DNA of 63,951 bases, the filler included, from Reticulomyxa filosa (Eukaryota > Protista > Foraminifera), in the NCBI GenBank assembly GCA_000512085.1. It is 26 parts of 26 records of this genome, joined end to end, with 100 filler letters (N's around TTAATTAATTAA, not from the genome) between each part and the next. Parts side by side here need not be neighbours in the genome. Positions count along the whole stretch, not along the records: positions 18,016 to 20,312 come from ASPP01018238.1; 25 more parts are not named here. The stretch is one strand, 5' to 3'. The translations under genes were made by a program, and so were the position numbers. Of this stretch, positions 1-63,951 are shown piece after piece. A model generated the notes under the pieces. The model saw nothing but the letters and a program-made list of their open reading frames with translations, was not told the origin of the DNA and made no database searches. Numbering within the stretch: position 1 is the first letter of the stretch; each line of letters opens with the position of its first letter.

Positions 1-29
<29 letters not shown>

Positions 30-31
<2 letters not shown>

Positions 32-1083
32 GAGAAAAAAAAAACCAGGGAGTAAATTGTCGTGGAGTTAGTCTTTTCTAAAGTGGCATTTTCTTGTTTC
101 AACACAGCCAATTCCATGGTTAGTCTGGAGATCTAAAGCACAAATTGCAAACATTTTGTTATTGTTATTGTTGTTGCTGTTGCAACAGACTTTTTTTTGC
201 AAATTACACACTCTTTTCTTGTTCTATTTCTCTCTCTCTCTCTCTCTTTTTCTCTCTTTTTCTCTCTTCTCCCTAAACTCTCTCTTGTAAGTCGTTGTTG
301 TCATCCAACAATTGGCTGTTTTGTTCGTTTGTGTCTGCAAGTTGGCGTTCCAAATTCTATTCAAAAGCCTCAATTTTTTTGTTGTTGCTGTTGTTGTGCA
401 AGGAATTGACACATACATTACAAAATAGAACTTTAATTTGGTTGAGTAATTTCACTTCCATTTGTTTGGACAAATCAAAATCAACTTTCAATTCTGAAAA
501 CTAAATGTATTACATATACATATATACATATATATATAAATATATATATGCATATATGTAAAATGTACTGACATTGCAAAAATTGCAAATATATATATAT
601 ATATTTTTTTTTTTTTTAAAAAAAAACAAAACTTTTTGGGACAAATCCGAAAAGGCCTGAGCCTCGAGAGAAGAGTATGGAGCTGACGGAGTTGTAATGT
701 AAATCGACTTTAAAGTGTCGATGAAAAAATGGATCAAATATTTGGTCATGGTACTCTCCGTGCGTAATCGGTCGCACACATACATTTGCAAGTCCATTAC
801 ATTACGTTCGTTCCAATTCGTAAAGATCACATTTTGAAATAAAGACTTGATACCATCATCTTTGTCATTGTCATTGTCGCTATCGTTGTTGCTGTAGCAA
901 TTGTACGTTGGCGATGCTGACAATATGTACTCTATCTCGTCCATTTTCTTTTTGTAGTTCATTCCTTTCTCTTCGCTTTCGCACAACTCTGTGTACCATT
1001 TGTGTCGCTCTTTTTCATTGCCATTGCTTGTCCCCATCAACTCTTTGAATTCTTCATAGCTCAAGTACCCGTCCTTGTTTCTT
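30..1083 (-). CDS. Partial multi-exon EF-hand + coiled-coil protein
   Basis: Exon ~630-1083 begins NKDGYLSYEEFKELM (EF-hand loop). Further minus-strand exon-like pieces lie at ~420-500 (FSELKVDFDLSKQMEVKLL), ~275-360 (LERQLADTNEQNSQLLDDNNDLQER) and ~55-135, separated by (TA)n/(GA)n/poly-A stretches. Truncated by contig ends. Confidence 0.55.
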
Positions 1084-1127
1084 TAATTTTTTTTTTTTTT
1101 TTTTTTTTTTTTTCTTTTTTTTTTTTT

Positions 1128-1227
1128 NNNNNNNNNNNNNNNNNNNNNNNNNNNNNNNNNNNNNNNNNNNNTTAATTAATTAANNNNNNNNNNNNNNNNN
1201 NNNNNNNNNNNNNNNNNNNNNNNNNNN
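1128..1227. other. Artificial contig linker (N-run + TTAATTAATTAA + N-run); recurs about 25 times in the window
   Basis: Identical 12-mer between N-runs, with stops in all six frames. Confidence 0.98.
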
Positions 1228-3035
1228 TTTTGTTTTTGCTTTTGTCTTTGCTTTTATACGAACGAGGATGTGGTTTGAAGTTCACGGGCGAGTCGTCGGA
1301 GAACACATGTCCTGTGGAATGTGAGACAGACTTGCCCGGGCGCGCCAAGTTGCATGACTCAGACGCATCAGATGACGACGAAGAAGATGGACATTCCGAT
1401 GACGACGACGAAGCCGAAGAAGAAGAAGAAGAAGAAGAAGAGGAAGCAGCAGCAGATGAGGAGCGAGGAGACGAAGGGGAAGATGCCGACGCCGATGCTG
1501 ATGCTGATGATGATGATGATGATGATGATGATAATGATGGGGACGAAGGAGAAGAAGAATGATCTTTAGGAAATGGGGAATTGGGAACAGAGAGGGCAAT
1601 GTCGCGAGAGGTCACTTCTTTGTCCAAATGGTCACTCTTTAATCTCGTCGACGACTGTTGGTCCTCTGCTTTCTCATTTATTGCTGTTGGTGGTAACATT
1701 GAATGCGGTAACTCGTTCAGCACTGACGTGCTAATCACACCATTGTCTGGCGGATTCTCGTCTGCCCAAAACGGGTTATTTGCCTCCTTTGCTTTTCGCT
1801 TTCGCTCTTTCTTTGCTTTTGTCTTCTTCCTTCCCTTTTCTTCGCCTTCGAGTTGCTTGTAATCGCTCTGTCTCTTTTCATCTCCTTTTCTCTCTTCTTT
1901 TTCTTCTTCTTTCTCTTCTTCTTCTTCTTCCTCCAATGTGAACAAAAAGCTTGCCAAGTCACCGCCCGAACAGTACTCATAGACCAAACAAATTTCAGGA
2001 GGACGCACACAGGCCCCCACAAACTCCACGATATTCTCATGTTTCAATTCCACTGAAAGCAATGACTCACGGAAAAAAGTGGCAACGCCCTTTTTGAAGT
2101 TCACCCCCCACCCCCACCCCCCATTTGTGCATACATATATGTATATGTTTATGTATATACTTATATTTATATTGTATGTGTACCTATACAATATAAATAT
2201 ATACATATACATATATATTTATACATATATGTGTATATGTCTTTTATGAAATGTGTACATAATGTAACGTAACTTCCAAGGTCAATTCATCCAAGACAAA
2301 AGTTTTAACAGCAACATGACGGGTCTTTCGATACCAAGCGGGGTAGACAAAGGCGGTGGACCCTTTGCCAATTGGCTCAAAGTCGGTTTCAATGTCCGCG
2401 AAATCGATGATAGGTACTTTGGTCGAAAGATAGTCTGTCAACGAGTCTTTTAAGTCACCTTTTTCCACTTTTTTATTTTTTATTTTTTCAAATTGTTTTG
2501 TTTTGTCGTCACAATTTTATTTTATTTTATTTTTTTTTTTTTTTTTTTTTGAAAGTGTAATACGACAAAACATTGATGTGAAAATTGTTGATTGGGTGCC
2601 CAATGACTTTGATAAAACATTTTACTAGGTTTGGTAGACATTTGCAAATGAAAGTAAATATTTCGCCAAAATAAGGAATCTCTTCTGACAACACAATAAA
2701 CCAACCAAGGCAATAACTGTTGAAACATCAAATTGCTAAGATTCAAAACACAAAAACTGTTATAGCCTTGCCACCAATACACCGAAAACAAGACATTGCC
2801 ACTTGCAAGAAGGATGTTGAATCCCAAATAAGCGTACACATGGTTCATTCGGATCCAATGATTCCAAATGCAATACACACAAATCACGAACAAGCTGCTC
2901 ACAAACACGCTGTACGATACTACAAACACGCCTGGTGTTATGTCATCAAATAAGAATGATCCCAAATAACCAAAGAACAAGCATATTCCAACTACGCATG
3001 AAATGAATACTGCACGTTTAAATGCTTTTCTTCCT
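1228..3035 (-). CDS. Multi-pass membrane protein fused to a TKL-type protein kinase (partial, multi-exon)
   Basis: Exon ~2570-3033 has about 4 hydrophobic helices ending PWLVYCVVRRDSLFW. Exon ~2274-2470 has IGKGSTAFVY...VAVK (subdomains I-II). Exon from ~2090 has FFRES..LKHENIVEFVGACVRPPEICLVYEYCSGGDL (III-V), followed by a long E/K- and S-rich insert. HRD/DFG motifs are not reached before the contig end. Confidence 0.8.
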
Positions 3036-3382
3036 TTTTTTTTTTTTTTTTTTTTTTTGGATATATATGTACATATGCATATATACATGTATATTTATAT
3101 GTGTGCATGTAAGGAAGGGGGNNNNNNNNNNNNNNNNNNNNNNNNNNNNNNNNNNNNNNNNNNNNTTAATTAATTAANNNNNNNNNNNNNNNNNNNNNNN
3201 NNNNNNNNNNNNNNNNNNNNNTCTTTGCTTCTGTTTTCCGCAATCTTGTTGACGGCGAAAATCGTTACTGATAATCGAAGATTAACTTCGAATTTCGTTC
3301 AGATACTGCTAGATGTTGCAGTATCTAGTTGTTTTTTTGCTTCCTTCCTTCAAAATGTAACTTTTTTTCAAAAGTTTATATC

Positions 3383-6038
3383 ATGACGAATGATATTAAA
3401 TAATCAAAATCAACAATTGGATCAACAAGAATAAAAGCAAATACTGGATTGCTAAAAGAAGAGTTGAAAATGGAATACGAGACAAGAACGAAAATATCGC
3501 TAACATGGATAAATCAAGCGAGAATATTCACAGAGAAATTCGAAAAGAAAGTTTCAAAACTCAGAAAACTCCAAGAGGTTCAAAGGGACCAAACAAAAAA
3601 ATAACTCTTTAAATCAGTTTCTTAAAGTTTTTTACCTTTAATCTTAAGTGCGAAAACACGCAGGTTAGTTTTAATTATCCAAAAGTGCAATTAAAGGTTT
3701 AACATTAAACAAATAAACTTGACAGCTTTGAGTCCAGAAGGAGCAAAAGAAACCTAATTGCACAGAAACTTTCAAAACTAAAAAAAAATTTTCTCAACTA
3801 GTAAAATTAGTTGACAACCAGTAAAGATAATGATAGAAGAAAATAAAAAAGATACACCAAATCTAAATGAACAAACAACAAACAGAAAACAGAAAAACGT
3901 ACCGAACAATGAAACCAGAAACAAAGACCATACAAAGAAAAATGATTCCAGGAATGATGACCAATCCAATAAAAATGAATCCAGGAACGAAGACCAGTCA
4001 AATAAAAAAAACGACTCCAGAAATGAAGACTAGTCTACAAAAAAAAACGACTCCGGAAAAAATGACTTCAGAACAAATACAGAACACAGCTCAGGCGACA
4101 ATATAAACAAAATAACCTTCGCAGAAAAAGCAACGAAACAAAAGATAGGTATGACAATGAAAATACAAGATACTGAATGGAATGAAGCATGGGAAATTAA
4201 TGACAAAGAAAGTGACACACACAAGATCACAAGAATTACAAATATACAAGGAAAAGAACTCAGCATAAAATGGCTCAAGGAAACGCAAGGTCTAGAGCTT
4301 AAAGTTGAACATGACAAGAAAATAATCATATCAGTCAAGCAAGAACGGATTAAAGAAATAGCAATGCAATCATCACTGGAATCACATACAAAGTAATTAT
4401 AATACAAGTAAAGAAGTTCCACAACGAAAGAATAAACATAGAAAGAATAATACAAGACAGAAAGTAATTAAAGTAATCAAAGAAAAAAATAACAATGATG
4501 AAATGGAAATTTGGTACATGATATCAGAAAACGAAATAAATACACTAATGGAAAGCAGGAAATATAATTATCAGGAACAACTAAAAATACGAACAAACAG
4601 CGTCAGATTAGTTCAAGCAAAGGAGAACCTGGAATTTCAAAAAAAGACTGGTTAAATGATATAAGAAAACAAAAGGAAACACAAATACAAAATCAAAGAA
4701 GTCATAACAGGAAGAGCAAACTCTCAACATAAGACAACAAACAATGCAAAGACAAAGACTGGAACAAAATCTGATTAACAGCAACACAACTACACTCCAA
4801 TAAGAAGCAACAACGTATCACAAAGAATAGAAGAAGGAAAAGAAAAAAATAAAATAATCAATAAATACAAAGGAATACTATCACAAAACATAAATGAAAT
4901 AAAAGAAAAACACAAAATTAACAAAATAACAACAAACCAAGGAGAAAATGAAGAAAAACTGCCCAATATAGAGGAGGGAACAAACGAAGAAGAAATAAAC
5001 GAAGATGAATACATAATCAATAAACAATACTACAACAATAACGAAGAAAGTTCGAAAGAATACTCAGATAGCTCGGACGACGAAGAAAGTAAACAAGACA
5101 GAAGAAATGAACAACTTTATTAAAGAAAATAAATTAGAAGCAAATATGGAATCATGGGACATCAACGAATCAGACTTTAATAAGAAAGGAAAACTAAAAG
5201 TACAAATACTACAGGAGGACAACAGCAAATACAGACTATGCACCAAATGTAAACACCTCAACTTCAAAGAAAAAGGAAACTATCTTGACAGAAACAAATG
5301 TGACCAGTGTGATAATATACTAGAAACCAAAAGAAATGGCTAAGCAGAATAGGACTAAGCAAAATATGCCAAAATTGTGAAGAAATCATGCCTGTGGACA
5401 TAAAAAAATGCAGAAAATATCAATACATGTATGAAAAACTAGAATCATGTAAAGAATGCAACAGAGCCATTAGATACAAAGAAGGACAATGCACAGATTG
5501 CACAGCAGATCAAAACAGGAAAAACAATACAATGGGACAATCAAAGTAACACGAAACGAATAAAGAAAACCAATTACTACAAGACGTAATACAAGAAACA
5601 GAGAACACAAAAGAACTATCACAATTAATACTTCAACAAATAGAAACAAAAACAAAACGGAAGAAATCACACAATCAAGTTGAAATAGAAACGAAACAAT
5701 AAAAGAAATAGACAACTAGAAAGATTATTGAAATTCATAAAAAATATGAAACAACAATAGTAGATATACAATAAGGAAGAATCAACAGAAATCAATATTT
5801 AGAAAAAATAGCACAGTGGAACGCAAAAAAAGAAATGGTATATTAATAATAATCCAACACAAATCGGTGAAATATTTGTGATTAACACTGATGAAAAAGA
5901 AAGATGGGGAAAACCACTATACCTATCAGCAAAGATAATATGGAATCTGCTCAAAGACAAAAGAGATATACAAATAGAAGAAAATAATGAATTTCAATAC
6001 AATATAAAAGAAATAATGAAAACAAGCGAGAAAATTAT
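3383..6038 (+). pseudogene. Decayed, intron-less A-rich ORF with several CxxC pairs; probable transposon ORF (ORF1/gag-like)
   Basis: Strong A skew on +. Many short ORFs are broken by stops and frameshifts. CTKC/CDQC/CQNC/CKEC/CTDC pairs cluster at ~5240-5505. No host-type introns seen. Confidence 0.4.
3905..4070 (+). repeat. ~33-36 bp coding tandem repeat (NDSRNEDQSNK-like), about 5 copies
   Basis: Repeated aatgaNtccaggaaNgaNgaccaNtc units. One copy has CAG->TAG at 4031. Confidence 0.8.
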
Positions 6039-6256
6039 CCTTGAGCCATTTTATGCTGAGTTCTTTTCCTTGTATATTTGTCACTTTCTTTGTCATTAAT
6101 TTCCCATGCTTCATTCCATTCAGTATCTTGTATTTTCATTGTCATACCTATCTTTTGTTTCGTTGCTTTTTCTGCGAAGGTTATTTTGTTTATATTGTCG
6201 CCTGAGCTGTGTTCTGTATTTGTTCTGAAGTCATTTTTTCCGGAGTCGTTTTTTTT
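6039..6256 (-). repeat. Inverted copy of ~4040-4280 with a small internal deletion
   Basis: 6039 ccttgagccattttatgctgag... is the reverse complement of ~4260-4280. Identity continues to the contig end, and the ORF track shows the same SLSLISHASFHSVSC... peptide on both strands. Confidence 0.9.
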
Positions 6257-6356
6257 NNNNNNNNNNNNNNNNNNNNNNNNNNNNNNNNNNNNNNNNNNNN
6301 TTAATTAATTAANNNNNNNNNNNNNNNNNNNNNNNNNNNNNNNNNNNNNNNNNNNN

Positions 6357-6393
<37 letters not shown>

Positions 6394-6454
6394 TTTTTTA
6401 CACGTGCATAAATTTTTTTTCGGTTCAATCAAAAAAAAAACTATATTATGTTTT

Positions 6455-7048
6455 GTTTCGAAACTTCATTTTTTTGTAACTCGTGCGTCAATGTTTGAAA
6501 TGACTTCTGTGTTTTCACATTTCCTTTCATCAGGTTTTTTATCTTTTCTTTCGATGACGACAGGTATCCATCTATTGGTTCAATCACCTCTGTTTGCAAT
6601 TGCTGTGCCATTTCGATGCGCAAACGGGCTGTTTCAAGCCTTTTTTTTTTTGTCCATCCCCCCCCCCCATTGGTCAAGGTTCCCATTCCCCCCTTTTTTT
6701 TCTTCCAAATATGTGGAACTTGATTCCAAACTTTTTTAACGCTCATAATATTCACCATAGAAATATACACTTTTTTTGCTTTAACCAATAGCTTTGGATC
6801 CCCTTGTCCAACTGTGAAAACGGCAAGTTTGCTTTCTTCTTGTTTTCAACAAGTGCTGTCAATGCCGCTGCTGATTTCAATTCCAAGTCAATTATGCCGT
6901 GTAACATATTCCGTGTAAAGTGAAGAGAATGGAAGGTCCCTTCGACTTTTTGTGTAATTTGAACAAATTGCTCCATTGCCTGGGTATTCTCTTTGAGACC
7001 ATGTCCTGCAGCTAGGCCTTGGGGTGATTTGTCTTTTTCACCAGGCAT
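6455..7048 (-). CDS. Probable F-BAR/FCH-like coiled-coil protein, N-terminal exons (partial)
   Basis: ATG at 7048. Exon 1 runs to ~6786 (TG|gttaaag) and exon 2 starts at ~6639 (aaag|G CTT GAA), giving ...IQSYWLETARLRIEMAQQLQTEVIEPI. This resembles the F-BAR 'A..H..LA..L...V..P' helix. Confidence 0.45.
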
Positions 7049-7680
7049 TATGATATCGAATCAAGTTACTTTTTTTTTTTTACCTTTTCTTTGGAACGTT
7101 TTGCGCATATCACACGTTTTCTAATTTGGATGTTCCTGATGTACTGATGCACGTGAATGTGTCAACACTATACTAAAACTAAGTGCCACATCTTAACGAG
7201 ATGATAACACCTTTTTAATGTTGCCATACATGAAACGAGAAAAAAATTAATTAATACTATTTACACTTTTTTTTTTTTTGTAAGCAGAATGCTTGCACTT
7301 TGTATAAGCCAGATGGAACATATATGCAGGTTCAAAGATCAAAATAGAAACAAACCAATGAGATTGACAGGGACATGGGAAATGAAAACCTCAAAACAAA
7401 GAACAAAGTAAGACAATTATTTGATGACGTTTGCCCTTTGTCCATCAAATTTCCTCATCAACAACAACAACAAAAAAAAGGGGGAAGAAAGCATTTAAAA
7501 ATAAACACTTACAACGAATCAAAAGCTATTTGGAAGGGAAAAAAACAAAACAAAACAAAACAAGTGAACTAGCAACAAAAAGACTACAATTGGAATTGAT
7601 TCGTCCTTCAACACATGTTTTTCTTATTATTTCAAAACTGTAGAGAAAAAGAGAGGGAGAGATTTAAATAAGGAAAAGGA

Positions 7681-8415
7681 TTATTTGTCCACTTGCCAGA
7701 CTTGGACTTTTTCAATGACAACTTTGTGCATTTTTTTGGGCAACATGACAGCCAAACGATAAGAGCCGATAGGAATATTGGAAAAGGCAATACCCTGAGA
7801 TTTATCTCCTTTGCCAAATTCAACTTGACTCGTAGCCATATCCAACAATACAGTAACTGTGTCACCAGCTTTATAACCATTGCCATACTTACGATATTTT
7901 CCTCCTTTCATCACACCCCCATCTTTGCCAAAGTATCCATAGCCCAATCGATCTGTGCAAAAGATCGTGTTGAGGAGCTTTCGGTACTTGGCGTCGTTCT
8001 TCTTCAACGAGTCATCCGTTCGCATGACCCCAACGGCCGCATGTGTCCCTTGCATGATTTTGAGCGTCCATCCCACTTTCATATCTTTCGTCACTTCCAG
8101 CGACCCAAGTGCACTATTGCCATCTTGAATGCTATTCTTTGACAGACACGAGTCACCTTCGATACGTAGCTGCGTTCCTGCATACATGAATTCATCTGTT
8201 ACAGAGCGAGGTGTCTTCCACTTTACATCCGCAGCACTACAATTCCCATTGCACAAATGCAGTATACGTTATTATGATTTTTTTTTTTTTTTTTTTTTTA
8301 AAGAAACGTTACACGTTATTTAAAAAAAAAAAAAAATAGTAATGAAAATAACGAAGATATATAGACACAAACATACCTTGCTCTTCTAATCAACTGCAAA
8401 GATTCGCTTTCATTT
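7681..8415 (-). CDS. SPRY/B30.2-like domain protein (3' part)
   Basis: WTLKI..GTHAAVGV..., GYGYFGKDG...KYGNGYKAGDTVTVLLDMATSQVEFG..SQGIAF is a SPRY beta-sandwich signature. A small upstream exon at ~8377-8415 ends in a gtatg donor. Confidence 0.8.
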
Positions 8416-8583
8416 CTAACACATTTTTTTTGTTTATTTATTTAAAAAAATAAAATGCTGTTTTGTTTTTCAAATGTATTGTANNNNNNNNNNNNNNNNN
8501 NNNNNNNNNNNNNNNNNNNNNNNNNNNTTAATTAATTAANNNNNNNNNNNNNNNNNNNNNNNNNNNNNNNNNNNNNNNNNNNN

Positions 8584-9270
8584 CAGAATTTTCAAAAATC
8601 ATTTGAAAGAATGTTGATTTAATCCAACAAAAAAAAAAAGTTATTGAAAAACCAATTTCATATTTAAAAACTACAAGATTTGTAGTGCAAGGCCCTATAA
8701 AGGAACCTGGGAGTTCCCAGTGGGCTAAAACTCCTCAACTAACTTCACTTACTCTTTTGTTTTGTTTTCTTCTTTTGTTGCGTCATTAATCTTTCTTTTA
8801 TTTAATTCACTTTTGTCTTATCGAACATTTGTTTCTTGAGTAAAACCATTTTCGTATTACATTTGGTACAACCTCTTCCGGCTGACGTCCCACAGATTTG
8901 TAGATATTTTTTTAAAAAAATTAAGTCTAAATGTTGATTTTTCATGGAGAAAATCAATTATCATCATAAGATACCGTTTTAGGCGTTCAGTTTTCTTTGC
9001 AACATAATGTACTATATTATTGTAAAACATTTTTTGAAACTGCTTCAAAAAAAGTTGGCAAATTTCATGGTTACGATGCAGGCACGATTGTCAACTTTTT
9101 CGCAAAAAATTTTGAAAAATCAATAAAATAATCAAATTTTTCAAACAATTAGTAAATATTTAATAAAAATTAATCATGTTTAAAAATGACACAATTTGTA
9201 GATATTTTTCAAAAAAAATGATGTCTGAATGTTATTTTTTCATGAAGAAAATCAATTATCTTTATAATGC
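8584..9270 (+). repeat. Dispersed/tandem AT-rich repeat family (copies at 8584-9005, ~9170-9270, 21615-21810)
   Basis: Shared blocks aaaaatcatttgaaagaatg, catatttaaaaactacaag, ttgtagatattttt and gaaaatcaattatc. Confidence 0.75.
8686..8894. mobile_element. ~208 bp insertion flanked by a 9-10 bp target-site duplication
   Basis: agatttgtag occurs at 8676-8685 and 8894-8903. Paralogous empty sites at ~9195 and ~21710 read ttgtagatatttt uninterrupted. With a 9-bp TSD the insert ends are TG...CA. Confidence 0.75.
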
Positions 9271-10038
9271 ACCATTTTATGTGTCAACTTTCTTTTGTGC
9301 TCTACTACACTTCATTTCTACCACATGTTTTCCCAATGATGATTTTGCAATTTGGCGTGTGAAGCATATTTTACAAAAATTTTTGATATAGTCGACAATC
9401 ACTAACAAATATAACATTTCTTGAATAACTGATGTCATTTGTTGTGTACCTTAATGTTGAGCCAGTGCATAATGAAATTATCATAACATTATTTCGAACA
9501 GATTGTGAAACAACAGGTTTGTTGTCATAACTTAGCAAATTCATTTCATTTAATTTTATTTTTGTTATTTCAATGCAGTTTTCCAATGTACATGAAAATA
9601 ATCATTTTATCTTTGTAAATGTTTTATTTTATCTTTGATTTGAATAAGATAGTAAATGATGATTGCTAATATCTTGCTTTGTATTCAAGAAATTTTGTTT
9701 CTCAAACATTCATTTATAATCATGAATTTCACAGCTGGATGCAAATACTTTTTCAATTTTATCACTTGTTTGATAAATAGTAATTGTTTTGTTTTAAGAA
9801 TTTGAAAGACTTATTTGTGAAACTTTGTCAATTTTAATGTACAGTTCATAGATATGAAATTTTCATTTTTGGAGGCTACAAACAAAGTGGTAGTTATTTT
9901 TATTAACTATTCAAGAATGAGTGCGTGCATGTGTGTATCCGCTGCGTCTTACTATTGACACTGTTTCACCTGTTTTGCTTCTTGATAAAAATTGAAAGGC
10001 TCAAGACAGGAAAAAGGGTGTATTGGGACAAACACGAA

Positions 10039-10855
10039 ATGTTATCTCGTTGTGTACAATTTAATCTTTCTCCTTCGCTAGGTAAATACGAACATCAAAC
10101 AAAACTCTTTATTTTATTGTACTTGTTTTTGATATGTCAAGATTTTTAGTATTGTGGCAAACCAAACAGGCACAAGAGTGCTATGCCAAAATGGCCGCCG
10201 TTTCGCAACATCAACAAAAGATAAAGCAGCCCAGCGTGACGCAGAAAGATTAAAAGGGTTAACGCTGACAAAAGCACAAGTTGAAGAGGCTATGAAAGCC
10301 CATTACGATGAAGAAGGAAGTTATTCTCCTCCACATGCGAGTACATTTCCTTCCATTGACAGAAGAGCATGCTTGATGAACTTGCGAATCCCACCATTGG
10401 GAATTACTCCACCACCATTTGGAGACGAGCAATTCAAAGAAGTTTTGTTATATTTCGGCTTCAAAATGAAGCTCTTCACAATGGAAAGTGAATGTATATA
10501 TTTTAATAAAAGTCTTCAAAAGAGCAGTGTTATATGTGTTTATATAAAATGTACATGAAACGGATTTGAACAAACGAAAAAAAAATACCGATCATATTTT
10601 TGACTTGCAAAAAAACAGATCGAGCAGAAGACAACATTACGACGAGATAACTTGCAATGGGACAGAGACCATTGGACGGATGACGCATTACAACCTGACG
10701 AAAAGAATGTCGATGTCATAATTGATGACATTCAAGAAATGTACAAAAAAGGTGTATCATTTGCTACTATCAATTTGTTCATTGATTGGTTTTCAGGTGC
10801 TGACAAAGGCTACAAACACGCCATTTACAACAAAACATGGGCAAGAATTGAATAA
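10039..10855 (+). CDS. Uncharacterised protein with predicted mitochondrial presequence (3+ exons)
   Basis: Splicing 10039-10053 / 10142-10441 / ~10619-10855 (GT..AG, phase 0) gives MLSRCIFSIVANQTGTRVLCQNGRRFATST..., an Arg-rich N-terminus with no acidic residues. Confidence 0.6.
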
Positions 10856-11230
10856 CTATTTTTCATTCCTTTTATTTGTCCTGTTTTTTCTCCCAAATTG
10901 TTTTGTTCATTCGTTTGGGGTTTTCGTACAAACATTTTTTTATTCATCTCCAATATGGAATGGAGATGATTTATAACACACAAAAAAAAAAAAGGTGACC
11001 ACCTTTTGTTAAATAAGCTGTGTTTTTTTTTATATTGATGTTTCTTCAAAACACGAAATCTCTACTCTTTTACATACTGATAAAACACTATATTGCGATG
11101 CAAAGCAAGATTTTGAGCTTTAACAAGGCATAATAATTGTATTTTTTCTTTGCATTAGGAGTGTCTCCTTGTGTTAAGAATTTTTTTTTTCTTTGCAAAA
11201 AAAAAAAAAAAAAAAGATCCCAACGAACGT

Positions 11231-12433
11231 TTAAGCCATGTTACAACACCAGAAAGCAAAATTGATTTCTTTAGATGTAAACAAAAGCAAATTGAAATGA
11301 GGACGAGGGTGTGAAGTGTTTTATTTACCAGGCAACATTCTGTCAATGCTGCGTTTGCTTGATGAGTCTTTCCATTCGTAATGCTGAATTGCCTCAATAT
11401 CTTCGTTGCCAAGCTCAGCAACATGTCTCCAGACATCTTCATTCCAATGGTCATGGAAGGCAATGTCCAGCTTCCAATTGGGGACATAGCCATCACTGAA
11501 TTTGTTGATAATATTGTAAGGCCAGTCCATGAGATAATCAAATGAGGACTTGTTCATCATTCTCATCAAGTCTTCAATTTTGACTTTCAACTCTTCTTCA
11601 AATCTTTTTTTCAGGGCCAACCATTCCGTGTAGTCACCAATGCGCAGCGTCTCATGACGAAGCAATGTCTGCAAAAAAAAAAATTAATCGGATATGGTCC
11701 ATATGTGATGAATGTTTTAATGATGCAACAAAAGCGAAACAAACAAACAAATGAAAATATTGTGGAGACATAACAATGTAACGGGCTCTCCACTTTTCAA
11801 TCTCTTGCTTGGTTTGATATTCATCCGTACTTCTCTCAATCCAAGACTCGGCATAACTTGTGAGTCCGACTCTATGATTAAATGCCCGTTTCGGTGCATG
11901 GTTGATGTATCGCATAAATGCAACACTTGCAGGCCCATCCCAAGGATCTGTCATTTTGTTTGTTTGTTATTTCTTTTTTTTACATTTGTTTTTTTTGTTC
12001 AGTGTTTGAGTACATTAGTCGTAGATAATGTTCCTTTTTTTTTTACAACACAAAAGTTCGCATCAAGGTATTTTTTTTTTTTTGAAGTTTCTTTCGCAAA
12101 GAGTCCTTTTTTTTTTTTTTCTCCCCTCCTCTTCCATCTTCGATTTTGATATGCCAATACTTAACACAAGTTTGGATCAGGATCCTCCCACATATCCAAG
12201 GCTTCTTCTAAGTCTTTCATCAGCGTTTGTACCTCTCCAGGGTCTGTCATGGTTCGGCATTTCTCGAATTCCTTGCGGCAGTGATAACCAAACCAGTCCC
12301 ACCATCTGTAGTCGTAACGAAGAATTTGCTTCGACCATTTCATTGTTCGACGATACAAATTTTTCACTGCATTGTAGTGTTCCAGCGAACCAAGCTTCGC
12401 CACCTGAGGTATCGGTTTGTGCTGATAAGGCAT
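11231..12433 (-). CDS. NDUFB9: Complex I LYR-family subunit NDUFB9 (B22) with C-terminal extension, 4 exons, ~272 aa
   Basis: Exons 12433-12166, 11947-11775, 11668-11329 and 11268-11231 are all GT-AG and in frame. The protein has an LYR motif (VKNLYRRTMK), R.EFE, and a spliced DPDPNLYPWDGPASVAFMR matching the B22 'PDPY..PW.PGGS.F.R' motif. Confidence 0.8.
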
Positions 12434-12805
12434 TTGGAGGGTTTTTTAATAATTTATTAAAGTGCCAACTTTTTTTTTTTTTTCTGTCTTGTCAAATTTC
12501 AAGCAAGCAGAAAAATGTGATATCAAAATTGTTTAAAAATTTAAATAATTGTATGTTTTGACTATTCATATTGGAACTAAATTTAAGTTAATCATCGCTC
12601 TTCTAAGCAGTTTTGTGTAATCTGATTTGTATTATTCTTTGCATTTTGTTTGGTAAGGCTCGAAAAACCCACAAAAAGCTTTTAAAAAAGAAAAACCATT
12701 GAAAAATTTTCAAATTGAAATGTGTTATCAAAACTTAAAAAACACGAAAAACAAAATTTTGAAAGCAAAGCTTAAAAAATTTTGCTTGGCCCCTCTGTCG
12801 GAATC

Positions 12806-13319
12806 ATGTCCATTGAAAACGGAGACGGAAGAGGAAGTGCGGATAAATTGATGAATGCCATTCGAGTGGCATTAGATAATCAAGTTGGAGATAAAAATCG
12901 CCGCCAACAAGCGGAAGAATACTTAAACCAACTGCGAGACTCCCCGACAGGGTGGCAGCGTTGTGTGGATGTATTTATGAAAACGAAAGAGCCAAAAGTA
13001 TTGTTTTGGTGTCTCCATGTGTTTGAAACAGTAATAAAAAAACGGTAAACTAGAACTTTTTATAGATATGTATATCGTGTATTTTTTGTATGTAAATTCT
13101 TTTCCAAAGACTCAATAAAGAAAACAATTAATGTTGCACCTTTTTTTTTTTTTTCATTCCTAACACATAACAAAAAAAAAAACAAAAAAAAACATAATTT
13201 GAACCAAAAACATGGAACACAAAGATGGAACGAATTGACAAATAACGATAAAAAATGCATAGCATCACTATTATTGGGTTTTATTCGCGAAGTTTGTTCT
13301 GTTGAAAATGTTCCAGAAT
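12806..13319 (+). CDS. XPOT: Exportin-T (importin-beta family) N-terminal exons, partial
   Basis: RQQAEEYLNQLRDSPTGWQRC...VLFWCLHVFETVI is the IBN_N region typical of Xpo-t/Los1. Intron 13045-13224; the next exon reads WNELTNNDKKCI. Confidence 0.65.
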
Positions 13320-13361
13320 GTATGTTTTACAAAAATGTTTAACGTTTGTTTTTGTGAGAGG

Positions 13362-13404
<43 letters not shown>

Positions 13405-14172
13405 NNNNNNNNNNNNNNNNNNNNNNNNNNNNNNNNNNNNNNNNNNNNTTAATTAATTAANNNNNNNNNNNNNNNNNNNNNNNNNNNNNNNNNNNNNNNN
13501 NNNNGCTTGCAGACAAACTGGAATCTCCGCTGGATATTGAGGCAAATATGCCAAATCCAGATTTTCATATGGAATTCCATACTGTTTTCAGAACAACACA
13601 CATCTGTCCGAGTTTGGCCAGGTTTGAGACTGTTCACTTTCTGCATCTCCTTTCCCCCCCCCCCCCTCCTTGTTGACAGACTAGTTTTAATACAAGTACA
13701 ACTTCCACGAACCATAATGTGAGGTCTAATCAATACGTATGATAGATATCAAAACTCTGATGCAATCTTCTCGATTTCGTTCCAAATTTTTTTTAAAAAA
13801 AAACTTTGGCTAAAAATACAGTCTGTTTTTAATCTCTTTAAAAACTTGGAGGCTTAGCAAAGGTGGTAGAGCTTAGTGACAACTCACACATCTTTGTTGT
13901 CATTGGTGAGCTCAAAGTTACCTTTCGACTATTTGCGAATACCAACATCTTTTTCAAACACGTTTTTTTCATAAGTGTTAAAGCATACTTTTTTTTTTTT
14001 GTGACGGAAAAAATTATCTTAAAAACAAAAGCTTTTTTGAGGTGTCGAAAAAGGTAAAAGAGTTGGTACACAGAATAACTTCACATATCTTGGTACTCAA
14101 TAATTGCTTGGACCATAATTTACAAAAACAAAGCAATAATAATAATAATAATAAAAAACAAATCAAAAATTC

Positions 14173-15063
14173 ATGCAAACTGACAATTCTCGACGCTGTC
14201 TAACGGCTGTGAAAAACGAAAAAAATATAAATGCAAGCGAGGATATTCGTAGACAATTGTCAGGGTTGGCCGGGTCCTTCGATGGCTTTGAACAAGAAAT
14301 TCAAAAATGCAAATCTAAGAAAAAAGATGAATGGGAAAAACAACTGATAGAACTAAAAAATTCAACTTCTTCCTTGCGAAACGACGTTTTGTTGGAACAG
14401 AAACGCAGGGAAGAAACTGTTGAGGCAATGAATTCAATGTTTGATTCGCAGATAACAAAAGTAAAAACTGACATGGAAAAAGAATTTAATAAAAAAATTA
14501 CTAGTTTAGAGGAATGCGTTAAAATGTTAACAAACAAAGTTGACTCCTTGAGCGAGAACATGGAAAGGGAAAGACAAAACTTTCCAAGTCTCGTTGAAAT
14601 GCATACCAAAGATTTAGTAAAACAAGTTAGAGATTTCAAAAATAAATTTGAGGGCGATATTCAATCAAGAGAACAAAAAGAAAAATCTATTTATCAACTG
14701 ATTGAACAACAAGAACACAGGTATGTGTATGAATAAATTTGATGATATTTATATTCATGTATGTAAAAAGTAACAAATAAACTCAAAACAAATAAAAGAA
14801 TCAAAGAATTAATATTGGCAGAAAAAGCAGAAAGAGAAAAGCGGATAAGTCGCTTAAATGACGAAATTGAAACAGGAATGAATTTGCACACAAAGAAATC
14901 CAAAGCAATTCGTGAAAGCTTAACCCACGAAATTGATCAACTAAATTTGAAGATTGAAGAAAACAATAAACAAAGACAGGAAATGACTGAAGAGGTAGTA
15001 AAAGCATTGTGTCACTACTCTTCAGCCTTGCACGACGGGCTCAAAATCGTCAGTTCAACATAA
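14173..15063 (+). CDS. SF-assemblin/beta-giardin family striated-fibre protein
   Basis: Segmented coiled coil with EQKRREET and C-terminal ALCHYSSALHDGLKIVS. One intron (14721-14798) joins the two track ORFs in frame. Confidence 0.8.
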
Positions 15064-15133
15064 CGAGTGAGGGAATAATTTTGCTAAAAAAAAAGAAGAA
15101 TAATAATAATCTACTTCTATACATTTTGTAATC

Positions 15134-15455
15134 ATGTGGCAGCCTGAGAATTGGCTTGACTATGTTAATATGAGTACAATTCGTGCTTGGTTTCAGCTGT
15201 GTCTGAGTATTACTATTTATGCAATAAGTTTTGTATTGATAAGTCAGTTGGGATTTTGGGGAAAGCGATGGGACTACACGGCAAACGAACTTGCATGTTT
15301 TACTTTTGGAATAATTTTATATCCCATTGCAATGATCGGTTTTCTAATGGCACTAAATGATGTATTGACCAATCAAAAGTACTCCTTTTGGTTTTCGCTC
15401 GCAATAGCATTGTTGGCTGGTTTTGGACAACTGATATGTTTGTCAGCTCAATATA
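15134..15455 (+). CDS. Membrane protein, 5' part (about 3 TM helices)
   Basis: ATG at 15134 followed by three hydrophobic segments. Runs into (TA)n at the contig end. Confidence 0.5.
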
Positions 15456-15456
15456 C

Positions 15457-15526
<70 letters not shown>

Positions 15527-16223
15527 ATATATNNNNNNNNNNNNNNNNNNNNNNNNNNNNNNNNNNNNNNNNNNNNTTAATTAATTAANNNNNNNNNNNN
15601 NNNNNNNNNNNNNNNNNNNNNNNNNNNNNNNNAATGTTTATGAATTAATAATTTTTTTCATGCTTTTTAAAATTTTAATTATAATGGTTTTGTTTCTTTC
15701 TCAAACATTTTCGATGATTTTTAAGAACAATTTTCATGATGTTGTTATACGATAAATTTGTCAACTTCTGTTCGTAACAATTTATTTTTATGTGTTACAT
15801 TTTATTTTAAGTCTGTTTTTAGTTTCTTCATTTTTTGATGTGCCTTAGGCTGTCATATCACCAAAATGGCGATTGCTTCAGAAAAAAAGAATTCAATTAT
15901 TTTAAAAGATATCATTTCATTTGATTGTATAATTTCAAATCAAATATTTGATGATAATAAAAATTTTTTAGTTATAGTTTGGTCAGCTGGACAAAATTTA
16001 CATCATTTAATTTAGTCACATTTTTTATTGTTGAAATATGATAATATCCCCAAATATGAATAGAGCCATAGCAGATTAATATACAATCATTATTAAAAGC
16101 AATTTCTTGTTTGAATAATTTACTGCAGTGTAAGTATCTGTTTTTTTAAGGCTGCTCAAAAGGGCTATACCATCTACTTTTAAAAAAAATTAAGCTACTT
16201 AAAAGTTCAACAGCATTAACAAC

Positions 16224-17482
16224 ATGAGTGATCAAAGCAAAAGTCAAAATTTGAAGGAGCTGCCTATTCCACTTTCTCAATCTCAGTGTGTGCTACACAA
16301 ACACGAACTCCTTATTTGTGGAGGTTGGAACGAAAAAAATTGTTATTCTTATCATACACTCAAAAATGAATACGAGTTTATCTGTTCGTATCCAAAGGAG
16401 GTTAAATTATTGGGGCACTGTGTGGTGAAGCTGTTAGGCAACAAGAATAACAAAGATAAAGATAACAATGAAATCACTTTATTGTCTTTTGGTGGAAATC
16501 ATGTATTGTTGATGAAATACGTAAGCGTTTGGAGTAATAACAATGATGGTAATGAAATGGATAATTCAAAGAAATGCAATCAATGGGTTCCCTTCACAGA
16601 CAATCACAACAATCCAATTCACTTTGGAGAATATTATGAAAATTACGGAAGATTGCGTGCATTGAATGGCGGAAGCAACAATCATTTGCTATTTATCACT
16701 TATAAATCAAAGGATATTAGTGTATTTGATTTAAATACATTTCAATTTATTAAACATAATACTTTACCAATTGAAACTAGTGATTGGATATGGTTTCATT
16801 GCTTTGTATCAAAGTTAGAAAATAGACAAGAAATTATGAAAACAAATGAAGCAAAAAATAAGAGTAAACAGAATAAAAATTATCAAATGATGTTATTTCA
16901 TTGGAAGACAGGACTATCAATTGAGTATGATGAAGATAACAATACTTTTCAATTTCATCAATTACCTGTATGTAACGATATTGCATCATTCAAATATTAT
17001 GCATATGCATGCACCAACGATGCAATCTTGTTCTTTGGTGGATGGAATGGTTCATTTGATGAAGGTATCTCAAAATTAGTGCACAAGTACTTAATACAAG
17101 AAAATATGTGGATTACATTTAAACATACTTTGCCTATTGCATTGTACGATTGTTTTGCGGTATTGAATGAAGACAACAACCATATACATATTATTGGAGG
17201 GAGTAATGATAAACATAATATAATATCAACGCATATGAAGACAAAAGCAAGTAGATGGAGAGATGCCTCACATTTGGTAATATTTCTCTTTAATCTTTTA
17301 CAGAGATTTTTTTTACTCAAACATAAATACATTTTATTGTGTGCAATTAATGAACAAATAATCAATAGTCAAACAATGAAATAAAACTTATTATCCAATA
17401 TTGGAATCGAATTTTAAAAATAAAATTAGGATGGATTGATGAGCTTGACAAAATTGTTATCAAATACGACAGAATGAAGTAA
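16224..17482 (+). CDS. Kelch-like beta-propeller protein of a lineage-expanded family
   Basis: LKELPIPLSQSQCVLHKHELLICGG, LFFGGWN and IHIIGG blades. Probable intron from 17277 (gtaata) and a last exon IKLIIQYWNRILKIKLGWIDELDKIV. Confidence 0.8.
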
Positions 17483-18015
17483 TTATTTTAATAATTAAGA
17501 AATAGCATTTATGATATCTACAAATCATTGAAAATTATTTCATTTTTTATTCACTCAAAAAGAAGAAATTCACCTTTAAATGTTATTGCAAAAAAATTCA
17601 CAAAAAAAAAAAAAAAAGCAAACAATTGTTTCAGATTATAGAAATATGTACAAAATTAAAAACATTTTTTTTAAACAAGTTTTTTTTAAAATTGTTTTAC
17701 TCAAAAAAATAAAGTTTGATTATTTTTTCAAGACTGTGCAGAAAGAATGAACAAGATAAACAAAATAATTATTGAAGAATGTTGCACAAATAATACTTTT
17801 AAATAAGCATAACAAAAAATCCATCCAATTTAATTTTCTTTTTCAAAGTTTGTATTTTATCTTTACTTTCCAGTGATACGTACACATTATGATCCTACCA
17901 AAAAGCTGAGAAACANNNNNNNNNNNNNNNNNNNNNNNNNNNNNNNNNNNNNNNNNNNNTTAATTAATTAANNNNNNNNNNNNNNNNNNNNNNNNNNNNN
18001 NNNNNNNNNNNNNNN

Positions 18016-20312
18016 TCCTGCAATTGATTGATTGTATTTGGATCGTAGCATACTGATTGGCATGGGGTTAATGCCTTGAATGCTTTAGCTAGCTCCCCTA
18101 ATGACGCAAGCTTAATTGCTTTTGCGTGTGTTGAGTCCGGCTTTGGCCCTGTCGGAGGCTCTTTTTTCCTTCTGTTGGTTGGTTTGGGAAGTGCCTCTGA
18201 GTGCGTGCAAAATTCCTCCCATAATTTCTTGATGTTATCTTCCTTCCATAACTTAATTCTGTTGATGATTATTTTTGTTGTTGTATTCGTATGTTTGATC
18301 CCTCCTCTGCCTGGGTCCCATAGGATCAACCTACACAATAATAACCACTTTGTCCATGAGCCAATATTATTGTTATTTGATATGTCTCGTAATGTCCATG
18401 CTGCGACAGATGCGAATGCGCTTCGCGCGGCTTTGGGTACACGGGCGATAATTTTCGCTGGTTTGTTGATAATTTCTTCCATAGATGGGATTTGCCATGC
18501 TCCAATCGCTTCTGGATATTTTTGTTCCAAATGCTGCTGTCTGTCAATAATGACTTGTTGTGCATTTTGTTGATCAATCCATTGCTCGCGGCATTTCCTA
18601 TGCATATTGTCCACTGCTACAGATATTGGGAGTGTGCGGCTGCACCGGTAACATATGACTCTTCCAAACGCTTGAAAATACGTCGATGGCACTTGGCCCT
18701 TTGAGTGGTCTGCAATGTGGCCATTGACGTGAAGGTGCAAGCCTGCCTCTGTTTTGAATGATGATTGACAGCCAAAGACCGGACACTGGAGAATGCTCTG
18801 CGTGTGCTGGTCAGGTGGTGGAGGTTGTTGAGGTGGACTTGTTGGTGGCAATGTAATATTGTCAAATAATTCGTCTTGCTCAAATGAATGTTAGAATGGA
18901 AGATGTTGGTTGGCGTTGTTGTCTTGTGGTTCCGAATCGCCGATGCTTCGAGCCCGTGCTACTTGGGTGTTAAATGACTCCGCATTGATATACTGCATCT
19001 GATGTTCGTCAGGGTCTTGGTCTCCGCCGATCAGCTCAACATGCTGTGACATCGTGTCCTGTGAAGGTCGAATGGATTCTTCTTTGATATCGAGGTTGTC
19101 AGTGCCGCCCTGCAACCTTTGAGACGTTGTTATGACTTTCGGTATCATAATATCTGGAATGAGTCGACAATATTGATTGGTTTCCGGTGCTTGTTGGGGC
19201 GCATATACGGTATCATGGTCCGATGAATGCGCTTGGGTCAGTTGATGGGTTTTTTGTGGCAGCTCACTTCCATGCTTAGGCATATTTGCATTCGGTGCAT
19301 TGAGTGCGGGGGTTGATAATGCTCCTGATGGAGATGAGTTGCATGCTATAATGGATGGCTCCTTGTGTGGAATGACGACGTATGAAATATCAGCTGCGAA
19401 CTGGAGGGTATCATTGGCATGGGATGCAGCATTAATAGCCGGATTAATGGCAAATAAAATGGAAAAGTTTGATATTTTTGTCAAACAAGATAACAATGCC
19501 TTCCTCCATTCACTAAACCACGTTGTTGACGATAATTAACCTTGAATTTGCTATAATTCTTTAATATATCCCTGAATTGCTTTATCATTAATGCATTACA
19601 AGATGATTCCAAACTAAAGAAATTTTCTACTCGAGCATGTAATTGTTTTTTTGAATTAAAAGATGGGAATGGTACATTACTTGAAAACTCACACACCAAG
19701 TCGAAAAGAAAAATATTGCTTTTCATTTGAAGCATTTGCACTCCATTGTTGATATGATTTTGGCAAATTGCAATATCATATATTGTGTGTCCATGAATTG
19801 ATTGGTATCCATATGTTTGATTTTGCTCCGGATTCTGTGGATAGAGGTGGGATGCATTTTTAATGTCGATTAATAAATTCTCGATATCAATGCTGTTGCC
19901 AATGACTCTCTCTGATAACTTCGAAAGATTAATGGAGGAATGTCCTTTCTTTTGATGATTGGATGAGGCTTGCGTGTTGCATGTATCTAATAAATCAAAT
20001 ACACGAATCTTGGAACATTCGTTCCGTAATATTCCCTCGCGGACACTTTTATTACTATGCTAGCCGCTTGTGTGCCATCCTTTAATTTGTCCACAATATA
20101 TTTCAAAACTGGTGATATCATACCCCCTGCACGTGGTGATGAAGGCGAAGAATTGACTATTGGATGATGACCGTATAAGCAAATCATATCCGAATAGCCG
20201 TTGAGTGCATTTGCAACAATTGGCCCCACAATTTCCGGTACGATCTGGATAATCCCGCTTGATGCATTGAATACTTTGTCAAACACGTAATAGTTACCCC
20301 CCTTCGCAGTAA
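18016..20312 (-). mobile_element. Decayed CRE-like non-LTR retrotransposon ORF with N-terminal kinesin motor-like domain (both ends truncated by contig)
   Basis: Intron-less 2.3 kb. Order: kinesin-like motifs at 20310-19390, a linker, a C2H2 finger (CPVFGC-x12-H-x3-H), CYRC..HRKC, then RVPKAARSAFA / WTKWLLLCRLIL..PGRGG / RIKLW / AIKLASLGELAKA, the region preceding RT in CRE-clade elements. Two 1-nt frameshifts (~20012, ~19520) and one in-frame TAA (18891-18893). Confidence 0.7.
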
Positions 20313-20412
20313 NNNNNNNNNNNNNNNNNNNNNNNNNNNNNNNNNNNNNNNNNNNNTTAATTAATTAANNNNNNNNNNNNNNNNNNNNNNNNNNNNNNNN
20401 NNNNNNNNNNNN

Positions 20413-21514
20413 CACTATTTGCATTTGTACTATTTGCATTTGCATTTGCATCAATCTGATTATCATTATGATCATTCTCATCTCTAGGCAAAGGACTCTC
20501 TGCAGGAATGAATTGTTGTTGATCTTCATCATCGCCATCGATGACAGCGTCAAACTCATCAAAAGCTCGCAACAGTTCATTTTTACGTGCATTGTAAATA
20601 TCATCAGCAATGGCAGTATTTTCATTCACATTGCCATCGCCGTCATTATATCTTTGACGTCCTTGTTGATGTGCCGATGATGATGATGATGACGATGATG
20701 CCATGGGTCCATTTTCATAGTGGGATAGTGCCAGACTCTTTTGCAACATTGCTATTTCGTAATGCTTGGCATCGAGATGCTTGACGAGGTCTTGCTTCTC
20801 TTGCTCCAAGTGCGCATTGCGATGTGCAAGCTTCACTATTTCATTGTGCACGGACTGCGTGATCGCTGTGGCGTCGTCCAACTGCTGCGAGTTCAATTGC
20901 TCCAATTTGTTGCAATACTCTTTCAACTGCTCCAATTCTTCTTTCGTTTTCTCTTCGTCTTCCAACTTGTTTAATACATTATTCAATTGCTCTTTCAACT
21001 CTTTTCCACGTCGTCTTTCTTCTTGCAACTCTTCGTGCAGCTTTTTATACTCGCGGGCTGATACTCGCGATTTCCCGTTCAAGGGATAACCTCCGTGTCC
21101 ATTCGCACCGCCACCTCGGTGGCCATGTGCATTGCTATTGTAGTAATCGCCGCTCTCCTCCTCCTCCTCATCGTCATAACCGTCTGCATGTCGGTGGTCC
21201 TCTTCATCTATACCAGAAGGGTGTCCACTTCCTCCAGGCTTTTTCGAAGCTCCACCAAACATCTCTTGTTCACGTGTGTGCAACTCAAACTCGGCCTCCT
21301 TTTCGACCATCTCTTGCTTTAATTTCTCCAATTTAAGCAACTCGGCTTCATATTTAGTCTTCTCCTCTTCGTACAATTCGTTCAATAAAGCATTGTCTTT
21401 GGTCAGAAGCTTCAAGTCGTGCTCCTTCATGTGCACCATCGACTTCAATTCCTCGTTCTCCATTTTCATCTCCTCGTTCTCCTTGGCTAGGTTCTTTATC
21501 ACCTCCGTCGCTTG
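20413..21514 (-). CDS. Long coiled-coil protein, internal fragment
   Basis: Open frame across the whole contig with E/K/L heptads and low-complexity linkers. Confidence 0.7.
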
Positions 21515-22096
21515 NNNNNNNNNNNNNNNNNNNNNNNNNNNNNNNNNNNNNNNNNNNNTTAATTAATTAANNNNNNNNNNNNNNNNNNNNNNNNNNNNNN
21601 NNNNNNNNNNNNNNGCTTCACAAAATTTTAAAAAATCATTTGAAAGAATGATATTTTTCTCCAATCTAAAAAAAAATTATTCAAAAATCATCATATTTAA
21701 AAACTACAAGGCTTGTAGATATTTTTTTAAAAAAATTAGCTTGAAATGTTTATTTTTCATTAAGAAAATCTATCATCTTCATAAGGTGTTCAGTTTTTTT
21801 TGCAACCTACTGTAGCAAATTTAGAAGTAGTTGCAATGGAGAACAAAAAAAAAGTATAATAAATTTCGGGCTTGATGATCGAACAAATATTTATTGTATA
21901 ATCAAAGAAAAAAAAAGATTTTACACGTTATTGAGGTAATGACCTAAGGATAATGTACATTCAAAATTGTACAAGAATCATATGAGATATTTTTGTTTTC
22001 CTCCCTCCAATCTTGTTTCCCCCTGTCCTTTTACATACTCCCTTCTCCCCTTCCCCGTTTTTTTTTTTTTTTTTTTTTTGCTGCAATAGAAAGCTA

Positions 22097-23030
22097 TTAA
22101 AGTGCGGATTCTTTTTCTTGGAAAGCGCTATAGATTTGGCTGAATCGACTTTGGTCTCGATCACGATTATCAGTAGTTGCAGTGGTGGAGGCATTGCGTG
22201 CACTTCGAACGTCGTCGTCTTTATGAATGTAAGGTTTGGCAGTATTTGGAGCGACGTCGCTGAGTGCAAAATGGCTCGTATGTTTGGAATGTCGATTTGT
22301 GTCGTTGTCAATAGGCATTTGAATGGGCGAGTATGTGTCATAGATCCCACTCAAGTCTGTGTCTTGCGTTTCCGTGCGATGGAGATTGCGGTGTTCTTTG
22401 TTAGCAGCGTACTCGCTGGGACGTCCATACGACGCGTAGATCGCACTAAACTCAGTGTCCTTGCGACTCTCTTTTTGCGTTGTCACACTAAACATTGCCT
22501 CGCGTTGTAGTTGTTCCTGAAGCAGGATTTGATCTAAAGATGCATATTGCGGTGGCAATTGATTTGGATTTGGATTTGGATTTGGTATCTGTTGTGGAGG
22601 ACGTTGCGGCAGAGATTGAAGCCGAGCCTGAGATTGAGATTGAGGCGGGGATAAAGGCTGCGATTGAGACAGAGGTTGAGACAGAGGTTGAGACAGAGGT
22701 TGAGACAGAGGTTGAGACGGGGATTGAGGCTGATAGGGGGATTGAGGTTGAATTTGAGGTTGTTGAGACTGTACCGAAGGCTCGCCAACAGGGGTCGTTT
22801 CGGAAATAGTTTCCATCATTGGGTAGTGCAGTTCGTCTGGGTTATTGTAGATGTCGCTAAATCTGCTTTCGCTTTGATTGATTCTACCACCTGCAACCAC
22901 CGACATAAATTGCGCGTGGGTCGTCGTGGGCTCGTCCACTTCCGCCGCAAATGTCACTTCTTGCTTCGGTTCTTTCGGGTTTGTCTCAGCTTCACTTGTC
23001 ACTACGTCATTATTCTTGGCTTCTGATTGC
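22097..23030 (-). CDS. Low-complexity Q/P/S-rich protein of unknown function, internal exon
   Basis: 301-aa open frame with higher GC than its flanks. Contains a 12-bp tandem repeat (SQPL)n and recurring [S/D]xIY motifs. Confidence 0.55.
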
Positions 23031-23031
23031 C

Positions 23032-23070
<39 letters not shown>

Positions 23071-23269
23071 NNNNNNNNNNNNNNNNNNNNNNNNNNNNNN
23101 NNNNNNNNNNNNNNTTAATTAATTAANNNNNNNNNNNNNNNNNNNNNNNNNNNNNNNNNNNNNNNNNNNNACTTTGTAAGACATTGTAATTTTAGTACTG
23201 TATTCCGTGTGAGTAAGGTGCTTGTTTATTATGTTTTTTCCCTTCTTTTTGTTTCTTTTGGAATTTCAA

Positions 23270-24030
23270 TGCTACAACATTCTCGACATTTTCATCGTTT
23301 TCATGAGCTTTCAGATAAACTCTCTTTGCAACGATTGGAATAATACTTCATTTCTTTGCTCAATCGATTTTATTATTTTCAACGTTCGCTTGCTTTGATA
23401 ACGAACACAGATCTTGCGTTCTTGCTTTTTGCTTTTCGATCAATTCACTTATTATTTCGTATAATTGCACTATTTTTTGCCCGTTCTCATCCAGGCCCTC
23501 TTCTCCTTCTTCATTCCCCATTTCTTCTGTTGCTTCTCCTTTCTCTACTTTGTTCTCATCTCCCAATTCTTCTATTGTCCCTGCTTCCATTTCTTCTCGT
23601 CTTCTTCCTTTGGTGCCATTAGAGTGTTACACATTCAATTTGTAATCCTGGTCTTGTTGTTCCGTTTCAGAATATTCTTTTACATGTTTTTTTTTTAGTT
23701 TGAATATTTTTGATTGGTTGACAAAATGAACAAGAAAAATGTTTTGGTTTGTCGTTTTACACTTATCACATTTTTGGTAAGACAAGAAAAGAAAGTAATT
23801 TTCCTCTAGCACACAAACAAATTTGTTAAGAAATACATACTTGATGTTCTTGAATTTGCCATTCTTTCTTTGTCATATTCATCTTCCCTTTCTTGTTGGA
23901 TCACTTCTGGAGATTCGTCTGTTTGTATATAATCGTCTACCTCTCCTTCCATTTTGTAGTCTTTCGTTTCTTGTTCATATTCGCACCACTGTCCCTTTCG
24001 AACAGGATATTCGAAGCTAGTGTAAGACAT
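23270..24030 (-). CDS. Acidic multi-exon protein of unknown function
   Basis: MSYTSFEYPVRKGQW... exon at ~23845-24030 and acidic exons at ~23630-23690 and ~23380-23620. Boundaries approximate. Confidence 0.4.
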
Positions 24031-24623
24031 CTTCAAATACAAATATACTTTCAAATTTTTTAAAAAAAAATTCTCTACAATTACAAAAAATACACGGTTT
24101 GTACCCTTTTTTAAAAAAAGAGGAAACTGAGTTTGATATCAAAATAACGGGTGGTGTATATATTTTAGCAAACATTTTCTCAAACAATCAACTTGTTCGG
24201 TCAAAATTCGAAACCTTCAAATACTTTCCGTGATCCATCAATGCAACATATGTTGCTGGCTCATCAAGTCTGCATTTGCGATCAATCGGGTTTGTGGATT
24301 CCAAAGTTAAGTCTCCAAAACTACCTATCTAATAAGATTTAGCATTTTTATTAGATAAAGATGTATGAAAATGACAAATTAGTTCCTCAGGTCAAAAATA
24401 TTAGTGTTTGTTGACCATATCATGAAAAGTAAGTACCTCCTGAAATAAGAAAATTTACTTCCAATAATTTCATTCAACGAAAGGAAAAAAGAAACATAGG
24501 TGAGCATGTCCCTGCCATTAATCNNNNNNNNNNNNNNNNNNNNNNNNNNNNNNNNNNNNNNNNNNNNTTAATTAATTAANNNNNNNNNNNNNNNNNNNNN
24601 NNNNNNNNNNNNNNNNNNNNNNN

Positions 24624-25277
24624 TCTTCTTCTTCTTCTTCATTTCCTGAAACGAATGGCATATCGGCATCTCCACTTCCACTTGCATTAAACGGTGGTGG
24701 ATACAGGACTCCCAATCCATTTGTATTGGCACCCAATCAGAAAACAAGCCCAACCAAAATAATACGAAATGAGAATGTCCGAGACATCCCACGCAAAAGC
24801 CACAGGGACCCCATTGCAAACTGCGACGAGACCATATCTTGGACTTTGCCAATCCAATGGCCAAAGGACGGACGACCTGTCGTGCAAACTGATGTTGTGC
24901 TGACCACGAATCAAATTTCGTTTATTCATGTCGATGACACAACTCAACGTTATAATTTTTTTGTTGTTTGTTTGTAAATTCTCTTGTCCCCATTTTGTTT
25001 TAAATAATAACCAGGACAAGTGTATTCGCGACATGACTTGGAACATTATAACTTAGAACCAAATACAAATTGCTTTTGTATTAAATTTAAAAATGGGTGC
25101 AAGTTCAAATTGCACTTGCAGTCAAAGTTAATTTGTGTTTACTTGTTTTATCGGATAAATGTTTGCCAATCCCAAACCACATTACACAAAATAAACAGAG
25201 GACAAGCCATGGAATTGATTAATCGATTTGCATATTTCGGTCAAATCAACACAAAGGTGTCTAGGAATGTTTGTTGA
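24624..25277 (+). CDS. 3' exons of an unidentified protein
   Basis: Coding-like GC-richer exon (...DETISWTLPIQWPKDGRPVVQTDVVLTTNQISFIHVDD) followed by short exons. No family recognised. Confidence 0.35.
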
Positions 25278-25813
25278 TTACACGACGACAACGACGTTTT
25301 GTTGGTTTGTTTATAACAGACCATTATTGTCTACTTGTTTTTTTCTTATTTTTTAATACTGTATTCTAATGTTTATTTTTTTGTTTGGAAATATATCTGA
25401 TGTTTTTTTATTGTTTTCATTTTCTTCTTTTTCGTTTATTGGACTAAAACAATTTTGGGTAAAATAGTGACTAACTTCTAAAAAGTAATGCAACTATAAT
25501 TTTATTTCACGTGCAACTGAAAACAATTTTTCTCTGTTTTCTCAAAACAGAAAACTGGAGAACACATCACGTCAAGTAAAAAGCCTTTGAAAACTAGGAC
25601 AAATCACAATGAAAAAAAGTCAAATGGAGATTAGTAGTACTTTGGTATGGGCAGTGTTTTTTCAACAAGTCTGCCCCCCCCCCTGTGCTTCATATTACCA
25701 AAAGATTAAAGGTGGAGCTGTTGATTGAGCAAGTGATTTAATTGTTCAAGGATTAACTCTAATTCCTTGCACAACTTCGTATGTTTGTTTCCTCGGTGAG
25801 AAATGCGTCGACC

Positions 25814-28800
25814 ATGAGCGCACCATCAGCTGTGCCTTCGAACAGCGAAAACAGCAGAAGTCGTGATGCTTCGTTAGCAGTTGCAAGGGACACTGCAATA
25901 AATGAGGAGGTTTGCAAGTCACAAATAAGTTAAGTTGCCTTTCAAACGGATATGTTTTGTTTTAGAAGTAAATGGAGTAGGAATAAAGTTACATTTGTTA
26001 CCGTTGTTGTTGTTGTTGTGAAAAGCGACCCTTCCTCCTCCTCCTCCTTGTAATGCTTTGTCAATTGAACAAGTGAGTAAATAAATTATTTTTAAAAAAA
26101 TAAATAAATAAACAGAGGAAGAAGTGAGAAATGCAGACCCGTTGCACAACAGTGGGACAGCAGAGAGCAGCAAAAGAAATTGTGGCGACAGTGCTAACAA
26201 AGCAAACAAGCACGACCTATCACCTAATGGCGGCAACGTCCGCAGCGACAACAAAGGTGTTTCCAGCACAGTGCCAACCCGAGAGTTCAAGACTTTCAAA
26301 AAGCACTTAAATATGTTGCAGAGATACGCAGTCGTTTTTTGCATAAGCCTGATGTTTATCAACAGTTTTGCATTTTTTGCAAAGTTTTTAATTTTTTTTT
26401 TTTTTTTTTTTTTTTTACTTATCTGTTTATGGTGCAATATTTCCTTTCATCTTTTGTTTTGTCAAAAAAAAAAAAAATCATTTTATCATTTTTTTTTTTT
26501 AAATAAAAAAAAGTGTACCAACAAGCACACAATGCCAGAAATGTGGCAGAGGAGCTGTCGATTGTGTCACAAATGAAGCATTTGTTCAAATCGCATCCCG
26601 ACTTGTACAGGGTAAGCATGTAATGTATGTATGTATGTGTATGTATGTGTGTGCGTGCTAAAGGTCTATTTGTTGGGTATGTGCATGCGCATTTGTGTGT
26701 CTGTGAATGCGAAAGCAATTGTCGAATTTCTTGAAAAACAATGGGGCGTTTCGATCGAGTGGATCGAGTGGATCGAGTGGTAATGTCCCTGCTGCAGGTT
26801 GTCATGGATTGGGCTCGGCTTGGAGTGCCAGCGCGAGCACAAGCAGTCATGGCAATGGCAGCGTCGGCATCAATGCCAATGTCGCAGTGAATAGCAATGG
26901 TTTGATCAGTGCGAATGGCAGTAGTGCAACGATTGCAAGTGGCATAAATAGCAATAGCAACAACAACAACAACAACAATACGTTTGTGTCCAATCCCCCG
27001 CTATGCATAAACGGCATTTGTCCTGCGGGACAGGCAGCTATATTGGCGCAATCCGCGTTGGCTGCGGGTAGTGGACGAGTGCTTTTCCATATTTCACAGA
27101 ACACGAGTGAGACATTTGCAAATGCATCACCACATTCAAACAACCTGTCATTATCGGTGCCGACAAGACCTGCTGCCAAGCGAATGCGATTGAACGATGG
27201 AAGTGCCTTTGCGTTGTCTTCTCCATGTGAGTCCGCCACTGTGACAGACTATCACAAGCACGCGCGCAGCTGCAACACAAATGAAACAGACGCGGAGAGG
27301 ACGGTTTCTGTGAAAAGTCGTAAGATGGGTCTTTGTTTGTTCGACTGTTTGGAGACGAAACTGTCGAGGTCTTTGTTCGATCAGTTTCGTGTTGCTTTAT
27401 ATATATATATATATATATATTGTGTGGCCTTGGGAGACAACAAAACAAAACAAAACAAAAAAATAGAGTATTGGAGGAAGGACATCTGTATGGACTCGAC
27501 CAATGCGATTTCAACACAATGATCGACAACATATGCAACTTGCTAAGTAAAGAAAGCTTGGAAGCCGTGTCAAAGGAAGTCCGAAGCCAATTGAACAAAC
27601 AATCTCCCGGAATGTATGCCTATCGGGAAATGGAAAAAGATTTTTATGAATATACAACCAATCCAAACCTGTTGAGGCAGTTAGAAAAAGTTTTGTGTAT
27701 GTGTGCATTGAGAAAAAAAAAGAAAAAAAAGAAAAAAAAAGGTAAACATGTTTTGAATTTGTTTATACTTACAATTAACTCCACAAAACAGAAACAAGCG
27801 TCGTATCGCAAATTGCCCGACTTTGTGGTGCAGCCGCGTTGTTCGGGACGGACCCCGCTGGTGGACCAGGTGCTGAACCATTGGTTCGTGAGTAAGCCGA
27901 TTGGACACGAAGGCCCCGGCAACGAACACAACGGGGTGCAGTTGAAGAATCGCTACAAAGATGAGCTGCTACAGAACGAAGAGGATATGTTCGAGTTGGA
28001 CCTAATGATCGAAACCAACCGAGCTGCAAGACGCAAATTGGAGCATTTGTTTCATTCTCATATCTCCAATGTGCGACTCAATGGTGTGATCCACTTGTGT
28101 CTTTTTTATTGCAAATAAAATTTTTTTTTTTTGAGATTTGAACAACGGTTCCAAAAGTTTATTCCAATTGCAAATATATATATGTATATATACGTAAACC
28201 CAGTGCCTCTTTACCAATTCAAACTCGAGCTCACAAGCATTGAGAAACGATCCATCACACGACTATTTGGAGAGAGTGGCAAAAAGGTATTGTCCATATT
28301 GCTCAAGACTCCACAAACTGCAGTTATGTGATGCCTTATAAAATTGTGTACGTTTTGTTTTAAATGACGTGTTTTGTTTTTGTTTTGCCTTGAATCAGAT
28401 CCCAATCGTACTGAAGCGCTTGCATGAAAAAGAAAAGGATTGGATGAATTTGCGTGCCGAAATGAGACCCGTGTGGTACACCCAATCTGTAAATAAATAT
28501 TATAAAGCCCACGACCATCGCTTTACTGTGTTCAAAACGGCAGATAATCGTCGGTCGCAGCCAAAGAGTTGATCCTTCGCCTTTGTTTGGTTTTGGTTTT
28601 GTTCTTTGTTTCAATTGGTGGTTGTGTAAGTACATTTGCAATGGATATGCAATGGAGTTGGAGAACACACTTGAAACGAACAACAAAAAAAAAAAAAAAA
28701 AAAAAACGAATTTGGTCCAACAAATGAAAGAAAGACACGCGAAACGACAAAAAAGATCCCAACTACGGTTTCGTTGACTCAAAGTCCTACATGGAACGAG

Positions 28801-29365
28801 CCATTCAGCGCGAAGACGTCCTGATGAAGATCGAGCACGTCAAGACCAGCGATGCCAACGAGTCCGCTTTGTGTGTGGTCTCACCGATGGCCAAATGTTG
28901 CGACAACGCCAGTCCAAGTAATCCCACGGAAAGAGGAGAGAAAGAAGAGGAGAAGGAAGAACAAGGGGAAAGAGATGATAGTGTAGGAGAAAAAAGAGGA
29001 AGAGAAGAAGATGATGAAAATGAAGAAGAAGAAGAAGCAGAGGTAGAGGTAGAGGTAGAAGCAGAGGTAGAAGTAGAGCCAGAACCAGAACCAGACCAGA
29101 ACCAGAGCCAGAGCCAGAGCCAGAGGAGAACGAAGCAGAAGACAAACACAGTGATGTTGACATTGCGATTATATTGCCATCTGATTCTTCTCGCGATATT
29201 GGTGCCAATGTCAATGTTACAAACACAATAACAACGTCGGAAGCAAATGCAATGGATGTTGGTCGCAACCATCCAATCCAATCACAATCACAATCACAAT
29301 CACAATCACAACCACAATCGCAATCGCAATCGCAGTCTCAATGTCCATCCCAATCTCAATCCGAA
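25814..29365 (+). CDS. SIN3: Sin3 transcriptional co-repressor (PAH + HDAC-interaction domain), multi-exon, 3' truncated
   Basis: PAH-like ALKYVAEI and MKHLFKSHPDLY. HID motifs SYRKLP...CSGRTPLVDQVLNHWFVSKP, KNRYKDELLQNEEDMFELDLMIETN, and IPIVLKRLHEKEKDW...YYKAHDHR..FK..D. Confidence 0.9.
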
Positions 29366-29467
29366 NNNNNNNNNNNNNNNNNNNNNNNNNNNNNNNNNNN
29401 NNNNNNNNNTTAATTAATTAANNNNNNNNNNNNNNNNNNNNNNNNNNNNNNNNNNNNNNNNNNNNAT

Positions 29468-29776
29468 ATAAAAATAGAAAAAGATGATGATAAAAGTAAA
29501 GAAAAATTATTTGATACTGAAAAAAGATGGCAAAGAATAATATTAAATGATTTAGAAAATATACCAATAGGATTATTATTACTTTGGGGTGGATTAATTA
29601 TTCCATCTTCTAATAATAATACAACACGAATTTGTTCTATTGTTTTTCTTGTTTCAAGAATATTACATTCCTTTTTTTATATTTTTCAATTAATGCCATG
29701 GAGATTTTTTGCATGGCTTTCAGGATTGTTGTCTATTATTGCCCAGCTTGTTAATTTGGTTTCTGCTGTTCTTTAA
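29468..29776 (+). CDS. MAPEG family protein (microsomal GST/PGE synthase-like), 3' part
   Basis: Not in the ORF track. Reads ...EKRWQRIILNDLENIPIGLLLLWG...FLVSRILHSFFYIFQLMPWRFFAW...VL*; NDLENIP and R.LH are MAPEG hallmarks. Confidence 0.8.
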   Translation: MKIEKDDDKSKEKLFDTEKRWQRIILNDLENIPIGLLLLWGGLIIPSSNNNTTRICSIVFLVSRILHSFFYIFQLMPWRFFAWLSGLLSIIAQLVNLVSAVL

Positions 29777-30121
29777 GCTTTTTTTTCTTTTGTTTATTCA
29801 ATTCAAACCTTGTAAGTAAATTCCAAATTTAATCCATATCACTTTTTCCACTCACATTTATAAGTATGTTGTTGATTCTTTAAAAGTAACTTCATTTGAG
29901 TACATTTTTCAAATATACTAATAATCAAAGAGAAAAGAAACAGAATGTACTTGGTGGAGTATTTTTAAGTAATCTATCAGATTGCACGTATGTATCTGGA
30001 TGAACAAAGACTCTTCTAGTTAATTATAATTTGAGCATTTCATTTTTATTTAAAGTTTAAAAAACGTTAATGTACAAGGAAAAAAATTAATATTTGAAAT
30101 ATTCACTTATTTGTAGCAAAA

Positions 30122-30965
30122 TTACTTTGACTGGTTTGAAATCTCTTCGGCGTGCCTCGTGCAGTACCATTGCCCTTTTCTCTTAGTTCCAAATTTTCTT
30201 ACGAAAGTATTTTTGCAATTTGCAGCTGCGCAAGATACTTTTAAAGATTTTTCATATTCAGCTGAGCACGACTGACTGCAAAAATATCTACGTTGTCGTC
30301 CTTCTGACAGTTCAACGAGCTTTTTTTCGAAAATAGAGAATGCAAGTAATGAAATAAAATTAGTTTTATCAAAGAAGGACCTGTTGATCATTTGAAAACA
30401 ATTGCAGACAATGGTAACAGCAGTACTTCTTTTTAGAAAAATTAATTTGCGCTACTGTACTTGTTGAAGCAGATTTCTCGTTAGCTCGTTGCATTTGTTC
30501 AGCGGTTTTCTGTTTTAAAAACAATTAAAATAAACCCAAAACTATGGTCGGAATAAAATATATGGCATACAAGGAATTGGCCAGAATTATTTTGATTTTC
30601 TTTTAGTGCTTGCTTTTTATCTTTCTGATTCAAGCGCTGGAGCAACTATACTCATTCAATATTCGAAATGTTTATCAAAAAATTTTTAAAGACAAAGAGA
30701 AATTGTTGCCTGATTTGCATAATTCTTTCCGTCAAAATTTCGTGCCCCTCTCCAGACATATCCGCGAGATTTTATTTTGTCGAAGCTTTTAAACAAGACA
30801 AAACTTGGATAAATTAAAATTATTTAAATTTTTGTCTAACTGTATTTTTTCCTGTTTTTCTGAATGATCCTTATAAATATTTAGTTTCATTTCTTTTGCA
30901 GCTATTTCCCGTTCAAGTTGTTCTAGTTCATCGCTGAGTTACACGGCATATATTTGCTCCATTCA
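30122..30965 (-). CDS. Multi-exon protein with C-terminal FCS/MYM(TRASH)-like zinc ligands
   Basis: CYHC...YFCSQSC...CAAANC...WYCTRH in the last exons. Upstream exons (FDKIKSRGYVWRGARNFDGK etc.) and the start are approximate. Confidence 0.4.
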
Positions 30966-31364
30966 AACATTTTTAGACCTTACCTATCGGTTACGTAACT
31001 TGCAACTAGTTTTTGCAAAGCCGTCTAAAATATCGATTTCTTCCAAATGAGTCATTTTTTATAATATTTCTGTATTTTCAAACAACTAAGTAGTTGACAA
31101 ACTTTCTATGAATTTGCGTCAATTCAAACCCACAAAAACAGAATTCAAAGATTGACCTTTCTATAGTTATTAACTTTAATAAAATTATGTAATGTCTTTT
31201 ATATTTGAAAATCTTCAATTTTTATTTAGATAAAAAGTAATAAAGCGATTTTTCAATTAATAAAAAAATGTTAAGGATAACCATAAAAAGATCCAATTTA
31301 AAGTATTCCTTTGCATAACTTGCAGAAAGGACACCAAAACACTTTTTTTTGGAAAGTTTGTGGG

Positions 31365-32656
31365 ATGTCATCAAGTGCTCTTAAAGAATCAATAAAACTA
31401 AGCGAAAAAATAAATAAAAACGAGGACTTTGGAGAAAATATCCATAATATCATGTGCTGCATCTTTCGTGAAGAGCTGGACATACTGACCTTCCAGGAAT
31501 ATCTGTTTCATTGCGTTAGTCCTTACTCACCCCACTGGTTGTTGTGCTTTGTGCCTCAATTAAAGCGTTACAGCATCTGTCACATTGTAAGTGTTTATAT
31601 AAAAGGTGTGCCCGATGAAGTATATCTGGATCGGCGGTCAATTTCGGATTACAAAAATGTATTACGCACATTCACTCGACTTTCTAATAAAATATTAAGA
31701 GGCCGAATAACAGAATTAGACTGTTATCGCTATGTAACCGAGAATACTCAGCCATTGACAAAGCACTGGATAAAATTTCATGCCTCAACAATTGATAATG
31801 TAGATATTGCCCAACTCATTGTGGAATATATCCAATCTCTCCAAGTCATGAACTTGCCACTGTTTAGATCCTTAGCTTACGGAGGCACTCTTTTTTCTCT
31901 CTCTGTTCTTTTTGCACATGTATAGCTCTGCCTGCGTGTGTGTATACGTACAACTCTATATCTGTATAAAGCAATACAACTCTTGATGAATCCTATGTTC
32001 GTCCACCGTTGACTTTGTCGCTTTGGTTTTATTCCGACATGTTGATTTGTCCAACGGCGAATGGAGTGCATACAGTGTTGAGTGCGGGAGTGATTGACAA
32101 TGGCGGATTTTCCTTTTGCATTGATAATAAAGGTATCCTCGAAGTAACGTTTGGGATGAAAACCAGTACAAAGTCGCTTTCGAATTGGCTTACCGAGCAT
32201 AAAACTGTAAAGATCAAGTATGAATTGTCGACAAATGATGACAAAAAAGGATCGAAACGCTGGCTCCATATTTTGTCGACTTTTGATGGCTCCAAATTAA
32301 AGCTCTATATCAATGGCAAATTTCGAGAATGTGACAACAATTGGAATGTTAACCAAACCAAATCTCCAATTGATCAAATCCAATCCAAAACAATCCAATT
32401 ATGCGTTGGAGGGGGTTTCCGCAAAGCACTTGTTCATGACTTGCGTTTTTACAGAGGCATTGCTTCCAGTAAAACTAATACTATAATCCCCATTTATAAT
32501 GGTTGCTCAATCCAAAACTCGCAAACTTTGGAGTTGTTGTTACGGTGGAAAGGTGCCAAATGCATTCAAAATCCTAAGTTTTCTGGAAGCGAGGAAACAA
32601 GCTTTTGGTTTGTGGATGACGGGCTGCCTTTTCAAATATGTTCTAAGAACAATTAA
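31365..32656 (+). CDS. Protein with C-terminal LamG/concanavalin A-like domain
   Basis: TLSLWF...WLHILSTFDGSKLKLYING...VHDLRFY is a LamG_3 signature. Joined to the upstream ORF through an intron at ~31885-31965. Confidence 0.7.
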
Positions 32657-33014
32657 TTTTTTGGAAAAACAATTATCAAAGAGTAAAAGTTTTAAAAAAT
32701 CAATATTGATACTTCTTCAAATTTCAAATAGCCTATTTGTTTTTGACAGAAGATTTTTCTATCTTTAATGTAATTTTTTGATATTACTCAGCCTCAAAAG
32801 AACACATTTGAAAGCAATTAATCGTTTTTTAGCCATTTTTTTCCGATTGTAACTGTACATTTATGCATGGTGCACTGAAATGTAGCAAATCTGCAAAAAT
32901 TATTTGCATTGTTTAAAAATAAGACAATAAGAATCAGAAACAAGGGGTTTTAAAAAAAAGATCGCAATAATTGGACATAATGTATAGAGAGAAGCATCTA
33001 TTCGCATATTGTGA

Positions 33015-34050
33015 ATGCAAAAAGTATTTTTGGACTATAAGTCAGCCATGCTTAATCCCCCTGCAGATCCTTTTGAGAGAAGTCTATTATTTTCGCGTGT
33101 TCGAAAGTACTCGGTTCGTTTCCAATACGTAATGTGGAACATATTAGCCGTGGTTTGTGTGTACTCCTGGGATGACAGCGTCTTGAGGGAGTGGATAGAA
33201 CATGATTACGCAAGCCGGAATATATTATATCATTTAGTGCAGCTTGCTTCGATTGTTTTGTATTGTTTGACGACGTTTGGCGATCCAGGATTCGTTCCTT
33301 TGTTTACTGGTGAAGGCTATTTTAAAAAAAGGGGGAGAGAAAAATTTGCGAAGTGCCGTTTTTTGATTTTTTTTTTTTTGAAAACATATGTATGTATATA
33401 TATAAATCAAATTGCAACAATCAGTGGAAGAGCAGAAACGGTTTGAGAACAAACTAAAGAATGAGGTTGCAACCCCCCAAAAAAAGTCGCAATCAATTGT
33501 AGATGACAAAAGCAAAAACGCGAAGGAAAATGAAGAAAATAGAAATGATAATGGTGATAACAACAATGATGATGACGACGATGACGACGATGATGAAGAA
33601 ACATCATCGATGATGAAAACGGGCATTCACAATGTTGGAGAAGAAAAAGTGGCTCGTGTTTCGAGAGCGCACCCTCCGGAACAATTTTGCTACCGTTGCA
33701 AATTCTTGCGGCCGATGCGAAGCAAACACTGCTATGATTGCGATCGCTGCGTCATCAAATTTGATCATCATTGTCCGTTTATGGGAAATTGCATTGGTGG
33801 CTATAATCATCGTTACTTTGTGTTATTTGGATGGGTACAAAGCATCGTTGTCATTGGGGCTGTCTTGTTTGGCGTTGACACTATTTTTAATAGGAGTGCT
33901 GATGACTACGCCAAACGCACTGCCATTGGCTGGATTTCACGCGTTTTGTATATGCTACTCATCAGCTTTGGTTTGTTTGCTGCAATCAGTATCACCGGCT
34001 TTCATACGTATTTGATGGCCACTGGACAAACTACTTTTGAAATGATGCGA
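33015..34050 (+). CDS. DHHC palmitoyl acyltransferase (3' truncated)
   Basis: TMs plus DPG, then CYRC..LRPMRSKHCYDCDRCVIKFDHHCPFMGNCIG..NHRYF and the TTFE motif. Confidence 0.95.
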
Positions 34051-36918
34051 GTTGCGTACACGTGCATATTCACATGCGTGCACATACGTATACATTTGCA
34101 CATTATGTATTTTTTTTTTATATATTTATGTTTGGAGTATGTATACGNNNNNNNNNNNNNNNNNNNNNNNNNNNNNNNNNNNNNNNNNNNNTTAATTAAT
34201 TAANNNNNNNNNNNNNNNNNNNNNNNNNNNNNNNNNNNNNNNNNNNNAGATGAGTTGGATAGCAGAGATTGCTGATGTCAACAGCGAATATATGTCGACA
34301 ATGCTAATCAACGGAACTGCGACCAGCATCACATACTTGTCTGGCATTGCCACAGTTTGGATCTTATCATCTTACTTCAGATGAAATGCTCTTGGTGGAA
34401 AAAACTACGCCAGCAGAAGAAGTATTGACATTGTGGTTGTCGTCGACAAACGACAAAAATAATGCTCAACGAGCGCTTTATCAAATGCAAGATAGAAAGG
34501 CAAAATGCGATTGCAAAGAAAGCAAAAGTATTGAATTTGATATCATGATTAAAGTCTTTGACGAGTGGCCAGTTAGCGAAACGTTACTTTGGACTTTAAG
34601 ACATAAACTTTAAATTAGACTATCATTTTATCAATATGACATTTGTCAAGCTTATTTTAATTGTCATTGTGGCAATAAGAATCAAGTATTACTGGTCTGT
34701 TTCATGTTATTGCAATTTTTCTGTTGATTTAACTACTTTTTTTTTTTCAGAACAACACTTTTTTTTTGTTTGTATGTACTGGCCAATACAGGAATATTCG
34801 ATTTGAAAAAAAGTATGTGGCTATAGAATCATTACAATCATTCATCGGAAATGTTTTATTGTGCACAATACATCAGACTTCGATACACAGTTTTAAATTA
34901 GATTTAGTGATATTATTACTGGACAAAAATCAACACAAGGGCATTGAATGACATGCTGAAACTATTGTGTGATATCTCAGCAGCTAAAAAATGCGTTTCG
35001 AATTGATCAAGAAAACTTTAATCATGGCCACTAATGTGGAAACTAGAAATAAAGTGATAAATATTTTTATTATGTACAAAACTATCTTTTATCAATAACT
35101 AAGATAAAATATATATTAATTTATTTTTTTTCCATTTCAGAACCCAGTAAAAGAACCAAGACTAAATACACGTATTAATAAAACGTAGAATGCTTAGTAT
35201 TTAGAAAGTGGAATTTTAATAATTTTTTTTTTGGTACGTACATAGGTGTTTTTAAATAATTAGTGATGTACGATTTTTTTGGTCTGGCGATGAATAGAAA
35301 AAGTATTGACAATAGGCTGGCCAGTATCTTCATATCTTTGTCTTCTTCTGTTTTTTTATTGTTGTGTTAGTGTCGGTGCGTGTTCCTTTTTGTACTTTTT
35401 TTAATTATAAATATTTTGAAAATAAAGGAAAAAGAAAAAAAAAAATGAACATTCTCAGTCAAATCAAAATGGTCAAATTCAATATCAATTTTTTTTTTCA
35501 TAAAAAATGAAAAATGAATTTAATCGTTGGGCGCGAAGTGATCTCGAATTTTTTCAATTTGGGTCATTTTTTGTGATTTGTGGGTCATTTTTTATTTTTT
35601 TTGAACCAATTTTTAAAAAATTAACCAGTTTTTTTTTAAAAAAAGTGTCGGATGGGGGGATGTGGTTCAAGTTTTTTATTTTTTATNNNNNNNNNNNNNN
35701 NNNNNNNNNNNNNNNNNNNNNNNNNNNNNNTTAATTAATTAANNNNNNNNNNNNNNNNNNNNNNNNNNNNNNNNNNNNNNNNNNNNTGTCATACATGTGC
35801 TTATTTTTGTGGACATACATATATATGTATATATTAAAAATTATAATATTATGTTTAATTTAGAAAATATTATTTTTCAAATCAATTTCATTTCGTTAAT
35901 ATGTATATTTTTTTTTTTTTCAATATAGACATGAATTACATTTTAAACATGATTTTTATTGTACATACATAACACTTTTTTTAAAGTTTTTAAATTTGAG
36001 AAACAATGAACAAATACACAAGCAATAAATACAAATGATGAATGTCCATTAAATGTCTAAATTTGTTTGTTCTTCTTTATTTTCATTTATCTGTTTTTTT
36101 TTCTTTAAAATTTTTTGCTCATTATTTGTTGTTTGCAAATCAAACAAATAAATGGGAAAATTTTACAAAAATCAACACTATTTGAAAAAAGGTCATTTCA
36201 CAAATTGTTTTTACTTTTAAAATTAAAAGAGATAATATATTCTAAATGCTGAAATCATGTGATAAGAAGACAAAACATTTATTGTTAAAGATGAAAGCAA
36301 AAACAATCCTTATTTGTAAATTTCATGTAAAAAATGAATACAGCTTATTTTCCTTGTTTACATAGTTTTGTTTTCTTACTACAAACGAAATAACAAAATA
36401 TAATTGGAAAAAGAAACACATTGAATTCAAACAAGGTAAATCAATGGATATAAACATTGTTCAATTTAATGATATACAATATATTTATGTAACTTTTTAT
36501 ATTTTTTTGAAAAGCCTTTTGTTGTTATGTCCAAATTCAAAATACAAACAAAATATCACTTGAAGGGACAATATAAAATACCATTACAGAGTTAAACTCT
36601 AACATGAATAAAACTTGTTTTGATTTCTTTTTTCAAAGTCAAATATTCAAATTTTTACTCTTCAAGCTTAGCAAAGCAATAATCAATTTAAACAGAAACA
36701 AACACATGCAAAGTTTATAAAGTTGTGCTAAATCACACTTCTGGTTTCAACATCAAAGTTTCTTTTTTTTTTAACATTCTTTAAAAACTACAAAACGCTA
36801 TTTTCAAAGTTTTTATTGNNNNNNNNNNNNNNNNNNNNNNNNNNNNNNNNNNNNNNNNNNNNTTAATTAATTAANNNNNNNNNNNNNNNNNNNNNNNNNN
36901 NNNNNNNNNNNNNNNNNN

Positions 36919-37135
36919 CAATATGTTTGAATCCAATATGTTTGAATCCAATATGTTTTAATTCAATATGTTTTAATCCAATATGTTTGAATTTATCTTC
37001 CATCTCTACAAATATTTGTTCTAAATTTGGACTTGATATATAATATTTGGAAAAGAAGTAATTGTATAAAGCTTGTTTGTGAATTTGACGATATTTCAAA
37101 ATATTCCATAAAATATACAGACACATTTCTTTCAA
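36919..37135 (-). pseudogene. Degenerate member of a lineage-expanded family (LWNILKY..IHKQALYNY), ending in a 15-bp tandem repeat (KHIGF)n
   Basis: ORF-track peptide, plus caatatgtttgaatc-type unit repeated about 5 times at 36919-36992. Confidence 0.4.
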
Positions 37136-39939
37136 TCTATTATTTTACAAATTATTTTTATTTTACATTATATTTGTATTTTTTTTATATTTAACTCATT
37201 CAAGTTGGAAGTTGCACAAATCTCTTCTAATTTCGCGTGTGTATCATTATAAATTTGATTGCAATTTCTCCATGTATGTGATATTGTTGCTTTTTCAAGC
37301 TGATTGCCAAAATTTTCAAATAATCGTATCAAATGCTGTTGTTGCTGTAAATTTGTGCTTCAAAACAAATCCTTTTTTTCTATTGACGTTCAGAAACTGA
37401 GTTAAAGTGTTATTTCAAAAATTTAAGAGAGCAAATGTTTTTACTCAAAATACAAATAAATCAATTTGTTATAACTTGTAATATTGTCACTTGTTCATTT
37501 ACTTGTGATGATAATTTAGCACAACTGTCTTTCAATGCATTTTTTGACATTATCTTAAGATAAAATTGGACTCATTAATATTATTAATAGCATGTACTAG
37601 ATATGAAATTATTTGCACTTTAAATGTAGATTTAGTTTTTAATCAGCAATTTGCGTCAATATCTGTAAGTCTTTTGGATTAATTTATTACAGTACAATAA
37701 TAATCTTTTTCCTTATTTCAATCCGATATTTTTTAAAAAACAAGATTATGTGGATGTACTGTATGTGAAATTACAGCTTTTTTCTTTGAAAAAAAACAGG
37801 AAAGAGCACTTTGTTTTCGTTTTTACTCTGTTAAAGTTGTGCAAGCATGACACTGATGAAGTCAACATCAAACAAAATTCTTTTCTTTTTTTCACAGTAG
37901 GATATTATTTATCCCATTTAATTTATTCACAAAAATGAATGAAATTATAAAAAAAAATTATTTGACAAAAAACTGTTTTGAAAAAAAAAAGACAAAAAAA
38001 TTTAATAATTATATTCATCCCCAAACATGAACTTGCCCTTTCCATGAACCATAACATAAATGAAGTCCATAATTATTTATATTACTTCTATTATTTTTTA
38101 ATGACACGAATCTAATACAGCACACTTCATCATCTCCTTTTTCATTTACTTTCATAACATACAATTCATTCTTATTTGATCGAATATCCCAAAATCGAAT
38201 NNNNNNNNNNNNNNNNNNNNNNNNNNNNNNNNNNNNNNNNNNNNTTAATTAATTAANNNNNNNNNNNNNNNNNNNNNNNNNNNNNNNNNNNNNNNNNNNN
38301 TTGTGATAAACAAGCTATTGAATGGAGACTTCCAATTTATCAATCAAAATGTGCTGATGACAATAATTACAATGATATTCTATATCCTTATTTGGCATCA
38401 TCAAGCTTAATTGATCCAAAGATTCATCTGGATATTCGTTGTCGAAAAAAGGTGGCATTGTGAACAACAAACTTCGATTCCAAGCCATTTCTGGGACTAT
38501 CAATTTTATCAAGATTCCATATCGAACAATTCAAGCCAAATTACTCATGTTCGAGTCTCTCTATCAAAAAAAGAAGAAAGCCAACCAGTTGATGTGAATT
38601 TGAAACAAATAGTTACCTTTCTTTTTTTTTCCAATAATCTCCAATTAATGTGTTATTTCTGTAAATACATATATAGGTTTGAAACAAAAAATATTATCTA
38701 AGTGAAGTCGTTATAGATTAATAATTTATTCAGAGCATAGTCTGTATATAATATATATTCCGTTGCTGACCATGTTTGGCCGAATTGGGAGCATCGAACG
38801 TCTTATTCTCAGTGGCAGATGATATTGGTACTGTTTATAAGCCACATGATCCCTTTCCAATAATAGTATGCCCAAATTGCTCCTCTTCAAATCGCATTGA
38901 AGAACAATCAAATACTGAACATAGATCATCGATTTGTGAACACGGTTTCCAATTTATTACATGTCGTCGTTATCAAGTAAATGCGTAATTCCTCTGGAAA
39001 AAGGCGCAAGTACAAGTGCATTTAATAACGTCCAGAAAACAAAAAAAATTCGGATCGTGCTCAATAATATTTGGATCGGCTTCACAAATGTATCTATTGG
39101 CATATCCACAATTACATTACCGACCTTAAAATATAACAGTACCACCAGTGATTACAAAGACAACGTGCTATATTTCAAGGTATATATTGTTTGTATCATA
39201 TTTTCGTTGTGTAATAATGTCTTAATCAAACCAATGTGAACATGGACCTTTTCATTGTAGAATGGTTTACTTTAGAGTTGGAATGAAAGCAAGAGAAAGA
39301 GGAAGAAGAAGAAGAAGAAGAAGAAAAAGNNNNNNNNNNNNNNNNNNNNNNNNNNNNNNNNNNNNNNNNNNNNTTAATTAATTAANNNNNNNNNNNNNNN
39401 NNNNNNNNNNNNNNNNNNNNNNNNNNNNNTTTTTTATTGGAAATATTTTTCAAGTTAAACAAAAAGTATTTGCAAGAAGTGTAAATAAAGTTCTTATTAT
39501 TAGTGTATATGTTTTATTGTCCAAAATAGGATGGTCTTTCATACCTCCACAATATTATTTATCTACACTCAGGGATCCTCCTAAACCATCATGTATTAGC
39601 AGGATCTTTTAAAATAAATATGAAAAATTATTTTTTTTTATTTTTTTTATGCTGGGATTGATGACATCATGCATTGTCACATCATGATTGAGGGACCTAT
39701 GCATGTTTCATATCGTAATACTTGAATGTTTATTGAAAATTTTAGTTGGTCTATGATGAACTTGCAATCATTTTGTTGTTCAATCCAAATATAAACAAAT
39801 ACAGGTGAAATTTTAAAAAAAATCAGTGCAAAAAGGAACAATTTTTCACCGTACAAAACCCAACAGAAAACAGAAATTCCCAGAATTGACAAAAAATAAC
39901 ACTTCGGCTTTTTTTCACATCACTCACCCTCCCACATTC

Positions 39940-41495
39940 ACAAAGATCGAATTACAATTTAGTAATCCGCACCCTTTTTAACCCTTGCAAATAGCGCTGT
40001 CACTGTTGAAACAAGTATAGTACAATAGAAGTAAATCTCTTCCCAAAGCAATTAAAAACGCAAAAATTATGGCTACTTCACAAGAAGGTATTTTGAAGTA
40101 AACAATTGCCCCCTTTTCTGCAAATTCTCTTGCCCTTGCATTGTCACTTCCTGACGCTACTTCATCAGCATCATCTGAATCAAGCAGAACCGTTTCAACA
40201 TAAATTTAAAAATTCATATCAAAAACATTCAAGTTTTTTCCTTAATAATAAAAAAAAAGATAACAAAAAGTGCTTACCGCATCATCAACTATTATTCCTT
40301 GTGACTTAACATTGCCACTAGTCACAAGTTCTAATTCCAATTCGAGTGACATCGGTCTCGTCGTGCTTGGTTGTTTTGCGTTGCCTTTTTCATTCAGTGG
40401 CATATCTTTCTGAATCTTACTTACATTTCATAGCCTTCTGATAGCCATACATATTTGCTATTAATTTCAATACCAAAACAAAAATATTTTCTTCCATTTT
40501 TATTCGTCAAAAAAAAAATACTTATAAATAAAGATACGTATAAATGACATACTAATACGTCATTCAAAGGAAGGACCCAAAAATCATAAATGCCCAATTT
40601 CACGTCCGGCAAAATACGTATATAAAAAAAAAGTTGGGAATAATCCAAACGTAGTAATGACTGTGTGATTTGGATGTTCGACAAAGCAAAGCCAATAAAT
40701 AAAGGCTGAATGGTTGCAGCGGCTGCCAAAACAAAATTACAATAATTTTGGCGATTCCCAACAACGAATTTCTTATCAGATACAGCTCAGCAAAATTGTG
40801 GATTACAACAGCAAATCCAACAAATCCTTTTTTTTTTTTTAAAGAAAAAAACATTTTTGTGCATGATATCTTCAAATAAAAAAAAAAAGGGGATTGCGAG
40901 GCATCCACGTAACAACAAAAAAAGCTTCATTCTTAACTGCTAAAGCTTGGTGTCGAGGGAGCTAGCTGCAAAATAAATATAAACAGCAGTGTTGCTATAG
41001 TTATACAAGTCAATGCACGAAAAAGTTTTCCTTCACATTCAAAAAAAAAAGTGTTATTCGACAAAAAAAGGATTAGTTTGATATACCGGCTGAGTAAGTT
41101 GCAATAATACGGAACCAATCGGTGGTATATGGATTCTTCGAACCCATCCAATCGAAATTAAAATGATCATCACAAAGGTCACTGCAATGATAATGATCAC
41201 TGCGATCTCGCTTGTCTCGGCTGCTTTGTCGCATCGAAAGTAGGAGTTACCATTAGTTTCATTGTGAATGCAGTCATAGGAGTTAAATCTCAGCTCGGAC
41301 ATGATTGAACCAGTTATTCTTATGAGTATAAAAACTCGACGCACAGTTGGACTCCTCTGTTAAAAATACAACAATATTAATCGTCACACTTTTAAGAAAA
41401 AAAAATGTTCACTTGCTCAACTTTTGACGATATCGTCCAAAATCAGCAATTTTTTTGTGTTGTTATCGTCGTTTGGATTGGAATCTGTCGTCATC
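39940..41495 (-). CDS. Multi-exon multi-pass membrane protein, unknown family
   Basis: ATG at ~41494 (MTTDSNPNDD). Successive hydrophobic exons at ~41100-41355, 40935-41030, 40650-40825 and 40560-40615, then polar C-terminal exons. Confidence 0.5.
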
Positions 41496-44249
41496 TTCCT
41501 TAATTTTTTTATTGATCGCAATGCTCGAAATGGGAGGAAAATGGGTTGGCCCTTTTTGGAGTAGCTGTTAGCCAAACAAACATAAAGTTAACAAAAATAT
41601 TAAATACTGACTTTAAATTGATAATTTTATGTTGTCAATATGCTTTGTACAATATTGAAGCAAACATATGACCCCAACTGTTGAACTTAGTATTGATGAT
41701 ATGTAATGCAAAAGTTTAGGACTAAAAACAAAAATTTACATGATTGGCGTGCATAATTTATCTAAACATTTATGCAAGTTTTTTTGGAACTTGCCGTAGC
41801 AAGGAATCAAGCTTTTTTTTATTGCAAGAGTTCTTTATACGAAGAAAACGAACTTAGCTTTTGTAACTAGAACTAACAAAAAATCAAGAGAAATTGTTCA
41901 CTACGACTTTTGAAGTGAGCACTTTAGCCTGTGATTAAAGTTGCCAAAGGCCACTGAGTGAATACTTTGACACACAAGCTCTCGTTTGTTTTGTTTTGTT
42001 TTCTCAAATTAGAATCCTTCTTTAATGGAAATGTCTTCCTCATGAAAGAAGTACTTGATCGTGTTCAAGCTAGGTACAAAAAAAAATTGATCAAATATCA
42101 ATTGTTTGTGTATTCATTCACTGCGTTCGTTTTTCCGTTTTGTTTCAAATTAAAAAACGCAATTCCATTGGGAGAAGATATCTTTTCCGACAAACGACAT
42201 ATCACAAAAGTGTTCAAATCGCATATAATCTTTTTTCATTCAAAAGATAGAGCCACAATATATATTCATGCACAATACAGCCAAATCAACATTTATTTCT
42301 ATCATCTTACAATATATATGTATATGTAATATATGAAGCGGTAAAAAAAAACTTAGCCACTCAGTAACAAAAATCACGCAATATTAAATAATAGCTGAAT
42401 TGCTTTTTGTAGTTGTTTGGAGACATCCAAAACCTTGGTGCCAAGTTCTCTTGTTTTCACTCCGATCAAACATTTGGAGGCTTCACAAATGAGAGTCCAC
42501 AAATGATGGTTTTTTATTATAGTTTCAATGTCATATAAAATCTCAAATTTGTCATTGTGTGAATTGTCCTCTTTGAAATGCTTTCGAACGTTGATACCAG
42601 TGTTGTTCACGTACTCGTTTTTTACCGTCTGTGGATACGTCACTTTTCCAATCATCTCGATCAAATTTTCCATCGAATAGTGTGCATACTTCTCACTTCA
42701 TATCAATTAATTCTTTTGGATGGCTCTTAAATACTTCTTCAGCTTGCTGTACTCCAAATCAATGTCATAAGGTGCAAATGGCAAACCACGTTGCCCACCT
42801 CAACGCCACTCCTTTTTTTTTTTACAAAAATATTTGTAAATATAAAAATAATAATAATAAACTAAACAAATTGATATTTGGAAGCTACAAGTTTTGTTTT
42901 GTTTTTTGAGAAACCACTTTTTTTTTAAAAAAAATTTTGCTTTGTTGGAAAATTTTTTTCCGTTCCTGCTTTTTTTTTCTTCAAACGTTGTAATTTTGTG
43001 TTTAATGAAAAACGTTGAGATGGAATGTGATCTGTGGTATACGTATGCACGTATGTGAAAAAGAGAATAGTGAGCGAAAACCAAAAAAGATATACGGCAA
43101 ATGAACGGAACTTGCGGAAGCGTAGGTCGAAGTTTGAAGATAAAAAAATGTCAAAGTTAGTAATGAGAATTTTAAATGGTACAAAAGTCCCTCAAAAATA
43201 TTTGAATAGCAGAATGGAAGTGTTCATGCCAAGTGATGGAAAAGAAGATTTTGGAGCTGTTGCTACAGACGATATGATTGCTCTGGACGATAAACACAAA
43301 AGTGATGATGTCGAATTAGCGCAATCAGCGAAAAACCAAAATTGATGGATGAATCAAAGAAAAATGTAAAATCGAAAAGTTAAGTTTAGCCGAAGAATCA
43401 ATTATATCGAAAAAACCCTTTGTGAATGATTGATTTTTTGTGCCTCCTTCCTCATTTGCTTTGTATTTTTTTTATTGTTATCACTATTGAAGACAAAAAA
43501 AGTTCTTCTATCAACACCTTCTTTAATGATCATTGCAGTGTTCATACAATTTCATTTTTTAATTAAAAAAAAAAAGTAATTATAGTCTCTTTTGGTTGTC
43601 TCAACTACTTTAATACATGGAATTTCTTCGGCAATCCGGGAATAAAAATTTTATCCTTGAAAGCTTTGAAAACAATGATAGAAACAAATGATTTAACATA
43701 AAAAAATATAAAATCTGGAACTAGACCCTTTTTAAGGAACTCTTCAACTCATCATTANNNNNNNNNNNNNNNNNNNNNNNNNNNNNNNNNNNNNNNNNNN
43801 NTTAATTAATTAANNNNNNNNNNNNNNNNNNNNNNNNNNNNNNNNNNNNNNNNNNNNATATACAATATATCAATCCAGGAGAGATAACGTTACCAGAGTC
43901 ATAATGAATATAAATGTAAGATACAAAGAATAAGAATAAATGCATATTCAGTGGGCCACTTCTCATGTGACAAGCAATCCTGTTATTATTTAAATTCAAA
44001 GCCTACAAATGCAATGATCAATCACGGTACTCCTATTTCCAGGTGTATATTTTATTCTTATCATGTTTGCAGTTGTTGTAATATACCTTAATCAAGACAA
44101 TGTAAACATGTACTTTTTCATTGTACAGTGATTTACTTTAGGTGTGAAATGAAGCAAAGAAAAAAAGGAAAAAGAAGAAGATACTAAAGAAGGAGGAAAA
44201 AGGAATAAGCAAAGATGACAGTCGATAACATCCGCATCTGTTGTTGCTA

Positions 44250-46370
44250 TCGCATATATTTGCAACTATATTATAATGTAGCCACTGATATCGACACCGC
44301 TACATGTGAATGGAGACATTTCCAATATACAACTGGTATGACCTTCGTGTTGATTTGGTTACAAAAGGACCATTGATATCATCATCAATGAAGATTTGGC
44401 AGGAAATGATTGAATTGATTATTTCATTCTATGATGGAATACATTTGAAAGGAGATTGAGGTTAAAGACGTTGATTATTTTGTCTTTCTTTCTGGACCAT
44501 TTGAATTAATTGTTGCTTGTTGTTCTTGTTTTACAACAGCTAGAATATGTCATGTCCACTGGTGGTGTATGTGCTGGAACTGTAAATAAAGAAGAAGAAA
44601 AGGGGGTGTGGGGGGTACATAAATACAAAGCAAGCACTGCTGTCTTGATTGGAACGGAGGCGCTAGAAAAAAAAAATTTACGTAAAACGATATGAAGAAT
44701 ATAATAATATAGTGACCTCCTCCATAATAAACAGCAAATAGTTTCAATTTGAAGGGCATATGAAGATATTGAATCGGAAAACAATATCGGGAATAACACA
44801 TCCAATCAATCAAATACAAACTTGGTGGGGCCTTTTCCAATGCGATATTCAAGCCAAGAAAATACAAACTCTCAATACCACATCCTGTCCTTGGTAGTAA
44901 TACCTGCGTTCTCAAGGATCACTCCGTTTCGCAGATACATGGACAGTCCTGCCATCTAAACACGAACGAGATCTATCATTCCAAATTTGAAACAATGCAG
45001 GTTCCCTGCCTAGAGACAAGACGACGATTCAACACATTAGACAATGACCAAATCATTGTATTTAATGTGAATAAAAATAAGGCCAAATACTGCATTCATC
45101 GATTGTTATTTCAATCATCATCATTTCTATGGTCATGTTTCGTCGCTATTGTCGTAATTGGGAATTTGAGATGAAAGCAAGACTTATCACGACCTCGGAG
45201 CACACAAAGACAAAATTGAAAACAACATTGCCACAATATATATATTTTTTGGCAATATTGTCCGATGATATAACAAATCAACGCATTGATTTGTTGTGTT
45301 TTTTTTAATGTAATTACTTTCATTGTGTGATTTGTTGTTGTCATTGTAATACAAACGTGTTGTGCTCTAATGGTTGTGGTCGTTTTTCAATTAGTCGTAT
45401 TTTTGATATCTTCAATGATTATCTATTCTATCAATTTCTGAAATAAGCAATCCAAATAAGGTCCAGATTTTAATTCTTTCTTGTGTTATTCTCTGTTGGT
45501 GCAGTTGAAAACATCTTTCATCTTCAAATGTTTCATCCTTGGAGAGTTCGTTTGTTCATAAGTTTTTCTATATCAACAAACTTTACGATGGATAATGTTA
45601 CTTGAAAAAAAAAAAAAAAGACATTATCCTTTTCTTTTTTGAAAATAATAAAAGTGAAAAGATGATGAAACATTATCTCTTCTTTTATATAATCAAAAAC
45701 ATTGAGAAAAAATAATGACCCAACAACAAGTCAGCATATTTCAACCAACGCACACAAAATGTGAAAAGCGCACTATACAAAAAAAATCATAAATCGCATA
45801 GAACATGTATACAAGTAAGATCATAACTAATTCAAAAAAAAAAAAAAATGTCAACAATGACCAAAGCTACTGTAACCTGTTGTGATGTGGTCTCAGTGCC
45901 ACCAAAGTATAGCAAGACGGTCCAAGCATGGGTAGCTCTTGTGGATTGAAGGTTGTAAGAGAATATTGGTCTACGTATACTTGCCGATTGGGAAAGTACT
46001 TATACCATTCGAAAATACGCGATATGTGCATGGCCGCGGACAAAAGCTTACTAACACCTAAATAACTTGGTTGTTGTAACGATAAGCCAGCGGTTGTTGT
46101 GGACACTACGCGATATGTGAGTGTGACCGTGTTCGTAATCTATTCAGTTTGTTTTCTACTAACAACATTTCATCGTGTGCGCCCACGTTGTGTTCGTTTG
46201 CTGTTACCATCACACGCACCCAGTCTTCTGTTGGACGGTTTTGCACTTGATTGCACCAAATGCAATAGTCGTCTGAATGATATGTGCTCATGTCGCCAGT
46301 CGTCCACACAATCAAAGTGGTACACAATAACGTCCACCAAAATGACACGCTCTTTTCCATCATTTTTTTT
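44250..46370 (-). pseudogene. Possible decayed acyltransferase-3 (OpgC/MdoC-like) membrane gene
   Basis: RPTEDWVRVMVTANEH resembles the 'R..LD.LR.....V..H' N-terminal motif, and YFPN..FNPQEL resembles the pre-HLWFL segment. Many stops and frameshifts; weak call. Confidence 0.25.
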
Positions 46371-47914
46371 TTGTTGGTTATTCAATAGCTGTCTATACTT
46401 TAAAAGATCATTGATTACAACATCNNNNNNNNNNNNNNNNNNNNNNNNNNNNNNNNNNNNNNNNNNNNTTAATTAATTAANNNNNNNNNNNNNNNNNNNN
46501 NNNNNNNNNNNNNNNNNNNNNNNNTAAGGTAATATCAAACTTGTTTGATTTAATTGAATGCAAGAGTGGAAGGATGTGTTTTATTTTACTTTATTGTTTA
46601 AAAAAATTGAAAAAGCTGCATTCAATGTTTTTTAAAGAATTAAAAAGCATAATAAATAAGATTTGATCGAATATCAAAATAAGTTGCAACATATTTTAAG
46701 TATTACGTTTTCTTCAATACTAAATTTTATTTTTTTTTGTACAGTATCGAACATTCATTTCTGTTTTGTATTTTCCTGATTCTGGTTCACTTTGCATACA
46801 TCCATATTCGTTGCATTACGTCTTCAGTCTAAAGTATGTTAGTTCAAAAAAGGTACCAAAGAGAAAGTGTAATTTTATTTAAACGTTGATGATATTATCG
46901 TTTCTCCAAAAACTATTTATCATGCATGCATATGAGAGTGCAATTAACAAGTTACATATCATTTGATATTATACATTCATTTCAATCGATTTTCTAAATT
47001 AATAGTCAATCTTGTCTTTCTGTCAAAACCAAAAAATGATAATCCCTAAGACCGTTCGTCTACATTAATTTGAGTATATTTTCTTTTTCTATTAAAAATT
47101 CAGACTATTATTCGTGCATAGCATTAACTCGGCCACGTTTGGAATACAAAATGATATTTATCATTTATCCAATCTGAATTTTTCATTGTTTGCAAAAAAA
47201 TGTTATAATTCAAGCAAATCATTTCTATCAAACTTAAATGAGCATTCATTAATTGAACTCAAAGGTATACAAAAGTTTGTTAAAATGAAAAGAGTGAATT
47301 TATTGAATTGATATAGTAAATAATTTGAGGATCATTGAATAATAGATGATTTGTACATAATAAAAGATGGTAAATATGATAATGAATGGAAAATATTATT
47401 TAAAGAAACATCTGTCTCTAATTGCAAAAATCAAATTTTACAGTCTTCAAAAGAAACAACAAAATGATGCAATGCTATTGCCAACATTTGAGACATCAAG
47501 TAACTTATTTCATAAATTCATAAATGAATTGTTCTTCTTTTTTATTAGAACGAAAAAAAAATAAATCAAACAACAACACAAATTTTAACATAAATAGTTT
47601 TAAATGAATTTTGTTAATGTCTTTTCAATTCAAAAAAAAATTGGTAATTTATCCACAAACACGAATTAGACCTTTACCTGAACCATAACATAAATGAACA
47701 CCACAATCATTTTTTACTTTCTTTTTCAATGATATAAATTTAAGACAGTTTATTCCATCNNNNNNNNNNNNNNNNNNNNNNNNNNNNNNNNNNNNNNNNN
47801 NNNTTAATTAATTAANNNNNNNNNNNNNNNNNNNNNNNNNNNNNNNNNNNNNNNNNNNNAAAAAAATGTACGTATGTATGTATATGTACATACACATATA
47901 CACAACACAACACA

Positions 47915-49133
47915 AGAACAAAGGAAGAACAGAAATTGTGTGGTAACCGGGAATGCTGAAGCAATTGCGGAGAAGGGATACATTCCAAGTCTACGCAGCT
48001 GGCGCTCTTTCGAATGGGCTCATGGACCGTCGACAAGGGACGCTGAATTTTGGTATTGATCAGACAGAAATACGACACTCGAAGCGACCCTTGGCCGAAT
48101 GGCTGCTTGGCGATTTTGACTTGAATTGGGCGCTCGGTCCATGTCAGCCACTTGTTGTCCCAATCGAATTGTATTGCGTATTGCCACTCCAATGTGGACC
48201 AATCGGGAGGATGTGGATCCAACACTAATTTTTCATTGGAGTTTTGTTTGACATTTGATTGTTGTTGTTGTTGTTGATGATGTTGATGCTGTTGTTCTTT
48301 TCTGACACGGGTCGGAATGTCATGTTTGGAATATATCGAAAGCTTACGCAAGTTGTTTTCTTTGTATTCACTTACTTCCGTTCCTGTGGTTTCCTGGAGC
48401 ATTCTTTGCACCTTTTACATTTGGCAAAAGAAAAATGGACCAACAACCTCAAAAAAATAGTCAAATTTAGATATCATAACATATACATATATATATATAT
48501 ATATATATATGTACAAATATATACATGGTATATGGGTTACTTTACTTTAAAGTCATACTCTTGACGATCAACAATTTGATACTGAATCAATTTGTCCAAA
48601 TTTGCCCAATCCTCAGGTACGGAAGGTTGGGTTGCGACAGGGACCTCACTCTCATTGGTATGAGCGCTGGGATGGCTTCGACGGGACGACTGTTCGCACA
48701 GTGGATGGTTGCTACAGTCGACCGGCCTGTGCGAGTGCTTCCGACCGTAGTGGTAAGATCTCTGCGAGCCGTGCTTGCTCATGGCGCGGGGATCACGGAT
48801 CGGCGCTTGGACGAGCGAGTACTTGCATGTGTCGATGGAGTTGTAACTCAAATTCCCGTCCGTGTATGTGGCGCTGCACACCGATGTCGAGGTTGCCATG
48901 TCGTCATGAGACGCGTTCATCATCATCGGACGGAAGCTGTAATGATTCGACGACATCTCTGCCGCGCCGAACAGCGAGGACTGCGATGAGTGATTGGTCT
49001 TTGGAATGTACAAGTACTTGGGCGGGCAGTGAGCTCCCATTGCATTCCTTGCTTTGCTCTTTGCTTCCTTTGTCGTGTCATTGTCACTGCTCTTCTTTTT
49101 TTTTCTTTCGTTTTGGCCGTCTTGCTCATTGGC

Positions 49134-49168
<35 letters not shown>

Positions 49169-49314
49169 TGGCATTGCTCTTGTTGTTACTGTTAGTATTG
49201 TTGTGTTTGTTCTTATTTTCGCTATTTTCCGTTTTTTTCGTATCTTCCCTTGTTTCAAGTTGTTCGTTATTATTATTATTATTATCAATGTTATTGTTAT
49301 TATTATTATTATTG

Positions 49315-49358
<44 letters not shown>

Positions 49359-50175
49359 TTGTTATTGCTATTGTCATTGTTGTTAATGTTGCCGTTGTCA
49401 ATCGTATGGTCCTTATTGCCATTGTTGTTGCTATCGATATTGACGGCTTCGATGCGGTCATTCTCTATTGAATTATGCTGATTCAACATTGCTCCCAAGG
49501 GCAGTGTGTTTGTTGTCGTTGCCACCGTTATTGTTGTGTCTCGCTTCAACATCGACTCTTCGGTATTCGCTCGAAGCGATATCGGACTGCAACTCCGTGT
49601 CGGTGCACCTTCATAAGGTGGGCTTGGGCTCTCTCTTGAATATAACTTTTTTCCACAAATATGTGTACGCAAATATACATATATATACACACACACACAC
49701 ATATACAGATAATGACGTAGAAAATGTAGTACTTCATTATAATGCCTCGATTTTGAAAAGTTAAATGCGCACACATAAAAAAAAAAGGGGGGTATAAAAT
49801 GATCCCTTTTTTAAAAAAAAAGGTATTAGAAAAGGGACAAAAAAAAAAAAAAAGAAAAAAAAGGGTGGGGGAAACGAAAAATAGTCCATTACACATACAC
49901 ACACGTTATCAAACTTGTCTTTGCTGATGAGAAAGCTTCAGTTCTTGGATGGCTTTCAACAAAGCGTGTCGTGTGCCAAAGGCATGAATACCCATGTCAT
50001 CACGGAGGATGTCATTGTCGAGGGCGAGGAGTGCGTCCCCATATACTCGATGTTGCTCAAATATCGGAACTATCTCGTCAAATGTTCCATCACGAGTCGA
50101 CTTCAGCCATGATAACACTTGCTCCACTGACCAATTGCAAATGTCACTGTTTACGCCTTCCCTATTTTTTTTCAT
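47915..50175 (-). CDS. SAM-domain alpha-kinase (eEF2K/MHCK family), multi-exon, 3' truncated
   Basis: SAM domain: WSVEQVLSWL...FEQHRVYGDALLALD..LRDDMGI..FGTRHALLKAI. Alpha-kinase start: W....IQVKIAKQPFGQGSLRVSY. The poly-Asn linker has an apparent 1-nt frameshift near 49360. Confidence 0.8.
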
Positions 50176-50785
50176 CCAGTTTCTCCCATTGTTTTTTCGG
50201 CTCCAATTAATTAAACTAGTTTCCTTGTTTTGGTTTTGTTTTTTGGTTGTTTTTTTTTTCTGCTTCTTCTACTCTTTATCTTAAAATCGAGAGAAGAGAG
50301 AAGAGAGAAGACAGAGAGAAAGAAAGAGAGATAATAACATTTTTCTCAATTATATCGGATTGTGTTATTCACTGGAAGATTATCCCACAACACCCTCGAA
50401 ATCTCCAAAAACGAAAGGGACAGCAGAAAACGCAAAAACAAATTTTTAGATTTGAAAGTGAACAGCATAGTAAGAGCGACAAGTTAGATAAAAGACGCTG
50501 TATTGAGATCGAGAGCACAGCTCTTTGAAAAGAATATATGAAATGTAATTATCAGGATTTGACCAAGATAATGTGACCATAAGTTATAGTGTCGTGTTTC
50601 ATTTTGAAATGAGTTAACTTCCCTCTCCTTCCCCAGAAAAAAAAAAAGATGTTTACAACAAAGTATTAAGTCAAACGAAGAACTGACAAAGAAAAAATTT
50701 TTGTTTGTACACAAGTCAAGCAAAACGAGACTGATATCTTCAGATGAAGAAACAGCAATAAAAAAAAGTGTTGAAGTGAAATGGT

Positions 50786-51220
50786 TTAATGATTTTTTTC
50801 TGCAAGAGCTTCAAGGACCCTTTCGTAGGACAAAAAAATGCCACTGTGAAGAATAGCTGCGCGAATGATAGTAGGGACCAAGCCGTTGAAGAATGGTTTA
50901 ATTCCGGTTTCCAAATACATTTGAACAGCGCAATGCAATTGGCTGCGATAGGTATTTGGCGGGGATACTTGAATTCTAGTTTTGACCACATCAATGGGAT
51001 ACGTCAATACCCAGCATCCAATTCCAGCCATTGCACCACTGATGAAAATACTAGTGGAACTCATCTCCGACTTGGAGGTCGCATTGAAACTCAGTAAATG
51101 GCAAGACGCTTCATAAATTGGATAATACACTGCGAATTGTGGTATTTCACGTGCAATTGTTGGTCCAACGCCGTACATCAAACCTGATCTCACTCCGTAC
51201 CTTCTCAGTAAAATTTTCTG
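50786..51220 (-). CDS. Mitochondrial carrier (SLC25, amino-acid/carnitine carrier-like), last exon
   Basis: PTIAREIPQFAVYY, SGAMAG...W..TYPIDVVKTRIQ (PxDxxKxR), FFNGLVPTIIRA. Confidence 0.9.
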   Translation of the reverse strand, partial: QKILLRRYGVRSGLMYGVGPTIAREIPQFAVYYPIYEASCHLLSFNATSKSEMSSTSIFISGAMAGIGCWVLTYPIDVVKTRIQVSPPNTYRSQLHCAVQMYLETGIKPFFNGLVPTIIRAAILHSGIFLSYERVLEALAEKNH

Positions 51221-51399
51221 TCGTTGTTGATCAAAGTTCAAAAAAAAAAAAAAAATTTTTTTTTTTTTTTTTTAAAGGGCCCCAACATTTTATTATCTTN
51301 NNNNNNNNNNNNNNNNNNNNNNNNNNNNNNNNNNNNNNNNNNNTTAATTAATTAANNNNNNNNNNNNNNNNNNNNNNNNNNNNNNNNNNNNNNNNNNNN

Positions 51400-51439
<40 letters not shown>

Positions 51440-52966
51440 TCAACTGTTATGCTGCCCCGCATTTAGACTATCTTTTCTTTGCTGCACTCGATTTTGGATC
51501 TTGTTGAATTCTTGACCCAAGTACGCGTCGGTGATGTCTTTCCAGGTTCCCTTGTCTAAAGCTTGCTGCACTTCTCTGGATGCGCGTCGAGTATACAAGG
51601 GCAGCCCCGACCCCGTGGATATGCTGCTTCGATGTCGCCTCGGCTTGTTATCTGCAATGGCGTGACGAGGATTGGGAATGTTCTCTGACCCTGACCCTGA
51701 CCCGGACCCAGATCCAAGCCCAAGTCCAAGTCCAATGCCAATGCCAAGTCCAACACCTTCAAGACCTCCCAGACTAAGGCTAAGGTTCTCGGTGTGACCA
51801 ACACTCAACGGAGGCTTATTGGCACTATTGACATTGGCATTATCTGCTTTGAGCACGTTCTCTGCTCGTCGGTCCACATAACTGTTGATCGCAGAAAGAG
51901 ACGAAGAGAGCTGATTTGTCTCGTCGATCTCTTTGTGCACTTTTTTCAAAGGCCCAGAGTGGAGGCCACTGCCAATGCCCTTCGCCATCCCCGACAGCAA
52001 CGAATTTTCCCGAAAGTGCTCGATTGCACTTGCCCCTGTGTACGTCCCACTTCTCTTCAGCGTGTTCATCCGTGTGGGCGGCGCTATTACAGCCGTTTTT
52101 ATTTTCCATTCACAAGTTTTGGTCATCTTATTTAACAGTTTACAAAAGGGAGATTATATTTTTGTTTGTATATACAATACATATATACATATATACACAT
52201 ATACATAGAGGGACCAAAAAAAAAAAAAAAAAAAATTTATAAAAACACAATATTTCAAACTTTTGCACAATTAAGAATGCTGACAAAGCAAAAAAAAAAA
52301 TAAAAAAAAAATCAATAGTGCTCAACGATTTGTCTCCACGATGCCTCGGAACGAATCCATTTCTACTATTATGGAACTCGAATTAGGCCCGACATTTGGG
52401 ACAATGCGAGTGTTTTCTCGGGTGTGAGGGGGTTTCGGCGAAGATGCACCTGATGAATAGGTGTCCGCATCACTGTCTCGACCTAACACATTTCACAAAG
52501 GTTGGCATACAAAAGGTATACGTTTTAACATAAAATTTGTTTTTTCTCCCAACCTTTTTTTTTTTTTTTTTTTTATAAAAAAAAAAAAAATGATATAACG
52601 TGTGTGCATCTAACTTATGCCGGCTCGAATCAATGATTCCTTAATGGGGGCTTGGTCGGTCTCATCAATAATTTCGTCAATTATCTCTTCCGGGGACGAA
52701 CCGACATCTTCCAACCCCCTTCTGTTCACCCGAAATGTGCCTGTTGAGTTGTACATGAATTGATCTGACGTACGTGTAGGGTGCTGAACATGATGGATGT
52801 GATGCGAGGTTCGATTATTATGAACAGTTGGCTGAAAAGCCGTGCCAACGTTGTTCTCATTTTCACTGGGCTGCTGTCGGCGAGTTGACGCATACCTTTG
52901 CATCAATAATGTTTGAGAAGGGACAGGATTATGATCTGTTATGTTTTTGCTGATTGTTGCTGACAT
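51440..52966 (-). CDS. Unidentified multi-exon protein (N-terminal disordered part)
   Basis: ATG at 52966. Exons at ~52615-52966, ~52330-52480 and ~51445-52130 are separated by poly-A/T introns. Confidence 0.55.
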
Positions 52967-53556
52967 TTTTCAATCTTCCTCTATAAAAAAAAAAGAGTTC
53001 ATTCGTGAAACCGCCTGACACTGGCCGGGCTCAGTTTGCTGAAGTTAACGTCGATACCTTCCCCATGTTTTGTCCTTACTGATTTTATTTATTGCCTTTT
53101 TTGTGAGTAGTTAAAAATATTCCTTCCTTTTTGACTTGTTTTTTAAATAATTTTTTTTTTCGTTTGTATTTATTTTTAATTTTTTGTTTTTGATAACTCT
53201 TGGAATTTGTTCTGAAAGCCTAAATTTCTTCTTGTCAGTACTGTAGTTCTAGACATTCACTAGTGTCTCTGGAAGGAATTGCAAATGATCGGAGTATGTT
53301 AATTTCATACGCCAAAAGGGGGTTCAAGCGCTGATTGATACGACCTGAATCGTAGGGATATTGAACTTAAAAAAGAATTTATATAAATAAATAATAATGT
53401 CTGAGAGCGAACAGCCGAAAATCATTGTTAAGTAGTCTATGCGTACATGAAGAACAGAGAGAAGCAATGAATAAAAAGTTGGTTTGTTTTTTGGTGTTGT
53501 AGGGGACAAAGCGTTCAACACCATCGAATGGACTGACCCAAGAGACGCGATCAAAG

Positions 53557-54522
53557 ATGCCTCGTCTGGCATCTCAGCACTCACAAATGGTACCACAGAC
53601 GCAACGACCAGCGCCGATGATGGGCGGGCCACTTCCCTATCCATACAATCCATATCTCGCACATGTGAACTCGGTGCCTCCAACCCCCGGGTACTATGGT
53701 CCGCCGTTCCCATACCCTTCAGGATATTTCCCGTTCACGCAGAACGTATTCGCACCACCAACAGGACTATACCCACCAATGTCAGGAATGCCACCAATGA
53801 AGTACTCTGGCGGAATGAATGGTCCGCACTACCGCATGATAGGTAATGGAGGAGGAGGAAGCGGCAAGATAGGTTCCATCGGTGGCAGCGGCGGCGGCGG
53901 CGGCGGCGGCGGTGGTGGTAGTAGTAATGGTGGGAATGGGGGCGGTGGTCAAGGAAAAATGTCCGCATACGGATTTTCGCACAATGGCGATCCAAGCCAA
54001 ATGCACATTGCAAACTCAGGGAATAGCAACAGCCCACCTCCGTTGATCTCCAGCGCGCCGTCGCCGGATCACTCGTTGCCCGAAAAAGTGCGAATGTTAC
54101 AGAAATATCAGTACCCAAGCAAGTTGGAGAAGATCATCATAACGACGACGGCCAACAGTGCCAATAAACCAAACAATGGCAAAGGCGAGCCCTTTTATCG
54201 CGTGTACTTGGGACAGTTTGAGGCGCTGGTGTTTGGCAAGATGAGCTACGAGACGTTGACCGACATTGGCACGAGAGTGGTGCTGAGCACGTCGTCAAAG
54301 AACACCAAAAATATCAACGCCTTCACACTGAACGATGGCGACTACGTTGGGACGGTCGACAACACCACAGCAATGATCTTTGCGTCGTTCATCGCTAATG
54401 AAAATGAACGTGAAACTGGACATTCCACGCAATATGCAGGCAAGAAAGTCAATGGCTCACTTTCGTCGTCTTCTTCTTCTTCTTCTTCTTCATCGACATC
54501 ATCATCGTCGTCATCGTCATCA
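53557..54522 (+). CDS. Pro/Gly-rich protein with possible HIRAN-like domain (partial)
   Basis: Open 320+ aa frame. VVLSTSSKNTKNINAFTLNDGDYVGTVDNTTAMIFASFI resembles HIRAN 'N..D.NAI....G..+G.+....A..LA'. Confidence 0.45.
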
Positions 54523-54661
54523 NNNNNNNNNNNNNNNNNNNNNNNNNNNNNNNNNNNNNNNNNNNNTTAATTAATTAANNNNNNNNNNNNNNNNNNNNNN
54601 NNNNNNNNNNNNNNNNNNNNNNTAAATCTTTATAATAAAAAATAAACCTATTTTTCAATCT

Positions 54662-55882
54662 ATGAGTACACAGGTTTACAGTCAACGTACTGACAATGAA
54701 GCATGCTCTATTGTACCCCGGAACCTCATCAACGACTTGGAACATTCGCCATTAATTTTACAAAATGAGATGGTGAAAGACAAAACTTTGAACCGAAAAG
54801 TAAGCAACGTGGACGAGGCTTTGCCTGAGAACAAACTATTAGAGTTAGACGGACCGGAAGAAGACAAGGAAAATGTCACACCTAAGGGTCTTACTTTGAC
54901 CTGGGAAGCAAATAGTGTGAAGATAAATGGTATGCGTTCATCTCCAACAACTTGTAGGCAAGACCTAGAAAATCAATTAGTTGTAAGATTATTAGACTTG
55001 GAAGAATCAGTCGCAAGTCAGGCAATGGAGAAGCCAGTCGAAACAAAGGTAGTCGTGGCAAGTCATGTCTATGCAGACAAAGAGAACAGCGACAATAGTA
55101 CCATAGAAAACGCACAACTAGTAAGGACAATCGATAGACTCAACCACACCCTTAAACAAAGGAAAAGAAGTGATGCAGAAGCGAAAATCGAAAAAATGGG
55201 CCAAAAAGGCAAGTATTTGGACTCCCACGGATTATTAGAGGTGAGACCGTTGGGAAAAGTCGTTGCAAATCAAAAACCGGCAGAGAGCAAGCAAAGCGAA
55301 ATCTCCAAAGGAAAAATGTTGGTACAGAAAGGAGACAACTCTGGCGAAGCCCCGCCTGGTAACAGGCAACCAAGATCAGTTCGGATAGAAAAGGAGGAAG
55401 AGAACGCCCTCAAAGCATCGGAGAGACCAGATGAAATAGGGTTTAAAATGGTGAGTTATGACGGTGCAAACAAAGAAAGCGGTACTCATGTCAATTATCG
55501 AATAGGCAGAGTACAAGACTCGAATAGCGACCCTAATCGGGGGATAAAGATTGGAAGGGACAAAGGAGCAAAAGTTGAAAAATTGGCCCAAAAAGGCAAA
55601 GACTTCGATATCCTCGAAAAATTAGTAAAGAAAACAGATCCGGATCGAAAGTTGGCGAAAAAGTCTCAAAGTTCCGGGAGAACCCCAGACAAAAAAGTTT
55701 TATCAACCGAACAACATCTTAATTGCAAGACCCCACGCAGGGGTGAGTTACAGATGGCCCCCTTCCAAGATATTAGCGCCGCCATCCTCAATAACAAAAT
55801 CCAATGTCGATGCGGATTCAGCATGGCGACAAGGTACTACCACAACACCAACACCAACTCCCCAAAAGTGAAAGTGAAGTCG
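54662..55882 (+). CDS. Intron-less K/E-rich ORF of unknown function (possibly TE-encoded), 3' truncated
   Basis: More than 400 aa open without introns. Internal repeat AKIEKMGQKGK/AKVEKLAQKGK, and CRCG near the end. Confidence 0.55.
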
Positions 55883-56196
55883 NNNNNNNNNNNNNNNNNN
55901 NNNNNNNNNNNNNNNNNNNNNNNNNNTTAATTAATTAANNNNNNNNNNNNNNNNNNNNNNNNNNNNNNNNNNNNNNNNNNNNCTTATATGAGCAGGTTAA
56001 TGCAATTTTTGACAGTATTTATTAATCGGTATTTTATACTAGGATTTTTGGCATATAATTTAATTTTATCTGCAATTGCGCCGTGCTGAGTGGTTATTTC
56101 CATTTTGGAAATAACCAGTTTCCCATCTTGCTCCCCTTCTTCAAAGATATTGAGAATTATAGACATAAAAATTAATCCGTATTAAAATCAAAAACA

Positions 56197-56795
56197 ATGA
56201 ATTAATTTATTTCACAAAAAAGTGCAGAAGAAGCCTATAATATAGGAAAGTTACTTAGATATAACATTGGGCAGATCTCTAACATTGTCACTAGCCCGCT
56301 ACGCAGGCGCATTGAAACAAGTAAACTCATTATAGATGGCAATAGCAAAAATTAATATAACGCATAGTAAAATATTACGAAATGCGTTCTTAGACAAACC
56401 AAAAGAAGCACGTGCGGTATTCCAAAATACTAAAATGCAAGACATTGTAAGAGATCAAATTAATCGGAAGCAATTAATGGGGTTTAAACGCATAGAAGAA
56501 GAAAGTAAGGAATTACTAGACTATATTTTACCTTATTTCCTAAAGCCAAATCAACTTAACGTATATATTACGCATGACGTGTTATTAGCAACTTTTTTTG
56601 TCAAATTCAAATGTAAGCGCGTTGGAAACAGAGTGGTTTGATTATTTAGAAGGATTTGCAATACAAAAAAATTCTAAAAAAACCAAGCTTACTATTTATT
56701 ATAAAAATAAGATTTTTGAATTTAATTTAAATTCTCTTTTAATCGAATACTTTACGCCGACTATGGAGAAGGTCTTAAATCATGTACGATTATAA
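56197..56795 (+). pseudogene. Frameshifted histidine-phosphatase-superfamily gene
   Basis: IVTSPLRRRIETS (SPL.R..ET motif), VYITHDVLLA and WFDYLEG are spread over three frames. Confidence 0.55.
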
Positions 56796-56889
56796 GATTT
56801 TGCAACATAAACGAGGTAAAAATTTATTAATAGAACATTGTATATCATTTTTTAAGATTTCAAAATCTCTTTTGATACAATTTAATTTG

Positions 56890-57375
56890 CTAATTTTTTC
56901 CAAAAAGTTCTTCATTTCTAAGCAAAGGTATCTTAATATTACAAAGTTGTTCATAAGTTAAATTAGCTCTTACCGCACCATATTTTGTATCATACCTATT
57001 AATTACCTTTGAATAGTATGGTGTTTTCAGAATATATAATAAATATTCTGAATTAAGAACGTTTTTAAACTGTGATTTAACTCTAAAAACAATATAAATC
57101 CCACTTACATAACCATTATTTAACCCTTCGGATACCACCCCTAAAGAACCAACATTAATTCTATGTGGATTATATGATAAATCACCAGTTTGAACTTGTT
57201 TATATTTTTGATTAATTACCTCACCTTTTAAGGTTTCGTTATCAAAAATACCAATGCCATTACTAACGCCTAAGATTCTAAAATCTTCTGTTGGAAACTG
57301 CGAAGGTTCTATTTTTGTATTTACCTCTTCTATATAATCACCAAGCCTTACAACTATACCTCTATAAGCTAGCAT
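56890..57375 (-). CDS. hsdS: Type I restriction-modification specificity (HsdS)-like single TRD protein, possibly frameshifted at the 3' end
   Basis: RLGDYIEE, YKQVQTGDLSYNP.RINVGSLG, VSGIYIVF, LNSEYL, RANLTYEQLCNIKIPL. AGGAG lies just upstream of the ATG. A helical continuation (LEKISKLNCIKRDFEILK) is in another frame. Confidence 0.7.
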   Translation of the reverse strand: MLAYRGIVVRLGDYIEEVNTKIEPSQFPTEDFRILGVSNGIGIFDNETLKGEVINQKYKQVQTGDLSYNPHRINVGSLGVVSEGLNNGYVSGIYIVFRVKSQFKNVLNSEYLLYILKTPYYSKVINRYDTKYGAVRANLTYEQLCNIKIPLLRNEELFGKN

Positions 57376-57610
57376 TTCTCCTACCTCTCTAAAACTAAGG
57401 CTGAATCTATAAGCTTAATACTGCAAATTTTATTATTTCTTTCGGATATCTGTGTCTTTTATATGGATTATGAGAAGTAAGCATAAGAATAATTTTAAAC
57501 TTTATTCTAGCTTACAATTATAAAACTTTTATATTGGTCGCGCTAGATTTTTTTACTTACCTACTTAACTTGGCAGTGCCCTCTTATCTTTATAATTTTT
57601 ACATATAAAA

Positions 57611-57650
57611 GTATTTAAATATATACATCTAGATGTATATATTTAAATAC
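57611..57650. promoter_or_regulatory. Perfect 40-bp palindrome upstream of parA
   Basis: gtatttaaatatatacatct|agatgtatatatttaaatac. Confidence 0.8.
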
Positions 57651-57712
57651 CATTTTTTTCGAGCACTAATACTAGCAAATATAGTTAGTATTTATAAATT
57701 TCATTACATAAC

Positions 57713-57740
57713 TATACATGGATATGCATATCCATGTATA
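57713..57740. promoter_or_regulatory. Perfect 28-bp palindrome adjacent to the parA promoter
   Basis: tatacatggatatg|catatccatgtata; shares TATACAT/ATGTATA arms with the 40-bp palindrome. Confidence 0.8.
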
Positions 57741-57750
57741 TACATATTTA

Positions 57751-57779
57751 TTGACAAAAATCTATATACTTATTATCGT
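57751..57779 (+). promoter_or_regulatory. Sigma70-type promoter of parA
   Basis: TTGACA-17bp-TATCGT, about 30 nt upstream of the ATG at 57811. Confidence 0.6.
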
Positions 57780-57810
57780 ATTATGAATTTTTGAATTCAG
57801 TTTAACTTCA

Positions 57811-58461
57811 ATGCCTATAAAAATTATTACTATTGCAAATAGAAAAGGAGGTGCTGGTAAAAGCACTTGTGCTGCACACTTTGCTTTAGAAGCCTCTACA
57901 AAAAATAATAAAGTCATTTTATTAGATCTTGACCCTCAAAAAACTCTTGAAAGCTGGTGGGAAAAAAGAACCGAAGAAAATCCATACATGGCCGATGCTT
58001 CAGCACAAAATTTAAGAGAAAAGATAGCCTTAATAAAGACAAAAGGATTTGATTATTGCATAATTGACACTCCTGGTGATACATCAATAAATGCTGTGGA
58101 AGCTATAAAATTAGCTGATCTCATTATTATTCCATGCAAACCAACTTCACCTGATTTGAAGGCCATAGGAAGAACTATATCTATGGTACAAGAAAATAAC
58201 AAAAATTATATATTTGTTTTAACGCAAACTATTTCTAAAGCAACCTCTACAATACAAGCAGCATCTGTATTATCAGATTTTGGGCCCATTGCTCCAGCTA
58301 CCATAGCTAATAGAATTGCTTATGCAAATGCAATGTCTTCAGGCGGCACTGCCTGTGAGTTAGATAAAAATGCTGCAATTGAGGTTCAAAAAGTTTGGGA
58401 ATTTATTATGAAAAAACTAGATATAAAATATGTCAATGAGTCAGGAAAAGAAAAAATTTAA
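57811..58461 (+). CDS. parA: Plasmid partition ATPase ParA (short, type Ib-like)
   Basis: Deviant Walker A KGGAGKST, DLDPQ, IIDTPG and ADLIIIPCKP; 216 aa with no N-terminal HTH. Confidence 0.93.
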   Translation: MPIKIITIANRKGGAGKSTCAAHFALEASTKNNKVILLDLDPQKTLESWWEKRTEENPYMADASAQNLREKIALIKTKGFDYCIIDTPGDTSINAVEAIKLADLIIIPCKPTSPDLKAIGRTISMVQENNKNYIFVLTQTISKATSTIQAASVLSDFGPIAPATIANRIAYANAMSSGGTACELDKNAAIEVQKVWEFIMKKLDIKYVNESGKEKI

Positions 58462-58669
58462 CTTAACTTCAAACATGATAAGCATTTCACAGAAGGAGGA
58501 TGCTTTGAATTTAGAAGAGCTAGCCCCTAAACAAGAAATGACTAATCTTACTCTTAGAGTACCAAAAGAGTTTTTAAAAGAATTTAAAGTATGGTGTGCT
58601 ATGAGAGAACTAACTATGAGTAATGCTTTACAAATAGCTTTTGATAAATTAAAAAATAAAAAAATATAA
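58430..58669 (+). CDS. Small ribbon-helix-helix partner of ParA (ParG-like centromere-binding protein)
   Basis: Overlaps the parA end. Flexible N-terminus, then NLTLRVPKEFLKEFKVWCAMRELTMS, an RHH pattern. Confidence 0.7.
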   Translation: MSMSQEKKKFNLTSNMISISQKEDALNLEELAPKQEMTNLTLRVPKEFLKEFKVWCAMRELTMSNALQIAFDKLKNKKI

Positions 58670-58812
58670 TCCCAAATATATATATTTAATTACGTCATAC
58701 GTATAATAGAGATATTAATCTAATAATATCTGACAAAAGTATGTACTTCTATACGTGAGTAATTATTTACGTATCCAACTTACTTTCTATATAGTAAAAA
58801 TTAAAAATTTTA

Positions 58813-58841
58813 TTGACATATACTTCATAACTTATCATATT
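58813..58841 (+). promoter_or_regulatory. Sigma70-type promoter for the copG-like gene/rep
   Basis: TTGACA-17bp-CATATT. An imperfect palindrome atacgtgagtaa|ttatttacgtat lies upstream at 58751-58774. Confidence 0.45.
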
Positions 58842-58867
58842 AGCATGATATTTTAAGAAAGTTTATA

Positions 58868-59116
58868 ATGTCTGAAGATAACAAAAATAAATCAGAGAAA
58901 CTGGACACTTTTGCACGGTGTACAATAACCGTACCATTACAGCTATTAATAAATGTAGATATAGAAAGAAAAAAATATAACCTAAATAGATCCGCTTTCA
59001 TAAAAAAGGTACTAGAAGATAAATTTTCAGTAGAGTCAGATAAAGATAATTATGCTAATGATTTTATAGAAATAAAGAATAAATTAGATGAAATAAAAGT
59101 AATGCTAACTAGATAA
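58868..59116 (+). CDS. CopG/RHH-like small repressor
   Basis: RCTITVPLQLLINVD...NLNRSAFIKKVL RHH pattern plus a C-terminal coiled coil; lies directly upstream of rep. Confidence 0.65.
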   Translation: MSEDNKNKSEKLDTFARCTITVPLQLLINVDIERKKYNLNRSAFIKKVLEDKFSVESDKDNYANDFIEIKNKLDEIKVMLTR

Positions 59117-59120
59117 AATG

Positions 59121-59230
59121 AAGGCGCACACACCGTACAAGGAGCTTACGCCCTCAATTATCGTATACTCAAAACAAAGTATATGATAACCAAAGTACGA
59201 TATTTAGTCAAATAAAAAGTGCGCCTTTTT
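59121..59230. ncRNA. Structured rep leader / candidate antisense copy-control RNA
   Basis: Outer stem aaggcgcac (59121) / gtgcgcctt (59219-59227) followed by a T run. Inner hairpin ttatcgtatact-caaaacaa-agtatatgataa (~59158-59189). Confidence 0.4.
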
Positions 59231-59259
59231 AATAATATTTTATTAAAAAGGTATAAAAA

Positions 59260-60701
59260 ATGACTCAGTCATACAACATAAGAGCTAACAACTCATCCAC
59301 TCAGGATAACTTCTTTACAATACCAGAGTCCTTAGCCTTACATATAGGTTATGAAGAAGCACTGGTACTAACACGAATCCAATATTGGATAAAAGTCTGT
59401 GGTAAATCATTAGCTAATGAACCAGGTTCATGGATATATAATTCTTTAAAGAAGTGGCAAGAACAATTCTCTTCATTTAGCTTATATAAAATCAAAAAGA
59501 TTATTTATTCTTTAGAAAGAAAAGGTCTTTTGTTATCTAAAAAAGTTAACGCTAAAAAATGTAATCACACTAAATGGTACACTATTAACTTTGACAAGCT
59601 TAGTTCTATAATAGAACCATTAAAAACTGGCATTAAAAAAATTTACTCAAAATCAACCAATCGATTAGTCGAAAATCAACCAATCGATTAGTCGAAAATC
59701 AACCAGTCTATAATAGTATACAAAATAATAACTATACAAATATGTCTTCTTATAAAGAAAAGACTACCCAAAATTCAAATTTAGAAGAAGAGAATTTAAA
59801 TAAGAAATTACAAGAAACAGTAGTAGAAAGAAAATACTCTCAAAACAATGGTAATCAAAAATCTGTCTCCAAAAGAACTTATACATCAAAACCAAATGAA
59901 CTTGTAGTTACTCTAAAAGCAAGTGATGAGCAGCAGAAGATAGCAAAAGAGATGGTTACCATATGGAACGAAGAATTTCGATACAGTATTAAACCAATTA
60001 AAGCATACTGCAGCAAGAACACAAATGTTAAACTTTACCATCTCTACAAAGAAACTTTTAGTGAGGATCTAGAAAAATGGAAAAACTACGCCCTTAAGGT
60101 AAACAGTAGCAAGTTCTTAATGGGGGAAAAACCAACAAAAACAGGTTTTAAAGCTGTATTTTCATGGTTAGTTAAGCAAGATGTGGTAGAGGACATACTA
60201 AATGGTGCATATGGAGTAGGAGATAGGGAGCTAGATAAAAATAATTTATCCCAAAACATAGAGAAACAAAAAGAACTCATAGTACAAAAAACTAATGATA
60301 AAATAGTCGAATATATCAAAAACAATATTTCTGAGTCAAAGGAAAAGTATGAATTTAATTCCTATGTTTTAGAAAAAAGATTTGAAGATGATGGTGATAG
60401 ATATTGTATTAAGCACCTAGTCACCAATAATACCTGGTTATCACCACATAGTTTGGTTTATGATAGTAAAAATAAAGGCTTGCATCAAAGTTTATATGAG
60501 TCATATGTAATGAAGAAATACTTTGGTAAAACCAATTTAGAAGCAAGAACAAAGGTTAAGCATAGTATTGATGATATATCCAATAAAACTGCAGGAATAG
60601 AGCTTTTTAAAAAGCTAAGTGATCTTAATAATCAAATCAGCTGTTTAGATTTAGAAGTAACAAAAAAATCATTGCATTTAAAGGATATCTTTTATATCTA
60701 A
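59260..60701 (+). CDS. Phage/plasmid-type replication initiator split by a 23-bp tandem duplication (472 aa if one unit is removed)
   Basis: N-terminal wHTH initiator motif LALHIGYEEALVL..IQYW...WIYNSLKKWQEQF...TKWYTI. C-terminal part has SKFLMG...GFKAVFSWL...ILNGAY. Deleting one repeat unit fuses ORFs 59260 and 59742 with no stop. Confidence 0.75.
59649..59705 (+). repeat. Iteron-like 23-bp direct repeat (2.5 copies) inside rep
   Basis: aaaatcaaccaatcgattagtcg at 59649 and 59672, partial at 59695. Followed by an AT-rich tract. Confidence 0.9.
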
Positions 60702-60730
60702 GGCCAACGAAATTTATTTTTGGTTAAGGT

Positions 60731-60878
60731 ATGAGATCTTTAGTTAGTAGGTATTTAGGTACAGGGCTGGTTTGCATTAGTCTCTTAAGTTTAGTTAGCT
60801 GTAGTACTACCCTAGATTTAGCAGAGCAGGAATACAAAAAAGCAATAGAACTTGATCCTAAAAATGCAAATGCGCACA
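60731..60878 (+). CDS. TPR-containing lipoprotein (partial)
   Basis: Signal peptide with lipobox LVSC, then AEQEYKKAIELDPKNANAH (TPR). Confidence 0.75.
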
Positions 60879-60978
60879 NNNNNNNNNNNNNNNNNNNNNN
60901 NNNNNNNNNNNNNNNNNNNNNNTTAATTAATTAANNNNNNNNNNNNNNNNNNNNNNNNNNNNNNNNNNNNNNNNNNNN

Positions 60979-61922
60979 ATAATTAAAAGCATTATCGAAT
61001 TGTTTCCCAGACAATTTCACTGTAATTGTCTCAAGTACTTTTCCATACTCCCAATAATCATCTTCATTGAGCATGTCTTTTAAAGAATCGAAAGAATCAT
61101 TTAATTGTTTTTCATTCCATTTCATTGAGAGTTTTCCAAGTAATTTTGCGCATTTGGTACGATTATTTGCATCTTCCTTTTCATCGGATAATCGATTAAT
61201 CAAACATTAAAAAACATCATCTAATTGTTTATCATTCCATTTCATTGAGAATTTTTCAAGTAATTGTGCGCATCTTCCACGATTATACCCATTTTCCTTT
61301 TCATCGCATAATCGATTAATCAAACATTGAAAGACATTATCTAATTGTCCTTCTTTCAATTTCATCAGAAATTGAGTCGCGCCTGTAAAAAAACCGTTAT
61401 TATAAAAATATGAAGGAAACCTATGAATGAAACATTGGATTGCATTATCCAACTGCTTTCCTCCCAATTGTGATGAAATCGTTGCAAGTGCGTGTGCACA
61501 TTCATCACAAATTGTAATTATTCCACTGTCAAAGACATTCATCAAACATTCAAACACTTTATTCAATTGTCTCTCATTCAATTTCAATGCTATTTTTGAA
61601 ATTGAAAATGTACAATATATATGAATATCTTTGCGAACAAATCCATCCATGAAAAATTCAATAACATCATCCAATTATTGTTCATTTTATCTTTTTGTTG
61701 TTGGGTCAAAAGAGCCAATCGAATGTAACATGTGCCAATGGATTGTTCATGGTCATCGAATGGAGCCAATTTATCTTGTGATTGGTAATGTCTCATTAAT
61801 TTTTGTCTGATTGAATTTAATTGTTTGTTTTCACTTTGCGCTTTGCCGTTGTCGCTTTTTTCTTCGTTACTACTTGAAGCTTGTGCAAGAAGGTCCTCAT
61901 TTGCTTGTATTTGGTCATCCAT
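60979..61922 (-). pseudogene. HEAT-like repeat protein pseudogene of an expanded family
   Basis: ~40-aa (120-bp) repeats QLDNVFQCLINRL..EKE....R.CA.LL. Frameshift at ~61690 and in-frame TAA at 61207. N-terminal piece reads LMRHYQSQDKLAPFDD..CYIRLALL. Confidence 0.7.
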
Positions 61923-63231
61923 GGTATTTTTTTTTTCTGAAACTTTGAAAAATTTTGATGAAGGGCTTGTTTAAAATTTTTTAGAGTTTTTGTTTGAGTT
62001 GTAGAGTTTTTTTTGTCAACTGGTTTTTTTATGCAATTTCAATATATCTCACAAGTTTTTCAACAATAAACTGTTTGATAAAAATATTGACAAGGATCAC
62101 AGTTTTTTTGAATTATGAATAAAATACTCCGATTTGTCATTCCTTTGAAAGAAAGAAAAAGCTGAATTGTATCAGACAGTTTTATTTGTTAGAATCTTCC
62201 TCTAATTGATGCAAAATTACTTTGTTCAATTTGAGATCTATTTGTTACTTAAAAAACTAGAGCTATATTTTGTTTTAACAGCACTTTCTTCAAAAAAAAA
62301 AGGGGACAACAAAATCAATTATTTTAATTTTGTTTATAGATTTTTTAAGGGCACAGGATCGAGAGTAGTTGCCGCTTTTATTTTCTTATCAATGTTCATC
62401 ACGGTTAAGAAAAAGGACCCTTTTTTTTTTTTTACGATGTCAAGGTATCGAATCGTGACTTATCTTTTGTTTTTCTTCCAACGAGAAAAAAAAATACAAA
62501 ATTATCTGATACTTTGTGTACGTAACAAAGTAATAATTTTTTTTTTTGGGGTGAGACACGTGTCATCCACAAATGTGGCAGTGCTTGCTTCTTGTTCTTT
62601 GTTGCTTTCATTGGAAGCTACACTCACTTCTTCTTTTTTTATTTTTCTTTTCATTTCCATTTTCTTTATCTTTTTTTTTATCTGGAATCGCCATATTCGC
62701 TCAGCTCGTCCCATTCTTTTGGTGTTAGTCNNNNNNNNNNNNNNNNNNNNNNNNNNNNNNNNNNNNNNNNNNNNTTAATTAATTAANNNNNNNNNNNNNN
62801 NNNNNNNNNNNNNNNNNNNNNNNNNNNNNNTGAGAGCAAAGCAAATGTTTTAGAATGGGTTAATTATGTATGGTTCATATGCAATACTTACACACTTCAT
62901 CGGTTCAGGCAATGTACTACAATAGAGCCATAATGGCCAAATAAAACACACTTTTGTTCCCTTCGTTTTTTTCCATTTAAACAACACTTTACACTTAATT
63001 CACAAGTAACGCTTTAAGGAAATCGTTTGTTTTTTTTTTTTTTTGACAATAGAAACTTATTTTTGGAGGAATTTTTTTTTTAGTTTAATAATCTTTTTTG
63101 GTTTTATTTTTTTTATTATTATTAATGCAAACCATAAAAATGTGCAAGAAATTTGATTGAAAAAAAAAAAAGCTGCTTTAGATGAACAAGTTCCACTTTT
63201 AAAAAAACTTTCGCTCTCGTCATTGTCATTG

Positions 63232-63247
63232 TTATTCATTTTCCTTT

Positions 63248-63282
<35 letters not shown>

Positions 63283-63915
63283 ACTTTCATCATCATCATC
63301 ATCATCATCATTATCATTATCACCATCATCATCATCATCATTTTCATCCTCATCTTCGTCATCCTCATTATCTTCATCTTCCGCCTCTTCGACGCGTGCA
63401 TATGTTGCGCCTTGTGTAGCATTGATGTCATGTCCAGGAGACGGCGAAGCGTCATCGACGGGAGAGCGCTCGTCATAGACCACGTAGTCTCCGTTGTCAG
63501 TGGCTGGAGAGAGATGCAGCTGCGACATGAGCAGAGGCGTATCGGGTCCATCTTGGGGTGGAGGAGGTGACAAAAGGGGGTCCGCCATTCCCCCTTGAAG
63601 AGAAGACTGATCGGAATTGCCGATGGAATTGGAAGAAGGTTTGAATGAGAATTTGCGAACGTCGTTCAAATAGTGATACCACGATTTGGGACGGTTCTCA
63701 CAATAGCAAGTGGACACTGTCGCCGCGCCCAGCAATATCCACGCCACTATCAATAAGATCACCGATGTACCGATTGCCGCATCTTGATCAAAACAATTCC
63801 CAAATATTGACGACTCTATGAAGTTCGCTACCGTCCGCGAAAAATATCCAAACCATGTCGCCAAAGCCACCAACAATGATATCACGCCAATCAAGTTAAA
63901 TATTGTTGCGACTTG
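63232..63915 (-). CDS. Membrane protein last exon with acidic D/E tail
   Basis: Two TM helices flank a Cys-containing loop, followed by a long poly-D/E tail ending in a stop at 63232. Confidence 0.65.
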
Positions 63916-63951
63916 CCGCATTGTCTCTAAACATATTATAAGTATATACAT

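What the first reader, a model, noticed from the sequence alone, without database searches (positions are those of the whole stretch)
18016..20312. Kinesin motor-like domain fused to a CRE-type non-LTR retrotransposon ORF
Seen: four track ORFs on the minus strand collapse into one ~765-aa intron-less frame after repairing two 1-nt deletions (~20012, ~19520) and one in-frame TAA (18891-18893; ...LPF*HSFEQDELFDNITLPPT...). The first ~300 aa follow the kinesin motor motif order: YVFDKVF; PIVANALNGYSDMICLYG; GMISP; IKVSAREYY..KIRVFDLL; KLSERVI..IENLL; SIHGHTIYDI (cf. SSRSH); IFLFDLVCE (cf. LVDLAGSE); VNYR (cf. PYR); ILFAINP....NDTLQFA (cf. ISP..ETL.TL.FA). A linker, C2H2/CCHC fingers and the pre-RT block of CRE-clade LINEs follow. 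Established: non-LTR proteins bind their own RNA in cis, and I know of no described element carrying a kinesin domain. Inference: a retroelement that captured a motor domain could attach its RNP to microtubules. That would suit a giant multinucleate cell with microtubule-based streaming, if the host is a foraminiferan.
Basis: partly seen in the sequence, partly recalled or inferred. Interest (0 to 1): 0.92.

Follow-up and report, generated by a model that had tools for sequence, protein, structure and literature searches.

The report
LINE retrotransposon carrying a kinesin domain
This piece is a dead copy of a jumping gene (a LINE-type retrotransposon) of the giant amoeba-like foraminiferan Reticulomyxa filosa whose protein begins with a domain derived from a kinesin microtubule motor, an architecture I found described in no paper and one that probably inflates this organism's reported "kinesin expansion".

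Summary
On the minus strand, 18016-20312 reads as one about 765-codon frame. It is broken by two 1-nt deletions (20016/20015 and 19516/19515) and a CAA-to-TAA stop (18891-18893).

- **Kinesin part.** The first about 310 codons are a kinesin motor by collinear Pfam hits and by fold (Foldseek E 2e-16 on a 71%-identical paralogue). The P-loop and switch II are lost.
- **Rest of the frame.** A low-complexity linker follows, then two zinc-finger-like motifs and the conserved pre-RT domain of a LINE.
- **Recurrence.** The same in-frame order, continuing into a reverse transcriptase and a CCHC/restriction-like endonuclease, recurs on six R. filosa contigs. One carries an uninterrupted 1199-codon ORF. 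It also occurs three times on an unrelated 16-kb ENA contig.
- **Unit boundaries.** On the ENA contig the kinesin lies inside a unit of about 6.1 kb, from a shared 5' end to a poly(A) tail. One copy is 5'-truncated within the motor.
- **Selection.** The kinesin part evolves under purifying selection (pN/pS 0.12-0.50).
- **Wider clade.** Eighty environmental relatives showed no kinesin, though most contigs are short.
- **Clade and function.** The RT is closest to R2 among solved structures. CRE membership was not tested. Microtubule binding of the RNP is inferred only.

No paper describing this was found.

The parts
19374..20310 (-). Kinesin-motor-derived domain. It is cut at its N-terminal side by the piece edge and read in three frames because of two 1-nt deletions.
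   Evidence: Collinear Pfam PF00225 hits. Only kinesins among the PDB hits. Motif-by-motif alignment with paralogues. Kinesin fold for the paralogue L001:185-1306.
20149..20172 (-). Remnant of the P-loop. It reads GHHPIVNS where L003 copy 1 has GQTGSGKT, so the Walker A GK[ST] is lost.
   Evidence: Alignments. The same degenerate loop is seen in P0001.
20015..20016 (-). Site of the first 1-nt deletion (frameshift 1).
   Evidence: Alignment with L001 and L004.
19787..19801 (-). Switch I remnant SIHGH. Canonical kinesins have SSRSH; sister subfamilies have SSRGH.
19685..19702 (-). Switch II remnant DLVCEF. Canonical kinesins have DLAGSE.
19515..19516 (-). Site of the second 1-nt deletion (frameshift 2).
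   Evidence: Alignment with L001 and L004.
18894..19373 (-). Low-complexity Ser/Pro/Gln-rich linker between the motor and the zinc fingers.
   Evidence: Translation. No family hit. Homologous linker in P0003. pN/pS 0.43 against L004.
18891..18893 (-). In-frame TAA, a nonsense mutation of the CAA/CAG seen in other copies.
18868..18912 (-). Nucleotide block of about 45 nt around the SFEQDELF motif, conserved in all four aligned copies. It is where this copy's relatedness switches from L004-like to L007-like.
18717..18785 (-). C2H2-type zinc finger (CPVFGC...HLHVNGH).
   Evidence: Translation. Conserved CPV..C...H...H in the alignment of 13 relatives. Weak YY1/AEBP2 finger hits.
18591..18653 (-). 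Second Cys/His motif (CxxC...H..C).
   Evidence: Translation. Conserved columns.
18018..18590 (-). Conserved N-terminal (pre-RT) domain of the LINE ORF. It is cut by the piece edge just before the RT.
   Evidence: 283 homologues, the nearest continuing into RVT_1. L007 is 96.4% identical over 894 nt and runs on into RT.

Best explanation
The piece is an inactivated copy of a family of poly(A)-tailed non-LTR retrotransposons of Reticulomyxa filosa. It carries two frameshifts and one nonsense codon and is cut at both ends by the contig. These elements have one long ORF: a short N-terminal region, a kinesin-motor-derived domain, a disordered linker, C2H2-type zinc fingers plus a conserved pre-RT domain, a reverse transcriptase, and a CCHC motif with a restriction-like endonuclease. 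The kinesin domain is part of the transcribed, translated and retrotransposed unit. It is not a neighbouring host gene.

Shown: the architecture, its recurrence in frame, its position inside a unit bounded by a common 5' end and a poly(A) tail, a 5'-truncated copy ending inside the motor, and purifying selection on the kinesin part.

Inferred: the ORF protein binds its own RNA in cis, as LINE proteins do, and the kinesin-like head ties or moves that RNP on microtubules of the giant syncytial cell. Lineages that keep GQTGSGKT/SSRGH (ENA contig) or GHSDSGKT (L002) may still hydrolyse ATP. The window's subfamily has lost the P-loop and switch II. There the domain could only be a nucleotide-independent microtubule or tubulin binder, or it serves some other constrained role.
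For: (1) The kinesin nature of the window's first about 310 codons rests.

(2) The fusion recurs in R. filosa.
- L002 has an uninterrupted 1199-codon ORF with Kinesin (E 2e-24), Microtub_bd, a zinc finger and RVT_1.
- L004 has one 696-codon ORF spanning kinesin, linker and fingers, followed by RT and the endonuclease region.
- L005/P0004, L001 (overlapping L007) and L090 show the same order.

(3) ENA contig L003 holds three copies.
- Copy 1 and copy 3 share a 5' end that follows an A-run.
- Copies 1 and 2 end in the same 3'UTR plus poly(A).
- Copy 2 starts inside the motor domain, as a 5'-truncated LINE copy would.

(4) An RT profile finds R2 proteins first (E 3e-24), then LINE-1 ORF2p. P0005 ends with CCHC, RHD and PGD...D motifs, and that region is conserved in L002, L003, L004, L008 and L090.

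(5) Selection on the kinesin part:
- pN/pS 0.12 (95% CI 0.07-0.19), window against L004.
- 0.22 against L001.
- 0.37 and 0.50 among the L003 copies.

(6) All subfamilies share derived kinesin characters: E.YG.N in place of EIYNE, and a G in SSRGH/SIHGH in place of SSRSH. This suggests one capture.

(7) Eighty environmental relatives of the RT showed no kinesin. The long representatives scanned with Pfam (P0016, P0025, P0053) gave only RVT_1, and in several others the finger domain starts within about 10-160 residues of the N-terminus.
Against: - Function is untested.
- The window's subfamily lacks the P-loop and switch II, so it cannot be a working motor.
- Relatedness along the copies is mosaic. 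The window's finger domain is 96% identical to L007, while its kinesin is only 74% identical to L001, the contig that overlaps L007's start at 95% and so shows what precedes it. Its kinesin is nearest to L004, whose finger domain is saturated at synonymous sites. That fits recombination or template switching. For the window contig itself it could instead be an assembly chimera across the conserved 45-nt block.
- The unit boundaries were shown on the ENA contig of unknown organism, not on R. filosa contigs. Those are too short to show a 5' end or target-site duplications.
- Two R. filosa subfamilies (L006 and L008) show no kinesin in the 537 and 263 residues before the fingers.
Confidence: 0.8

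Rival explanations
1. A site-specific RLE element (R2-like elements often target one sequence) has inserted repeatedly, in frame, near the 3' end of a multicopy host kinesin-like gene family. On this reading the kinesin is host DNA, not part of the element.
For: The divergence jumps at the linker/finger junction in the window, L001/L007 and L004. A conserved block of about 45 nt sits exactly there. R2-type elements are known for site specificity (general knowledge).
Against: - In L003 copies 1 and 3 the divergence changes at the end of the motor, not at the linker/finger junction.
- The L003 units start upstream of the kinesin, directly after an A-run, and end in poly(A). Copy 2 is truncated inside the motor.
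- Every junction is in frame, so one mRNA encodes both parts. An mRNA copied by its own protein would carry the kinesin along.
- Most copies are defective, yet pairwise pN/pS is low. That is the transposon pattern.
- The one relative found from the kinesin side (P0001) also leads into the element.
Confidence: 0.07
2. The kinesin part is a functionless passenger: a host exon transduced once and dragged along, decaying.
For: The P-loop and switch II are lost in the window's subfamily. Two subfamilies (L006 and L008) may lack it.
Against: The domain is retained in at least four diverged subfamilies and on the ENA contig. pN/pS is 0.12-0.50, with all confidence intervals below 1, and is lower than in the linker. 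The fold is preserved in the model. Canonical ATPase motifs are kept in L003 copy 1.
Confidence: 0.08
3. The join is an artefact: a chimeric contig or a gene-model fusion of a kinesin pseudogene with a neighbouring retroelement.
For: The R. filosa assembly is highly fragmented. Several NCBI gene models here contain predicted introns. The window's own mosaic could be an assembly cross-over at a conserved block.
Against: The order is seen on seven independent R. filosa contigs counting the window, and three times on an ENA contig. It includes intron-free continuous ORFs of 1199, 696 and 638 codons that span kinesin and fingers.
Confidence: 0.03

Closest known systems
R2 and other RLE-bearing non-LTR retrotransposons (R2, CRE, NeSL, R4, Hero groups)
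   Same: Single long ORF. N-terminal C2H2-type zinc fingers. The RT's best solved relatives are R2 proteins. C-terminal CCHC plus RHD/PD...D restriction-like endonuclease motifs. 3'UTR with poly(A) and 5'-truncated copies.
   Different: A kinesin-derived domain of about 330 residues and a linker of 130-300 residues precede the fingers. Clade placement (CRE or another) and target specificity were not determined. On the ENA contig the copies sit at A/T runs and in head-to-tail arrays.
Kinesin motor domains with the motor at the N-terminus (best solved matches: KIF4, KIF11/Eg5, kinesin-8 Kip3)
   Same: Pfam PF00225 match, motif order and fold. L003 copy 1 keeps GQTGSGKT, SSRGH and DCAGS.
   Different: No coiled-coil stalk or cargo tail; the 'tail' is a LINE protein. 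The window's subfamily has lost the P-loop and switch II. All element copies share E.YG.N and SxxGH, unlike the canonical EIYNE and SSRSH.
LINE families that gained accessory domains (for example the esterase domain of some ORF1 proteins, PMC3905857)
   Same: A non-LTR element adds a host-derived domain that is then kept under selection.
   Different: The added domain here is a cytoskeletal motor fused to the RT protein itself. I found no report of that.
Viruses and retroelements that ride on host motors (general knowledge)
   Same: The proposed purpose is the same: to move a nucleoprotein along microtubules toward nuclei.
   Different: Those recruit host kinesin or dynein through adaptors. 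This element would encode the microtubule-binding head itself.

Membership tests
Kinesin motor domain (PF00225) | Significant profile match across the domain, in motif order | tested here: met
   The window pieces hit profile positions 41-137 (23.2 bits) and 137-232 (13.6 bits), collinear. Each alone is below the 29.3-bit cut-off. Paralogues L002 and P0008 score 86-90 bits.
Kinesin motor domain (PF00225) | Kinesin fold | tested here: met
   The model of L001:185-1306 (68-72% identical to the window pieces, pTM 0.73) finds only kinesin motors. Foldseek E 2e-16, TM up to 0.69. The window's own broken frame was not folded.
Kinesin motor domain (PF00225) | P-loop GxxxxGK[ST] | tested here: not met
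   The window has GHHPIVNS and P0001 has GQHASANS. It is met in L003 copy 1 (GQTGSGKT) and L002 (GHSDSGKT).
Kinesin motor domain (PF00225) | Switch I SSRSH and switch II DxxGxE | tested here: not met
   The window has SIHGH and DLVCEF. L003 copy 1 has SSRGH and DCAGSS.
Kinesin motor domain (PF00225) | Microtubule binding and microtubule-stimulated ATPase | not testable with these tools
   Needs biochemistry.
Non-LTR retrotransposon with restriction-like endonuclease (R2-like group) | Non-LTR-type reverse transcriptase in the same ORF | tested here: met
   It is not on the window piece, which is cut by the edge. RVT_1 is present in L007 (96% identical copy), L002, L004, L006 and L090. The profile hits R2 at E 3e-24.
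Non-LTR retrotransposon with restriction-like endonuclease (R2-like group) | C-terminal CCHC motif plus PD-(D/E)xK-type endonuclease | tested here: met
   Motifs were read in P0005. The region is conserved in L002, L003, L004, L008 and L090. There was no profile or structural test.
Non-LTR retrotransposon with restriction-like endonuclease (R2-like group) | N-terminal zinc finger DNA-binding region | tested here: met
   Window 18717-18785 and 18591-18653. The columns are conserved in relatives.
Non-LTR retrotransposon with restriction-like endonuclease (R2-like group) | Multicopy, with a poly(A) or simple 3' end and 5'-truncated copies | tested here: met
   L003 copies end in the 3'UTR plus A17-A21, and copy 2 is truncated inside the motor. 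L002 ends in an A-run at the contig end.
CRE clade (CRE1/2, SLACS, CZAR) | RT phylogeny grouping with CRE elements | not tested
CRE clade (CRE1/2, SLACS, CZAR) | Insertion in spliced-leader RNA genes | not tested
   The R. filosa flanks are too short. On L003 the insertions adjoin A/T runs.

The most novel reading that the evidence does not exclude
A lineage of LINEs in foraminifera encodes its own microtubule-binding head. Some lineages may keep an active kinesin ATPase (ENA contig copy 1 has canonical P-loop and switch I). Others keep a selected, ATPase-dead 'rigor-like' binder. The head would carry or anchor the element's RNP on the microtubule network or spindle of a giant multinucleate cell. 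This would be the first transposon-encoded cytoskeletal motor. Part of the celebrated kinesin expansion of Reticulomyxa would then be transposon copies rather than host adaptation.
Probability: 0.45. Interest if true: 0.92.

Novelty: new variant of a known kind. Interest (0 to 1): 0.8.

Why it matters
LINEs are known to gain accessory domains, but I found no report of one carrying a cytoskeletal motor domain.

- **Testable biology.** If the domain binds microtubules, it gives a concrete answer to how a retroelement RNP reaches nuclei in a centimetre-scale syncytium. It also offers a natural series for study: canonical, partly degenerate and ATPase-dead heads, all under selection.
- **Annotation.** NCBI models such as 'kinesin family member 4' (ETO34218) and 'kinesin, partial' (P0001) are pieces of these elements. 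The amplified kinesin complement of R. filosa has been read as an adaptation to transport in a huge cell (as cited in PMC4758236). It needs re-counting after RT-linked copies are removed.

Tried and rejected
No read depth, expression or contig-continuity check was therefore possible, and nothing further was sent to reads tools.

**Searches that came back blank or nearly so**
- The search for homologous proteins with the finger/pre-RT piece found nothing because of its length window. With the L002 kinesin region it found only itself.
- NCBIfam gave only noise.
- phmmer of P0005:520-1477 against PDB was blank. A 13-sequence profile was needed.
It then found no relative.
- The ESM Atlas gave nothing for the 494-residue ORF of the L003 partner element.
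- The Reticulomyxa genome paper (10.1016/j.cub.2013.11.027) is not held, so I could not check whether its authors noticed RT-linked kinesins.

**Ideas rejected**
- The conserved 52-nt block upstream of the annotated start codons might have been a 5'UTR hairpin or ribozyme. Rfam gave no hit. The block is in frame and encodes a conserved N-terminal peptide, with the real start codon at L005:3539.
- L004 might have been 5'-truncated inside the motor. It is in fact an internal deletion, because the N-terminal peptide block is still present upstream.

**Steps not done**
- No repaired or joined version of the window's frame was built. The pieces were searched separately.
Full report
**1. The observation**

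The piece 18016-20312 has no N and is flanked by N and linker. Its minus strand gives four long stop-free pieces in three frames: 19990-20310 (107 aa), 19484-20059 (192 aa), 18894-19535 (214 aa) and 18018-18890 (291 aa).

- Against the paralogous contigs L001 and L004, the frame changes are single-base deletions between 20016/20015 and between 19516/19515. Neither lies in a long homopolymer.
- The in-frame TAA at 18891-18893 is CAA or CAG in three other copies.
The copy is dead, with three lesions.

**2. The kinesin part**

- Pfam Kinesin matches piece 1 at profile positions 41-137 (E 4e-5) and piece 2 at 137-232 (E 0.03). The matches abut and are collinear.
- All 76 PDB sequence matches of piece 1 are kinesins. 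The alignment to Kip3 puts the window's GHHPIVNS where the P-loop GATGCGKT lies.
- A word-based search with piece 2 found one protein, 'kinesin, partial [Reticulomyxa filosa]' (P0001). It is 71% identical and carries PF00225.
- An AlphaFold model of that paralogue's ORF (L001:185-1306) has mean pLDDT 69 and pTM 0.73, with low confidence at the former P-loop. It finds only kinesin motor domains (Foldseek E 2e-16, probability 1.00, TM 0.65-0.69).
- A motif-by-motif alignment shows the window subfamily has lost the P-loop and switch II (DLVCEF) and altered switch I (SIHGH). The YG.N...FDLL strand, the alpha-4 region, the YR...R stretch and the TLQFA helix are kept.

**3. The rest of the frame**

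After a low-complexity linker of about 160 residues come a C2H2 finger (18717-18785), a second Cys/His motif (18591-18653), and a domain that finds 283 proteins at E <= 0.001 in an exhaustive HMMER search.

- The nearest are R. filosa proteins that run on into RVT_1. Others come from dinoflagellates and metagenomes.
- L007 is 96.4% identical to the window over 894 nt without gaps and continues into RT.
- A 13-sequence profile of this region plus RT finds R2 retrotransposon proteins first (E 3e-24), then LINE-1 ORF2p.
- The intact 1477-residue ORF P0005 ends with CCHC, RHD and PGD...D motifs, as in the R2-type restriction-like endonuclease. That region is conserved in L002, L003, L004, L008 and L090.
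- The element is therefore an RLE-bearing non-LTR retrotransposon. I could not test whether it belongs to the CRE clade.

**4. Is the fusion real and recurrent?** Yes.

| Locus | What it shows |
|---|---|
| L002 (ASPP01002760) | One uninterrupted 1199-codon ORF with Kinesin (E 2e-24), Microtub_bd, a finger and the start of RVT_1 |
| L004 | A 696-codon ORF from kinesin through the fingers, then RT and the endonuclease region |
| L005/P0004 | Kinesin, a linker of about 300 residues, fingers and RT |
| L001 | Kinesin through linker to the SFEQDE motif at its end; overlaps the start of L007 at 95% |
| L090 | A kinesin remnant with SSRGH, linker, fingers, RT and endonuclease |
| L003 (ENA ERZ25039484 contig_74177, 16 kb) | Three copies |

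Kinesin-to-finger junctions are in frame everywhere.

**5. Is the kinesin inside the mobile unit?**

On L003 the answer is direct.

- Copies 1 and 2 end in the same 3'UTR followed by a poly(A) run: 17 A in copy 2, and at least 14 in copy 1 before the contig edge. A third instance of the same 3'UTR, with a run of about 19-21 A, ends the intervening element just upstream of copy 3.
- Copy 1, copy 3 and an intervening element begin with the same sequence, immediately after an A-run. For copy 1, the DNA before that A-run is unrelated.
- The unit is about 6.1 kb, and the kinesin lies about 1.2 kb inside it.
- Copy 2 begins inside the motor domain, after the P-loop position, and runs to its poly(A). 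This is the classic 5'-truncated LINE copy.
- In R. filosa the contigs are too short to show ends. L002 does stop in an A-run about 300 nt after its stop codon.

**6. Selection**

Nei-Gojobori counts on protein-guided codon alignments gave the following for the kinesin part.

| Pair | pN | pS | pN/pS (bootstrap 95% CI) |
|---|---|---|---|
| Window vs L004 | 0.041 | 0.336 | 0.12 (0.07-0.19) |
| Window vs L001 | 0.155 | 0.693 | 0.22 (0.17-0.28) |
| L001 vs L004 | 0.149 | 0.643 | 0.23 (0.18-0.30) |
| L001 vs L005 | 0.349 | 0.731 | 0.48 (0.41-0.55) |
| L003 copy 1 vs copy 3 | 0.174 | 0.473 | 0.37 (0.29-0.45) |
| L003 copy 1 vs copy 2 | 0.312 | 0.630 | 0.50 (0.40-0.60) |

The linker is less constrained (0.43). 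Most divergence therefore accrued in coding, selected lineages, although most sampled copies are broken. That is the transposon pattern, and it holds for the ATPase-dead subfamily too.

**7. One capture, limited to this lineage**

- All kinesin-bearing subfamilies share E.YG.N where canonical kinesins have EIYNE. They also share a glycine in SSRGH/SIHGH where canonical kinesins have SSRSH. Both canonical forms are visible in the PDB alignments.
- ATPase motifs form a series. L003 copy 1 is canonical (GQTGSGKT, SSRGH, DCAGS), L002 is partial (GHSDSGKT, degenerate switch II), and the window group has lost them.
- Eighty environmental relatives of the RT gave no kinesin hit. Many are contigs of about 3.4-3.8 kb with the finger domain near their start, but only 13 have 2.5 kb or more upstream.
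- The long database relatives scanned with Pfam (P0016, P0025, P0053) gave only RVT_1, and several others carry the fingers within about 10-160 residues of the N-terminus.
- R. filosa subfamilies L006 and L008 show no kinesin in the 537 and 263 residues before the fingers. Whether it lies further upstream is unknown.

**8. Mosaicism and the main rival**

- The window's kinesin and linker are closest to L004 (pS about 0.3-0.4), but its finger domain is saturated against L004 and 96% identical to L007.
- L007's upstream partner, L001, has a kinesin only 74% identical to the window's.
- The switch falls at a conserved block of about 45 nt around SFEQDELF.
- This could mean that a site-specific element repeatedly entered a host kinesin-like gene. 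I rate that low for four reasons:
  - In L003 the divergence changes at the motor's end instead.
  - The L003 unit boundaries enclose the kinesin.
  - All junctions are in frame, so the mRNA that the protein would copy contains the kinesin.
  - The family is mostly defective copies.
- Recombination or RT template switching between co-expressed subfamilies fits better.
- For the window contig alone, an assembly cross-over at the conserved block cannot be excluded without reads.

**9. Mechanism**

Shown: the architecture, the unit boundaries and the selection.

Inferred: the ORF protein acts in cis on its RNA and integrates by target-primed reverse transcription, as established for R2 and LINE-1. 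The N-terminal kinesin-like head gives the RNP affinity for microtubules. It would be motile where the ATPase motifs persist, and a static nucleotide-free-like binder in the window subfamily. This would suit a giant syncytium with fast microtubule-based transport (PMC2113829; PMC13371060).

L002's best solved match is the chromokinesin KIF4, and L003's are mitotic kinesins-8 and -5. Spindle or chromosome access is therefore an alternative role. None of this was tested.

**10. Novelty**

Eight full-text searches found no paper that links a kinesin domain to a reverse transcriptase or non-LTR element. The R. filosa genome paper could not be read. A later paper cites it for an amplified kinesin complement interpreted as adaptation to transport in a huge cell (PMC4758236). 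NCBI names two of these element ORFs as kinesins.

**Verdict**

This is a real, recurrent and selected kinesin-LINE fusion, and the window holds a dead copy of its ATPase-dead subfamily. It is a new variant of a known kind of element. Its function is open.

Noticed in passing
L003:10641-12946: An element of about 2.3 kb sits between copies 2 and 3. It shares the first 195 nt or so and the 3'UTR plus poly(A) with the kinesin-LINE, but carries an unrelated 494-codon ORF (10970-12451) with no Pfam or Atlas match. It may be a non-autonomous partner that uses the LINE's ends.
   Followed up: partly
L001:92-142, L004:855-917, L005:3539-3592: A block of about 52 nt is 88-90% identical among copies whose coding regions are only 66-77% identical. 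It is in frame and encodes a conserved N-terminal peptide (DPRxSCxxYTADAxxDT). The annotated start codons of P0001 and P0004 lie 34-45 codons downstream of it.
   Followed up: partly
L004:918-974: L004 has an internal deletion of about 526 nt relative to L001. It removes the N-terminal half of the motor, including the P-loop region, and leaves two stop codons.
   Followed up: partly
L003:6111-6137: Copies 1 and 2 lie head to head and share a single A/T run of about 27 nt at their 5' junction. Elsewhere on the contig a new unit always starts right after a poly(A). This suggests a preference for inserting at A/T tracts and explains the head-to-tail arrays.
   Followed up: partly
L006:96-4526 (P0005): An intact 1477-codon ORF of a sister subfamily. 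It has fingers, RT and endonuclease, but 537 N-terminal residues without a detectable kinesin. That region holds a repeated NIQQ-type coiled-coil-like stretch. The ORF is open to the contig start.
   Followed up: partly
L002 (ETO34218), L001 (P0001), L090:1-866: The public annotation names these element-borne domains as host kinesins ('kinesin family member 4', 'kinesin, partial', a PF00225 gene model). Counts of R. filosa kinesin genes therefore include retrotransposon copies.
   Followed up: no
L003:5100-5400 (minus) and L003:13560-13700: Upstream of the motor in copies 1 and 3 lies a CPIxxCGK...H finger-like motif that resembles the finger after the linker. The region is broken by frameshifts.
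   Followed up: no
L005:3641-4984: The NCBI gene model P0004 splices out 28 codons exactly at the degenerate P-loop region. The DNA there is contiguous with the rest of the motor.
   Followed up: no
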